Positions 1 through 64,000 of a stretch of 64,000 nt of DNA are shown here, piece after piece. Location: assembly GCA_000708835.1 (NCBI GenBank), contig DF237446.1, positions 4,130 to 68,129 of the forward strand, in the 5' to 3' direction. Made by a program: the position numbers and the translations under genes. The notes under the pieces are model-generated. The model was given only the letters and a program-made list of their open reading frames with translations, did not search any database and was not told the DNA's origin. The stretch is from Klebsormidium nitens. Its lineage: Eukaryota; Plantae; Klebsormidiophyceae. The stretch's first letter is position 1; each line of letters begins with the position of its first letter.

Positions 1-50
1 AACCCGCCCTTTCAGAGATCATTCACGTCGCCCTCTCCATTTGCGTTCAG

Positions 51-458
51 ATGGAGCATATCACGGTCTACTGCGCCTCCGACGACCAGGCCCTCCAGCT
101 GTCGACACGTGTCCACGGGGGCCACCCCCGGCTGGGCGACTTCCGGCTGACGTCAGCGAAGGCCGACGTGCACTCCCCCTACGGCGACGTCGAGAACATC
201 GACACGATCGACGCGAGCGGGCTGGAGTCAGGGCTGGTGCGTCACGGGTACATCTTCTCGCACGCGGGCGTTCTGGAGGACGCGTGCGAGTTCCTGAAGA
301 CCGGAATTCCGGCGGAACAGCGGCCCGCCCTGGCCGCCAGGAAAACGGAGCACGGGCTGACGTACTATACGTTCGTGGACCCGTCGCATAAGGCGTCGGT
401 GATCGAGCAGGAGATGCCGGAGGAGAACACGGCGGACGAGAGCGGCTTCGTCCGATAA
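51..458 (+). CDS. Terminal exon of a DUF900-like alpha/beta hydrolase (gene begins upstream of the window)
   Basis: Follows a polypyrimidine tract and cag acceptor at 48-50. TVYCASDDQALQLS..HG..RLG, IDTIDAS...HGY...VLED..EFLKTG.P.EQR resembles the C-terminal part of bacterial DUF900 esterase-like proteins (recognised from memory). Confidence 0.65.
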   Translation: MEHITVYCASDDQALQLSTRVHGGHPRLGDFRLTSAKADVHSPYGDVENIDTIDASGLESGLVRHGYIFSHAGVLEDACEFLKTGIPAEQRPALAARKTEHGLTYYTFVDPSHKASVIEQEMPEENTADESGFVR

Positions 459-1965
459 GGGGGGGGCGCTTTTGTGCTCTCGAAACAATGGGAGCATCTA
501 CAGTGTATAAAGAATGGAGGAAGCGGGGCCGCACATAAGCGCGGATTAGTTGGTGCTCCTTTGGGAAAGAAGGGTGTTTATAAGCATGGTCGGGAAACGC
601 AACCCCCTGTTAGGGTGCGGCACTGATACGAACAGGTTTTTGACCGAGAAGACGCATGTGTCTCCGAACGCTTAGCAAAAGCAACAGAGAGAAGCGAACC
701 CGTAAAAAGTTGGCAGTAGTTGAACTCATGATGCCGCGCATTGAAGCCTGCTGACCACATAACGTTGAGGCTATATGGTCACTCGAGCGCAGTGCCAATA
801 GAAGGCTTACGTAGGATTTTGTCAGAGCTGAAGTTGACCTTGCTTTTGACCATGTTGAGGAGCTTGTTTGACAGAAGGCCGGGTCTCCATCATTTTTCAC
901 ACGGTTGAGTTGTCCATTTCGAAATATAAACGTATTATTATAAGGTCTTTCAAACCGCGTAGCTATTTCAACGCCTGGTCTCAGTCGCCGAGTTTTCGGT
1001 CAGAAAGTTCTTTCGAGCGAAAAGCTGCCGACGGTGCCAGGAACGGCTCAAACTTAGTTGTCAGTGACATCAGTGAGGACCAACTTGTGCGCCAGCATGC
1101 TATGTCAAGAATGTTTTTATATGCATAGCTGAAATCAATTAGCTTCCATATGCCGTGAGATCTGGGCATGTCTGACGATCATTCATTCGGCGGCTCGCTG
1201 GCAGTTAGTGGCTCACGTACTGACGCATGGCCCATGTGCCACCGTTCGCCAGCTGTACGCTTGTAGGGGGGAAGAACCAATCTCAACCAAATGCATCACA
1301 TGTCAATTATGACTAGTTGCGTAAGTGTATGCATATCTCATCAGGACTCGTCATGGCATGCAGGATTACGACTAGCGGCCAGGAACTGGACCGTCGGCCC
1401 GGCCATTGAGAGCTTAATGGCTCGTGCAAGAAGGAGGGCAGCCTAAAGACCCACCGGACATGCATGAAGAAGGGCATGAGGTAAGGGCATCCGACTTGCC
1501 GACAGCGTAAAACGTCTGACGTGATGAGCAAACGCAAAAAGATCAGGTTTGATGAGACACGATTAACGGTAGCGTGGCAACTGGCAAGATTGGCGGCGGA
1601 CTTCATGCATCTTATGCCGGCCGCACGCTTGTATCTAGATCCGACTGAAACGGATGCACTGCAGCCTTCGTCTTCCGAAGATCATCTCGTCTTATCCGTT
1701 CCGACTACGTATATGTAGCAGCTCGCCAGCTTCGGACTGGTCGGAACAGTAGCTGGTGCAAGAGTCTGACCGCCTTCGGATTGCGATTATGTCGGCCGAA
1801 TCCTGCAGATCACGTTCCTAAACTGCGGCCTCCAAAAGTCTTCTCTGATTAGTAACAAGTTTACAAGAACTGGAAAAACAACCGAAAACCTACGTCACCG
1901 GCCAATCCACAAAAACGTCCCATACGTACCCTCCTGTTTCATACTAGCATGCAGTGAAGCTCAAC

Positions 1966-2841
1966 TTACACGACTCCTTCCGGCCCTGCCGGATGATGCT
2001 TGCAGTGGACCTTGTGGGTCGCCCAGTGCACCTTCTGGTGCTCCTTACTGCATCAAAACGCGTGTTACATGAGAGAATGCAAACGACAATCATGATTGAA
2101 TTTGCAATTCCCGAGTTTCCCTGTGCATAAATGCGAAGCATTCCCACGCTTTGCATCAGAGCTTTAGGCACAACCAAACACCTTTTGAAGTAGGAAAGAA
2201 CAGCTCCCAAAAGCAATCTATCCGAGAGCAGTCAAGAATAACATCTCGAAGAAAATAATCATCTGGAACTCGCCCACAACTCCGGCACTCTTTCGAACCT
2301 CGCAATGGCTCGACGATCATAATTACGCGCTTCCCTTGTCCGCATTAATTGACCAAGACAGCTTCAATTTGAAAGAATCGCAAGCCGTCCAATTGAGAGC
2401 CTGCATCAGAAGCTTTGGAGAGACCTTGAGATTTTTGCCTTAGAGGCTTAGAAGAATGTTCTACGTACAGGCTTGAGACGAAGGACCAAAACGATTACAA
2501 GGGTACTGCTAGTCGTGGTTCGCAGAGTCGATAGATATAGCCGCTTAGTTGGAAACAAAGGCACAAAGAATGGAAGAACACAAAGAACGTCGCTTCGTGT
2601 TACAAATGAGGGCAGATCCTCGTTTCCAGTTTGAACAACGCCCTCAACAGAGAAAGTTAAGGACATCTTCGTCTTAAATTCTAAACCTTCAAGGCTCCAG
2701 ATCTGAGGGAAGCCGGCCGAATCACCGAATTCTGGCATACCTGCAGTAGCGCGCGACGCGGCCGCCGCCCGCACGCGCTAAACCCCTTCCCAACGGCGGG
2801 CTCGCGGCCGGCCGCGCACTCTTTTCACGAACAAACAACAT
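1966..2841 (-). pseudogene. Degenerate MYND-type zinc-finger gene (2 exons: 2841-2741, 2047-1966)
   Basis: The phase-consistent splice (tgcag|gtatgc ... atgcag|t) gives ARYCSKEHQKVHWATHKVHCK, the C-terminal half of a MYND finger. The N-terminal CxxC pairs are absent in frame. A gtaagt at the end of exon 2 means the gene may continue. Confidence 0.45.
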
Positions 2842-3572
2842 GGGCCGGGGGCCCGGGGCGGACCCGGAATCTGCCCGGGCGATTTCGTGTCGCTAACCCA
2901 CCGGACTGTAGGCGACGCGCGCCGGAACCTTCCGGAGAACGAAACTTCCCGGGAATCGAGCGGAGTCCTGATAGCTCACAAGGTCTTCCGAGACGCCATG
3001 AGAGACTCGCTGGATCAGGGGATCGGAGCCTATTTGTACATTTCAGAACCCTTCTTTGAAGGTGCTTTGAAGCAGAGTTTTTCGGCAGCCTGCCTCCTCC
3101 GTCGGACAGTGCGCAGAGAATCCGGTACAGCTGTCCGGTCTCGCGGTCAGTCTGGCGCTCTCAGCAGACAGCCAATTGTGGGCGATTGACATGGGTTTGC
3201 TCAAACTAGTAGCAGCAATCTACGAAGCATCGCCCCTTCAAGAGCTGTCCGCCGCGAGGGTCGAATCACTCCAGCGTTCCGGTGCAACAGAGGTGCAACA
3301 GAGTTCTGTTCCGCTTGCTTGTGTCGGAGTTTACAGTGGCAAAAGTCCGCGCGCGCAACGCGCTCGTCACGTTCCGGCCCCACCGCAGGAAGATCAACGG
3401 AGCGGAACCGGACTCGGAGATGCTTGGGGTTTACACCCAGTGCGCGCGCATATTCGGCTAAGGAGTGGAAGTGTGAGGAAGAGCGCCATAACGGAACCGC
3501 CCTCGTTCCGTCCCTCCTCAAGCAGCGCTCCACAACAGCCTTGCTCGCGGAAAGGCTTCCGAGCGCCAAGGT

Positions 3573-3766
3573 AAAAAAAAAAAATCAACAATCGAGGCGT
3601 GCTGTAGCAACCCTTTTCGCCCGGGGGCTACTGGGAGAAATCATCAGCAGATCGCCGGAAAGAAAGTGCAAACATGAAACTGGAGTCGCGGCCAGGATTT
3701 GAACCCGCAATCTATCGTGAGTCGATGTTCGCTGAGTCCGTCGGTCTCACCACTAGACCATCCCCC
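3573..3766 (-). mobile_element. tRNA-derived Pol III unit / SINE-like element
   Basis: Minus strand carries an A-box TGGTCTAGTGG (3760-3750), a D-stem GGTC/GACC and a B-box GGTTCAAATCC (3705-3695). About 100 nt of body follows, then T12 (A12 at 3573-3584 on plus). Acceptor and anticodon stems do not pair. Confidence 0.55.
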
Positions 3767-5182
3767 TAAAAACCCTTGAGGCACTTTCCAATATGTCTGA
3801 TCTGCGATTCAGTCTCGCAACGTTTTAGTAGAGGTCGCAGCAGGTTCCCTAGTACGACCTGACGACCCCCCCGCGATACGCAGCGACCTCCTGAGCGAGC
3901 CTGGAAACGTGTCCGCAGCAGCTAGGGTTTCAGCTGTTTGCAATTAGGAGTCGATGACAGTTGAGCAAAAGTGCCATTGCGCCCACTTCGCCCCACTGGG
4001 GGCGAAGTCCTTACTGATGTCGACAGACGGTCTGTCGACATCAGTAAAGAAGCACAGCGCTCCACGGCGACCTCGTCCATGTGATCTAGTTCCTCCATCT
4101 TCCGGGAAATACATATAGTGTTGAGCCAAGAATGATGCTGGATAGACGTGTTGCACTAGGAGCAATGCTGAATACCTTGCATCTCCTCTTTCCTAGCTTC
4201 TGTGCAACGGCGCATACACTGTGCGCCCGTCATTCTGGCACCTCCTTGAGCCGAGGGTCAAACAATTGATAGCAACCAACTCTGATTCTCTTCAAAGAGA
4301 GTGCGGAATTTCATGCAATCATAGCTGTCAGAGGCGCTCTTCGATTGAATTCACGCATGGGGTGCACATATGCAGTTGGTGGCGGCCTTCAATTGCAACA
4401 AGCATCATGATGTAATCGTGAGAAGAGCCAGATTGAGAGCCGTGTTTCACAAATTAACGTCGGGTTAACGTCACTGCGCGTTGACTCGACAGCTGTGACA
4501 TTAGCAAACGAAAGTCCCTGCGACAATCAGACTCGATGATGATAATGACATTTTTTGAGTTTTCACGAGGCAGATCGTAAGACACCTGGCACATGGTGAG
4601 GCTACATCTTTCAAAAACGAGATGTGCGCAGTGCCATGAGACGAACTGACGAAGGTCGGACCTACTACTTAGTGCAGCGGTTTTTCAAGAAATCGAAGGC
4701 TGCCAGCTTGGTAGTCGAAACCTCAGTGATCGCTTTTGCATAGACTCTAAACGCGAAAGCAAACTCAGTGTATTGTAGTTGGTTGAAACTTCAACCTTAC
4801 TTCCTTACAATATCATGGAGCTAGAGGTAATATATCAAAGGCGCTTTTTATCGGGCTTCAGAAGTGTTGCAACCAGCTCGATTTGACGTACCAGTCTTCG
4901 GGTCAGAAACTAGAATGAATAAGATCACATCCATGAGATGTATCAGCTGCCACTCCATACTCGTTGTTGTCACTGCTTTCAGAGTCACTCAAAGAACGCT
5001 GAATTCATTGCAGCGCTCATGACTGGTTGCAGCGAGTGTGAATACTTTGCTCATGGGGGTATGTAACGTATATGCCAGCTTGTATTAGCATGATGCATAT
5101 ACGAAGGTGTAGCTCGACGGCGACATACATACATATTGATACATCAATAACACGTGGATGATTTAATTGGGACCATGGTTAA

Positions 5183-5256
5183 GGCTAGGCGCGCCTAGCC
5201 CATAATAATGGGCGACCAATAACAATGGCCCGTCGTCCCAAACCCCTAAAAGGGGT
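5183..5256. repeat. Cluster of three short inverted repeats
   Basis: Perfect 18-bp palindrome GGCTAGGCGCGCCTAGCC (5183-5200), GCCCAT-aata-ATGGGC (5198-5213) and ACCCCT-aaa-AGGGGT (5242-5256). Confidence 0.75.
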
Positions 5257-5772
5257 CGCCAGAACTGTTTGTGTGTGATGACCTGGGCTAAGGCCGGTAC
5301 GTGGCCACATATTATCACACCCGATCACATGCCCCTAGGGGCCTATTGCAACACCCGTTTACACCGTTCAACCCATTGTCCATCGTGTAGCACAGTATCG
5401 TCCACACTGATATCATGTATGAAATTGATACTTTGCGTCCAATTGAAATTCTGACAGGTTATGTTTGGGCAAATTTCCAATTGCGTGATTACAATCCTTC
5501 GGGAAAAAACATGAGTTGAGGTGTAGCGGTCCAGAGGAGTACTTTAGGGTCTTTGGGATACAAACATTGAGCTCAAAGCTGTCTCTGCTCGATACGGCCC
5601 CTCGCCTTCCCTCCGTGTGATTGCTTGCTAGAAGCCGGCTGCAAATGCAACGAGCAGGTAAGATGCTGTGAGCAACCAGAAGCTGCAACGCGGGAGATGA
5701 TGCTTCTATTTCCACAAGGTTTCGTGCTGACCTGACCTACTCCAATCGCGAATCATGGTTAAACTCGATACT

Positions 5773-8700
5773 TTAGCAAACGCAATTCACTGAATCAGGA
5801 AGCAGATACACCGTTCCTTCGTCAAGATCATGCACGGTGGCAAAGAACTGTCTTAAAGACTTACCCCAGTCGAGGTTCTTCTCGACCATGTTCTCTAACT
5901 CGATTTTGAACACCCTTGACGTAACAGCGATATCGTCTCGTTCGCCCCCAGCACAGTTCACTCCCACCACCCTTCCCTTCTCGAAGGATGGTCCCCCGCT
6001 CAGCCCCCGCCTCCCCCAGCCCTCCGACCCAAAAGACTTTCCGGGTCCCAGCTCGATCATGAAATGCCCCTTGTCTTGAAGAAGCTCCACCGGGCTCCCC
6101 GACTCGGGGTCCATTCGGCCGAAACCGACCTGAAACAGTAAAGTGTGCGTGTTTCTCGACACATTGTCAAGTGTCTGTACTTTCAGACCACTGTACTTGA
6201 GCTGCGAACCTCACACGCACGGCCTTCATGAGGGGCATACTTGCCAAGCAAAGGGGGCACATGTTCTATATTCCCAGCAAGACGGCCTTCAAAGCTTGTA
6301 AAGCACCCCATGCTTTACCAAACAGATCTTTCAATAGTTCGTCCTGAAGGCACTTCCATCGAAGAAGTCGTGCATAAGCTGTAGCCTTTTCCCGTTCCTC
6401 CTACGGGCCCCTTAGAATAAAGGCAAGATCCCCTAAAGTCAGGTATTATGCAGGTTCAACAAGAGACTTCATTTCAGCAACATTCCATCGCTTCACGCTT
6501 GGCTTGCCGCAGATCTAGGCACGTCACAAACTTGCAGCCGCACTCTCGAACCAAAGCTCATTCAAAAAAGACAGACGCATCCGAGGGGGCTTGTAGACTC
6601 GAGGTTTTCACCTTCACAATTTGATGCTTTGGTGTTAGGAAGGTGCGGCCCAACGTGGTGGAGAGGGCGGGAACCACCTTCGATACTTCCTCTGTTTCTC
6701 TCAAGGGAGCAACTTGGAGGACGGCATAGTCACAATCATAGCGGGCCCTCCGGTCACGGGCCTGCATTTGGTCAAAAAGGGACTTTCAAGTTTGTGAAGC
6801 GTTCCACATAGGCAAGCACGCTGACGATCTGACGTAAGGCTTTGTCCGTGTGCTTGTATGTCACTTACAAATCATGCTCTTCTTATCATAGTTTGTAATG
6901 AAACCATTCAAGATGTGAGCTACCAGCTGCTTTCAAGATGCAAGTATGGCTCTCAATGCCTGGCTATACTCAAAAACGTGAAGGTATCAAGCGCTTATAC
7001 GTCTACGAATCAGATTCTTTCTTTCTCAGGCGAGTCGAAGTAACAACCTGTAGCCAATGGGTTGCAAAGGACGTCAAAGAGCACTCTTGTCTCAAGTGAA
7101 AGTTTAGTTGACATCAAGATTCTCAAAGTGTCAGTGTCTCACCTCGACGTAGCTCTGCGGCATAGCCACACTCTTGACTGTATAATCGTTGTGACCGTTG
7201 CCGTCGGGAGTCATGAATCTGACGTGCGCAGCCTCGATGTCCTTGAGGGGGTGAAAGAGGTGCGCGGAGGAGAGAAGTCCGTCGGGTCCGACTAGGGCAT
7301 CCGCCCCATCGTCGCCAAACTCGGGCCTGAACGTTGAACCAAGAATGGCTCCCTCCTTCTCGTTGTCGACAAAGACCCGTCCGATGGATGTAAAAGGAGC
7401 CACCGTGGGCTCATCGACAACCTAGATAAATGGAGAGCAACCTGATTCCTCTAGATTGCCCATAAAAAGTCAAGCCCAAGAGTCACTTAAAATTCGACCA
7501 TCCTCGAAGATGAACAAGCACGTGCTATCACCAGGTACTGCAGATCCATGTCTTTCAAGAACCAACATGGTTGTGTCGACAGGGAAAATTGTGGTAACCA
7601 AGCATCTACGGCCTACTTGTTGCCCTCGAGGGCCAGAGCAGACAAAAGCTTCACGATCTAACAAGATTCCCGTCCCATTTGGATGCTCGTCAAGTGAGAA
7701 ACAAGCTAAAGCCTGTTTACCTCGCATCGCTGACACTTCATAACCGCATCAGACCTGGCACGGATCGAGTCGTGAACGATCTCTGGGCGGCGATGGTGCA
7801 ATTGACATAGATGTGGTTTGCTCTTTAACTACGACAACCTGCATCAGAGAGAGATTGCTGAAGGAGAAAGGAATGATCTTCTTACCTCTATCAAGCCCTG
7901 CTTGCCCTGCAAGACGTAGATAACAGGATAGTCAGTGAGGATCAATCGACTCGATCGACTGTGAACCAAAACCAGAAAACCTCGCAGCCGGACTCAGTGA
8001 TAGAAGAGGGTGCTCATCAACAAGGTCTGATTAGATTCCTCCATGTAAAGCCAGACTGTTGTACAGTCCTTACCGTTGCTGCCCACCTGGGCTTCTTCTT
8101 TTTGTTCTTCTGTGAGCGCAGTATGCTTGATCCTCGACTCGCTTCAAGAGCCTGCAAAAGAGGAAGACCTGGATGAAAGAGGTATATGAAACCAGTGCGG
8201 ATGATCCTCGCTACCGGAGCCTCATCAAAAACCTCGACAGGACTCTTCAACAAATAGACCCACGTTGAGGTCTGACTATGCTCTCATTTACTGATGATTT
8301 CCTCAAGTCCCTAAGTTACTTAAGAACTTCCGGAAGAACTCACCGTCTGGTGGGCCGCTGCATACAATGCCTTGAGCTCTGGAAGACCCTCTGGCACGTC
8401 GTAATCTGTGTCAGACTGGGGGTCATAAGCCTCCGGGGAAAGGTAGCCCCCAATCGCGATCATGTCGCCATACTGCAAATGAAGCCGGCCAATTTTATAC
8501 AGAGGTAAACAGACCCCAGGAAAGATGGCAAAATCGCTGCCTTGAACCATCAAAAGCCAAGCGCAATGGTCCATGATATGCAGGTGTCTTTTCCTGCGAG
8601 GGTCTTGTTCTTCATTCTTTCATGGAATTGTGCAATTAAGACCAGGTATAGCTTTAGACTGGGAAGGTTTACCTGCTTAAGCGCATCCTGCGCCTCGTTT

Positions 8701-9906
8701 GGAATGTCATAGTTGGTGTCCCTTTGCGGATCGTAAATGGCAGTATCTGGCGATGCCTGCACAAACTAACATCAAATAAACGACCCATTTTTGGATTTTG
8801 CAGGTTGATCACCGGGACTTGCAGAGGTTGCTGAACCCTCCCTGTAACGCATCTGTTCATAGCTTCTCAAATGAGATTAGAAAGTCCCTACTCACAATTG
8901 GCGCCACGCGCGATTCAGAGCAGAGAACAGGGATAAAACACCTTATCATGATTGTTTGTAAAATCACTCTAGGCTGGATGAAAATAACACTCATATTACG
9001 GTATTTGCATGGGGCCTGAAGGTTGAATCAGTACATTGTGGGCATGAATCATAGTCACCACCATGCAGCGGCAACCAAATAAGTTGGTAATTTGCACTCC
9101 GTGCCATGGGGCAAAGTCTGAGGCCTCAGTCTTAAAGCAAGCACTTACACTTGTTGTGGACAGCGAATCAGGTGCGCCCTCCCGCTGGGACAGCAGGCCC
9201 GATGCGCCCTCCCATGGGGCGCGAGTGGCCACTTCCTCGGGCGTCTGCATTACACACAAACTTCTGACTCAAATCTGCAGCTTGTTCTGCAAACTCCAAA
9301 AGAAAGCAGATGTCAAGACAGTCTCCTGATGAAGCATCAAGTTCCAAATCTTGATAATCCACCCTTTGGAGCTGACAAAAAGTCATCCTACGTTGAGCAC
9401 GCCAGTATCAACTGCGGCAACTCTCTGCTTGATACATCAATGTCAAGAGTGGTTCTGTTTTGGAGGCTGGAGTTTTCGAAATAGACGCAACTCGAACAAT
9501 GCTGCTTCTATTGCATGTAGCTGTTCCCTTCATATGAAACCTGAAAGGACAAACGCATGCTTGTGCAGTACAGCCTCATTCATCTGAATCATAGTGCCAG
9601 TCAGGAACCTCAATCTGCTATATAGCTTATTGGCATGGAAGTAGAGCTCTCTTAACAGCAACAGCAGCAAATTGATATTTGGATATGTGGGTGGCTGCTA
9701 TTTCAGTCTCTGAAATCAGGCCAGCCATCAACCTCTCCATTCATCATGCGAAATGGTACCGCATAGTTCTGTGCAACAAGATGAAGCATGCAGTTCCATG
9801 CCAAGGCATTGTACATATATCAAGGAAAAGAGCAGGACTGCAGACAACTTACCTCTAGCCCCAATTGAGACAGCCAACCGAAGGCATACAACAGCTGCCC
9901 AGCCAT
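5773..9906 (-). CDS. Trypsin-like (V8/glutamyl-endopeptidase-like) serine protease, ~436 aa, 9 exons (9906-9853, 9244-9149, 8756-8673, 8472-8344, 8151-8074, 7838-7755, 7421-7143, 6761-6612, 6129-5773)
   Basis: Spliced ORF contains PFTSIGRVF, VGPDGLLSSAH (His), DYAVL (Asp), IVKVGFG and GLSGGP...GRVVGV (Ser) in the correct order. All junctions are GT-AG and keep frame. The 5' exons are less certain than the last three. Confidence 0.8.
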
Positions 9907-10317
9907 CCAGCCTCCCCTTCCTCTGCGGTCAAGCTATGATTAACCTCTTGTCACGGCCACCTAGTTTCTGCTAATCTGAGAAGTCCGCCGGCAAACGGCC
10001 TTGATCTTGAGAGGTTTCCCTAGCTTGTAGAAGACCTCATTTTGCAAGCAAAAAGGCTCACAACGACATGCTTGAAGTGCTTGGAACGGAGGATCTGGAG
10101 GATGGCCAAACCAAATGCCAAATTAATCATCCAATGGCAAATATTTGACTCGACTCAGCAGAAATTGTTGAAGAGTTATAATATAAGTGACATAGGGGGA
10201 TGGTGAGCACTGAGTACCCAGCCAAAGGTTGCAATGAAAGAGAACTGACGCATCTGGGAATCGACCGCCAGTTTCTCTGCCGACGAATCCGACATATACA
10301 AAAAAGAGATTGTGATA

Positions 10318-10575
10318 TCGACGGTGTACAATACATGAGATTGATCCCCTTTTTTCCATCGACGGTGTAAATCAGGTACAATTCCGTCAGAGTAAACAAG
10401 CACGAATCACAGTACCTAAATCGACTCGGTCAGAGAAAACCGAGCCTCCAAGCGGTCAAAAGTGAGCGGCAAGTGCACACGGTCACATTGAACCGACTCA
10501 TGTCACAGTATTAAACCGACTCGGTCACAGTTAACTGAGCCGCCATGAGTACGAAAGTGAGCGGTGAGTGTACAC
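10318..10575. repeat. Degenerate short direct-repeat cluster
   Basis: ATCGACGGTGTA x2; TCACAGTA..AAA(T/C)CGACTCGGTCA x2-3 (~10408, 10483, 10503); AAAGTGAGCGG..AGTG.ACAC x2 (~10459, 10554). Confidence 0.55.
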
Positions 10576-10956
10576 TCAAACAGTGCTACAGCATATATGA
10601 GCAAAGCCTCAGTGTGAAAATGCGCAAGAGTGTGCTTATTGAAACCTTTGAGTGTGAGACGATTATTCTAGTGTGAGTGCCTGTTTACACCTTTTGAAAC
10701 GCATTAGGCTCGTTGCGACCTGAGTGTCCATCATTGGCATCAATCGTCGGACGTCTTCCAAGTTCCGATCCACGGTTCTCGAATTTTTCCAGGATGAGTC
10801 TCGACTCTCAATGGTTTTAATCGATCTGCTAGTGCAGATCGCGGCGCGCGACCGTCGAGCATAATTCTCAGGAAAGAATCAAGATAATATTAAGCCAAGA
10901 TATTGTAATAGTAAGCTCCGACTATCACTAAAAACCCTAACCCAAAAAGATGCCTG

Positions 10957-10977
10957 CTCCGCACCCGTATCCACCCT
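10957..10977 (+). repeat. Short dispersed repeat next to CCCTAAC motifs (copy 1)
   Basis: CTCCGCACCCGTATCCACCCT matches the reverse complement of 13177-13197 at 19/21. A looser relative lies at ~28085-28170. Confidence 0.5.
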
Positions 10978-11926
10978 GTTCACCATACTAACCCCACCCG
11001 TTCCAGTGCGGTTACCTTACTATTATCTCGGCTTATCCGGAAGCACGCTTTTGCTTGCATAATATTCGGCGAACTGAGGGCGGCATATCCACGCTCCGTC
11101 GTCGCTGTGTGACGTCATGTGGGCCTGGACGCCATCCGACGATTTGCAATGGCAGCCACGGTATAGGGGGAGTTCCCACGCGGCGGGCCGGGCCGGGCGG
11201 CCGCGCACGGCCTCGCAAGCAGTCGGCCGCCAACTTCCCCAGTACCATTCGCTGTATTAAGTATCGATCATAGCGCGATTGGCTAGCTGGCCAGTTGACT
11301 CGAGTCGATCAGGATGATGCTCAGATGTGCGGGATGTTGCCACAGTACGGCGGCCACTAGAACATCTATCCGGAAGCATGGTCAAGTGGATGAAAGGCTC
11401 ATGTTGCTTGCACGACCCCATGGATTGTTGTAGATGGGCTCCGCTCGCTTTAGTGTCTCTGCACGATCTCTCGGCAAGGAGATTCAATCAGCATTCGTGT
11501 CGTGCTAGGCACCGTCCGGCCGGGGACCTGCATGCTGCACTTGTGTTGCTTGCATGGCAGTGACCGCAGGCAGGCTAGCCGGACCGGCCATAATGCGATA
11601 GGCATGCCTGATCCAGGTTCAACCGTATGGAAACACATTCTCGACACGTACTTTACAAATGATGGGCTGACGCATGAAGTGTCAGACTCATTGCACCTCA
11701 AAAGTGCATTCCTGATGTGCACTTTGCTGCACGAGGAGAACTCGATCACACTCTGGGGGCTTCATGTTTGGTGTGAGACAAGGACTTTGGACACACCATA
11801 TGTGGCACCATCAAGATCGATAGACCTATCTATGGACCTACCCCTAACGGTACCTTGCAACCCAAAGTGGAGGTTTGCACCTTGTACATGATTGTCCTAG
11901 ATAAAATACACAACACCTTATTTCAG

Positions 11927-12336
11927 ACCGGGACAATCTGCGTGCGTCATCAGTCCCGCTCAAGCACCTCACCTGCGCTCTGGGAAGTCGGAATCGGTTC
12001 TACCGCTTTCTGCAAAACCTCGAAAGCCTCGAAGCTGCTGGTACCGTTCGACAATGTGCTATTTCTAGCGTGCAACTCGACCGCGAGCATCACTTCGTCC
12101 TCTATCCTCTCTATCTCTTGACCGGGGTCGATCAACGGGTCTTCGGGACTCCCAGTTCTTACCTTCGCCCGCTCTTCGATAACTGGCTCCGGCGAAACGG
12201 GAGGAGACGCGGGGTGAAACTGCATACACGCTGGCGAACGAGAATGGCGGTATATACTCTGCCCGTCCTTGCGGGCAGTTTGCCCGAGGGAGCCCCTCAC
12301 ACTGTCGCCCACCTACAAGCGAGGCATGAGATATAA
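11927..12336 (+). CDS. Hypothetical exon/ORF, unrecognised
   Basis: After ttatttcag the frame is open for ~136 codons (RDNLRASS...HHFVLYPLYLLTGVDQRVFGTPSSYLRPLFDNWLRR...HEI*). A GC-rich promoter-like tract lies at ~11080-11230. No family recognised and no upstream exon resolved. Confidence 0.3.
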
Positions 12337-12799
12337 GAAAACGGACAGAAAACTTGCTCTGTAAAACAGGCGCTTTGGGAACCTCAAGACAGAAAGATAT
12401 GTTAGAAGAAACGCGGGTCCAAGTGAGTCTTCTGGGGAGCGTCCATGCAACAGCCGTCATGGGCTTCGGAGATGCCAGCACAGTGTGCGCTGCTTTAATC
12501 GTGCACGCTTCGGAGGTCGGTACACACCTCTGAATAAAGGCAGTAATCATCATAAGCAACAAGAATACTGCCAGCAGCCGTCAAACAACGACTTGCACCG
12601 CTGCTAACTCGATTACAGGTCCTGAAACCACCTTGTTTACATGCACGGTGCCAGTCACGGGGCAAGCAAATATCCGCCAGCGCCGCTGCCAGCTGGCACC
12701 CGTTGCAACACGAGCTCGGTCCTTGACCGCTCATGAAACGCAAAAGCTGACCTCGACTTGGAATTACTTTTACCCAGACGTTTGTTTAACCCAAGTGTT

Positions 12800-15700
12800 T
12801 TAACCCACCTTGTTCGCAAACACGTGCCACTCCACGTCCTTATGGTCCGCGAGCGCCGCCGCCAGCTGGCGCTTGTCGGGCCGCAGCGTCGGGAGCTTGC
12901 CCCGACCGTGGAACATGCGCATGCCGGTCACGAGCGATGACAGCTGGCTGCCCGGGTCGGTCATCGCAAACAGGTCGGCCGCGGAAGCTACGATGAAGTC
13001 GAGCGCCGCCAGCTGGACGGCCAGGATGCATTTGCTTTGGTAAAAAATGCTGACCAGTGCAACTTTCAGTACGAAAGTACCCGTGATAAGCAACCGGAGG
13101 CATCCATGACATGCAACCAGGATCAGTACGCAACCCGCGATAAGTAGGCAAAAGACGGGTAATTTAGCGCGGGGTTAGGGTGGATAGGGGTGCGGAACCT
13201 GTTGTACATCTGGTTAAAATCTTCGCGCAGGGTTTGGAGAATATTGTCAGTCCAGGGGGCGGAAAACTCCTGTGTCCTCGAATGGAAGCCGCTCTCGAAG
13301 AAAGCTTAATATACCAGTATAACTTGTTTACCGTCTGTAGCGTTACTCGTTGTCTGTGCTGTGGAGCTCCCACGGTGACGGACGGTTTTTGGCGCTCGTC
13401 CCCTCATTTATCCGGTTCTGCTTCCTTTCGATCTTCGTGGCTTCAGTCTCGTTCTTTTCTGAAACTTCATAACCAGGAAACAGGCAGCACAAGGAAGGAA
13501 AGGTGGCCTGAAAAGATTCGTCTTACAAGTTGAAGAATGGTAGGAACGGGCAGAGTTCGGTACCGCTTTCTGGCCCACCTTGGCTCGAGAACCGGTGAAC
13601 GGCGCCAACTCCTCCGGACTGGCTAGCTGTTCCTTAGTCACGAAATAGGGGTACAACCCCCTAAGCGGAACCAGTCTGTCGGCGCCCCCCCAGACCTCCG
13701 CGGTGGTCAGGTAGATGCGGGTGCGCCTTTTCACACCAAGCGCCGCCAGCATGAGGACAGCCTCCTCCGGGGTGAGTGGACATTGGCCCGTCTTGCGCTG
13801 GGTCTTGGGGTCGGGCGCCCTGGAAAGAAGATGCGAAAACGACTGACGTCAGCAAGCCGGAGCCTTGTGGGGCCGGAGAAAACAGCTTCTCGCTGACGTC
13901 AGCCCGGGTATCACCTGGAGTCCTCGGCTTGGACAAGGCGTATGCGTCTAGAGTCATTCCGATAATTTAAAAACAGCCAGAAATGGAGTCAAGCAGAACG
14001 CACTGAATCAGGACCTTACTTATGGGCTCTTTCAGCGCAGGAGCTGTGATGGCTGCGTAAAGGAGAGACTGAGTAGCTTATTTGATAGGTACGTCGGCCC
14101 AGTAAGAAGTGGTGCCTCGACGACGCGACAATGGTTTTGGGAGAGACCAGGCGGGACCGTCCGTGGTATCGCTTCTGGAAGTATCAGTGACAAAACAATC
14201 CTTTCAGGATGAGTGCATGATTCCAACTTGTCTCTCCGTGCGAGCAATGGCCAGGCATCGGCTATCAATGTAGACTCAACCTTTCACAACGAATTTTTTC
14301 CTTCAACATTGGGTAACGTATCGACCTTCGAACGCTGACCCCGTCACTTCGATATTAGTGAAGGTAAACAACACCACCGAGACGCTTGAGTTCAGCACAA
14401 TCTAAGAGACTCAGTTGCGTGACGACTCACTTGCCGTTCCGCTCCCACCGCGCAAGCGCCTCAAACTGCGCCTCCCTCAGTCGCCTCAGCTCTTTCCTTT
14501 CTTCCTCCCCGCCCCCAAAATCGCACATCGAAAACGCCGCCAATTTCGCCGGAAAGTTCGCATGCAGCGCCACAAACCGCACCGGCCACCGCTCCTCTTC
14601 CTCGTACCGACTCCGCTCGACATCCACCGACACCCCTAGCCGTTCCCCGGGTTTCCCGGACCCCGCCCTGCGCCCGGGTTTCTCGGGATCGGCCACCGTG
14701 ATCTCCTCCCCGACCGCCGGCGCGACACGTGTCCTCTCCGCGAGCCCCTTGGTGTCGTCACCAAGAACTAGAGCGGTCTCGACATGCACGACCTCCATTC
14801 CCTCGTCCCTCTCCAACACCGTGAGGGTTTCGTCTTTCCCGAGCTCGCGCCCCGGGCGCGCGCCGGCGCGCGCGCTCTGCTCCTGCTGCTTCCGTTTCCG
14901 CTCGTCGCGGAGCCGCTGGTTCCGCATGTACCGCTGCACCGCCTCCGGCAGATGGCTGATGTCATCATCCGCGCCCACGTCCTCTGCTAGCAGCCGGCGT
15001 TTTCCGCCACCCCTAGTTCCCACCAAAACCTCTTCGTCCCTACTTTCTACTGGCCTTCCCCTGCTTCCAGTATTCCACACAGACTCCGTGCCACTGCTCT
15101 CTTCCACATTCGCCCCGCTCGTTGTTTCCAACGCGTTTCCGCCACCCCAAGTTCCTTCTACAGCTACCCCGCTTTTAAGTTGTCCTTTGCCCCTACTTTC
15201 TACCGCACCTTCTAGCAAACCTATTATACCGTTGTTCCTATCTACTTCGGGGTCTTCCACGAGACTCTCTTGTTGGTCGTCTCTTTCCAGGGACGTAGTC
15301 CGCCCCGCCATTTGCGCCCCCAACCTCTTTACCCCCTCTTCCGTTTGCAACACGCGCCTTCGAGGGCGTTTCTCCGCCCCGAAAGCAACCCCCACTAACT
15401 CGTTTGATGTAACTGACTCCGAAGAGTCAGCTTGACTAGTCTTCCTACTCCTATACGAGTTGTATTCTGAGCTACTCGAGCGCATCCGGTCGATCAGAAG
15501 GCGACCCATGGCCTGGATACGCGGCTGGAAGCGTAGCGCATGAAAGTTCACGCGGCACCTTAGTTTCTGCAATGACAAGAGGCTGGTTTTAGGTAACCCG
15601 CTTCCCTTCAAAAAGCCAAAGGTTACGAACTCGGAGGCAGGTGCTTTGTCTTTCGAGAGTCGTTTGAAAGTACTTGCTGGTAAGCTGACCCTTGGACCTG

Positions 15701-18700
15701 TTTAGAAACAAATATTCCTTCCAGTCCTGCAAGTAAATTCCATGACAACTTCGTTTCATGGCAACACGTCGAGGCATTTTGTTGAGGCATTTTGGAACAA
15801 GATAAAGGAAACGCCTTCATAGGCCGTCCACACCAGACCCAATTGGCACCAAAAGCGAGGAATACAACGTGCGCGAAACTTCGCACTGGCAGTCGGGATA
15901 TCCCCGGCGGTAAGTAATGTCGCACATCCTCAAAAAGTGTTCTCTATACCTGGATTTCTGGAGGGATGGGGTCGAAGGCCAGTCGGTTGACGAACTGCCT
16001 CAGGTGGACCACGCGGTTGGTCCGGAGCACGGGCAGCAGCGTCTCTTCGTACAGCCGCAGGGGGGCCTCCCGAGGAAAGTCGGAGTCGTCGAACTGGGGG
16101 GGAAGATAGGGCGGGGTTCAAGATTGGGTTAAGGGGACATATGTATGTAGGAGGTGTCGCTTTGAAGTCAGAGATCGCTTCAGGGTTGATCTAAGTATGG
16201 GCGGTAGAAAAGACCTCTTTGTACGGCTTCAGGGGGGCTTCCAAAAGGATGAAGTCGGAGTCGAGGATTGGGAAAGGGTCGCAAAGGGTTGAGTTTGGGA
16301 TTAACAAGCTGCGGGGAGGTAAGACGCGATAAAGTTGAGACTGGGCCGTTCAGTGTTAGCATGGATACAAGTGTTGGTCGCACCGTCTCCTTGTGCAACC
16401 GCAAGAAAAAGAGTTGCCTGAGGAACCTGAACCAAAGCAGATGTTCAAAAGTAGGGCAGTTTGACGGATGGACAAAGAGATGCCTAAACCAGCCTTGTGG
16501 AGTGAAGGAGGAATACCCGGCTACGGGGAAGGTTGCGCACCGAAGTGGGAATCCAGGATGATCGCGAAGATGTAAGCGAAGATCCAACCCTTTGTGGTAA
16601 AGAGACAAAAGGACGCGACGCTCACAACGCTGCCTGTATTTGCCAGGTTCAGCTCGGACAGCTCGGAGGGCAGTCGGTCCACGATTCGTACGTCTGGTCG
16701 GAGGTACTCCTTGAAGTGATCCGCGCTGAAGATGTCCTCAAACTGGCTGCAAGAAAAGGGACAGAACAGTAAAGATACTGAAGGCCAGTGAAGATACTGA
16801 ACCCGCAATATGGAAAGCGCAGGTTCTGACACATTTAGTGAGTGCTCTCGGCTGAGTCAAAGTGGTTGCGGGGAAGGGGAGAGTGAGGGGCAGCTTCGGG
16901 GTGTAATCCGAAATTTCGAAGCAGCAATCAACATGCAAGTATTCCCAGATTGGCAGACAGTACACAATTTGATAATTTGCGAATGAGGCGAGATCGTCGG
17001 CAAGCTCAGCAAACGGTCAGAAAGGGCACGCTTGTTCGGAAAGTTTGCGCTTTTACCTGCCGTCAGCAACGCCGTTCTGCGGAATGAACTCCGGGAGTAC
17101 GAGCGTCAGGTTGAGATGGCGGGCGAGAGCAACGGCGTTACAGACCTGCGGAGAAAGCGCTGCGATTGGTTACTGGACGGTTGCTACAAGATTAAAATTT
17201 GGGCATCAACACTGCTCAACCATTCTAACATTGACACTGCTCACAACTGGGTCACTGCAGATAAGAGTCATCGAAGAATTGCAAGTTTTATCTATCCACG
17301 CCAAATGAAAAGACGATTCTGAACTACGGCATGAGAGTGTCCGACTGCGATCGAACGGCTGAGATCCTTCCCTTCGTAGACGATGACATGTCGCAAAACC
17401 CGAGGTCAACGTAGGAGCGATCACGGGGGAAAGAAAACGGCAGACATTAAGACCTCGCATTTTTACGCTCTGACCCGTTTCGTCGTAGGAAGACGTCCCA
17501 ATTACCGTAAGGGCTCCTCCTTCAAGACAAACTCATTGATCTTTGACGCCGAGGTACAACGGCCAGAATACTCCGTAACAAGACCCTCACCGCCACTCGT
17601 TGCTGGTTGATTCCCCCTTCCACGCTGACCAGAAGATACCCGTTCGACTCCCCCTCTAGCGGGGGCGGCACCCAGTTCCGCCCCCTCTGGTCCGCGCAGA
17701 TCTCCCACGTGCCATTCGCGGGTGTCTCGGCCCACGGACCGTGAGCGTCGGGCTTCCATTCCAACTGCAGGACAACGATGAACGGTTAGTTTTGGGGAAC
17801 GAATAGATATCCTGCTTTCCTGTGCGTCCTGACCTGAGCTCATCAACCGCTTACGCATCCTGGATCTGCTGCACAGCAGACCTGCTTTTGCAACCGTTTT
17901 TTAAGCATTTATGACCTGAAAACTTGCAAGCGACGACGTTTTACCCATAGTGTTGCCACGAAAAGGCTTATAGACAAGCCAGTGAAGAAGCGTCTCCTTA
18001 GATGAAATCAACTGAGACAACAACACATCAGGCACCCCCCTCTGGCATTCCCCGCCAGATCTGCTCAGCGCACCGTAAAAATTGACTGTTACGACCGATC
18101 TCAGCCAACGACGATGTATTCACTCAAACGAGTCAGCACAACCACAATAGAACCACGAATGCACAATGCATGAACGAGGTTCTGCAGCCCCACTTGCTCC
18201 TCAGACAACTTACCTCAGCCAACGAGTGCGCCGCCATCGCCAGCAGCCGCTCATACATCAGCCGCGCTCTAGTTCGTTTTTGCACCCGCCTATCTCGTTG
18301 CAGCTGCTTCTCTTCCGCCGGGACGTAACACGCCAACGACCCCCCTTCCGAGTTCCTCACGCACTGCACAGGGGGGTCATTTGACACGCCCCCGAACCCC
18401 TCCCGGAGGTTTGCGGCCATCGTTTCGAGCTGCGGGCCGACTTTCGTTACCGCCCAAAAATGGGTTAGCAGCGAGGTTAGCATTAACAGCACGGCGAACA
18501 ACCCCAGAACGGTGGTTAGCCGCCAGCGACCCTTCCGAAGCTTCCCGGCCGACGCGACTTTTCTCGCCTCTGTCGTTTTCGGGGAGAAATCAGCGCCATC
18601 GGAAAAGTCGAGCGTATGCGAACCTGGAGTTTTCGGCCAGTTACTCCGAACTCCGGGGGGCGTAAGCTTGACCTTGAGCATGGACTCGGCGGAACCCCCC

Positions 18701-19812
18701 CTCAGGAGACGGTTCGGGCTAGGAAAACTGGACCTCCTTCCTCCTTCCTCTGGAGAAATGTCCTCCGTCGCTGCGCGGAAATCATTCTCCGACCACGAAT
18801 TCTTGCGGCTTTTGAGGCGGCTGGCGGGAACGTACTGCGAATCGGGAGTGCCAGATGGCGAGCTGCTATTGGCCGCGCTCCGCAGGATGGGGCTCAAGCT
18901 TGGGGCGGCACTGGCCGCCCTCCGGAGGGGGGTGGTGGCACCTGGCGTCGCGGCCCCCCCAGAAGGGGGGCTTTCCGAGAAGCTGGACCGCCGCGTGCGA
19001 GACTGTGGGGAAGGGTGAAGCCGCCGGGGGGGGTTGGTCATGGAGGGATCCCAAGAGTGCCGCCGCCCCCTGGAAGCGATCCCTTCATCCCCCGCTTCTT
19101 CCAGTTCCTTTTCCTCGGGAACGATCTCGAAGGAGAGCGTTCGCACCGAGTCGCGGGTGCCCGAGAGTTGGCCCCCGGAATTTTGCCGCAGGGGGGGGGT
19201 CTGCGGCGGGAGGGGTGGTTTCCGCAGGTTTGGGGTGTCGGAACCAAACGGGCTGGCGCTGCGGAGGGGCGTTCGGTGAGGGGGCGTAACTCCGTCGGGA
19301 TTGCTCGGGAATGCGGGGATTGACAAGGTCGGAGGTGGGGGCAAGCCGGGAGCAAACCGTTGGGTGGTGACATGTGGCGAGAACGAGAGTGTGCGTTGAG
19401 GGTTCAGCTCAGGAGTGCGCGCAGTGTCTTGCGGGTGGTTCAAAGTTTGCCCTCCGGTCCGAGAGTTGAGAACGGACGGCGGGTTGTTAGCCGCTGACGT
19501 CATCAGAGGAGACCGACCCTCGCCATTAGAGTTGATGGACTCGGCAATGCTAGCGCCTTGGTGCGAACAGGCCCTTTCGCTCGGAGGTGGGAATTGCCCA
19601 CCTGGGAAAGCAGGATTTGGCGTGAGAAGGATCCCTCCAGCGTTCTGCCGTATTTGACTGAACCCAGGGCTTGCAAACTCAATTTGCGCCCCGCTCGGTT
19701 GAAATGCAAAGTCAGCTTGGGATGCTGCTGCTGCTGAAGGTTCCGCCTGGCGCTGCAGGTTCTCCCGGTCATCGTGTAGGGAACGACCCTCCTCTAGTTC
19801 CTTGTCCGCCAT
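12800..19812 (-). CDS. GT106 / O-fucosyltransferase-family (PF10250) type II membrane protein (exons 19812-18214, 17764-17591, 17145-17057, 16746-16626, 16093-15950, 15566-14431, 13819-13579, 13012-~12809)
   Basis: A TM helix is followed by [103 protein letters not shown] and GSQLSSLVTG. All junctions are phase-consistent; the extreme 3' end is unresolved. Confidence 0.9.
13177..13197 (-). repeat. Short dispersed repeat next to CCCTAAC motifs (copy 2, in an intron of the GT106 gene)
   Basis: Inverted 19/21 match to 10957-10977, flanked by GGGGTTAGGG. Confidence 0.5.
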
Positions 19813-20886
19813 GGCTGATGGCCGTAACCACTGAAGCTGCCGGTAGGGCCTGCAAGATGTGTACAAAACCTGCCGATGAATGGTGGCGGATTGCTGTTCT
19901 CATATACTTCAAGTTGGCGGCTTGATCGGTTTGTCACTGCACCGCCAATGGCATCCAAAGCGCAAGACTGAAGAGTGTTCTGATAAAGACAATAACTCAC
20001 TTTAACTTCAACATCAATTGGAGTATCGATCAGAGTGCCGCCATACAATCTAGCATGGCTGGAATTTTTGCTTTCAATCTATCTTCTCGGCAGCCTTCAT
20101 AAGGGCTCATCTCTTACCACTCTCAATCCAGACCGTGCCGGCGGAGTGCGCCCCTCCAGCTCATCTCGAAAGGCTTTTCCACAATGCAGTGAGGTGCAAA
20201 ATTGCTTCATCCATTGATGATGGCCTCTTGTCAACAACACTCCAATCAACCTGGAGGGCCGCGGCGTAGAGAGGGACTCAAGGAGGTGAGCAAAAGGAGG
20301 ACACCATGCCTGCAGCCAAGCGTTGAGCAAGAACGGAGCTGGAGAGCGGGCTGGAGTCTGGAGAATGACCTTTCCAAGAGTTGATCAATTCAGGGTCTAG
20401 CTTCCGCATGCAGAATTAAACTCGAAGAAGATTATCTACTTCTGTTGGAATTTGAGTGCCTTTTAATATCTTAGCATATACAGTCTTAATATCCCTTCTC
20501 TTTTGCAAACCAGTATTGAACTGGACGATCATTAACGTGCATTATAACTGTGTATATTCGCTTGGCTTACCAACAAAGTTCCAGGCTTATATCAGTATGT
20601 GCAGAAGAGAAATAAATCGACTTGCTGCTCACACTCGGCAGTCAGATGTACAGGAGATTGGAACGAAGGCCCAATCCTAGAAGGCGCTTGAATTTGTAGA
20701 GAGAGGGAGCCAGGCCAGCAGCATTGAGAGGTTGAGACGCGAGCAAACATTGCTCAGCAGCTAGCACAACGACTAACCAGCTGCCACCAGCTGCTTCTGT
20801 TGCACCACCTTCAGGTATATTACTTCGTAGTTTCTCCTTTGAGAAGTTTTGTCAAGCATTCGCAATACCTAGGATATAGTGGCACA

Positions 20887-22806
20887 ATGCCGACCTTGAA
20901 GCTGCAGACAAACGTCCCTGGCGACACGGTCACCACCTCTGACTTCCTGAAGGAGGCCAGCAAGGCAGTCGCGAAGATCATCGGCAAGCCGGAAGCGGTA
21001 CGTCGGTTCCTTCTCTGTCTGAACAGCTTTTTTGCCGATTGTATCTTTCTTTGCTCCTTGAGTTGGCTACAGGGTGTGAGGTTGCACATGACTGGCTGCC
21101 ACTTGTTGCGCTGCGCTGCTTGGAAAACTAAGGTGCTTAGCTCATTCTGACATCACCATGTACCATAGGGGCAACATTCACAATCTTCCCCCACCACATT
21201 CGGTGGACAGGAGGTAACAGGAAAGGAGAATCCGAGACTGCACTCAGGGGGATATACCGAACGACTGTCCTGGAGAATGGCTCCCATCCTCTACCCATGA
21301 TTGCAGCATTGCTGCATCATCTTGTGGAACGGCATCGACAGTTGATTTCATGATTCAATGTAAAGCTTTGCGTCTGCCCAACCATACCCTGGGGGGCAAG
21401 ATTCCCCCACTTCAAGTAATAGCAAAAACACCTGGAGTGGATTCAGATTGAGTTGAACTGCCCAAACCAGCCGGACTGACCACCCTGTGTTGTCGTGCAG
21501 TACGTTCTGGTCACCATACAGACTGGGGTCCCCACCACCTTTGCGTAAGTGTCAAGGCCCCATTGATGCTTTGAAAGCCCTCATCTGACCACTTATGATG
21601 ACGTCTTCCCGAAATTGTTGAAATTGATAAGGAGCATTAGAGCTTGAATTTGAATGGCTGGGCGTTAGGCTACTTTTAACTTCTGCAAAGGTATTCGCCA
21701 TGGCCCGCTTCATCTTAATTGGCACGAATGTTAAGTTTGTGGGCGGCATCCCCACTGTGGTTGTCTGGGTTCCCTGCAAACGCCCTTCTGACCATTTTAA
21801 GTAAACATCTGGAAGAACTTGAAGGCCTGTTACTCGGTCGGTTGGCCCCCAAGACGTATGCTTATCAGGCCTTTTCTATTGTACAAGTAAGCTTTGAGAC
21901 ACTGTGTACTGGCAAATTGCCAACTTGATGTGCGGGTTTCATCCCACTGATTGCAGGGGGACTGAGGAGCCCGCCGCATATGGCGAGATCATTTCCATCG
22001 GGGGCCTCAACCCCGACGTCAATCGAAAGCTGAGCGGAGCCATCGCTGAGTTGCTCCAAAAGCTGTTCAACATCCCGGCCAATAGATACTACATCAAGTT
22101 TTCTGACGTGGCAGTAAGTGCCAGCCGGCAACGTCTGGTTTTCCCGCTTGCTACTGACTGAATTTATAAGCCAGGCTCCCTTCAGATACGGGCTCGCTCT
22201 GTGGGGACCTGTTTCTTAGTAAACAAAGCGTCTTGCTGAGAGGAGGTACCCCTAGTAGCCTTCGTCGATCTCTGTCTCTGTGCTTGGAATGGGGAAGTAA
22301 GGACACAAGCAGGAGCCAGGATTGATTTCTTTCTTGTCTTCGTTGGGGCAGGCAGAAACCAGGGACCCTAGACATGTTCCCAGTTGTTTACATGCCTTGC
22401 ATCAAGGCGTACCAGGATGACGTCAGCAGTAGCAGGTTAGGTTTCGCCTCCAGGTTCGTTTGAGATCGGGGTACCCTAATCTTGAGCCGTCTGGTGTTTC
22501 CGTCTAAGTTTTATTGAAAAGGTGTTTACGTTCTGCTGCGACATGCTTTTTCCATATCTATGAAAGGTTGACTCTTCTGCATACTTAGTCTGATAAAAGC
22601 TCACATACTACTGAATAGTATCTTTCCTTTGAGATGCTCCGGCCAAGAGATATTTGCATGCTAGCCTTACAGTCATTTCAATCAGAACAAGCATCTGTAT
22701 CCAGTGGGGTTAAACAGCACTGGAGTTTTTCGTCGAGAGTATCCTGACAACATCTCTTTTTCTTTGACAGAGACCTGACTTCGGATGGAACGGGGGAACA
22801 TTTTAG
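20887..22806 (+). CDS. MIF: Macrophage migration inhibitory factor / D-dopachrome tautomerase-like protein, 115 aa (exons 20887-20997, 21501-21544, 21957-22113, 22771-22806)
   Basis: MPTLKLQTNV...IGKPEA|YVLVTIQTGVPTTFA|GTEEPAAYGEIISIGGLNPDVNRKLS...RYYIKFSDVA|RPDFGWNGGTF*. Catalytic Pro2 is present and the length is canonical. Confidence 0.95.
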
Positions 22807-23791
22807 AAAGGTCAGCGATTCGTTTGGCCAAACTTTTGAAGCACGCATACATATATAAAGTTCGTCGACTTTCTGGGTAACACGTGATTGTGAACACACC
22901 CAGGAGCATCTGTCCGGACGCATCTGTCAGCTTTCAACGAAGCCTGCTCAGAGACTCTCAGTGTTGCGGTCATATCAAAATTTCCGGACAGCTCGATCTG
23001 GTTGCTGCAAGATAATTGACTGACGTTTGGGCCTAGCAAGATTTTTTTGTATCAGGATGAGCGGGCAATTCAAACGGCTCCATGCGGCCATTCTGATTGT
23101 GCATGTCGGAATATTTAGGGACTAAGGTGCATCAAAACAGCCTGTGAACCTTATTAATGTAGCGTGCAGTCTTGCAAACTGATAAGGTCACATGCAGCGG
23201 AGTCTATATCAGCCTTCAATGCAATCAAGCGTCATCATGACGCCTCCGATCGAGTGACCAGCCTGGATTGGCAGCTAAATTTTTGTTCTAAGCTAATCAC
23301 GCATGCATAAGTTGATAATCGGATCATGAGTGACCACTACCATCCAACCGTTGAACTTGAATGAACCATTCAGCTCCGAGGCTCGAATTGGCGTTTACAT
23401 AGGGCCATGTGCAGCTGCTAGGCGCGGTCGGCCGGCAATTTTTGTATTTACCTCTCATGGTGCTCATCGCCGGGAGCATTGGCAGGCTCATGCATGTGCA
23501 CCGGACCGCGAAACAATTCAGCAGAAAGATCTGATGGTTGGCCATATATGGCATCGATGTACAATGGCTTGTCAGTGAGCGGCCCCGGCAGACGGAACAG
23601 GTTTGTCCAAAAGCGCCTATATAAAGGGCGACTTCAACACTCAAACCAGCGTGGTCTCACTCACTCGTCGGACCAGTCGTGGCATCACGCTGGCACTGAG
23701 TGATCTTCAGTAGTGCGCACATTTACGGGCATTTACCTGCTGATTGTCACCAATCCTTGTATGGCCCAACTCGAAGCACCTCCATGTCGAA

Positions 23792-26700
23792 CTACTTGTT
23801 CGAGTAGAGCTGCCAAATCCGTCTACACAACGCAATCGCGTTCCTTTGACGCTCTTCTTGCACTTCGAAGGTCCAATCCGTTACCTCCTTTAGATTATCT
23901 GTCAACGGAATGTTGTTTGAGGTCCCCTGCCGGTTCTGCTTGCTGAAAATCTTCTCCTTCTTTTCCTTAAACCCTTGGTTCTTTGCTGCGGAGTTCTTCT
24001 TCCCCGATAACAGAACCAGGTTTCCCAGCTTATTCACGGCCTCATCGTACCGTCGATGGTCCTTTAGGAGCTCCTTCCATCCTGCGTCATCCGGGTTTTG
24101 CGGTGCCACGTGTTCCACGGACAGATTCGTCTCCAGGTACAAGTCGGCATACTTTGCACCCCCCTGAATCGTGTCAAACTCGTTCAGGCGCATCAGCAGG
24201 AGCTTCACGAGCCTACTCTGCCGGCTGCTTGTGTAGAGCGGCTTCTCGAGCGCCTCGAGAAACTCCTCAATCTCCTTGTGAGACAGATCCAGAGGCAAGC
24301 CTTCCCAGATGCTTCCCGACACGCTCGTTAGCCCGCGTTTCGTTGCAATGTCCCAACTGTCCAGCACCGTTTTGTAGCGCTCGTCTTGCAGCTTGACGCT
24401 CCAGCCGCGCACAAGCATGAACATCGAGAGCCGGTCGAGCTTCTCGAGGGTCTGCAAGAGGGCCCCGCTGTGATGGGCGAAGTCCTTGAACGCGAGAATC
24501 GCGACGGGGGCCCACCCGGGGAGCGTCCGTCCGTACCCCGGCTTGACCCTGCACGTGACACACAAGTTGAGCTTGTCAAAGGTACATACAAGCAGTGAGC
24601 AGGCAATGACAATTTTTGCTTTCCAGTTGGGGAGCTTCTATCCCACACGTCCACAAAAGGAAGGAACGGATATTCCCTGGAGGAATACGTAATTGACAAA
24701 AGTCGACAGCTCATTTGGGACTGCAGATCTAGCTACCGTCTCTAGGAACCAGTTCCGGGAAGCGGGAACGTTTCCTGACAAAAAGTGCTTACTGCCTAGG
24801 TTACGTTTGGCAGTTCTCTGCAGACCCCTCAAACAAGTGTACGCGTTTGGGAACCAGGTTCTCTTACAACGGAGTGATGCAGGACAATAAGTATCAGATA
24901 CGTTACATCTTAAGTACCCCTTTCCGATCCAGCGCCACCGCATCATCAAACGATCCCGTATGAGCCTGTTAAGGCCTGCCTTTCGCTGCCTTGCGAGTTT
25001 CACAATACTCACCGCCAGAGCAACCGCCGGAAGGTCTCAATCTCCCTCGCCTCCGTTTCGGAGCTGCACGTGTACCCCCCTTTCAATAGCTCCTCGTACG
25101 TCCTTGCGAATGGAAGCAGGATTTTGTCTAGAAACTGCGGCCCTTCTAGTTGGAAGTGGGCGTACGTTTTTGTGAACTCCTCCATCTCATCCTTGCATGG
25201 CTTGTCGAGGTAGATGAAAGACAGCACCTTGAAGGTGGCCGACAGATGGTCACGCCCAGCCTCGTCCCACTTTTTGTCAAAATCGTCCTGCAAATAGTTC
25301 ATCGGAGTTGATGGTATTAGACTTCAAGGTGCGGAACAGCGGACCTGAGCGATTCGAACGAAAGACTGACCGTTTGCAACCGGTTGCTGAAGCGATTCCA
25401 TGGTCAATCAAACAGATTTACGAAAGACAACGATCAGTTTTGATATGAGGTTGTCGAAGACAACCATCTGGACAAAGGAAAGTGTTAGCATAGAATCTCT
25501 AGGTGGAGAGATAATCAACGAAGCTTCCCGAATTCGTTAAGTAGCATTCACATCTTTGGGGTGCTAGGAGTAGGCTGTGTCGCTATATTAGGGCTCAAAT
25601 CAAGATGGAATCCAGCCAGCGAACCGTCAGAAACAGATGTAATCCTCAAGGCTCAAACCTTATTCAACACGTGCTTGGGGAAAGGCCATCTTGAGCTTCC
25701 TCTGGGTGCACACTTGAATGACTAACGGTAGATAAGCAGAGAAGTTTTGTTTGACAATCTACCGCTCCTACTCTCCGCTGTTGCTCTAGACAGCCTCCCA
25801 CTGATCTCCAGAAGAAAAGGGGGACTTTAGCCATAAAAGAACTTCGTCAGAAAAGCTGACCTGCTGTTCCTCAGGAATACTCTCCCACATGGTGGCCTTG
25901 ACTATGTCGATGGACTCCAGGTCGAGCCCTCTGTTGCTGGTAACTTTGAAGAACTTGATGGCGTCGTTGTGGGAGCTGCAGTGGCTCAGCAGCACCAGCA
26001 CCTTCTGCAGCATGTACCTATAGAGGTCGATGCACTCGTCCACATCCCTCTCCCGAATCTGCGACCAGATGTACTGGACGCAAAGAGCTAGTACTCGTTA
26101 GAAATTCTGCAGTACGATTTTGAAAACGAGCTCAACAGGCCTGAACCTTTTGCATGTCAAATTGTTTGCTTGATGATTGTTTGGATGCTTGAATTCGAAA
26201 AGCCCCGGTACATGAGACAAGAGATGCACTTGTGGACTGAAGACGGATGTCCCAATAAAGAATATCCCTATCCCCGTTATTGCGGTTTGACAACCGCAAA
26301 AAATGCACGAGCATCTTCTACGACCCTGACAAATTGTTGGATGATTCCACCTTTCTTTGCTCTCAGCCGGATAGCTATAGGCGCACGTACGTCCTTAAAG
26401 CAGCTTTAAGAACTGTGGTTTGATTGGTCCAGAAATCAGTTGTCAGCCCCTTTCAATGACGAGGCAAGCAAAGTCAAGCAGCATGAATAGTCAAGCTTAC
26501 CTGCAGATTCTGCCAAATGTTCTGCTGGGTCTCCCCTTTCAACACCTTTGCATCATAGTCCTGCCTGGTGAATTTTACTGGGTCTTGGAGCAGGTCATTG
26601 AAGAACTCTGCATCCTTTCTTTTGAGCTCAACCCTTGGTGCTGGGCTTCTCTGTGTACCCACGTCCCCCTCGTCCCATAGCGCTTCAGCCAACTTCTTAG

Positions 26701-27446
26701 CGAGCTTTTCGATCTCGGCTCGTTTTGCAGGCAACAGCTCATTGCTTTCTAGCTCCATTTCCAGCCGGCATTTCAGAGCGGCAAAAATAAGGCAGAGGGT
26801 CACCAGACGCTGCTGGCCATCCACCATGGACAGCTTGTTGGTCAGTGAGTCAATGGGAGGGCCTCGTGCCACTGTGACGAGGCCCAGGTGGCATTGACTC
26901 CGTTCACTGCATTGGATCAGGAACAGACGGGTTCGACAGTTGCGACATGAGAAGAGAAGAGTACCCGACATTGACTAACAGCTTCCTAGAAATACCTTAA
27001 CGCTCAAAGCCGTGCAGTTCCGACAGAGACTGTTTTCTCAATCTTGCACACATGATGAGAGGATTTTCAATCGCTTTACCAATGCAGATTATGGACAGAA
27101 CTATGCAGGCACTGTGTGCGGATTGAGGCTTCGCTTTAGTAGGTTCTGGTCCTGGAAGCCATGTGCTAATCAGGTGTGAATCCATTTTTCTACACAAAGC
27201 AAGAAATAAAGAGAGAGGAACAAAGTTCACGACCCCAACAAAGTACCCAGCAATAGAAGACGAGAGCCCGCACCTGATCTGAACGCTGCCTTGATTTGCT
27301 GCTTCCCACAAATCTGAAAGGAGATCCTCAGCATGCTCCTTCTGCCACGAGTAAGGCCTTTGATATGCCGGTAAGACAAAGAAGTGATTTTCGTCAAACA
27401 GCTTTAAGAGGACTGTCTGCTTTGCGTCCATCTGAGTTGCTTCCAT
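23792..27446 (-). CDS. GmrSD/SspE-like DUF262 + DUF1524(HNH) nuclease, ~607 aa, 5 exons (27446-27274, 26906-26501, 26073-25861, 25287-25013, 24548-23792); possible N-terminal extension to 27836
   Basis: DUF262 motifs LPAYQRPYSW, VDGQQRLVTL and FKVTSNRGLDL; DUF1524 motifs SVEHVAPQNP, LGNLVLLS and KNSAAKNQGF. Four GT-AG introns (phases 2,0,0,2) join into one 1824-nt ORF. Confidence 0.9.
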
Positions 27447-28546
27447 GTTTGATACATCACCCTGACCTGCAAAAGCTTGAGCATTTTCTAAAACCCTTTG
27501 GCGGACACGAGGAGCAGAAGTCAGCCCTTTAAATCCTAACAGAGGTCCATTAAGTGCATCTTTCCCAGAGGTTCGATGTTCTGGTGAGACGACCCTGAGG
27601 TTGTGGCCACCAGCAATACGATGTTGACCTGTGCCGCCCAAGTGTCGACGGCAGGATCGAAGAGGCACTTTAGCTCTCTGCAAAGCTGCTGTTACGTTGG
27701 CAGATGAAAAATTCTGGGATGAGGAAAGATAATCAGATCTATGGCTTCTTGCTTGATTAACTCTGCCGTCGAAATTTCGGGTAAGGGGGCTCCCACTGCC
27801 AGACTTGGAGGCGTTCTTGCATGCCTGAGTTGCCATGACTTCAATGCTCAGCTGAATTCTAGATCGGAAAGCGCTTGCCCGACTCTTGTGGACTGTCCTG
27901 CGCTTGCATCCCCCTCTGAAGGCTTACCAGCATGGCAGCAATGCAGCATTATCCAGCATTATCTATTAGCGAGCCTCCAGGGGAAGAACTCACTAGATCT
28001 CTTGCGTACTGAACTGTTCTCGCATCTCGTTGCAATGCGCATTTCATGACCCCTCATTCATGAAAATAGGCACCCGGGGGACGATTTGGGTTAGCTAGGT
28101 TGGTTAGGGTGGAAATGGTTGGAATGGGTAAGAGTGCGCGGGTGATGTTCTTGGTTAGGGCCTTGACTCTAAGTTGCCCGGGGCTCGATCTGCATCTTCG
28201 TAAATTAGCGGGTACCATTACCGTGTCAATGGCACTGGTTTTGCCGGGAATTCAAGTTTGAACTTGGAGCTGCTGCATCAGCGGATGTGGCACTTTCCTC
28301 AACACTGATTGGTTTGCATGCCAGCTCCGTAACATTGTTAGCCGTCGATGAGATTACCACGTGGCTATCCACTTTTGGCGGGACCAATTCGGTTGACCCT
28401 TTCTGCACTAGCCTCTGGGCACTGGTGGCAGCCTCTGATTCAGCCTAGGTAATTCAGGCTCAGGGTTCGCAGTCCAGATCTCCAATGGGCTGTGGCACTT
28501 TGAGAACTCCTTGCGATCTTGACGCTTGTTGAAGGTGGCGAAGCGA

Positions 28547-28576
28547 ACGTATTGAGACGTATTGAGACGTATTGAG
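28547..28576 (+). repeat. 10-bp tandem repeat x3
   Basis: (ACGTATTGAG)3, exact. Confidence 0.9.
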
Positions 28577-28747
28577 CGTGCCTAACTGAGAGCTGGGTGC
28601 ATGGTGGCACATTGCTGGCAGCTGGCCTTTTGTGTACAGTTGTGTCTCGAGCGGAAGCATCTGCAAGTGGGAGGAAGCAACGTCCTAGCGTCAAGACTCA
28701 TGTCCAACAACACCTGATCTTTCTGTTTCTCGATTGGATTTGGAAAG

Positions 28748-31700
28748 ATGCACTCCTCAAAGGTGCATGAACGCTGGCCCAGCGGGCAATGCATCGAAGC
28801 TTGGTGGCCTCTGGACAAGTGCTGGTACCGCGCAACAGTGTTGCAGTCGGTCGCTTGCACCAAGAAGCAGTTGGTGCTGTACGAAGATGGCGACGCAGAG
28901 GAGCTGGTTTTGGCTGAGCAGGAGCAGCAAGGCTTGATCCGGACAGTACCAGAACCGCAGCTTAATCTGCGCCAGAACCTGGTGACTGTGCATAAGCACC
29001 TGGCTTTGAATCTGGCAAATGAGGGATGGCACTTCTGCACCAGGTAAGTTGACAGACTCTCACATATCTTGCATCAGAATCCTGCTGACGAATATGTTTA
29101 TGTTGCCGGGAAATCGTTTGCAACAACCACCATAAAGTCCTGTTGCAGGCCATGTCAAAACCCTCTCTTTCGGTGCCCAGATGCTCCTCAGCTCTTCCAT
29201 CTTTTCAAGGTACACAGAGTTGTGCATTTGGGTCCAGAAGCCCTCTTTCTTAATCAGTCGGCCGCATGACCTCATGAGCTTATGAAACTCTCCGCGCTGG
29301 AATTGCTGTCAGTTGCATGCATCTCTTCCTGGTGGTCATGAGCTGGTCATGGTTGTTTTCCCTACAGTAAAGTGGCATTCCAACTTAGTTGTTCAGCTCC
29401 TGAAGGCCTTTGAATGCCACATTGTAGACGCTTTCATCAAGTCTCTAGCTGTGGCAGCAATTGCTTTCTGGCAATCTGGATTCTGACCTGATTCTGAAGC
29501 TCAGGTGGCACCCTAACACTTCCGTTCACTCTCCGTACGAGTAAAATATTACTTTTGCGCTGACTGGCCAGGTCTGAATATCTTCCTCGATCATCAGGAT
29601 CGATGAAGCTTAATAAAATCAGCCTATGCTGGTTGCCTCTAACAACCGCCTGCGCAGCCATCCTGTCTTTCCTGCGGCAACTTCAACGTACAGAAGCTGC
29701 CACGTACCCAATCTAGATTTCATCTTCGTCCTCTGTGACACCTTGTTAATCTGCATCTGGCTCATTCTCACCAGGTGCGACCAGACCCTGGAAAGCAAGC
29801 ACTTTCCCTGCCCCTGCAATCAGCCCATCAGCTTGCTCAGCGATGATGAGGAGGAGGAGAGCAGCCAGACACTGATGTGGGGGGGTCAAATCCTGAGGGC
29901 GGAGACCCCCTCGGCAATGAATCGGAGGCAGTGTCATGGATGCTTTGTGTCAGGAGGCGTCCAGCTTGGCGCGTCTGCTTGTCCAAATTGTGGGACAGAC
30001 CTGACCCCAAGGAGAACAAGAATTGGGCACTTGATGTCCCCAAAGGGTGAGCATGTGATTCTTTTCTCAGCTTCACTCCTCTTTTTCTTTTCTCTTTCTG
30101 CCCTTATGAAGCTGTTGACTGATCTTTGTATTATTGGGGTGTTTGCACAATCAAAGGTGATGCATTGCACAGTACCTTACACGGTCTGAACGGCTCTCTC
30201 AGCGCCCGAGTATGACTGGATCACATGCTGATGCAAAGCTGAACCTTCTGAAGCATCACCCGCCTGAGTTCCTGGATGAGCCATGGCGCCTATTGGACAC
30301 ATTGACAAGCAGAGTGAAAATGAAACCCTGATCACATGCCACTCATGGTTTGACTACATGAACAGCTGCAGCTTTGCCCAACTGCTTCCACTCCAGGCTG
30401 AACCACTTACATCTTTTGTAGCAAACCGGCTCAAAATGCCATCAGGCTTGCTTGACTGCGGTATCCTTAATAAAGTGCTTCGATCTGCAGCTGCGTCGTC
30501 TGGCGCCTCCGGTGTCTTCACTGGGCAAGTCCTTCGGGCAAGTCCTATCGACAGCGGTCAGCAGCAAGCCCCCAAGGCCACTTCCGAAAAGGGCGTGAAG
30601 ACAACACAGTGCGGGGGTCAGAGCGGGTTGTCTGTGAACGCGGGCCGGTTGCATCCGGAGGGCCAAAGGGGCGTGAGAGGCGCATTTGCGGGGGTGTCCA
30701 GAGGAGTTAAGAAGGAAGCAGAAGAGGTCGAGGGTCCAAAGACGAGAACCGTCAGAGGCGCCTTCGGGGGGGTTGCCAAAGTCGTCAAGAAGGAAGTGGA
30801 GGAGAGCAGATTCAGGATGGGGAATGTTCTGGCAGACTGCCAACGAATCCAGGGCGCTGGACGAAGCTCAGGGAAGGAGTATGAGCAGGGCGCACAAGAT
30901 GGGGCGCCTGGAACGGAAACAGGGACTCGTGTGCTGAGCCCATCCCCAAACTCAGCCTTGCCCATCGAAAACAGGTCGCAAGCGGCTTCAGCACCTGATT
31001 ACACTGGGGAGGCTGTGACCGGGTCCATCCCGCAGATCGTTGGCAAGGTTGAGACGGGCGGAACTGGGGGAAGCAGTGCTGTTTTGGACAAAGGAAACGA
31101 GGCTCGGGGCGACGAACGGAGGGTAGTGCGGGAGAGGGGCCAGGCTGTTGAAGGGGGTTGCTCTGAGGAGAAGAGGATTGTGACATTGACGGAGCTGCTG
31201 AAGGGTAAGATTGCATGTGCTTCTTGCTCGTTTCGCTACCAACGAGTCTGTCTTGAGGTTCTTTTCGACTAGAACCCGCTAGGCTCTCAGAATTTTCATC
31301 TGTAGTCCAAGTGCGGTCTGGTACTCTGACATTCAGCAAAGCTGTATGCCAGGTCGCTTCTGATGAGTGCACGTGGTCACACAGGGTCATTCCATTGAGT
31401 CGATAAGGCAGATGAGCCCAAGATGTATGATCCGTTCAGAATGACATCAAGGCACACTGTTTCCAGGCAGTCCGGTAGTCATAGTTGTCGCTAGCAGTCT
31501 TGTTACCAGTTTTGCTGCAGCTTGCGCGTAGAAACATAGGTCCTCTGCTCGCATCCGGTGCCTGACGGTACATTCTTCCCCCTCCCACACCACTCTCTTA
31601 AACAATCAAATGCATCTCAATTCAGTAAACTGTTTTTCTCCTTTTCAGCCACGGCCTTCGAGGCCCCGACCTGCTCCGAAGCCGCATCTGCAGCTCTTCC

Positions 31701-34700
31701 CCTCTCCAACGACTCGGCCCCGGCGGACCTCAGCCCTAACCCAGAGGACTTAAGCCCCAAACCCTCTGTTAACCCGTCCCGCACCCCCCAAAAAGCGTCA
31801 GTGGGCGCCAATCTAGACGAGAGCAGCCCACTGGCCCCTTTCGATGCTGGGCACTTTTCGGATGAGCGCCCACTATCAAACGCTGGCGAGTCAGCAGGCC
31901 CAGACAATGTCCTTCCGGAGGGGTTGGGCGAAAGACCAGTCTCGGACAGCTATCTCGGCCGGGGAGGATCAGACGCCGGGGCCGTTTCGGAGTCGCTGCC
32001 TTGTTCCGGGAATGTGGATATCGGGGCAGCTTCCACTACTAAGCGACCTGACGGGGAGGCTTGTTCGGACGGGTTCCCTTGCCTGCGGGACTTGGACACC
32101 GGGGCACGCCCGGACGGTTCTCCTTGTTTGATGGTTTCAGACACCGGGGCTGGGTCGATCAGAGTACTCGCTTCAGTGGCTTTCGATGCGGGAGCAACCC
32201 CAGAGCCCGGGGCGGTTTCGACAGGTGGCGCAAGTCCCGGGACTGGGGCTGCTCTGGGCGCCAAGGTGGTTTTCGATGCCGAGGCGGTTCTGGGCGCCGA
32301 AGCTGTTTCGGACTGTGAGGCACTTTCGGACGCTGAGGACATACCTGATGCCAAAGCGAACCCAGGTGCTGGCGCCGGCGCCGGCGCAGTGACAAACCCT
32401 GGGGTGATGTTGGACGCTGCAGAGAGATCGGACGCCGAAGCAACTTCGGACGCCGGGACCGTGTCGGACGCCTCCTGCTTGAGCTTTGCGTCCGCTCAGC
32501 AGGATTGGCAAGCCGGGGGTTCCAGTCCCGCGACGAACGGTGACAAGGCCCAGGAGTGCGCTCCGCATTTGGCAGACCCCTTGGTAAACCCGGCGCGCCA
32601 GTTCGCCCCGGAAACCTCAAGCCCTGCGTCGATTTTCTGTCTGGACGGCGCGTCTGCGGTCATGCCTGTGAAGCGCAGGTCAAATGCACCGGGGCTAGCG
32701 TCTCTGGTAACTGAATCGGCCCCCAGGGGGGGTGGGGCCAAAGACGGTGTCCTGACCCCCTGCAATCAGAACCCGAAGGCGGGAAAGTCGGAGATTCTGG
32801 AGAGCATGTTCGGGCAGGGGGGCTCTCAATGCAGCAGCGAACAGCGCCCCTCGGACCGAACAGGAGAGGACGTCGGAAGGCGTGCATCAGCGCGGCTTGC
32901 GGGGGGGGCTCCTAAGAGCACAAGCCTTTCTCACGGGTTGGGTTATCTTGGGGCACCGCTGGCGGCATTATCGGGACTGGGGTGGGCTCCTTGGGGGGGG
33001 GAGAGCGAGGTCCAGTTTCTGGGCACAGCTAAGGAAGTTGAGAAAGAGAAAGCCCGGTCGGCTGTCGCCGAGGTGGGGTCAAACGTCGCTCGTCAGGAAC
33101 CCCCCGAACCTGGACGGACGCTGCGCTTGTGGCAGAGCCTTAAGCAGCAGTTCTATGCCAAGACTGCTGCCAACCCCAGTTCCGCCGAGTTGGAAAAGCG
33201 GGCGGCGAGCTGTGACGGGAAACGCAGTGTGGAGTCCCTCGCTGGCGGACCTTGGAGCGCCAAGTTTGACACCTGCTCGGACTTCAGCCTGCCAAGCGAC
33301 TGGGTCCGTGACGTCACCTCGCCCCGGGGCACTGACGTCACTCGGGGCTCCCGTGTCTGGAAGTCGGTTGGAAGGCGGGCGAGTAGAGAGTCGGTCGGGG
33401 CTACGGAGGCGGACGCGGCTGGGACGAAAGCGGAACCGGAGCAAGGTTGCCTGCAAACGGAACCGGAACAGGGCGGAAAGGAGGCGGAAGGGGCTGCGTT
33501 GACAAAAGAGACCGGTGCGTTCGTAGGACAGAGCGCCTCGGAAGTGGAAACCGAGAAAACACGGGTCCGGAAGGAAGAGGACCGCTTGAGCCCGAAAATC
33601 AAGGAGGCTCCGTTAGGATTGGCGGGATGCCGGCCCGCCGCGGGCGCAGAAGCGACGGGACTGAAGCTTGAACCAGAACTGGGACTGCAGCAAGAAGGGG
33701 AACCAGATCGAACGCGAGCGGTCGGATCTGCCATCCAGGAGGAGGGAACGGAAGCCGGGCGAACGGATGATGAGGCAGAGGGGGTTACGGACGATATGCT
33801 GGCGGCGGCGTTGGGTGACGTGGATCAACTGATCGCGGAACATGAGCAGGTGGAAAATGTCTCCATCCTGATCTGCAATTACAATGTTTAGAACTCTAGA
33901 AGCCGTTTTCAAGGTCTGCTTCTTTCTAGGAACAGAAGTTTCAAATGGAGTGCCTGACCGTATTTTGCTGCAGCACTTATCTTACTGCATTCGGTCATCC
34001 TTTTAGAAACTTGTCTTGGTCTTATGCAAATCTCGGCCGACTTCAAGAGACGTGCGAGCTGGTGTTTTCACAAGGTGACTTCAGCGTTAATTTTGATTCC
34101 ATTTCATTGGACACTGTAGCTTCCTTTGACACCAACTTTGGCACCAACTGCGACACTTGTCTCATGTTGAAGCATTCGAAGCTCAGAGTTTTTCAGATTT
34201 CATTAGACGTTTCAAAGCGGTCGCTTACCAATCTCGTCTTGACCTTTGTTTGCCAGGCGTCCGATGAGTTCGCTTCCGCCAGTCCCCAAATCAGTGCCCA
34301 CTTCGGCAGTCCCCTGTGCCGCTTCCCCCCAAGCGACGCACTGCCCGAGCTGCGGCTAAAACGCAAGCGGTCCTCTGCGCCCCGGAAGCCGCCACGTCGC
34401 AGCCCACAGACGAAGCAAACAGATGACGAAGAGGTGGTTGAGGTTCGAAGCCCCCAATGGCAGGACGGCCGAAACTCGGGGCTGGTCAGTCCGGACGGGA
34501 GCGTGTGCCGCGGGCGCATAAGGCGCGTGCCGGACGTGTACCGGACGTCCGCGTCGCTCGAGTTTCGGGTGGAGGACCAGGTGGGGCTGAAGTCGCCCCT
34601 CGGAAGCGAGGCGACGTCGGGGAAAAAGAAGCGGAAGGGGGAGCTGAAGTCTCCTTTCGAAGAGGAGGCGACGTCGGAAAACAGAAGAAGAAAGGGAGGG

Positions 34701-37700
34701 GCGAAAGTTGCGAATGAAGGGGTGTTAGGCGCAGTGAGCGGCGAGAATGGAGGAAAGGCGACGCTGGAGAAGAGGAAGGAGGAAGGAGTGTCGGAAGCCG
34801 TGAGGGGAGGGGAGGGGGGAATTGCAGCAATAGTAAAGCACGGAGGGAAAGAGGTGTCGAAGAGAGAAGAGAAGACTGGCGTAACCATTGCCGGCCTGGC
34901 TTGCAACGGTGGGGACGTCGACGATGGGGGCGTGAGCGGCACAGCAAGCGGCACTCACGAGGAAACGGCGACGGAGAGTAAGGGAGTATCGAAAGCCATG
35001 ATGAAACCGGCGGCGACCGGTGCACCGAGCAGTGGAGCCGACGACGGGGCGCGGTTGGAGGGGCAGAAAAGAGAAAAGGTGGGCATTGCGAGTGGCGGAC
35101 GCTTGGAGGGTGGCCTCGCTGACGTCACCGCTGCGACCGGGGGCAGCGGAAAGAAGCGGAGGACGAAGCGGAAGAGAGCGGCGGGGGCGGGGGGTGTCGT
35201 TTCGGGGGGGTCGGAAGGAGGACTGCAAACGGAAAGTATGGCGGGGGGAGCTTCGACGGAGTACGGGGGTCTGGAGCGTGGGCTTTGGGAAGGGCTGCTA
35301 AGGGGGCTTCAAGAAAGGGAGGGAGAAGTTACCTCTTCCACCGACGGTGGCCGGAATGCTGCAAAGACCGGTGATGTTTGGAAACATGGTGAGGCAGATT
35401 GCTTGGGAGAGGGGAGTCCCGAGGAGAGTAACCGGTCGCTTACGGACGTCGAAACTTTTGACAAAGACGAGCGGAGACCTGCCCAGGGGATCCCTCGTGG
35501 GGAAGAACGGGTTGCTCCGAGAAACGGGGAAGGGGGATGCATCTCCGAGGTAAGTGGCGGCATGGAGTGGGGGCAGAAGCGGAAACGCGCCCGGGGTGCG
35601 GACGTCGGCGCAGACCTGGACGGGCTATCCGGGTGTCCGAAAGCGGACGGTGGCTTATTCGTTCGTGCAGCAGATCTGAAAGCCGGTCAGAAGCTTGACG
35701 GCTTGAGCGACTGCGGCGCTGGAATCGCCGAGACTGCCCTAAGCAAGGACGCGGAAGCTTCTGAGGGAGGGAAGGGGGGAGAGGAGATGGGCGGAGCAAA
35801 GGGGGGAGCAGAGGAGAATGAAGAGCAAAAAGGGGGAGAAAAGGGAGAGGTAGAGCAAGTGAGCGGAGTTGAGAGGAAGGGGGAGAGAGGCGCCGAGGCA
35901 AAGATGGAGGCACATAGAGAGGACCGTGAGACGAAGGAAGAGAGAATAGGAAAAAGAAAGAAGACGGAAGATCTGGAAAGGAAAGCAGGGACCGCGGGAG
36001 GAGTAGCGGATAGGACTCCGTCATCGGGAGTTGATGACGTGGACTGGGAAGAGGCGTCCCTGAGTCTGAAGCCCCTGAGTCCCCCGCTGTCGCCGTTCCA
36101 GCTGAGACTGGCCCAAAGCCCTGGGCTCCAGTCAGAGGGATCCCCTTCCAAGTGCCTCCCCGAGCTCCTTCCAGGTTCGCAGCTACATGTCGACCCGGTT
36201 CCGCCGGACTGCGGAGAACAATCCAAAGCCGGAGGCGACGTCATGCTGAAGTTAATGCCGGGTGGACTCCTGGCGCTTCCCCGGCTGGTCGAGGAGTCGC
36301 CGTCCCCGCTGCCCCGTCAGACAGTGCCAGCTGGCAGCCCCTCAGTCGGCGCTCAAACCCTTCAAATCCTGCCGCCCAGCGACAACCCCTTGCCGGCGGT
36401 TTTCGGCGACGCAGCGAGCGTTGCTCCCTTCCAGATCCCCAAATTCGGCCAGGAAAGCCTTCCTGCGATTGGTTCAGCAGGCGGCGTGCAAGATCCGGAT
36501 TCCGCTTCAAAGGAGCCCCCGCAAAGCCCCCGGGTTGCTCCGCTACAAACTGCCCAGCTCCTAAGCACGCCCCCCCGGAACCAGGGGGCCCAAACCGCCC
36601 AGCAAACGGCCCCCCGGAGCTGCCAAACGTCGACCTCGGAAACTGCCCACCTTCTAAGCACACCTCCCCGGAACCAGGGGGCCCCAACCGCCCAGGAAAC
36701 GCCCCCCCGGAGCTGCGAAACGTCGACTTGCCCGGTGGACCCGGCCTTCGGCCCTACCCCAGAGAGCAAGCACAAGCGCCGGCGGATGTCGTTTTCCCCG
36801 GCCGTTAAAAAGCGCCTCGTCTCGCTGGCCAGCCCGCTGTCTCAGACCGACGCCGATGATACGGACGCGTTCTGTGCCCCAAGGGGATCCCCCTACTTCG
36901 CGCGCAAACGGCGGTCAGAAAACCGGGTTGACGAAAACCGAGCTAGCGACTCCCGATCGTTGCAGCGCCAATCGGAAGTGGGCAGCGTGAGCCGCGACTC
37001 CGAAGTGGGGGCTTCCGAGTCGGATCTGTCGTTTTCGGGGGGGCAACCGAGCTGGGGAGCTGAGGGGGGGAATGGTGAGAGGCCATCCCCCCAGACGAAG
37101 CGTGCGAAATTCAGCTTGTGGCTGGATGAGGGGACGCCGACAAAAGCGGCGCTGGTGGAGAGTCCGCTGGAGCTGTCCGTCCGAGACGGACAAAGTGTGG
37201 AAAACGGAACGGATGACCCCGGAAAGTGGTGGAACGAACTTCGGGGGAGTGAGCCGCTCAAAGCACACACTTTCGGCGGTGCCAATAACAGAGACTTGAG
37301 CGAAGCAGCCTTGGGGGACAGGAACAGCCCTAACTGGGGCCCCCCCAAAGGAGACAAGTCGCAACTCCGTGCGACAGAGTGGGCGGAAGGCGATTTGTTG
37401 GGCGAAAACGGAACGCCGGGCGTCGAACGGTGGCTGACGCTTCCGGAGGGGACTGGTTTCGACGACGAAACGGGGCCCCGGGTGGATAAACCGGGCGCAG
37501 GCCGCCAGCTGAAGACGGGTGTAAAGATGCCCGGTGAAAGTGCACGGGAGAGGGGCGTGGACAGATTGAGGGAGAACTTATCCAGGACTTTGGAGAGGGT
37601 GGGGGTGAAACTGGCGAAAGCGGATGGTGAGAGCGGGGCGCAACGGGAGTCACAGGTGAGATTCGCAACGTGAATCTTAATAAACTTTCTGAGAATTCCA

Positions 37701-40700
37701 CCATGCGGAATCAATTGACTGTTCGTCCGCTAAACGTGCGATCATTCTACATTCCGGACTAGGCTTTGCAATTGCAGAAGTGTGAGGCTTGATGAATGGA
37801 CAGGAGACTCGACATGTTCTGATGGAAGCGGTTTGCATCAAGATAGGAACTGCCTTTCCACACACCCCCGCCGGTCTAGATTCCGCAGCACGCCCTGACC
37901 ATGCTTTAAGCGCGTTCTAAATGCGTATCCGTCGATTTTTTGCTTGCCAGGAGGGTCAAGCTCAACCCAAGCCGGTCAGGCTAGGGCTTCCTTCCGGCAG
38001 CCGCACACGTAAGCCGCCCTGCTCACTTATGCCGGAACTTTTCAGTCGGCATAGAGACGCTGATTGTTGAAGCCAAACATAAATATGGTGCAGTAAACGA
38101 ATCGCTGAGCAGTGCCCAATGTAGCAAAGGTCGTTGGCAGGCAATTACGCGGTTTCTAATGTCAACATAACTGCTGATGTTTCAATGCCCGTGTTACATC
38201 TGGTTGCGGAGACGTTGGCTTCCGGCGTATCTTGGCGGTTTGTCGCATGGGCTGTGCGTGGTCAGCTCAAATCCCGCTTGGAAATATTACTCCAATTGCT
38301 TTACCCTACGGTATAAAGTGGATGGTCTTTCAGAATCAGTCCCTCTTTCTTCGGCTCGTCATCCATCTCTGTGGGTGGTCTGAGCCAAACAAGGCTGACC
38401 TTACGATTGATTGAATGCATCAAGTTGTGCGAGACCCATATGCTGACGTTGCGCTGACGCCACCGTCATCTTTCCGTTCCCAGGGCTACTCCCCGGGCTG
38501 CACCCCGAGTCAATCGAATGCGACAGCCCGGGTGCCAAAGGCCACTCGTGGGATCCCCCAAACGAACTCAAACATGCCCGGGGGATCCCCCACAAATTCC
38601 AGCCAAGCCGCCCCTTCTCTCTGCGGGTCGGCGAGTCCGAGGTGCAACCGGTTAAAGCTCAAACCGGGGAAGCGTACCGACCGTCAAACTCCGGTGTTAG
38701 TAGGGGATCTGACGGGGCCCCTCAACCGGTGAAACTCTCACGTAGCTTGCGTCTGCTCCAAGCGGCAAAGGACATCGCCGATAAACGCGCCGAAGCAGAG
38801 AAGCGCGCCGCAGATAATCCGAACCCGAGCCCGATAACCCTCCCGATAACCCTCCTTAACCAGAACAGGGGTTTGGGTCAGTTTGATTGGACAGGAAGCG
38901 ACAGCCCAGTAGGTTTGAGGGGCATAGGCGAACGGGCCAGAGGGATAAGCGGACGGGAGAGGGATATAAGCGGGGGTGAAAAGGGGATAGGGAGGCGGCC
39001 GAGTCTGGACGAGGTTACGAGGGAGAACACGCGGCTCAACTCGTTCCGGTTGCACTTCCCGCCCCTTCCCCCGGTGGTCAGGAAGAAGAAGCGACGGCGG
39101 TTTGTCATGCGCATGAAGAACGCACCCTGTAACCGGTCCGGTAACGAGTCCCTTAACCCGTCCGGTAACGAGGCCCTTAACTCACCTAGCAACGGGGCCA
39201 AAGTCGGAAGCAATCCGTCCGAATCAGGGGGAAACAAAATCGCAAAGGGGGTGGTCTCGCCTGGCGTTTCTCCGCCCGGGGAGGCGATTCACACCTCGCC
39301 CAATTTTGCACTCGCCTTTCCCGAGTGTGTCAAGTCGGCAACCCACCTCCCCGATTCCCCCTTGTCACCCAGCCCCCTGAAAGCCATCCCCTTCTCCTTG
39401 TTGCTCGACCTGTCCCCCTCTCCGGAAAAGGCCAGCAGCGACTCTGATGACGTCACTTCGGGTCCGGTGACGTCGGATGACGTCACTTCTCAGGACAACG
39501 GCCCCCCCAGGCAAAGGCCCTCCGTAAGCGGCGGGTCAATGAGGAAGGAGAGCCCCGTCCTCAAGGGCCCCGCAGGCTGCGGCAGCCCCCTGCGAACCTC
39601 TAGAGGTTCCGGGTGCCCGAAAAAGAGGGCGGGGACCTCGGGGGGAACTCTGAAGGGTCCCCAAGTTTCTTGGGGCGCGGCTGCGGCCGAGCCCTGGGGA
39701 AGCGAGGGCCCGCAAGCCCTGAGGGGTTTGCAGCCCGGAACCACTTCGGTTAAGGGGATCCTTAAGAGAAGGTCAAGCTTGTCGGGCGACTCTGGGCCCC
39801 AGTCTCGGAGCGTTAAGTCGCCGGAAACAGTGAGCAGAGGGGCGGAGGAGGCCGTTTCTGGGGCCTCATTGGAGGGTGAGTTTCCCAACTGACAAATCTG
39901 AGTTGAAGGAAGGCCGGACATGGGTAAAACATGAAGGTTATTGGAATTGGCTGATCGGGATCGCGTATTGAATATTTCGTTGTTTTCGTGGGGGAAATCA
40001 GAGACACCCATCTAACAAAATGAGTGATCACCATCAATATATTGGTGGTTAAGCAGTTTCATTCAAGGAGGAAACTGATCAAACCCCATTCAGTCAACCA
40101 TCACTTTGCCACCAGTTTATCGAACAAACTCATTCAGTCTGGTTTTGCTTTCTTCCCCTGCAGGTAAGGCGCTCGAAGGTGCTGAGGTCACGCTCGGCGC
40201 TGTCTCGACACCTCCAGACTCGCAGTCACGGGTGAGTTTCCGCTCTGGTTGACAACCTCTATCTCCATGCAAATCGTCTTTCTATTCTTTTCCCCGGCGA
40301 GCCTTTCAAAGTCAGACAAACAAGTGCCTCCTACAATGCAAATCGTCTTTCCATTCTTGTCCCTGGCAAACCTTTCAATGACACACAAACAGGTATTCAA
40401 TGACTCCCAAATTTTTGACTCATGTGAATGAGTCGAGAAGAGCACTTTTCGCGTTGTTGCAAGTCAACTGGGTCAGATCAAGCCGTCATCATCAGCCGTC
40501 ATCTGCAAAAGGATACTCGCGATACCGAAGTTCGTGATGACCATTAGTTTTCAGGATCAACCGAATGTCGTGGGCTTGCACACGAGGCATCATCAGTGAG
40601 GAAGGATTGTTCAGGGCTTCCCTCGGCCGCAGACAAACCTCGGCGACTTCGTGTCTGCGACAGGACTTTCCCATATTGATCCGGTCACATAGGGCTGTCA

Positions 40701-41251
40701 GACAAAGTCTGACAGCTAGCACGTCTTTCCTACTTGAAGAACGTCAAATTGCTGCGCTCAGCGGTGGGTTAAACCGGTCTCTTCGTGCTAACCAGAACGT
40801 TGCTACTTGCAGGAGCTCAATTGCTCGCCGGAAGGTGTCTCCAAGGGGGAAGCCCACAATCAGATCAGTTCTCAAAAGGTGGGCTTCATCTTCTGTTCCC
40901 GTTGTCACATGGAAAAGGCTATGGGAAAGGCTATGATGTCATCATCTGTTTTCCAAACGATTGATGGGCCAATTCAGACGTTTTTGATGGATCGAGAGCG
41001 ACAAAGTGGCATCGTAGAATGTGCGACATTGTCAGCCATATCGGATGATTAAGTTACTGTCGACGGAAGGCTTTCATTCGGTTGATTGAACAGAGACTGC
41101 AGATTTTCCCTGCTCTTGTAATTCAAGACCAAGACCGACTGTGATCAGACTTCTCTCTCCTCACTCTGGCTTTCCTGTTGCTCTGCAGAAGGCTGTGCGG
41201 TTCGCCGACGAGAGCGGCCGGGGCGAGCTGTGCCACTATCAGTGTTGTTGA
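28748..41251 (+). CDS. Very large (~2,900 aa) mostly disordered protein with N-terminal Tudor domain, Cys/His-rich segment, CxxC-CxxC ribbon and C-terminal GILK/RVxF-like motifs (exons 28748-29043, 29149-29209, [unresolved], 29775-30046, 30422-31204, 31649-33849, 34257-37655, 37951-38008, 38484-39875, 40164-40231, 41189-41251)
   Basis: IEAWWPLDKCWYRATV...LVLYEDGDAEEL resembles PDS5/MSH6-type Tudor domains; CHGC...CPNC follows. From 29775 onward every junction is GT-AG and phase-matched. The 29209-to-29775 link is not resolved. Confidence 0.7.
31950..32480 (+). repeat. Degenerate coding repeat (xDAxAx-like hexapeptides)
   Basis: Recurring TCGGAC/TTCGAT-GCC-G.. units encoding SDAGAV, FDAGAT, FDAEAV, SDAEAT, SDAGTV. 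Confidence 0.6.
36549..36728 (+). repeat. 93-bp (31-aa) in-frame tandem duplication
   Basis: TAQLLSTPPRNQGAQTAQQTAPRSCQTSTSE / TAHLLSTPPRNQGAPTAQETPPRSCETST; copies start at 36549 and 36642. Confidence 0.9.
40267..40395 (+). repeat. ~69-bp intronic tandem duplication
   Basis: ATGCAAATCGTCTTT...CCTTTCAA..CA.ACAAACA at 40267 and 40336. Confidence 0.8.
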
Positions 41252-42356
41252 AGCGGGCGGAATTCCGTCGTTGTAGCGAACCGGTTGCGGACGGAATTGG
41301 GTCTGACTGGGACCTTGTGTTGCTTGTACAGCCGCGCAGTGTTGCTCAAATTTAGTGTGCGATGTTAACAGTAAAGAGACGTATTGGACTAAGATGTGTT
41401 GGCCGTGATTGGCACGCGGCTGCATAGAGAGGCAGATTCAAATGCAATCGAGCATTACCATTGAGATCCTGTCAGGCTTAGTTGTTCAGGCCCGAAAACA
41501 GGATGACCACTTTTTTTGTCATGCGCACATGGCCCAACCATGAAGGCGGCCAGCTGAAAAATCCTTTACAGTAGCTCCACCCGGAGAGTGCTCCAAAACG
41601 CGGCCCGTTCGTTTACATGTATACCAAAGATTGTCGTTGCACCGTCAATCAACGAATTTGTTAGCTGCATGGCACGAAATCCTGCATCACAGAACTCTGT
41701 TGAGAGGATCAGATTGCAACATGCAACTTACGTCAGCTGCATTGGATGAATGATGTTACAATTAGTCGCGAGTACGTAACGGCCGCGCATAAATGAAGCC
41801 GCGCCCGGGGAGCTGCATGCATATACAGTGCACCGGCCAATCGACTGGCACGCGCTGGCACGTACGGGCGCGCCGCGGCCGTGCATATGCCACATGTGCG
41901 CATGCATGACATATACACGTATATATCATGCAAAACCGAGTCTGCTCACGCATTGTGACAAGCGCGAGCGCGCGCGGCTGCAGTCGGGCACCCGAACCAA
42001 CAATTGAGCAGCCTGCACGAGACGGAAATGTACATGTCATGGCTGGCACCATGAGTGCGTGCCTACACAAAAGCTGGCTGTTAACTTAAACGGTAAACGG
42101 CCGGGCCAGGCGCCTACAACTAGTGTCTTTTGCACTGAGATCGGACTCATGATATACCGTCGTGCTCCAAGGCTCTGAATATGTAAACATGCCGCCATAA
42201 TCCTGGAAAACATTATATACACGTCCACAATCATCCCCAAACGAACTCCACACTTTAGGTCCACAAACCATATGTCAAGTTCAGTAAGACAACCTTTCCC
42301 CAAAGCCTCGTTGTATTCGCCTCCTCGCAGTGCTCAACACACTGCCACGTGTCAGG

Positions 42357-45300
42357 TCATAGGAACATGTCTCGGAAGTACTCGTCGTACTCCTCCTCTT
42401 TGGACGGCTCCACCTCAGGCTTCTTGCCCGTCCATATGCTGTCGTCCGCCGGCAAAGACCCACCTGAAGATGCACCCAGAAATCTGGTTTGCCCTGATTG
42501 CTCTGAAACGATTATTTTTGGAGGGAATGGTGGGCGGGTTTGACAATGTGGCCCGCAGGTTTCGACGTGACGAAAGGGGAGAATAGAAAGGACCGCAGAA
42601 GGAGGATGCCAACTTCGAGTGCAAACTTTCTCTGCATCTTTTAAGAGGCAAGAGTTCAAGATAGGTTTCGCTTGAAAGGAAGAGCAAGGTTCCGTTTACG
42701 ATCCTTGAATTGATCGAGAGTCTTCACTTCGGCATGCGTACTTGCAAGCAATTGTGCAAACCTGCCGCACTGGGTCAAAAGATGCACCACCAGAAAGCCC
42801 GGCACGTTTCAATCGACGCCTTTACCTATCATGAAACTGCTTCCCTCACGACACCCCAGTCAAAAACCGCCCTCCTCAGCGCGTCACCAGACCGACGCAC
42901 TGAGTCAAAAGCTCAAATGGGACGAGAACTCGTTGTCAAAACCAAAGGGGCAGTGAAGTTTACCTGTCATTTGGGTCTTCGTCTCCGTACTAGTTCCGCC
43001 CTCGCCCTGGGGGGGTACTGCAGGCTGGCCGGAAGGGCTTCCGTCTACCCCCTCTTCCGCCGAAGCAGTGCCGGCATCTTCTTTGTCCGGACCAGGCTCT
43101 CGGTCCGAATCGACGTCTTCTTTCTTCCCCTTACTGTCCCTCCTGCAAGTCGGAAAGGAGGTCAAGTCGAAGCTTGCCCATGAACGGGACACTCTTTCTG
43201 CCAATACGAACCGACGCGTAGGCTATTGATCAAAGGGTGCAGAATAAGAAAACACATTGGAGTCGTGGTTGAGTGATTGGTATTGAATGCTGTCTAAAAG
43301 TACACTCCTTCCACTCGTCAAACGCGGGCCACAGTGAGTCAGTGGTGACTGCATGGAAGAGATGCATTGAACCGTGACAGAGTTTGGTCTTCTCAAAGCA
43401 GGCACAGACCCGGCTTAGAGAAGTGCAAGAGTCGGAAGTTTCGCTGATCGGATACCCTTTTGCCGGTTTACCAAATGTCTCGATTCTCACGTTGATGTTT
43501 TCAAATCATTTTCCATTTCTTATCAGGCCTTTACTGTTTTATCTCTACCCCTCCCGAGCACGGCTTGTACGAATGATCTGCTTCTGCAACCTTGTTGTCC
43601 GTATCCTTCTCCAGTTCCGTTTCCACTCCCAATCCCGTCTCATAATGCTCTCACCTTCGTCGCTTCCTTGACCTTCGCTCCTCTTTCCGCTGCTGCCGTG
43701 CGAGCTCCTTCTCTTTCCGGTAGTTCAGCTTGTAGGCGCACCTGAACGGAAATCGAACGATGTCAAACGGAACCGGAACGGTGTTGGGGCAAGACGTAAT
43801 GGTATACAGCCAGAACGGAACGGAAATGGTTGGAGGACCTGGTGCGGATGCAGGGCTTAAAATGGATTCCGGTCAGAACGAGACTGAACGGAAACGCACG
43901 CTAGAGGAATGCTTTTGGACGAAACGGGGATAGGCAAAATACGGAAACGGAATGGCGTTAGCGAAATCGGAGCGGCCGATGTCCAGCCGTCGCATACGTC
44001 AAGCTGTCGCATACGAGGGCCAACGCCGTACTAATAATGAAACCATTAACCAGAGTTTAATCACTGATTATTCTGCTGACACGAGGAAGCATCAGCTCCA
44101 TGAAGCAATTCTGGAAGGAGAATCTTTTCCACTCTGAAATGACAGATCTGTCGCTCACTTCGGACACAGCCGGAGCTTCACAAGCGCGTTCTTTTCCTCG
44201 CCGGCCTCCTTGTAAGCGAAGTTGACCTGCAACAAACGTCGTAGAAGAGCGTTCCATCTTCGAGTGAAGCTGGCTGTAGGGCACCTGATTCTGAGTTGGG
44301 ATTCGGATTGCGTAAGCGTTGTGTAGGTCGCGCAACTTCGAATCAAGGAAGCCCAGGCGAGAGAACGCGCCCAGAAAATGCGACAAGGAGACGGAAGAAG
44401 ACAAGAACGGATAAGCGGGTCCCCAAAGGACAGAAGAACGTGAATCGTGTAAGATTGGCATAACAAAGAGCACGAGTCGATAAAGTTGAACGGACAGCGA
44501 AAGGAGACGGATAGGGGAAAAGCAGAGAGGCAAAGCGACAGGAACTGACCGACAATAAGAGCGAGCCCAACAGCCGATTAAGCGCGCCAATCGACAGACT
44601 CCAAGAAAGACCGTGCCTACCCTCCAGCACCGGAACCCAGTGCAATCGTGTGGCGGATTGTAAAGGCCGGAACAGGAAGCAAGCGTAGGATGAGACAGCA
44701 GAGCGGACTCTCAAAGGTCAGCTAAGCAGGATGTACTGTGCCAGTAGAAGGGTTTGCAGAGGTTGTTTGCTCCTAACCCACCTCGTAACTACGGAGCCCG
44801 TTGCGCTCGCCGTGCTCCTTGTTGCCGCAGATGAACTGTCCTACGTAGAGCGACGAGCAATTCTTGTGAGATGGCAATGGAGATAATACCCGCAGCTTTA
44901 TCCAAGGAATCTCCTGGGAGCTTTTTGAGTGGACGACGGACAACTGCGGCTTTGAAACCAGAAACGGAACAGCAGCGAAGCGGGAGTGTTCAAAGTTATG
45001 GGTTTGGCGATCGTTGAATCACAAGCTGACAGCAGGACTTCTGATGGGCTACAAAGGTTCCGTCAAAAGAACAAGAAGCTCGGCTGCAGAGAAGAACTCG
45101 ATAAGTTCCTTTGTCTACAGCTGCTTTGAGTTGAAACAGTGTGAAAGAGTGCCCTCAGAGAAAGATATGTGACGAGCCGCATAAAGGGAAAGCTTTGGCC
45201 TTACCCTTGCCGGCAACCACTTCCTTCTCCGTCCGCCATCGCAAACCCACCTGCGAAAACCGGATTCATAATCCGGCAGTCCATGGACATCCGTTCCCCA

Positions 45301-47696
45301 ATTCACGCGCGCTCCGCAGCTTGTGGCTGGCTTCTCACAAATTCCATACCCGAGATTGTTAGATGTTCAAGAGTAATTCGTCCGTCTATTGAGAAGCGAT
45401 TTACGAAGTTGTCCCGCACCATCTTGTCGAGGCACCAGGGGATATGCAAGGGAAAGGCACAAGCATGATATAGAAGACCCCTCAAAAAAGAAGAGAGGTA
45501 TGAACAAGAGCAACAATCTCCACCGAAAGGCGGGGGGGAAGTATGAGCCCCTGCGTGCTTGAGATTGAGGGGGGCAATGTAGGGCGATGTGTAGCTCTCA
45601 GCCGGTGCTCTTGACAGAGGACTGTTCCATCGCCCATCGCGGATCTAGGAGATTGAACGGCATGCTCGGCTTCTGTACACTTTCTGAAAGCGGGCCTACC
45701 TCCACTCCGGCAACTAAGATTAGGAACCAGAAAGCGAAGCCTCCTGAACGGAGTGTGAGGAAAGGGGGGGGGGGACAATAAGAAGATGACTGAACGGCAT
45801 GCTCGGCTTCTGTACACTTTCTGAAAGCGGGCCTACCTCCACTCCGGGAACTAAGATCAGGAATCAGAAAGCGAAGCCTCCTGAACGGAGTGTGAGAAAG
45901 GGGGGGGAAGGGGACAATAAGAAAACAAGTGGACGAAATTCTAGTCCTTCACCAAGCGAGAGAGCCGCTTTCTCGATTGGAAAAGGGGACCGTTTTTCGA
46001 GGTCCGATCCCGCGTCAGACCTAACCCAAGCGGAACAGAATCGATCTGAACAAAGCGGAACAAACGATTCGGGGCTGACCTTGCTTTCCTTGTACCGTGA
46101 CAGGTCAGCAATACAATACCTGCAGGCAATGAAGGGGCGTTTTGACGGGTTTGCCGCAAGGGCAGTATCTCATGCAAACAGACTCTAGCAATCTTAGCCA
46201 CCGTTTCGAAAGGTCGAGGACTCTAACGTCTGGATAAGTGTGGGGATCTACAAGGATTCTTGATCGGCATGCAGAGGCTGCATCATTTGGGAATCAACAG
46301 GTCTTGACTGGGGGGCCTCTCAAGGGCTTCCAAAAGTAACAGCCAATAACGGGGTCAAGTAAAATTGACGTTCCAAGAAGGTTCAAGCCTGGTCGATTCC
46401 GTCCCGATACGGGGAAATGACAAGAGGTGGGCATTTTTCAAACTCACTCTTTGAAGAGTTTGTCGTAATAGCGTTTCGCAAGCCGCGCTTCCCAGGACGT
46501 GTCTGCGTCGTCCTCGTCGGACCTCAGGAACCTGCACATAGCTCAGCATAGCTCATTGGCGCTCGACGCGCAGTTTGCGCATTCCACAAGTATGCTCCCG
46601 GAAGATTTGTCAGATCTTTTGTGCGTAGGAATATCAGCCGACAGATTCCAACGGGCAGCATACAAACTTGTTGTTCGACCACTCCTTTGATCGCACCATA
46701 AATGGTCATGTCGTTGGTACAAGCCTGGCACACTATCTGCACGACAATCAACAAATCATCCTCATCAAACGTACAATGTGTACGTTACTGCCCCAATAAA
46801 AAGCCTTGCAGCTTTCGAGTCTCGTGCGCAACATTCCAGGAAGAATTCACCTCTGATGAGATGAGGGGCACACAATTCTAAGTGTTCCTCTCATGCTGCA
46901 TATTCATGGACTAAAAGGGCATACAAAACTCAGAGAACTCACCGATAGCTTTCCCGCAGGATGTCGCTGTCTGTTTTGACAGGGGCTTTGGGCGGTTCGT
47001 ACTTGCCATCCCCGTAAAACTTGACTGCGGAACCAAGTAAATGGTGGGGTGAGGACTCTATTGAATCTCAAAAGCTTCAGCATACCACCCTGAAGGATAC
47101 TCTAATGATCCACATTAGAATATCATGACTTCCCCGGTGTTGCTAACGAATAACCGTGAGCAGGGCCAACATGGTGGTGTGAACTAGGATCAATTGCTGA
47201 GAACTGCTTTTGCCAAGAAGTTTCTTCCCGGCTGAGAAGGGGACTTGTGCAAGTGATGTGCTCTTCCCCAAGTGGAGTCCAGCATTGTGTTTGGTGTACA
47301 GATGCCCTGAGGGAAAGTGGCTCACCGTAGTCCTCGACAAACCGCTTGTGTCTGTCGTACGCGTTCAAGCCCTTGACATAGTCCTGATAGTGTCTGTGTT
47401 TGGTGCAGTCAAGGGTTCATCATTGGATGTCAATTCCATGCTTCTGGGTCGCCCACAATCTCCATTCACATAAGCAGCATTGCGTTCAGGATCCTCCTAC
47501 TGAACACAATTTGAACGTGTTTAAACCCAGCGCACTGCACACATTTGCAATTCTAAAGCCTCCAGCATTGGGCTATTTCGACACAAGTAACCAACAAAGA
47601 AAAATTGATTAAACTCTGGATATGGGATGGTGAAGGATACTGCCTCCGTTGCTCCCTGGAAAGCACGTCATTCTTAAGAGCTGAAAAAGTCGTCAT
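42357..47696 (-). CDS. FRA10AC1: FRA10AC1 homolog, ~291 aa, 11 exons (47696-47641, 47393-47326, 47024-46943, 46531-46448, 46119-46080, 45250-45205, 44840-44782, 44226-44159, 43741-43655, 43142-42964, 42463-42357)
   Basis: GLNAYDRHKRFVEDY, KTDSDILRESYRFLRSDED, WEARLAKRYYDKLFKEYCIADLSRYK, VGLRWRTEKEV, GKGQFICGNK, SYEVNFAYKEAGEEKNALVKLRLCPKCAYKL, EEEYDEYFRDMFL*. All junctions are phase-consistent. Confidence 0.95.
45654..45923 (+). repeat. 137-bp near-identical tandem duplication in a FRA10AC1 intron
   Basis: TGAACGGCATGCTCGGCTTCTGTACAC...GGACAATAAGAA starts at 45654 and 45791. Confidence 0.9.
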
Positions 47697-48518
47697 TGTA
47701 GCTCCAGGCTCCAGCTCACAGCAGCTTGAACAGACTGCTTGCTTCTCAGACGGAAGGATACGATAAAAAAGCTCCGTTCCAGCACCTCTTGGGGCGCACC
47801 TGGGCGGCTCTTCCCCTGTGGCTTCTAGCTCTGCTCATCAGCACGCCATGGCCGGCTGAACCCAGCTGAGCTGTATGAGGTTCAAGCTGACGGCCGCGCT
47901 GCATATTTTGCGGCCGCGATGGTTCGTCGGCCCTTGCGCGGCGGCTGGGCTTTAGACTCGAGCGCGCGCAGCAGGCGCAGTTGTGCTCGCGCAACCTCCA
48001 GAGTTAGGTCACGTGCAGGTCTCTATCCTTCTGATCGCCGTCCGATGAGTCGATCGACGGCTTTCATATCACCACGGAGCGACTAGTCGTTACAAGCAGT
48101 ATGAATCTGCATGAGAGCGTCACGGTTCTCAGAACCGTTCTGTGTAGACTGCTCAGATTGATGAAGAAGGGAAGGCGGCACAAAGTCCTGCAGATTCAAC
48201 CCTAATAAGTCTTAGATTCACAGAACAGCATTACGAGAAGGTTGATAAGCGCACTGGCTTGAGAAGGATATCTGAACACCCGCGATACGCGCCGTGACCG
48301 AAGACTACTGCTGACAGACTAACCCTTCCCTCCCCCGCTCCCCCTGCTGCTGCTGCTCCCTCTTTCTGCTTGCTCTGCTTGTATGTATCTGTATGCTTTG
48401 TCTCTCACTAACGCTCCCTTGTGTCTCATGCTTTGACCCCTAACGACATTCCTGTTTCCTCTGCTCCCGTTGGCCACGTGTTTCGTAAGAGAGTCCAGGG
48501 TGGATAGCTTACCGGAAA

Positions 48519-51500
48519 ATGATGTATAAGACGCCGGTGAAGACCCCATTGGGCAAGGCCTGCCGAGAGAGGAGGGCGGCTATGGAGGAGGAGATGATGT
48601 CACCGCCGCTCATGATGCACAAGTCCGGCAGGAGGACCCCCATGAAGACGCCCAAGGCCAAGACGCCGCAGGTGCATTGCTGGGGCTTTGGCCAACCCTA
48701 CAGTTCCAAGCAATTGCTGGTTCTGAAACAGAAGTTCTCTCACTGGCTATCACGCTTACAGAAATGCAAAGAGTTTGGCAAGTGAAACAGAATGAGAGTC
48801 AAGAAAGGTGTTTGTGGCTGGTCCGCTGCGGCAGTTCCACTTTCTAGGGCTGTATCCTTCACCAGGGTGCAGAAGCGATACGAGTCTGCATTATGATGAT
48901 TCATTTCCAACTGTGCCCTCAGGGGCAGGGCCTACTTGGGTTTTTTTGACATGATTGGAAGGAGAGGCAGTTCAAATTTACAAGCAATGTTTTGTTCAGG
49001 TCCTCCTTCAATGAAAGTTCTTTTCAAATAAAGAAGTGATTGAAATGCATAATGTGCTCGAGTTTCCGGGAGTTTCTCACAAATACAGAATCATCCCACT
49101 GGCCCATCACAATCAGGTAACCCTTCATACACCCTGCTTTATACAAGCAAAAGAAGCAGACGGCAAGAAGATGCAACGTGCTCAATGCATCTACAAGCCT
49201 GAGCAATTGTAGTCCTACTGAAACCACCCCCCTCACATCCCAGGGCGACCGCTTCATCCCCAGCCGCCGCGAACTGGATCTCGACGTCGCGCACTTCAAC
49301 CTGATGCGTGATTCTGCCAAGGAGAATGCATTCAACAGCCACCTCGACATCGTCTCCCCTACCAAGGAGGAGTACAAGAAGCAACTGGCGGGATCGCTTC
49401 TTCAAGTGGACCAGAACAAAGAGCACTGCAAGATCCTGGCGTTCAAGAACAAGGCGCCGGCGCCCCCGGAAGGGTTTGAGAACCCGATGCGCGTGCTCTA
49501 CTCCCAGAATGCGGCAGGGGCGCGGCCGGCCAAGAAGGCCTTCCGGCACATCCCCTCGGTGAGGAGAAAGCGACAATTTGATGTCGGCTGTGTTTGTTTT
49601 GAGAGAGAGTGGGGCACATCTATTTTACAGAGTTCAAATGGGCCACTAAGCTCAGATCTTGTGAGTATGAGCACCTGGCTCAAAGAATTGGCCGGTAGTC
49701 AAAAGCAAGACCTGCGGCCTTAATCTGGGATAGGCATCTCTCCTTTCATCATCCCATCCTGGTTCTGCGCAGACGAATAGTTTTTCTGCCTGAGTTTTCC
49801 TTGACAAATTTTAGGAGTTTCCTCCTTCTAGCAGGTTCTCTAACAAGCTTCACCAAACCACTAAAGCATCCTATTTTGGTCACCATTTGACAGATCAGCT
49901 TGAAACTTAGATCCTCATCCTAAGCTCCGGGTCACATCATCGTGGGGTCAGAATCCCCCTTTGCTGTTTTCCCATGTGGAATCCTAAACCTTGATGATTT
50001 CCTTGTGATCCCCAGTTTTTAGGGGCCCCAGCGTTCTTAAGCTCCCTGACACCAGGCATCCTCTGAACTTCAGAGCACCAAATCTCATCAATGAACTCGT
50101 TCAAATCACATTTTTTCATCCCAAACCTCCCTTCTCCAGGCCCCAATCCACATCCTGGACCCTCGAAACAGTCCCAGGCACATTGGCCAAACCCGAAACC
50201 TAGCCCCAAAAGTAGACCTGTATTTGGACCCAAACTATAAGCTCAAAAGCAACCCTCAATCTGAAATTCCCTCATGCCCCCTACCGCACCTTCAACACCC
50301 CTGAGCTTCTGAACACAGTCCCATGCCCAGTCTCCCAAGCCCGAAAGCTAACCCCAAACCCAAACCTGCAGTCGAACTCGAAACACAGGCTTCAAACTAA
50401 CCCTCAATTTGAAACCCCCCTCAGGCCCCCGACCGCATCCTGGACGCCCCCGAGCTCCTCGACGACTACTACCTGAACCTGCTGGACTGGTCTGCACGTA
50501 ACACCGTTGCGGTTGCCCTCGGGAGCACCGTGTACTTATGGGACGCTGGCAGCGGCTCCATCCAGCAGCTTATGGACGTCGGGGGAGAGGATACGGACGA
50601 TCAGAGTGACTATATCACAAGCGTGGCGTGGGCGGGGGATGGGAAGCATCTCGCGGTGGGGCTCGGGAGCAGCGAGGTGCAGCTGTGGGACTGCGAGGCG
50701 ATCCGGCAGGTGAGAGTCCGTGGCGGGCGTGCTGAAAGTGTGGGTGACACCCTGAAGACACTTGGTCTGTCAGGAACTTTCGTCTGCATTAATTTCGTCT
50801 TCTCTCATACAGGGCAGGTCTCCCTCGGTTGTTTTGAATCCGAGGTCGAGGCACGTTTGCTTTTATCGTGCCTCTTTTCCATTGAGGGCAGGCCTCCTTA
50901 TGTTCCTCCTTCAGAGTTGTCCCTCTAAAGCGGCATCAATTGAGGACGTGCAGAGGTGGAATCTGCTGTTCTTTGATTCCAACCTTCAAAAGTGTTTGAG
51001 CGCTCGGTCAGCCTGAACTAGCCCGTCCAACCTAAAACAAAGTCGGCAGTCGACTTGCTGACGTCATCAAGCAATCAACGTGTTCAAAGTTGAGCCAATT
51101 CCTCATAGTACCATTTCTTCTTTTAACCCAGGTCCGCTCCCTGCGCGGCCACTCTGCGCGCGTGGGCGCCCTCTCGTGGTCCGGCCCCACTCTCAGCTCG
51201 GGCGGCCGCGACAGCCTCATCCTCAACCATGACGTCAGGCTGCGCGAGCACGTCACGGCATGCATGACCGGGGCGCACGAGCAGGTATGCATCGATCCGC
51301 TCTGAAAGTGTCATTGTTCCTTGCCAAGCGACTGTTGGCTCACCTTTATTCTTCTGAATAGTCACCAGAAGTTCAAGAGCTTTCGACTGAGACCACGTTG
51401 TGAACGTGCTTCGATGGGCTTGCTTGGATCCTCACCTTTGAAGACTACTCTTTCGTACTAATTCTTCATAGCGACGAGTTCCTTGTCTCCCAAAACGCCC

Positions 51501-53093
51501 AGCAGGAGATTACTGAGTTGCATGTTCGCCCTCCCATTTGTACGGATCCCCTATCTCTGATTCGAGGACTTGCCTATCAACTTGCCCGTCCTATCGCGTA
51601 AACAAACCTTCATCGCCTTTCAGGAGATCTGCGGCCTCAAGTGGTCCCCCTCGGGCGCCCAACTCGCGAGCGGCGGCAACGACAACTTGCTGCACGTGTG
51701 GGACGCGGCGCAGTCCGCGGCGCCGCTGCACCGGATGAATCAGCACCAGGCCGCCGTCAAGGCCCTCGCGTGGTGCCCCTTCCAGGCCAACCTGCTCGCA
51801 TCGGGGGGGGGGACAGCGGACCGGTGCATTAAGTTCTGGAACACAAACACAGGGGCCTGCCTCAACAGCATCGACACGCACAGCCAGGTGGGAAAGGTTT
51901 GCGAGTTCTCGTGATTAGGTCGCTCGATCTGTAGATTTACTGGTGACTATCACCCAAGAACAGCGATCTTAAGAAGATGACCAGACCTTGATTCGAAGGC
52001 TTTCGGCTGAGGCAGAAGAGCTCCGGAATAACGGGTCTGCCCTGAGGGTGATTTTTATGAAGAGCTCGATGCTCGATACACAGATTACAACCAAGTCAAC
52101 CAACACCGAACCAAACATCTGACCTCAGAATCAGCCGACTTCTAACTTCAGCACGGCTTCAGAAAGGTCGTCTCATTCCGCTTCCCCTCCCCCAGATTTG
52201 CGCGCTGCAGAGCTTCTCTACCGACATATTCCCCCCCCCTTATTTTTGAAGGACCTGGAAGCTGCGTATGACTTAATCTCTTAGCAAATATGGAGGTCTC
52301 CCTCCATGTCAGCCGACTTGCTTTCAAGGAAAAGGCTTCAGATAGACCGACTCTGACTTTTGCGTCTCTCCCTTCTCCCCCCCCTCCAGGTGTGCGCGCT
52401 GCAGTGGTCCCCCACTGAGCGCGAGCTGCTGTCGAGCCACGGGTTCAGCCAGAACCAGCTGTGCCTCTGGAAATACCCCTCCATGGCCAAGGTCGCAGAG
52501 CTCACCGGCCACACTGCGCGCGTCCTCCACCTCGCGCTCTCGCCCGACGGCACCACCGTCGCCTCCGCAGGTGCGTCAGCGCGGCTATTATATTTTCTAA
52601 GCTTCCTTTCTTGAATTCTATCTGAAACGGTGTCTACAAGCTATCATTTTGGAGTTGGTTAGCCCGCAGCCTAACGATTCATCTTGCACGGATTTCGAGA
52701 GATGTTCATTTACGAACGACTCCCCGCCTTACTCCGTTTTTTGCCTGCCTGACTCTTTTGTCGCTCTGTGAAAGTCGAGTCCATGTGATACACCCTCCAC
52801 TATAACTTCGTCAGGCGTCCGCATTTCTCTGCTTACACGTCCGAGAAAGTCCACTGCTTTTCTTTGCCAGGTCTTATGGGTTGCGTTGCTCTTCGACGCC
52901 TTCAGAGCTTGCTCCGCTCTCGCAGCCCTGTTCCGTTCTCAACGCTCCGTTCCGTTTCCGCCCTGCAGCCGCGGACGAGACCCTCCGCTTCTGGAAGGTC
53001 TTCGCGTCCAGCGAGGCGACCAATCCCAAGGCCAAAGCCGCAGCCAAGGCCCAGGACTCCCGTTCCGGCCTGCGCAGCATCAATATCCGGTGA
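48519..53093 (+). CDS. CDC20: Cell division cycle 20 (APC/C activator), ~491 aa, 7 exons (48519-48671, 49244-49558, 50425-50709, 51132-51284, 51624-51887, 52390-52570, 52969-53093)
   Basis: C-box DRFIPSR, KEN box, KILAFK Mad2-interaction motif, [22 protein letters not shown]40 repeats and a C-terminal IR tail. Confidence 0.96.
50111..50460 (+). repeat. Three diverged copies of the CDC20 intron 2 / exon 3 junction
   Basis: ccag|gccccaatccacatcctggac (AG 50138-39), ctcat-gccccctaccgcaccttcaac (50274-75) and the real ctcag|gcccccgaccgcatcctggac (AG 50423-24); period ~136-156 bp. Confidence 0.8.
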
Positions 53094-53324
53094 CCGCCGG
53101 AACGGCGGAACCACCCCGGAACCGTGTCTGTGGACACGTGGCTCCTCTGTATTGCTTTGTCTTGCTTGCTTTCTTGCTTTTTCTTTTCACCCCCCCAGCA
53201 GCAGCAGCATCCTGACCCCCCCGTCCGGTTTTCCAGCACGAGAGCCGACTTTCTAGCCGCCCTCGCGTCCCTAGTATTGGCTCGTTAGTCACCCCGATTG
53301 CCTGTGGGCTCGTTTTTGCTAGGG

Positions 53325-55300
53325 CGTCTTAACACCGCTGGATCGTCTCTCCTTCTGTCCGCTGTGTCCGCTCCTCTTGGGCGCTTTTACACCGCTAGAT
53401 CCTTGCCTTTCTTCTCTCTGTCCTGCGTGTCCGCTCTCTCCCGGGCGTATTCACACCCGTAGGTCTTCTCCGCTGTGTTTCAGCTTACAGCTGTTCCGCT
53501 CCGCTAGATACATCGCTCCGCGGCGTGCTGCCCTCTTGCGCTTCTTTACACCCCCTACTACGACGTTGCTTCCAGTTGTTGGACTCTCTTTGCGGAGGGA
53601 GTTTCGACCCCTCGGTCGCTACCGGAATTTTGCTACGTCTTTATCCTGCGGCGGCCTCAATTTCTTTGACTAGTGAGACTTCTCTTCGAGGAGGGAGTCT
53701 GCCCCTCTCGGTCTCGCTACTTGATCTCTACAGTACTGATCTTTGTCTTACCGCAGTATTCTTACTTAGAGTACACGTCGACGACTGCTCTACCTTGTCT
53801 CCCGAGCCTCCTCCTCGGAGCGCCGCCCCTCATCTTGCCTATCCTGCTAAATGCTCACTGTTTTCTTGTCTCGCTTCTCTAGTTGGCTCCTCAACTTTGA
53901 TCCTTGCGCAGGGTCTGCTGATCGCTTGCCCCGCCCTTCTCGCTCCTCTAGTTGGCTCCCTGCCTCTGATCCTCGTGGAGGGTCGACTGATCTCTTGCCC
54001 CGCCCCTCGCTCCGCTCTTCCGCTCGCTCATTCCGTCGGAATTTTGTTCCTTGCTATTGAACGATCTTGCCCCGCTGCCTAGGAACTGTCGCACATCGTC
54101 TCCCATCGTACTCTGATTGGTCTTCTCCTCCCTAACCCTCGCCTTGTCTCATCTCATCTCCTCCTACGCTATCCGTCCTATTTCGCCCCTCTCAAAACGA
54201 TCTTCCTAGTTGCTTCAATTCCAACGTCTCCCCCCTCTAGTTCTCTGCATCCTCCGGCTTTCCTTGAGCACCCTCCGTCTTGACTGCCTCCTTTCTTTGT
54301 GGTCAACCTCGACTGACCGATCTTGCTGAAACCAAACCGAACTCGAACCGGACCTGAATTTAAGCTGGAAAACTAATTGCGAACCCGATCTAACCGAGCG
54401 AGAACCTGAAACCGCTGCCACAACTCAAACGAAACCGAACCTAAGTCGAACTCAAACCGAAGGCGAACCCGTCTCACCGAAAAACGAATCGAACCTGAAC
54501 AGTGATCCCGAACCGTTGGCCAACTTGGAACCGAACCTGACCCAAATCTGCAATTGAATCGGTGCCGCAACTGGAACTGAAACTGAACCTGACTTGAATT
54601 GGACTCGAAGCCGAACCCCGCACCTTACTGGAAACTGAATAGTATCCGAACATTGACCCGAATCCTTAACTGGACTAGGTCGCACAAACCGCTCCCCTCC
54701 TTGTCTCTGCTTCCCCGAACCTGGTTGTTGCCCTTATTCGGAACCTGCCGTAACCTTTTCTGCCCTCGCCCTATCCTTGAATCCCTGAACCCGTGCTTTC
54801 TTTCATCGAGGATACAATAGCTGTAGGTCAGGAATTACTCCCATCTTCATCCACTTCAGTCCAAGACATAAGCATAAAGGTTAACATACCGAGAGAAACT
54901 TCTTAGGAACGTAGCCCCATAGATCGGCAACAGGTAGAATCTCTTCGAGCTTTCCATTCCTTTTGCCTACCCAAATATCCTACTGGTTTGAAGTTCGAAC
55001 TCCTGCATAGCGACTGATTCTATCATCTTGACCTGCTGTAACGCTCCTATACGCTTCCAAGGCTCTCCTCCTAAATGCAACCCTAGCTCCGATCCTCCTG
55101 ATCCCAGAGCTTTCCACTTCGCCAGCAATACACTCACCCATCTCGTTAGTCTGTCCTTAACGCATACATACAGGTTAGCACCTCCCCTAGTAACACTCCT
55201 CTTAACTAAGTCCGTCCTGCCCTCCGTCACTATACAAGCAGCCAGGACCTCCCCTGAGCTGTGCGGGCAGGCTTAACCCGGTCCCTAACTATACTCCGAA
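53325..55300. repeat. Strand-asymmetric low-complexity / repeat-rich tract, possibly a decayed retroelement
   Basis: Pyrimidine-rich plus strand; ~65-bp repeats at ~53330-53460; 69-bp repeats at 53872 and 53941; degenerate GAACC(G/T) iterations at ~54325-54670. No RT, integrase or transposase motif seen. Confidence 0.4.
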
Positions 55301-58300
55301 ACGCCTGTATTGCTCAATACAGTCAAACGGCGTTCCACAACGCCACCCAACTGAAGGAGTTTTCAATATTAAAGGAGTCAAGCTAAGAAACGCTGATAGT
55401 GTCATTGTCCCTCTTATTAGTTGCTGCAATGCCGACGCACCATCTCAAGTTTGATTGCTTGTACAGACCCAAATCCTGGCTAGCTGACAACGTCTCGATC
55501 GGATCTGACCTCTTCTCTTCTTGACAATAGGCTTCCAGAGTAACGCATAACCAGTGTACGTAACTTGAAGAGATTCGTGTAAGCTTGATGAGCCGACCCG
55601 TCCGCGCGGAAAAAAAACCTCGAGTCCTTAGGTTTTGCTTTTGTCACCTATTGGGTGAGATTTCCTGAGGAGGCAAGTATGGAGGAGCTCAAAAGGAAAG
55701 TCCAGCAGGTTGCCCTGGCGGGGTCAGTGGTCAGTTATGCGAACAGAATTTGGCGAGTCTGCGTTCGTTGAAGGTTTCGTCGAAGCTTGCCTCGCGGATT
55801 GCACCTTTTCAAAACGTTTCTCAAGCGCAGACTACCGTTGTAATCGTAACATTAGTTTAAGTCCAGGGCGAACTTACCTTACAACGGGTGAACGTACTTT
55901 AAGGAAGATTTCCGCTTATAAGTATACCATTCGACTTTCCAACTGCAAGCTCTTGTCTTCCTTTGTTCCGATATTATTTTCAGGCAACTTCAAGTTCTCA
56001 GCACTCGTTGTCAACCGTCATTTGAATCCTTCAGTACATGAGTCGAAACTGGCCAGCGTTAGCTGGACGTAAAGATGCTGCCCACAGGAGAGTCGTCAGC
56101 TTAATAGTTTAGATGTCGCTGCGCGTGTCTGCTCCAATTGGTATTCCAATCAGCAAAATCAACAGGCACCCACAACTGTCAGGTTCCGTCACAGTATCTT
56201 TTTCCGCCGTTCCTTTGTCTTCGTCTGAGTCGCCTTTTTCCGCTTGCACAGCTAACCCGTAATCTTCTCATTTGATTGTCAAAATCTCCACCCTTTCCTG
56301 CTTTTGTTCTCACAGTTCAGAATGACCAGATCAGTGATCGCCAGTCTCAATGGACCACGTACCACCTCAGGCATTTGATCCGAAAGCTTTCTGCCTTGTA
56401 ATCTTGGGTACGAATTACAAGATCGGATCGTGGGCAACAAGAAAGAGCTGCCCAAAAGCGGGCTAATGAAGCGCATGTACCAAAAGGCGGAGGCTTCTGT
56501 GCACTTCTGAACGAGGAGTCGGCCAAGGCTGCACCTGTTGTGACGCGCCTGCATCCCCTTCTCTTAGAGCCCCCAGCCTCACCAGCGTTTCGATCTTAAT
56601 TATGAAGAGGAAGGGTCACTGGGACGGGTGGGATTGGTTCGGGGTTTAGGTACGTGGGTCCCGGTGCAAAGCGTGTAAACCGTTGGTTTAGGATTTTCCT
56701 TACGTGCTGCTGTTACCCTGCATAGAGTTTACCCTTTATAGAATCGAGAAGTACCCACCGAACCCCCACAACCTGAAGGCGCTCTCTCGCAGCGGCGGTC
56801 TGCCAGTTGCAGCCGCAGCAAACAAGCGGCCTGTCACAGTTAGCCACGTGTCCCCCACGTCAGAACCACTTACCGCCCGCCCTGCTGTTGTCTCGGGCGG
56901 GCTTCGGGATGCACGCCGAGGGCGGTCTCAATCCGCAGCTCATGTTTTCGAGGACTCGCAGCTGCAGTACAGTACGAATGCCTTAGGCCGATAGAGTTCG
57001 GGAGGGATCCCTTTGGTTCGCCCGGCACTTAATGGGGGACGCCGAGAAGCCAGAGGGAGCGGGACTTCGTGATTGCCAATAATTAGCGCCTGGTTACAGA
57101 GACGGAGGCTCAAGAGTGGGTATACCGTGACGTAGTAGAAGAGGGCGGAATTTCTAATAAGCTGACAGGTCGAGTCTCCGTTTGCTTTTTGAAAGTGGGC
57201 AGAGAAGCGCGAGAGGAATATGAGGGCCGTCGCCTTTGATAGTGTGAAGGTATAGACCTAGACTCATTCGTGGTAGGCACGTCCGACGGAGGTGGGCTCG
57301 CGCCTGCCCAACTCATGAAAGTAAGTGACGGACTGCAAGGATCCGGTCACGGGTCAGATACTGATTTGGAAGTGCCGCATTGACAAACTTGTGAACATAT
57401 ATGTATTGAATGGGCGTAAATGATTGATAGGACTTTGAACAGGCTTACTAAAGCTATGCACGATATTCGGAATTCTTAGTTTCCGTCCTTAATGATATGG
57501 TTGTCAAAAATAGTGGACGTACGCTCATTTGAACTTTTGGTTTAGCGCAGTTAGAGGTAATTTGTAATTCGGATCACTATCACTGTAGGCAGCTAGAGAG
57601 CCTCGCGCTGCATGGGGCCCCAAGCTCTTGACGGTCACTATCCAAGTCTTCTATAAATTCCCGCGTCACATTATCAACTTTAATGCATGGCATGTGTGTA
57701 TAGGTTACAGTAGCATATCTGTAAATCCCCGGGCCAGCTCACATGCAGAGCGTGAGTCCCTTTTAATGCAACTCTTTCCATGCCATTGTACGGTCACATG
57801 CCCGGAGACGAATCAGGGTGACAATTACTGGTCAATTCTACTGAGAGTAAGTGGTGACAGACGGGACAGACTCGGATACATGAAACTTCTCGTGCAATAC
57901 ATTTTGCCCGTAACCAGCTAGGGTTTTCCATACGGTTAGCCTACTTAGCTTACGTTAAGTCTTGGTAAACTATGTCCAGGCTTTACTGCAAATTAGACCT
58001 ACATCTGTAAACTGACGAACAGACAATTGTCACCGCCACTTTATAACCACTTTCAGATTAAGAATACTAATGTTAGTCAGCTGTGAAATAGTTAGTATCG
58101 TGCTTGCTCTGAAAAGGTATGTTTTTTGACTTGGACATTCACGGAAGAGAGTAATTGTGAACTTTTAGCTATACTCCCAATCTCTCTGCTCGTCATCACC
58201 CTTCGACTTCTATCTACAACCCAGAATAGCATCCACCTTGCGGCCCTTGCTAGATAATTACAAGAGCTAGTCAGTCACGTACCCCGTTGGAGCGCACACG

Positions 58301-58490
58301 CTCATATACGTACACACGCTAACACCCACATAAAAACCTGCTTCGAGCCGAAGAGGCGCTGGAATATTGCCAAGTCAAAATAAGCCGTTCTTGGTAACTT
58401 CGATTCCGATAACGTCTCGTTCTTCACTGTTGCGTAACCGTAAACACACTCCCTTCCTCCGCCCTCAGCACCTCGCACTCCAAGCGTCAT

Positions 58491-59545
58491 TCATTGCGTC
58501 AGCCCGTTCATCCGGGCAAACCTGGTAAACCGCGGCGGCATCCGCCTCGAAGAGGAGTCAAACCCGGCTATCCCGGGGTAGTCTTCCGGCTGAGCTTCTC
58601 CCCCCCCCTGCATCTCGATCTCCTGGCTGGAGCCCCTCCATAGCGGGTCGGTCCCTGATGAGGTGTCAGAGTCCGGAAGGGAGGCCTGAGACTTGACCTG
58701 CTTGACACCGTGCATCGCAGTTGAAGGGGCGCTGATACCGGTCGCCCGGTCGATCCGCAGCTGGAGAGTGTCAAAGAGGAGGGCGTCCGTGCCGCGCCAC
58801 TCCACCAGCAAGTGGCGGTCCGCGGTCAGGGCCTTGCGTCCGAGGCGGTTCGTCGCATCGCTCCTGTGGAGGTTGAGAATGTTAGGAACTCGAAATACGA
58901 TTGATGAGGAGCTTCGCAGTCGATCTGATTAGGGGACAAGCGACCTGACATGCTCTTCGGTTCAGGTTATTAAGGTACATGTTGAGACTGTGAGGGGTTA
59001 AGAAACCTCTGACAAGAGCTTCGATGCCATTGGTCTGAGAAGGGGACAAGCTAGGCGACCTGGCTCGCTTTTGGTTTTAGTAAGGTCGGTCTTTGTTCCC
59101 ACGTTATAAGCGTACAGGTTAAGATCAGTGAGGGGTTAGAAAGACCTCAACAAGAGCTTCGCAGTCGATCTGAGTAGGGGACAAGCGACCTGAGTCGGTG
59201 TCGTTTTAATTGGAGCGGCCGTTGATCCATGTTATGATAGTACAGGTTGAGTTTGTGAGGGGTTGAAAAGCCCTTAACAAGAGCTTCGCAGTCGATCTGA
59301 GTAGGGGACAAGCGGCCTGATTCGCTTTGGTTTAGTTGGAACGGTGTTCAATAGACGCTCTGATTGCATTGTTGGAGCTCACGTGAAGTTTCAGATTAGA
59401 GCGGAGTGATCAAAGATCGCCTGTACCTAAAGCTCCTTGGTGCCCTCAACAATCGGAGAGAATAAATGGCTTCAAGATACTCTGCTATTGGTTGGACATT
59501 CCAAACACGTGATTGGTTTCGCCACCAGAAGTATTTTACTAATCT
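58491..59545 (-). CDS. Two terminal exons (59545-59427, 58863-58491) of an unrecognised gene, probably the 3' end of the membrane-protein gene at 60347-62319
   Basis: ccag|RLVKYFWWRNQ...AEYLEAIYSLRLLRAPRSF-ag|gtacag joins in phase to cacag|g-SDATNRLGRKALTADRHLLVEWRG...GLTQ*. Confidence 0.5.
58909..59340 (+). repeat. Diverged intronic tandem array, 4 copies (period 107-138 bp)
   Basis: GAGCTTCGCAGTCGATCTGA.TAGGGGACAAGCG.CCTGA at 58909, 59016, 59154 and 59281, separated by related but variable linkers ending GTACA.GTT.AG...GTGAGGGGTT...ACAA. Confidence 0.85.
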
Positions 59546-60346
59546 CTGGATGACAGAAACGTGGATCAGACTGAGAGTGGGCATCGTTGACCGGCAGAGC
59601 ACACCAATGAGGAAGTTTCATTGTCGACATTCATCAACTCTCCTGAGTTGGTCCCTTTTGAACATAATGAAGCCGGATGCCTTGGGCCGTGGCTGCCACA
59701 CTTTTATCGTGCAACGATCTTTGATTTTGTTTTTGATCGAGGTGATTGATGAGTCCGCTGCTTGCCTGCTTTCCGGCTTTTCCACGCCACTCAAAAAGCT
59801 GCAAGCTAGATATCCCGACAAAACACTTGCTTCGGAACCAAAGTCTGAGGAAAGCCCCTCATGCTCGCAAACCATTGACGAGGGAATCCTCAAATAAGTC
59901 AATCGAATGCTCACAAACGGAAAATAGAATAAGTTAAGCAATGCACCATCTGCTCCAGATCTCAGCGCAAAAGCCGCATAAACTCCGCCGGGTGATCTTT
60001 GAATGGGCGGCTTTTGCGCCGCTTAACGTACCTCAATTGAGGAACCAACTCTCAAACGAAAAGTCCGTTCCTTACTTGTGAACGTTGCTGCTTGAAAAGC
60101 TGACAACTAGCTCGAGATCGGCGCATCACCGGATTTCACACCTAGGGGCTAGACGGTAGGACCCCGTGCACCTTCACGAGCGACTCGACCTTGCGAGAGG
60201 GAATACCCCGACCTCGGCCTAGCAAGTGCTGAGAACAAGGAGAGGAGATTGATCGCAGGCACCCACTTGAAGCTGAAACCAGTGATCAAGTGGCTGAACT
60301 ATTCTATCATGGGGGCTAAAGGAGTTCTGAGAAAGAGCGGGCTCAC

Positions 60347-62319
60347 CTGCGCCGTGCGATTTGCCGAAACTCGGCCACTGCGGTCCCGACGCAGAACAAC
60401 AGCGTAAGCGCGTACAGCCCGAGGCCGACAAAGGCCGTCGCGCGGGAGCCGCGCACGGTCACAAACGCGTGCGTCTCCGCCATAAGCACCGCCGAGTAGT
60501 TGCTCGGCTTATACTGCCGCACGCTCGTCTGCGTGTACTCCCGCACCGCGTCGAAGTTGCGCAGCGAGCGGGCCACCAGCGCGAGGTTGGGCGCGTTGAA
60601 GAGAGTGATTAGAAGCCCGGTGCCGACCGCAGAGAAAGCCCCCGCGGCGAGCTGCGGCAGGTGGCCGTGCCGGTAGAACTCGAAGCGCGCGACGAACTGC
60701 GCGACTATGTTGCCCACCCCGCTCGCGCACAGCGCGACCTCGACCGCCAGGATCGACGCCGCGTTCGCGGTTACGCTGTCCAGGTGCAGCTTCACCTCCG
60801 TCGCGCTCAGCAGGGCGGCCTTGTCCGTCTCGAAGTCGATGGCGATTTGGGGTAGGATACTGCGGATAGTTAAGTGGTTCCCGGCCGCGCATTCCGTGCT
60901 GAGTATCTCCGCCCACGTTGTGAGGTTGTCTGGGGGAGGGTTCTCCGCGTCCAGGTGGCCGAATGTTACCACGGCCTCTCGCTGCTGGCCGGAGTCCCCA
61001 TAGTAAAGTTGAGCGCAGGTTGTATCAAAGGCGGTTGTAAGGAGAGGCCCGGCTTTGTCTCGGCCCAGGACACAGGAACATGCCCCAGTGCCATTGTAAG
61101 GAACGAGCTTGCCGATGAAGTCCGGATCAGAGCTCGGTTCACTCTTGATGCCTTCTACGTCGTCCGCGTTGAAAACGAAATTTGTGCTGCCAAAGTAGCT
61201 GGGGCTGCACGTGCCGTTAAAGCCAAGGGCCTGGATCGATGCAGGAACGCTGTCAAGCAATATCTGACCTGACCGTGTAACAGGGCCAAAGTCCATCCTC
61301 GCCAATAGCACTGTTGCCTGGAGCGTGGCAATCGTACTATCATACAAGGGGAAACACTCAGGCAGGGCATCTGTTGGAAGGTACATGAGTACGGAGAGAG
61401 GCACGGCCTCTGGTTGGGACCGCCTAACAATGATCCAGGGTCCCGTGGCCTCGCCGTTCAGTATGTAGAACAGGGCTACTGAGCCGTCGCATTGCGCCGC
61501 TGGAACTGCGTATGCTTGGAGCAGCGACAGGTAATAAGATCGGTCATTCACCCCCGCCATAAACTGAACCCCTTGGTAGCTCAAACAAGCCAACTGTGGC
61601 AAACCCTCAAACTCGGCAACAGCCCCAACGCTCGTGCGCGGGGCTGCCGAGCTGCACGGAGCGCGAGGGACGGACACCTTGTAAAAAAGCTGAGACTGAT
61701 AAGTGGAGTCGTAATACTCGTTCTCCGTCGCCGTTTCACGAAGATAATTGTTGACTGTGACTTGGTCTGCATTGACCAGCCATTGCGTGGCGCCAACGCC
61801 AAGTCTCAAGTACCCAAGAACAGCATCCTGCGAATCCAAAGAGTCTGGAGACTTCAGTGCAACGACCCGACTGAGCTTGTAGCATGTGTCTTCTTCACAA
61901 CGTAGAGGCTTGAAGAAGACCTCCACCACCGTGCTGCCACCCATAGTATTCTCGCTATATACCCCGCGCACCAAGGATGTCTTCTTTGCTGCGTCTTTTG
62001 GAGACTCCGAGGAGATACCGTTCACCTGAGCATACGCGTTAGATCCGCGGACGTTGCGGCCGATCAAGGTGGAGTAAAATACGAAGCCCTGTCCGTCGGC
62101 GGCAAGCCTTGTGAGGTAATATGCGCCAAGCTCGTTTGTGACAGTTGCAGGCACGGGAAGAAGCCCATCTGCTGACGCCAGGCCCGCTGCGCCGCAGAAA
62201 AAGGCGATCGCAACGAATGCAAGCGCGTGCGTGCCGCTGCACCGTGAGCGGAAAGCTGAGAACATGGACGCGCCATAACAGACAGCTGCTGGCTCCAAGA
62301 AAGCAGGGGAGATCGCCAT
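60347..62319 (-). CDS. Orphan membrane protein: N-terminal signal/anchor, ~470-aa Cys-containing ectodomain, ~3 TM helices (large first exon)
   Basis: 658-codon ORF with hydrophobic HALAFVAIAFFCGAAGLASA near the start, N-glycosylation sequons (NGT, NLT, NYS) and C-terminal hydrophobic segments. It ends at a strong ag|gtgagc donor at 60346. Confidence 0.75.
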
Positions 62320-63003
62320 GGAGCTGGAAGCGCCAATCCCCGGCGTAAACCTGGCTTTTGACTGCCAATATTGTGATTAAACAATTCAATCTATGCAGCT
62401 TCCACACTGCTGATAGGTATAGCAAAACAACTCTTTCGTCAAAGGAGTGCCTGAGGCCACCGAGCGGAGGATCGAGAGTCTATACAATCGGACTCACTAG
62501 GACTACGTCTGTCTGGTCTGACGTATGCACATGATTGCAAATCAAGTTAGCTGGCCGGCTGCTGTAGCTCTTTCCGCACACTGAGCGAGCGGACTGGTCG
62601 GTGAGAGTGAGATACCGGTAGGTATGGAAAAGTCAGGGTTTCGGTTGCACGGATCAAAGCTGATCAGCCATGCATCATGCATGATGGGCCCGCACATGCT
62701 GCGAGGCCTCCCTGATTGTCAGATTCTCTGACCAGCTCAAAAATAACGCTTATAAGTAGGTACTCCGGAACCTGTTTATCGTACATGTGTGCTGCCTAAG
62801 TACCGCCGTGTATCGGTGGACTTAGAGGCCTCTGTGTCAGAGTCCCGCCGGCCAGATCCGTAAAATCTCGGGCCAGACGATTGCAGTATGTACCTACCTA
62901 GTTAAAATGTCGTGTGTTCATGGTTGCAATATGAGCCTGAGGTACTACCGTACTGGGCTAGCTTTACATCGCCCGGCCCGCCCACAAAGGGTGTTGGTCT
63001 GGT

Positions 63004-63180
63004 CACCGGTGACCGGTCACCGGTGCGGCACCGGTGCATCCGGTCGGTCGGCTTTGTGAGCGCGCTCGGTACAAACTCTGGGTACAGCTACCCAAGCCCA
63101 GTGGCGGCAGGTACCACCGTACCGGTATTACCGTACAGAGTTCAGACCATCGTGTACACTGTACACTGTACACTACCGGT
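63004..63180. repeat. ACCGGT/GTAC-rich palindromic low-complexity tract
   Basis: Perfect 22-bp palindrome CACCGGTGACCGGTCACCGGTG (63004-63025), TGTACAC repeated three times near 63153-63172, and many further ACCGGT/GTAC sites. Confidence 0.75.
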
Positions 63181-64000
63181 ATAATCCCGGCATTCGAGTA
63201 CTGGACGCGAGTACTGTACGGTGTACGGTAGATACCATGGTCGGCGGAGTCCGGACGCCGACGGTCCGCCTCGCATGCTCACTGGCAGTCAGGCAAGTAG
63301 TACAAAGAACTCAGTTGTAAAAGTGTTAACAGACAAGTGTTACCTGGGCCAGCATTCTGAGCCGCAAGATTGGTAGTCACCCGTACCACACGCTCGACTC
63401 CGATTGCAACTTCGAAAACTTGTGTTCAAATCCTGGTACCGGGGGAGCAAAAAATCTCTATCGCGGTACGTAGTATCCACCTCTGACCTAAATAGGCTGC
63501 GCAAGCCCGGGCTAAGAACGTCCACTGTCCGGTCAATTCAACCGGGCAATGTAGGAAGCCGTGCAAAGGCTTTAGATATTCTGGCCGTCTTCCAGGGCCT
63601 AAAATGGTCTAAAGCATTTCCAACCAGGTCCGATCACCTCGGCCAGGCTCTCCTAGCATTCACCCGACGCAAATCCGATAGGCTCGGTGATCTGGAATGC
63701 AGTGACCGGAGGTGTCAACAGCTGTTGTGCCGAGATTTTCTCCCGGTCAGACTGGTCAGACGCTGGGAACTAGGGGGTTGGAACACTTGATGTTCACACT
63801 TTTACAACTGAGTTTTTTGACCTTTTTGCGGCAGTCACCGTGTCGACTCACTTACCAGGGCCGACTGCTTTACGAAACACGACCGAGGGAGACGGTCGGC
63901 TTTTTCGGGCGACCGCCGACCCCCATGCCAGGTGGCGCAGGCCGCAGTACGGTACTGCCGTCGGCTGATATCATTTTGACTAAAAAGGATGAACAATCTG

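What the first reader, a model, noticed from the sequence alone, without database searches (positions are those of the whole stretch)
23792..27446. Intron-containing, apparently intact GmrSD/SspE-type restriction nuclease in an algal nuclear genome
Five exons join into ~607 aa with the DUF262 NTPase/sensor motifs (PxYQRxYxW, DGQQR) and a DUF1524 HNH domain that retains EH, GNL and the downstream Asn. In bacteria this fusion is the Type IV modification-dependent restriction enzyme GmrSD, which cuts glucosylated-hmC phage DNA, or the phosphorothioate-sensing nickase SspE. Four canonical introns with no frameshift or stop argue for a domesticated host gene, not contamination. Hypothesis: a eukaryotic innate defence nuclease against modified DNA of giant viruses or other invaders, or a reader/cutter of an endogenous DNA modification.
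Basis: partly seen in the sequence, partly recalled or inferred. Interest (0 to 1): 0.9.

Follow-up and report, generated by a model that had tools for sequence, protein, structure and literature searches.

The report
Spliced algal GmrSD-type restriction nuclease gene
A green alga carries an expressed, intron-containing nuclear gene for a bacterial "type IV restriction" enzyme (an NTP-driven sensor joined to a DNA cutter). All catalytic residues are intact, and a new N-terminal tail has been added; no such gene has been studied in a complex-celled organism.

Summary
On the minus strand, five exons (27446-27274, 26906-26501, 26073-25861, 25287-25013, 24548-23792) join through four GT-AG introns into a 607-aa frame. 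RNA contigs from four studies show all four junctions exactly.

- **Family:** the spliced protein aligns end to end (410.8 bits) with a profile built only from 153 bacterial DUF262-DUF1524 proteins. It keeps PAYQRPYSW, DGQQR, EH..PQ, GNL and both downstream Asn.
- **Subfamily:** the best defence-system models are PADLOC 'Orf5' and HEC-06, ahead of SspE. BrxU scores weakest. The nearest solved folds are SspE-CTD, DndI and BrxU.
- **Relatives:** four related loci in other assemblies share all four intron positions. dN/dS is 0.12-0.18 with saturated dS, so the transfer is old and the gene is constrained. Three of these copies carry different recent stops or motif lesions.
- **Origin:** the eukaryotic clade sits on a very long stem, with no identifiable donor phylum. 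Phage or prophage copies are no closer than bacterial ones.
- **Start codon (new here):** translation probably starts at ATG 27836. That adds a basic, Ser/Ala/Gly-rich, acid-poor 130-aa extension lying outside the bacterial profile. It is kept open in three lineages and may be an organelle transit peptide.

Function is inferred, not shown. Eukaryotic homologues were noted in 2015 but never studied, so I file this as a new member of a known kind.

The parts
27837..28097 (-). 5' leader of the transcript. The RNA contig ends lie at 27989-28097. The leader carries 4-9 short upstream ATGs.
27447..27836 (-). Probable N-terminal extension of 130 aa, starting at the in-frame ATG 27836 (context GAAGTCATGG). 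It has net charge +13, is rich in S/A/G/R and has only 6 acidic residues. It lies outside the bacterial profile.
27274..27446 (-). Conserved part of exon 1 (aa 1-57 of the 607-aa model), the start of DUF262/GmrSD_N. It holds LPAYQRPYSW at 27345-27374.
26907..27273 (-). Intron 1 (367 nt, GT-AG, phase 2).
26501..26906 (-). Exon 2 (aa 58-193), the DUF262 core. It holds VDGQQRL at 26804-26824.
26074..26500 (-). Intron 2 (427 nt, GT-AG, phase 0). It is partly retained in lower-depth RNA contigs.
25861..26073 (-). Exon 3 (aa 194-264), the end of DUF262 (F235, R241, G242, D249, K252).
25288..25860 (-). Intron 3 (573 nt, GT-AG, phase 0).
25013..25287 (-). Exon 4 (aa 265-355), the helical linker.
24549..25012 (-). 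Intron 4 (464 nt, GT-AG, phase 2).
23792..24548 (-). Exon 5 coding part (aa 356-607 plus stop): the rest of the linker and the DUF1524/GmrSD_C His-Me finger. SVEHVAPQ lies at 24098-24121 and LGNL...N...N at 23978-24031.
23604..23791 (-). 3' UTR. RNA contigs end at 23604-23656.

Best explanation
This is a bacterial single-protein GmrSD-like type IV restriction enzyme gene. It joins a DUF262 ParB/Srx-like NTPase-sensor, a helical linker and a DUF1524 His-Me-finger nuclease.

Shown:
- An ancestor of this alga and at least two related lineages captured the gene by horizontal transfer.
- It has since gained four spliceosomal introns and a eukaryote-specific N-terminal extension of about 130 aa.
- It is now a constitutively transcribed nuclear gene under purifying selection.

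Inferred: it still works like its bacterial relatives. NTP binding and hydrolysis at the DGQQR site, probably in a dimer, gates the EH...N...N nuclease. The nuclease nicks or cuts DNA carrying a non-self chemical mark, so the protein polices foreign DNA (viral, plasmid or bacterial) in whichever compartment the N-terminal extension sends it to.
For: Real spliced gene:
- All four junctions appear in RNA contigs of four studies.
- 20 RNA runs hold the locus.

Family:
- Pfam GmrSD_C scores 4.4e-22, with GmrSD_N pieces on exons 1-3.
- A profile built from 153 bacterial full-length homologues aligns residues 2-605 at 410.8 bits, E 5e-121. None of 20 shuffles scored.
- 74 of 97 positions that are at least 85% conserved in bacteria are kept, including every invariant one.
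- The AF2 model of exon 5 (pLDDT 87.5) hits SspE-CTD, DndI and BrxU first, then Cas9 HNH domains.

Catalytic competence: the residues whose mutation abolishes defence in HEC-06 (Q79, R80, E471, H472; bioRxiv 10.1101/2024.01.29.577857) correspond to Q90, R91, E501 and H502, all present here.

Old transfer and constraint:
- L001, L002, L083 and L084 share the four intron positions.
- dN/dS is 0.12-0.18 with dS above 1.7.
- The eukaryotic rows form one clade with support 100.

Extension: the coding frame stays open 164, 177 and 156 codons upstream in three lineages. Only 0, 2 and 3 of 5000 shuffles reach those lengths, and the other frames are closed.
Against: - No biochemical or genetic test of any kind has been done.
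- The eukaryotic clade sits on a stem of about 3.3 substitutions per site. The family-typical YFLGS is CHLGL and the conserved N239 is S, so the activity may have changed.
- Three of the four relatives carry lesions: L001 a TGA stop; L002 a TAA stop plus DGQQC; L084 a stop, a frameshift and DSQQR. The gene is therefore dispensable in some lineages.
- A modification-dependent nuclease in a nucleus that may itself carry methylated DNA needs an explanation.
- The start codon and the compartment are unresolved.
Confidence: 0.6

Rival explanations
1. The enzyme is the same, but it works inside a chloroplast or mitochondrion. The 130-aa extension is a transit peptide, and the protein surveys or degrades organelle DNA: marked, damaged or foreign molecules, or copies destined for elimination. 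It is not a nuclear or cytosolic antiviral factor.
For: - The extension is a eukaryote-specific addition in front of the point where bacterial homologues begin.
- Its composition fits a transit peptide: net charge +13, 16 Ser, 14 Ala, 14 Gly, 14 Arg and only 6 acidic residues, with the first 22 residues free of acidic residues.
- No classical basic NLS cluster was found in the window copy.
- The sequence is unconserved, yet the frame is kept open in three lineages, as is usual for transit peptides.
Against: - No targeting predictor could be run.
- 130 aa is long for a transit peptide.
- The L001 and L083 extensions carry acidic residues near their first Met and some Cys/Trp.
- The leader has several uORFs, so the start codon used is unproven.
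Confidence: 0.3
2. The protein has been neofunctionalised. After transfer it kept its fold and motifs but changed its job, for example to an NTP-dependent DNA-binding, repair or chromatin factor that no longer restricts foreign DNA.
For: - The eukaryotic clade has a very long stem branch.
- Several strongly conserved bacterial positions are replaced: Y63C, F64H, S67L, V69T, N239S, D361Y, R410Q.
That would show that the sensor domain can be reused.
Against: - Every invariant catalytic residue of both domains is kept under purifying selection.
- The architecture is unchanged end to end.
Confidence: 0.15
3. The gene is a dispensable relic: a transferred gene still transcribed but on its way to loss, with no current function in this alga.
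For: - Independent stops, a frameshift and DGQQR-motif lesions occur in L001, L002 and L084.
- A further decayed DUF1524 fragment lies beside L002.
- Introns are partly retained and the transcript has uORFs.
Against: - The window copy and L083 are fully intact over more than 600 codons, although dS between the lineages is saturated.
- dN/dS is 0.12-0.23 in every pair, even between the damaged copies.
- Recurrent recent loss against a background of constraint is also what costly, conditionally useful defence genes show.
Confidence: 0.08
4. The stretch is bacterial contamination or an assembly artefact.
For: None beyond the bacterial affinity of the protein.
Against: - Four spliceosomal introns are removed in RNA.
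- The G+C content matches the flanks.
- A eukaryotic-type neighbour is present.
- The same intron positions occur in independent assemblies.
Confidence: 0.01

Closest known systems
PADLOC 'Orf5' (PDLC02686) and HEC-06 GmrSD-like single-protein phage defences (Payne et al., bioRxiv 10.1101/2024.01.29.577857)
   Same: - The length class (~560 aa core) and colinear DUF262-linker-DUF1524 architecture match.
- These are the best-scoring defence models: exon 5 scores 4e-26 against Orf5 and 5e-18 against HEC-06.
- The DGQQR and EHxxP residues shown to be essential in HEC-06 are present.
   Different: - It is a eukaryotic nuclear gene with four introns and a 130-aa N-terminal extension.
- Identity to any bacterial member is at most about 37-41% in the C-terminal half.
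- It sits on a long stem branch.
- There is no defence-island or Hma context.
- What the PADLOC name 'Orf5' refers to could not be traced.
GmrSD of E. coli CT596/UT189 (type IV restriction of glucosyl-hmC DNA; Machnicka et al. 2015, PMC4619093)
   Same: It belongs to the same Pfam pair, PF03235 + PF07510, fused in one chain with an alpha-helical linker. The same motifs are present.
   Different: Substrate specificity is unknown here. No direct comparison with the E. coli enzymes was made.
SspE and DndI, phosphorothioate-sensing nickases (PDB 7DRI, 7DRR, 6JIV, 9JFL)
   Same: - They are the nearest solved folds for the C-terminal half (Foldseek E 5.7e-4 to 1e-2, TM 0.51-0.55).
- They are also the nearest PDB sequences (E 2.6e-4 to 4.7e-3).
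- The IEHIAPQ...LGNL...N motif aligns.
   Different: - Identity is only 16-17%.
- PADLOC SspE models score far below Orf5/HEC-06 (3e-12 against 4e-26).
- SspE is about 770 aa and works with the SspABCD modification genes; no such partners are seen here.
BrxU (BREX-associated GmrSD-family enzyme, PDB 7P9K/7P9M)
   Same: It shares the two-domain family and the NTP-dependent dimeric nuclease paradigm, and it is a structural hit.
   Different: The match is weaker (TM 0.38-0.39). The HEC-05/BrxU PADLOC model reaches only 7.9e-4.
Eukaryotic GmrSD homologues counted by Machnicka et al. 2015 (three eukaryotic genomes of 613; Thalassiosira oceanica shown in their alignment)
   Same: They are a family member encoded in a eukaryotic genome.
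   Different: Those were only listed. Here splicing, expression, selection, shared introns and the added N-terminal extension are documented. The relation to the diatom protein was not tested.

Membership tests
GmrSD family (PF03235 + PF07510 fusion) | N-terminal DUF262/GmrSD_N domain with the (I/V/L)PxYQRxYxW motif | tested here: met
   Exons 1-3 hit PF03235 in colinear order. LPAYQRPYSW lies at aa 25-34. P26, Y28, Q29, R30, P31, Y32 and W34 are all kept.
GmrSD family (PF03235 + PF07510 fusion) | DGQQR nucleotide-hydrolysis motif | tested here: met
   D87, G88, Q89, Q90 and R91 are present. These positions are 99-100% conserved in 153 bacterial members.
GmrSD family (PF03235 + PF07510 fusion) | C-terminal DUF1524/GmrSD_C His-Me finger with (D/E)H...N...N | tested here: met
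   PF07510 scores 4.4e-22. E501, H502, P505, Q506, W513, N532, N541 and N546 are invariant and kept. The model shows a strand-strand-helix core, and the fold hits are SspE, DndI, BrxU and Cas9 HNH.
GmrSD family (PF03235 + PF07510 fusion) | The two domains sit in one chain, joined by a 200-400 residue helical linker | tested here: met
   The alignment to the bacterial full-length profile is end to end. Helices are predicted for aa 367-480 of the exon-5 model. The first part of the linker (exon 4) was not folded.
GmrSD family (PF03235 + PF07510 fusion) | NTP-dependent cleavage of modified DNA | not testable with these tools
   This needs purified protein and defined substrates.
GmrSD family (PF03235 + PF07510 fusion) | Protection against viruses or foreign DNA | not testable with these tools
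   This needs phage assays in E. coli, or knockout and challenge in the alga.
SspE (Ssp phosphorothioate system effector) | Best match to SspE models, and association with the SspABCD modification genes | tested here: not met
   SspE models score 3e-12 or worse, against 4e-26 for Orf5. The gene is a monocistronic eukaryotic gene. The ten largest neighbouring ORFs gave only an O-FucT hit, though the whole window was not scanned exhaustively.
BrxU (HEC-05) | Best match to the BrxU/HEC-05 model, and a BREX context | tested here: not met
   The HEC-05 model reaches only 7.9e-4. There is no BREX context in a eukaryotic locus.
HEC-06 / PADLOC Orf5 subfamily | Full-length colinear match, and conservation of the residues essential in HEC-06 (Q, R of DGQQR; E, H of EHxxP) | tested here: met
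   Exon 5 covers Orf5 profile positions 349-566 of 566 at 4e-26, and the nearest bacterial relatives score 1e-140 to 5e-175 on that model. Q90, R91, E501 and H502 are present. Membership is by score ranking only; the tree places the eukaryotic clade on a long unplaced stem.

The most novel reading that the evidence does not exclude
A eukaryote has re-targeted a bacterial type IV restriction-like enzyme into an organelle through an acquired transit peptide. There it acts as a restriction system for chloroplast or mitochondrial DNA, removing marked, foreign or unwanted organelle genomes. Recurrent knock-outs in relatives would reflect the cost of carrying such a nuclease.
Probability: 0.15. Interest if true: 0.85.

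Novelty: new member of a known kind. Interest (0 to 1): 0.55.

Why it matters
Several bacterial immune modules (cGAS-STING, viperin, TIR, Argonaute, gasdermin) are known to work in eukaryotes. Restriction enzymes of the modification-dependent type are not among the studied cases.

This locus is a clean, testable example. It is a single intact gene that is spliced and expressed, constrained for a long time, and retains every catalytic residue. It has a eukaryote-specific N-terminal addition, and natural loss-of-function copies in relatives can serve as controls.

Showing what DNA it cuts and where it acts would answer two questions:
- whether eukaryotes use restriction-like discrimination of DNA chemistry against giant viruses or other invaders;
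- whether they use it on their own organelle genomes.

It would also add a compact NTP-gated nuclease from a new lineage.

Tried and rejected
- **Contamination or artefact:** rejected by spliced RNA and by shared introns.
- **Pseudogene in the window:** rejected. There is no stop or frameshift in 607 (or 737) codons. Relatives do carry lesions.
judged less likely.
  - The Met is not conserved; L001 has Ile-Ser there.
  - The frame stays open upstream in three lineages.
  - More than ten ATGs would precede it in the transcript.
- **Conserved sequence in the extension:** only the last ~23 aa before MDAKQ are similar between the window and L001. The rest is not alignable.
- **Synteny with the related loci:** none. 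Only the exons align.
- **Viral donor:** IMG/VR homologues reach at most 39% over short pieces and about 30% over the domain, no closer than bacteria.
- **Donor phylum:** unresolved. Relatives are spread over Cyanobacteriota, Actinomycetota, Bacillota, Pseudomonadota, Bacteroidota and an archaeon, and the eukaryotic clade joins on a weak node.
- **NCBIfam:** no hit, even for the bacterial relatives.
- **PDB sequence search with exon 2:** nothing significant; DndI scored E 0.37.
- **ESM Atlas:** only bacterial clusters were found.
- **Literature:** no paper on an algal or other eukaryotic GmrSD function was found.
- **Searches with the whole spliced protein:** not possible, because it has no reference and could not be typed. 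No word-index search, full-length fold or own-protein look-up was therefore done.
- **First run of the full-length alignment with MAFFT L-INS-i:** timed out and was redone with --auto.
Full report
**1. The observation**

The finding lies on the minus strand. Six-frame translation shows five open segments. They join through four GT-AG introns into 1824 nt, which is 607 codons plus a stop.
- Exons: 27446-27274, 26906-26501, 26073-25861, 25287-25013, 24548-23792.
- Introns: 367, 427, 573 and 464 nt, in phases 2, 0, 0 and 2.

Pfam places GmrSD_C (PF07510) on exon 5 at 4.4e-22. Successive parts of GmrSD_N (PF03235) fall on exons 1, 2 and 3 at 1.5e-08, 1.9e-07 and 0.019. No second copy lies in the window.

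**2. RNA evidence**

Twenty RNA runs from seven studies, under two organism labels, hold 30-71% of the sampled words of 23700-27900. I laid contigs from four runs of four studies on 23200-28900. They show exactly the four predicted joints, with no mismatch and no other joint.

Single contigs of 2532 and 2663 nt run from about 23604-23627 to 27989-28097 across all five exons. Lower-depth contigs run through intron 2 and into intron 4, so some intron retention occurs.

**3. The start codon and an N-terminal extension**

The transcript extends 550-650 nt upstream of ATG 27446, and the coding frame is open back to 27923. An in-frame ATG at 27836 has a purine at -3 and G at +4. Starting there adds 130 aa with net charge +13: 16 Ser, 14 Ala, 14 Gly, 14 Arg and only 6 acidic residues.

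Three observations favour the upstream start:
- **The 27446 Met is not conserved.** In relative L001 it is replaced by Ile-Ser. Only the next Met (MDAKQ/MDAVQ) is shared.
- **The frame is kept open in three lineages.** It stays open 164, 177 and 156 codons upstream of that shared Met in the window, L001 and L083. The other two frames close within 0-79 codons. Only 0, 2 and 3 of 5000 shuffles reach those lengths.
- **The extension is a eukaryotic addition.** A profile of bacterial homologues begins to align at residue 132 of the 737-aa form.

The sequence of the extension is not conserved, except for the last ~23 residues. It is basic, rich in hydroxylated residues and poor in acidic ones in all three lineages, and the window copy has no classical basic NLS cluster.

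This is the usual signature of an organelle transit peptide. However, no targeting predictor was available, 130 aa is long for a transit peptide, and the leader carries several uORFs. I treat 'translated extension' as likely (about 0.8) and 'transit peptide' as open (about 0.3-0.45).

**4. What the protein is**

An exhaustive HMMER search of 1.84 billion cluster representatives with exon 5 gave 1245 hits. Only four of them are close (60-69% identity), and all four are fragments. The next hits are two-domain proteins of about 555-580 aa at 41% identity or less, with PxYQRPYxW, DGQQR near residue 80 and EHVLP near residue 460.

- **Colinearity:** a profile built only from 153 such bacterial proteins aligns the spliced model from residue 2 to 605 at 410.8 bits, E 5e-121. 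No shuffle scores.
- **Conserved positions:** of 97 columns conserved in at least 85% of the bacterial proteins, the window protein keeps 74, including all invariant ones.
  - N-terminal half: P26, Y28, Q29, R30, P31, Y32, W34, D45, G66, D87-R91, R149, D156, F235, R241, G242, D249, K252, W271.
  - C-terminal half: E501, H502, P505, Q506, W513, N532, N541, N546, K552, W581.
- **Departures:** YFLGS becomes CHLGL, and there are also N239S, D361Y and R410Q.
- **Defence-system models:** exon 5 scores best on PADLOC PDLC02686 'Orf5' (4e-26, profile 349-566 of 566). HEC-06 models follow (5e-18), then SspE (3e-12), and HEC-05/BrxU only at 7.9e-4. The nearest bacterial relatives score 1e-140 to 5e-175 on 'Orf5'. 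NCBIfam has no model for them.
- **Essential residues:** HEC-06 is an experimentally validated phage defence in which Q79A, R80A, E471A and H472A abolish protection (bioRxiv 10.1101/2024.01.29.577857). The equivalent residues here are intact.
- **Structure:** PDB sequence search with exon 5 finds a DUF262 protein (1.9e-05), SspE-CTD (2.6e-04) and SspE (4.7e-03), aligned over the EH...GNL...N motif. An AlphaFold2 model of exon 5 with 64 homologues (pLDDT 87.5, pTM 0.86) is helical, with a strand-strand-helix core at the motif. Foldseek ranks SspE-CTD, DndI, BrxU and SspE first, followed by Cas9 HNH domains.

**5. Relatives, age and selection**

The four close fragments led to four loci:
- L001, from a Logan assembly;
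- L002 and L083, two contigs of one JGI metagenome that are about 80% identical over the whole locus, introns included;
- L084, from another Logan assembly, 94% identical to L002.

All four have the same exon plan, with GT-AG introns at the same four protein positions. Flanks and introns do not align with the window.

Pairwise Nei-Gojobori estimates give dN/dS of 0.12 (window-L001), 0.15 (window-L083) and 0.18 (window-L002), with dS of 1.7-2.0. The closer pairs give 0.14 for L002-L083 (dS 0.24) and 0.23 for L002-L084 (dS 0.07). The transfer and the intron gains predate the split of these lineages.

The state of the copies differs:
- L083 is intact.
- L001 has one TGA stop in exon 5, plus P31D and W368C.
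- L002 has a TAA stop, DGQQC, and a stop in the extension.
- L084 has a different stop, a frameshift in exon 2, and DSQQR.

None of these lesions is shared. They are therefore recent and independent, unless they are assembly errors, which I could not check. This pattern of long-term constraint with repeated recent knock-outs fits a costly, conditionally useful gene. It does not prove one.

**6. Origin**

Homologues in one genome per prokaryotic species reach at most 37% identity over the C-terminal half. They are spread over many phyla and one archaeon. Phage and prophage contigs are no closer.

In a maximum-likelihood tree of 116 full-length rows, the three eukaryotic sequences form one clade with support 100. 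That clade sits on a stem of about 3.3 substitutions per site and attaches at an unsupported node. A bacterial origin is clear, but the donor is not identifiable. The long stem leaves room for functional change.

**7. Context**

The G+C content of the gene (0.48-0.52) matches its flanks. Of the ten largest neighbouring ORFs, only one has a Pfam hit, a plant-type O-fucosyltransferase piece. A block of long low-complexity ORFs lies at 31.5-40 kb. There are no partner genes of the Ssp, Dnd or BREX kind, as expected for a monocistronic eukaryotic gene.

Earlier unchecked notes of this scan add three points:
- They name the genome as Klebsormidium nitens.
- They report a separate 12-exon, nuclease-less DUF262 gene conserved into land plants.
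- They report a Z1-helicase-like gene.

I could not test any of these. Their relation to this gene is open.

**8. How it most likely works**

- **Shown:** the gene structure, expression, family, intact motifs, constraint and eukaryote-specific extension.
- **Inferred from the family** (Machnicka 2015, PMC4619093; the BrxU, SspE and HEC-06 work cited): the DUF262 domain binds and hydrolyses NTP at DGQQR, probably in a dimer. It thereby controls the His-Me finger, in which H502 acts as the general base and the Asn residues hold the metal. The nuclease nicks or cuts DNA that carries a non-self modification.
- **Unknown:** which modification it senses, and in which compartment it acts.

I give 0.6 to 'still an NTP-gated DNA nuclease policing foreign or marked DNA'. 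Within that, about 0.3 goes to action in an organelle.

**9. Novelty**

Machnicka et al. 2015 already counted three eukaryotic genomes among 613 with GmrSD homologues, and showed a diatom sequence in their alignment. The presence of the family in a eukaryote is therefore not new.

I found no paper that analyses such a gene's splicing, expression, selection or function, and none on algae. I file it as a new member of a known kind. The added points are the N-terminal extension, the shared introns and the recurrent inactivation in relatives. Interest is 0.55: a solid and readily testable case, without any surprise in mechanism yet.

**10. Limits**

- The whole spliced protein has no reference, so it could not be sent to the word-index search, the cluster look-up or the structure predictor. 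The N-terminal domain was therefore judged by sequence only.
- The host organisms of L001, L002, L083 and L084 are unknown.

Noticed in passing
window 26047-26530 and 24520-24895: Lower-depth RNA contigs run through intron 2 and into intron 4. This is partial intron retention, which would truncate the protein after aa 193 or 355.
   Followed up: no
window 27837-28097 (minus strand): The 5' leader holds 4-9 short upstream ATGs, with uORFs of 5-33 codons ending before ATG 27836. This suggests translational damping of a potentially toxic nuclease.
   Followed up: partly
L001:7992-7994; L002 exon 5 (aa ~462) and the DGQQC codon; L084 exons 2 and 5: Three related copies carry different, unshared lesions: a TGA stop; a TAA stop plus R-to-C in DGQQR; and a stop plus a frameshift plus G-to-S in DGQQR. 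Even so, dN/dS stays at 0.12-0.23. The knock-outs are either recent and independent or assembly errors.
   Followed up: partly
L002:1544-1881 (minus strand): A further decayed DUF1524 fragment, with stops and frame changes, lies about 2 kb upstream of the L002 copy. It is a remnant of another duplicate.
   Followed up: no
L002 versus L083 (same JGI metagenome): Two contigs are about 80% identical over more than 10 kb, including introns and flanks. One has an intact copy and one a damaged copy. They could be homeologous loci, a segmental duplication or two related species in one sample.
   Followed up: partly
window 31558-39892 (plus strand): Three long ORFs (777, 1242 and 416 aa) are rich in A/G/S/E/P and have no Pfam hit. 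GC and AT skew are strong at 34-36 kb. They probably encode a large disordered protein.
   Followed up: no
window 14427-15611 (minus strand): An ORF piece matches GDP-fucose protein O-fucosyltransferase (PF10250, 9.9e-11), a plant-type neighbour gene.
   Followed up: no
window 28540-28900: A separate, more highly covered transcript contig (2750 nt, depth 41.6 in run X5) starts about 450 nt beyond the 5' end of this gene.
   Followed up: no
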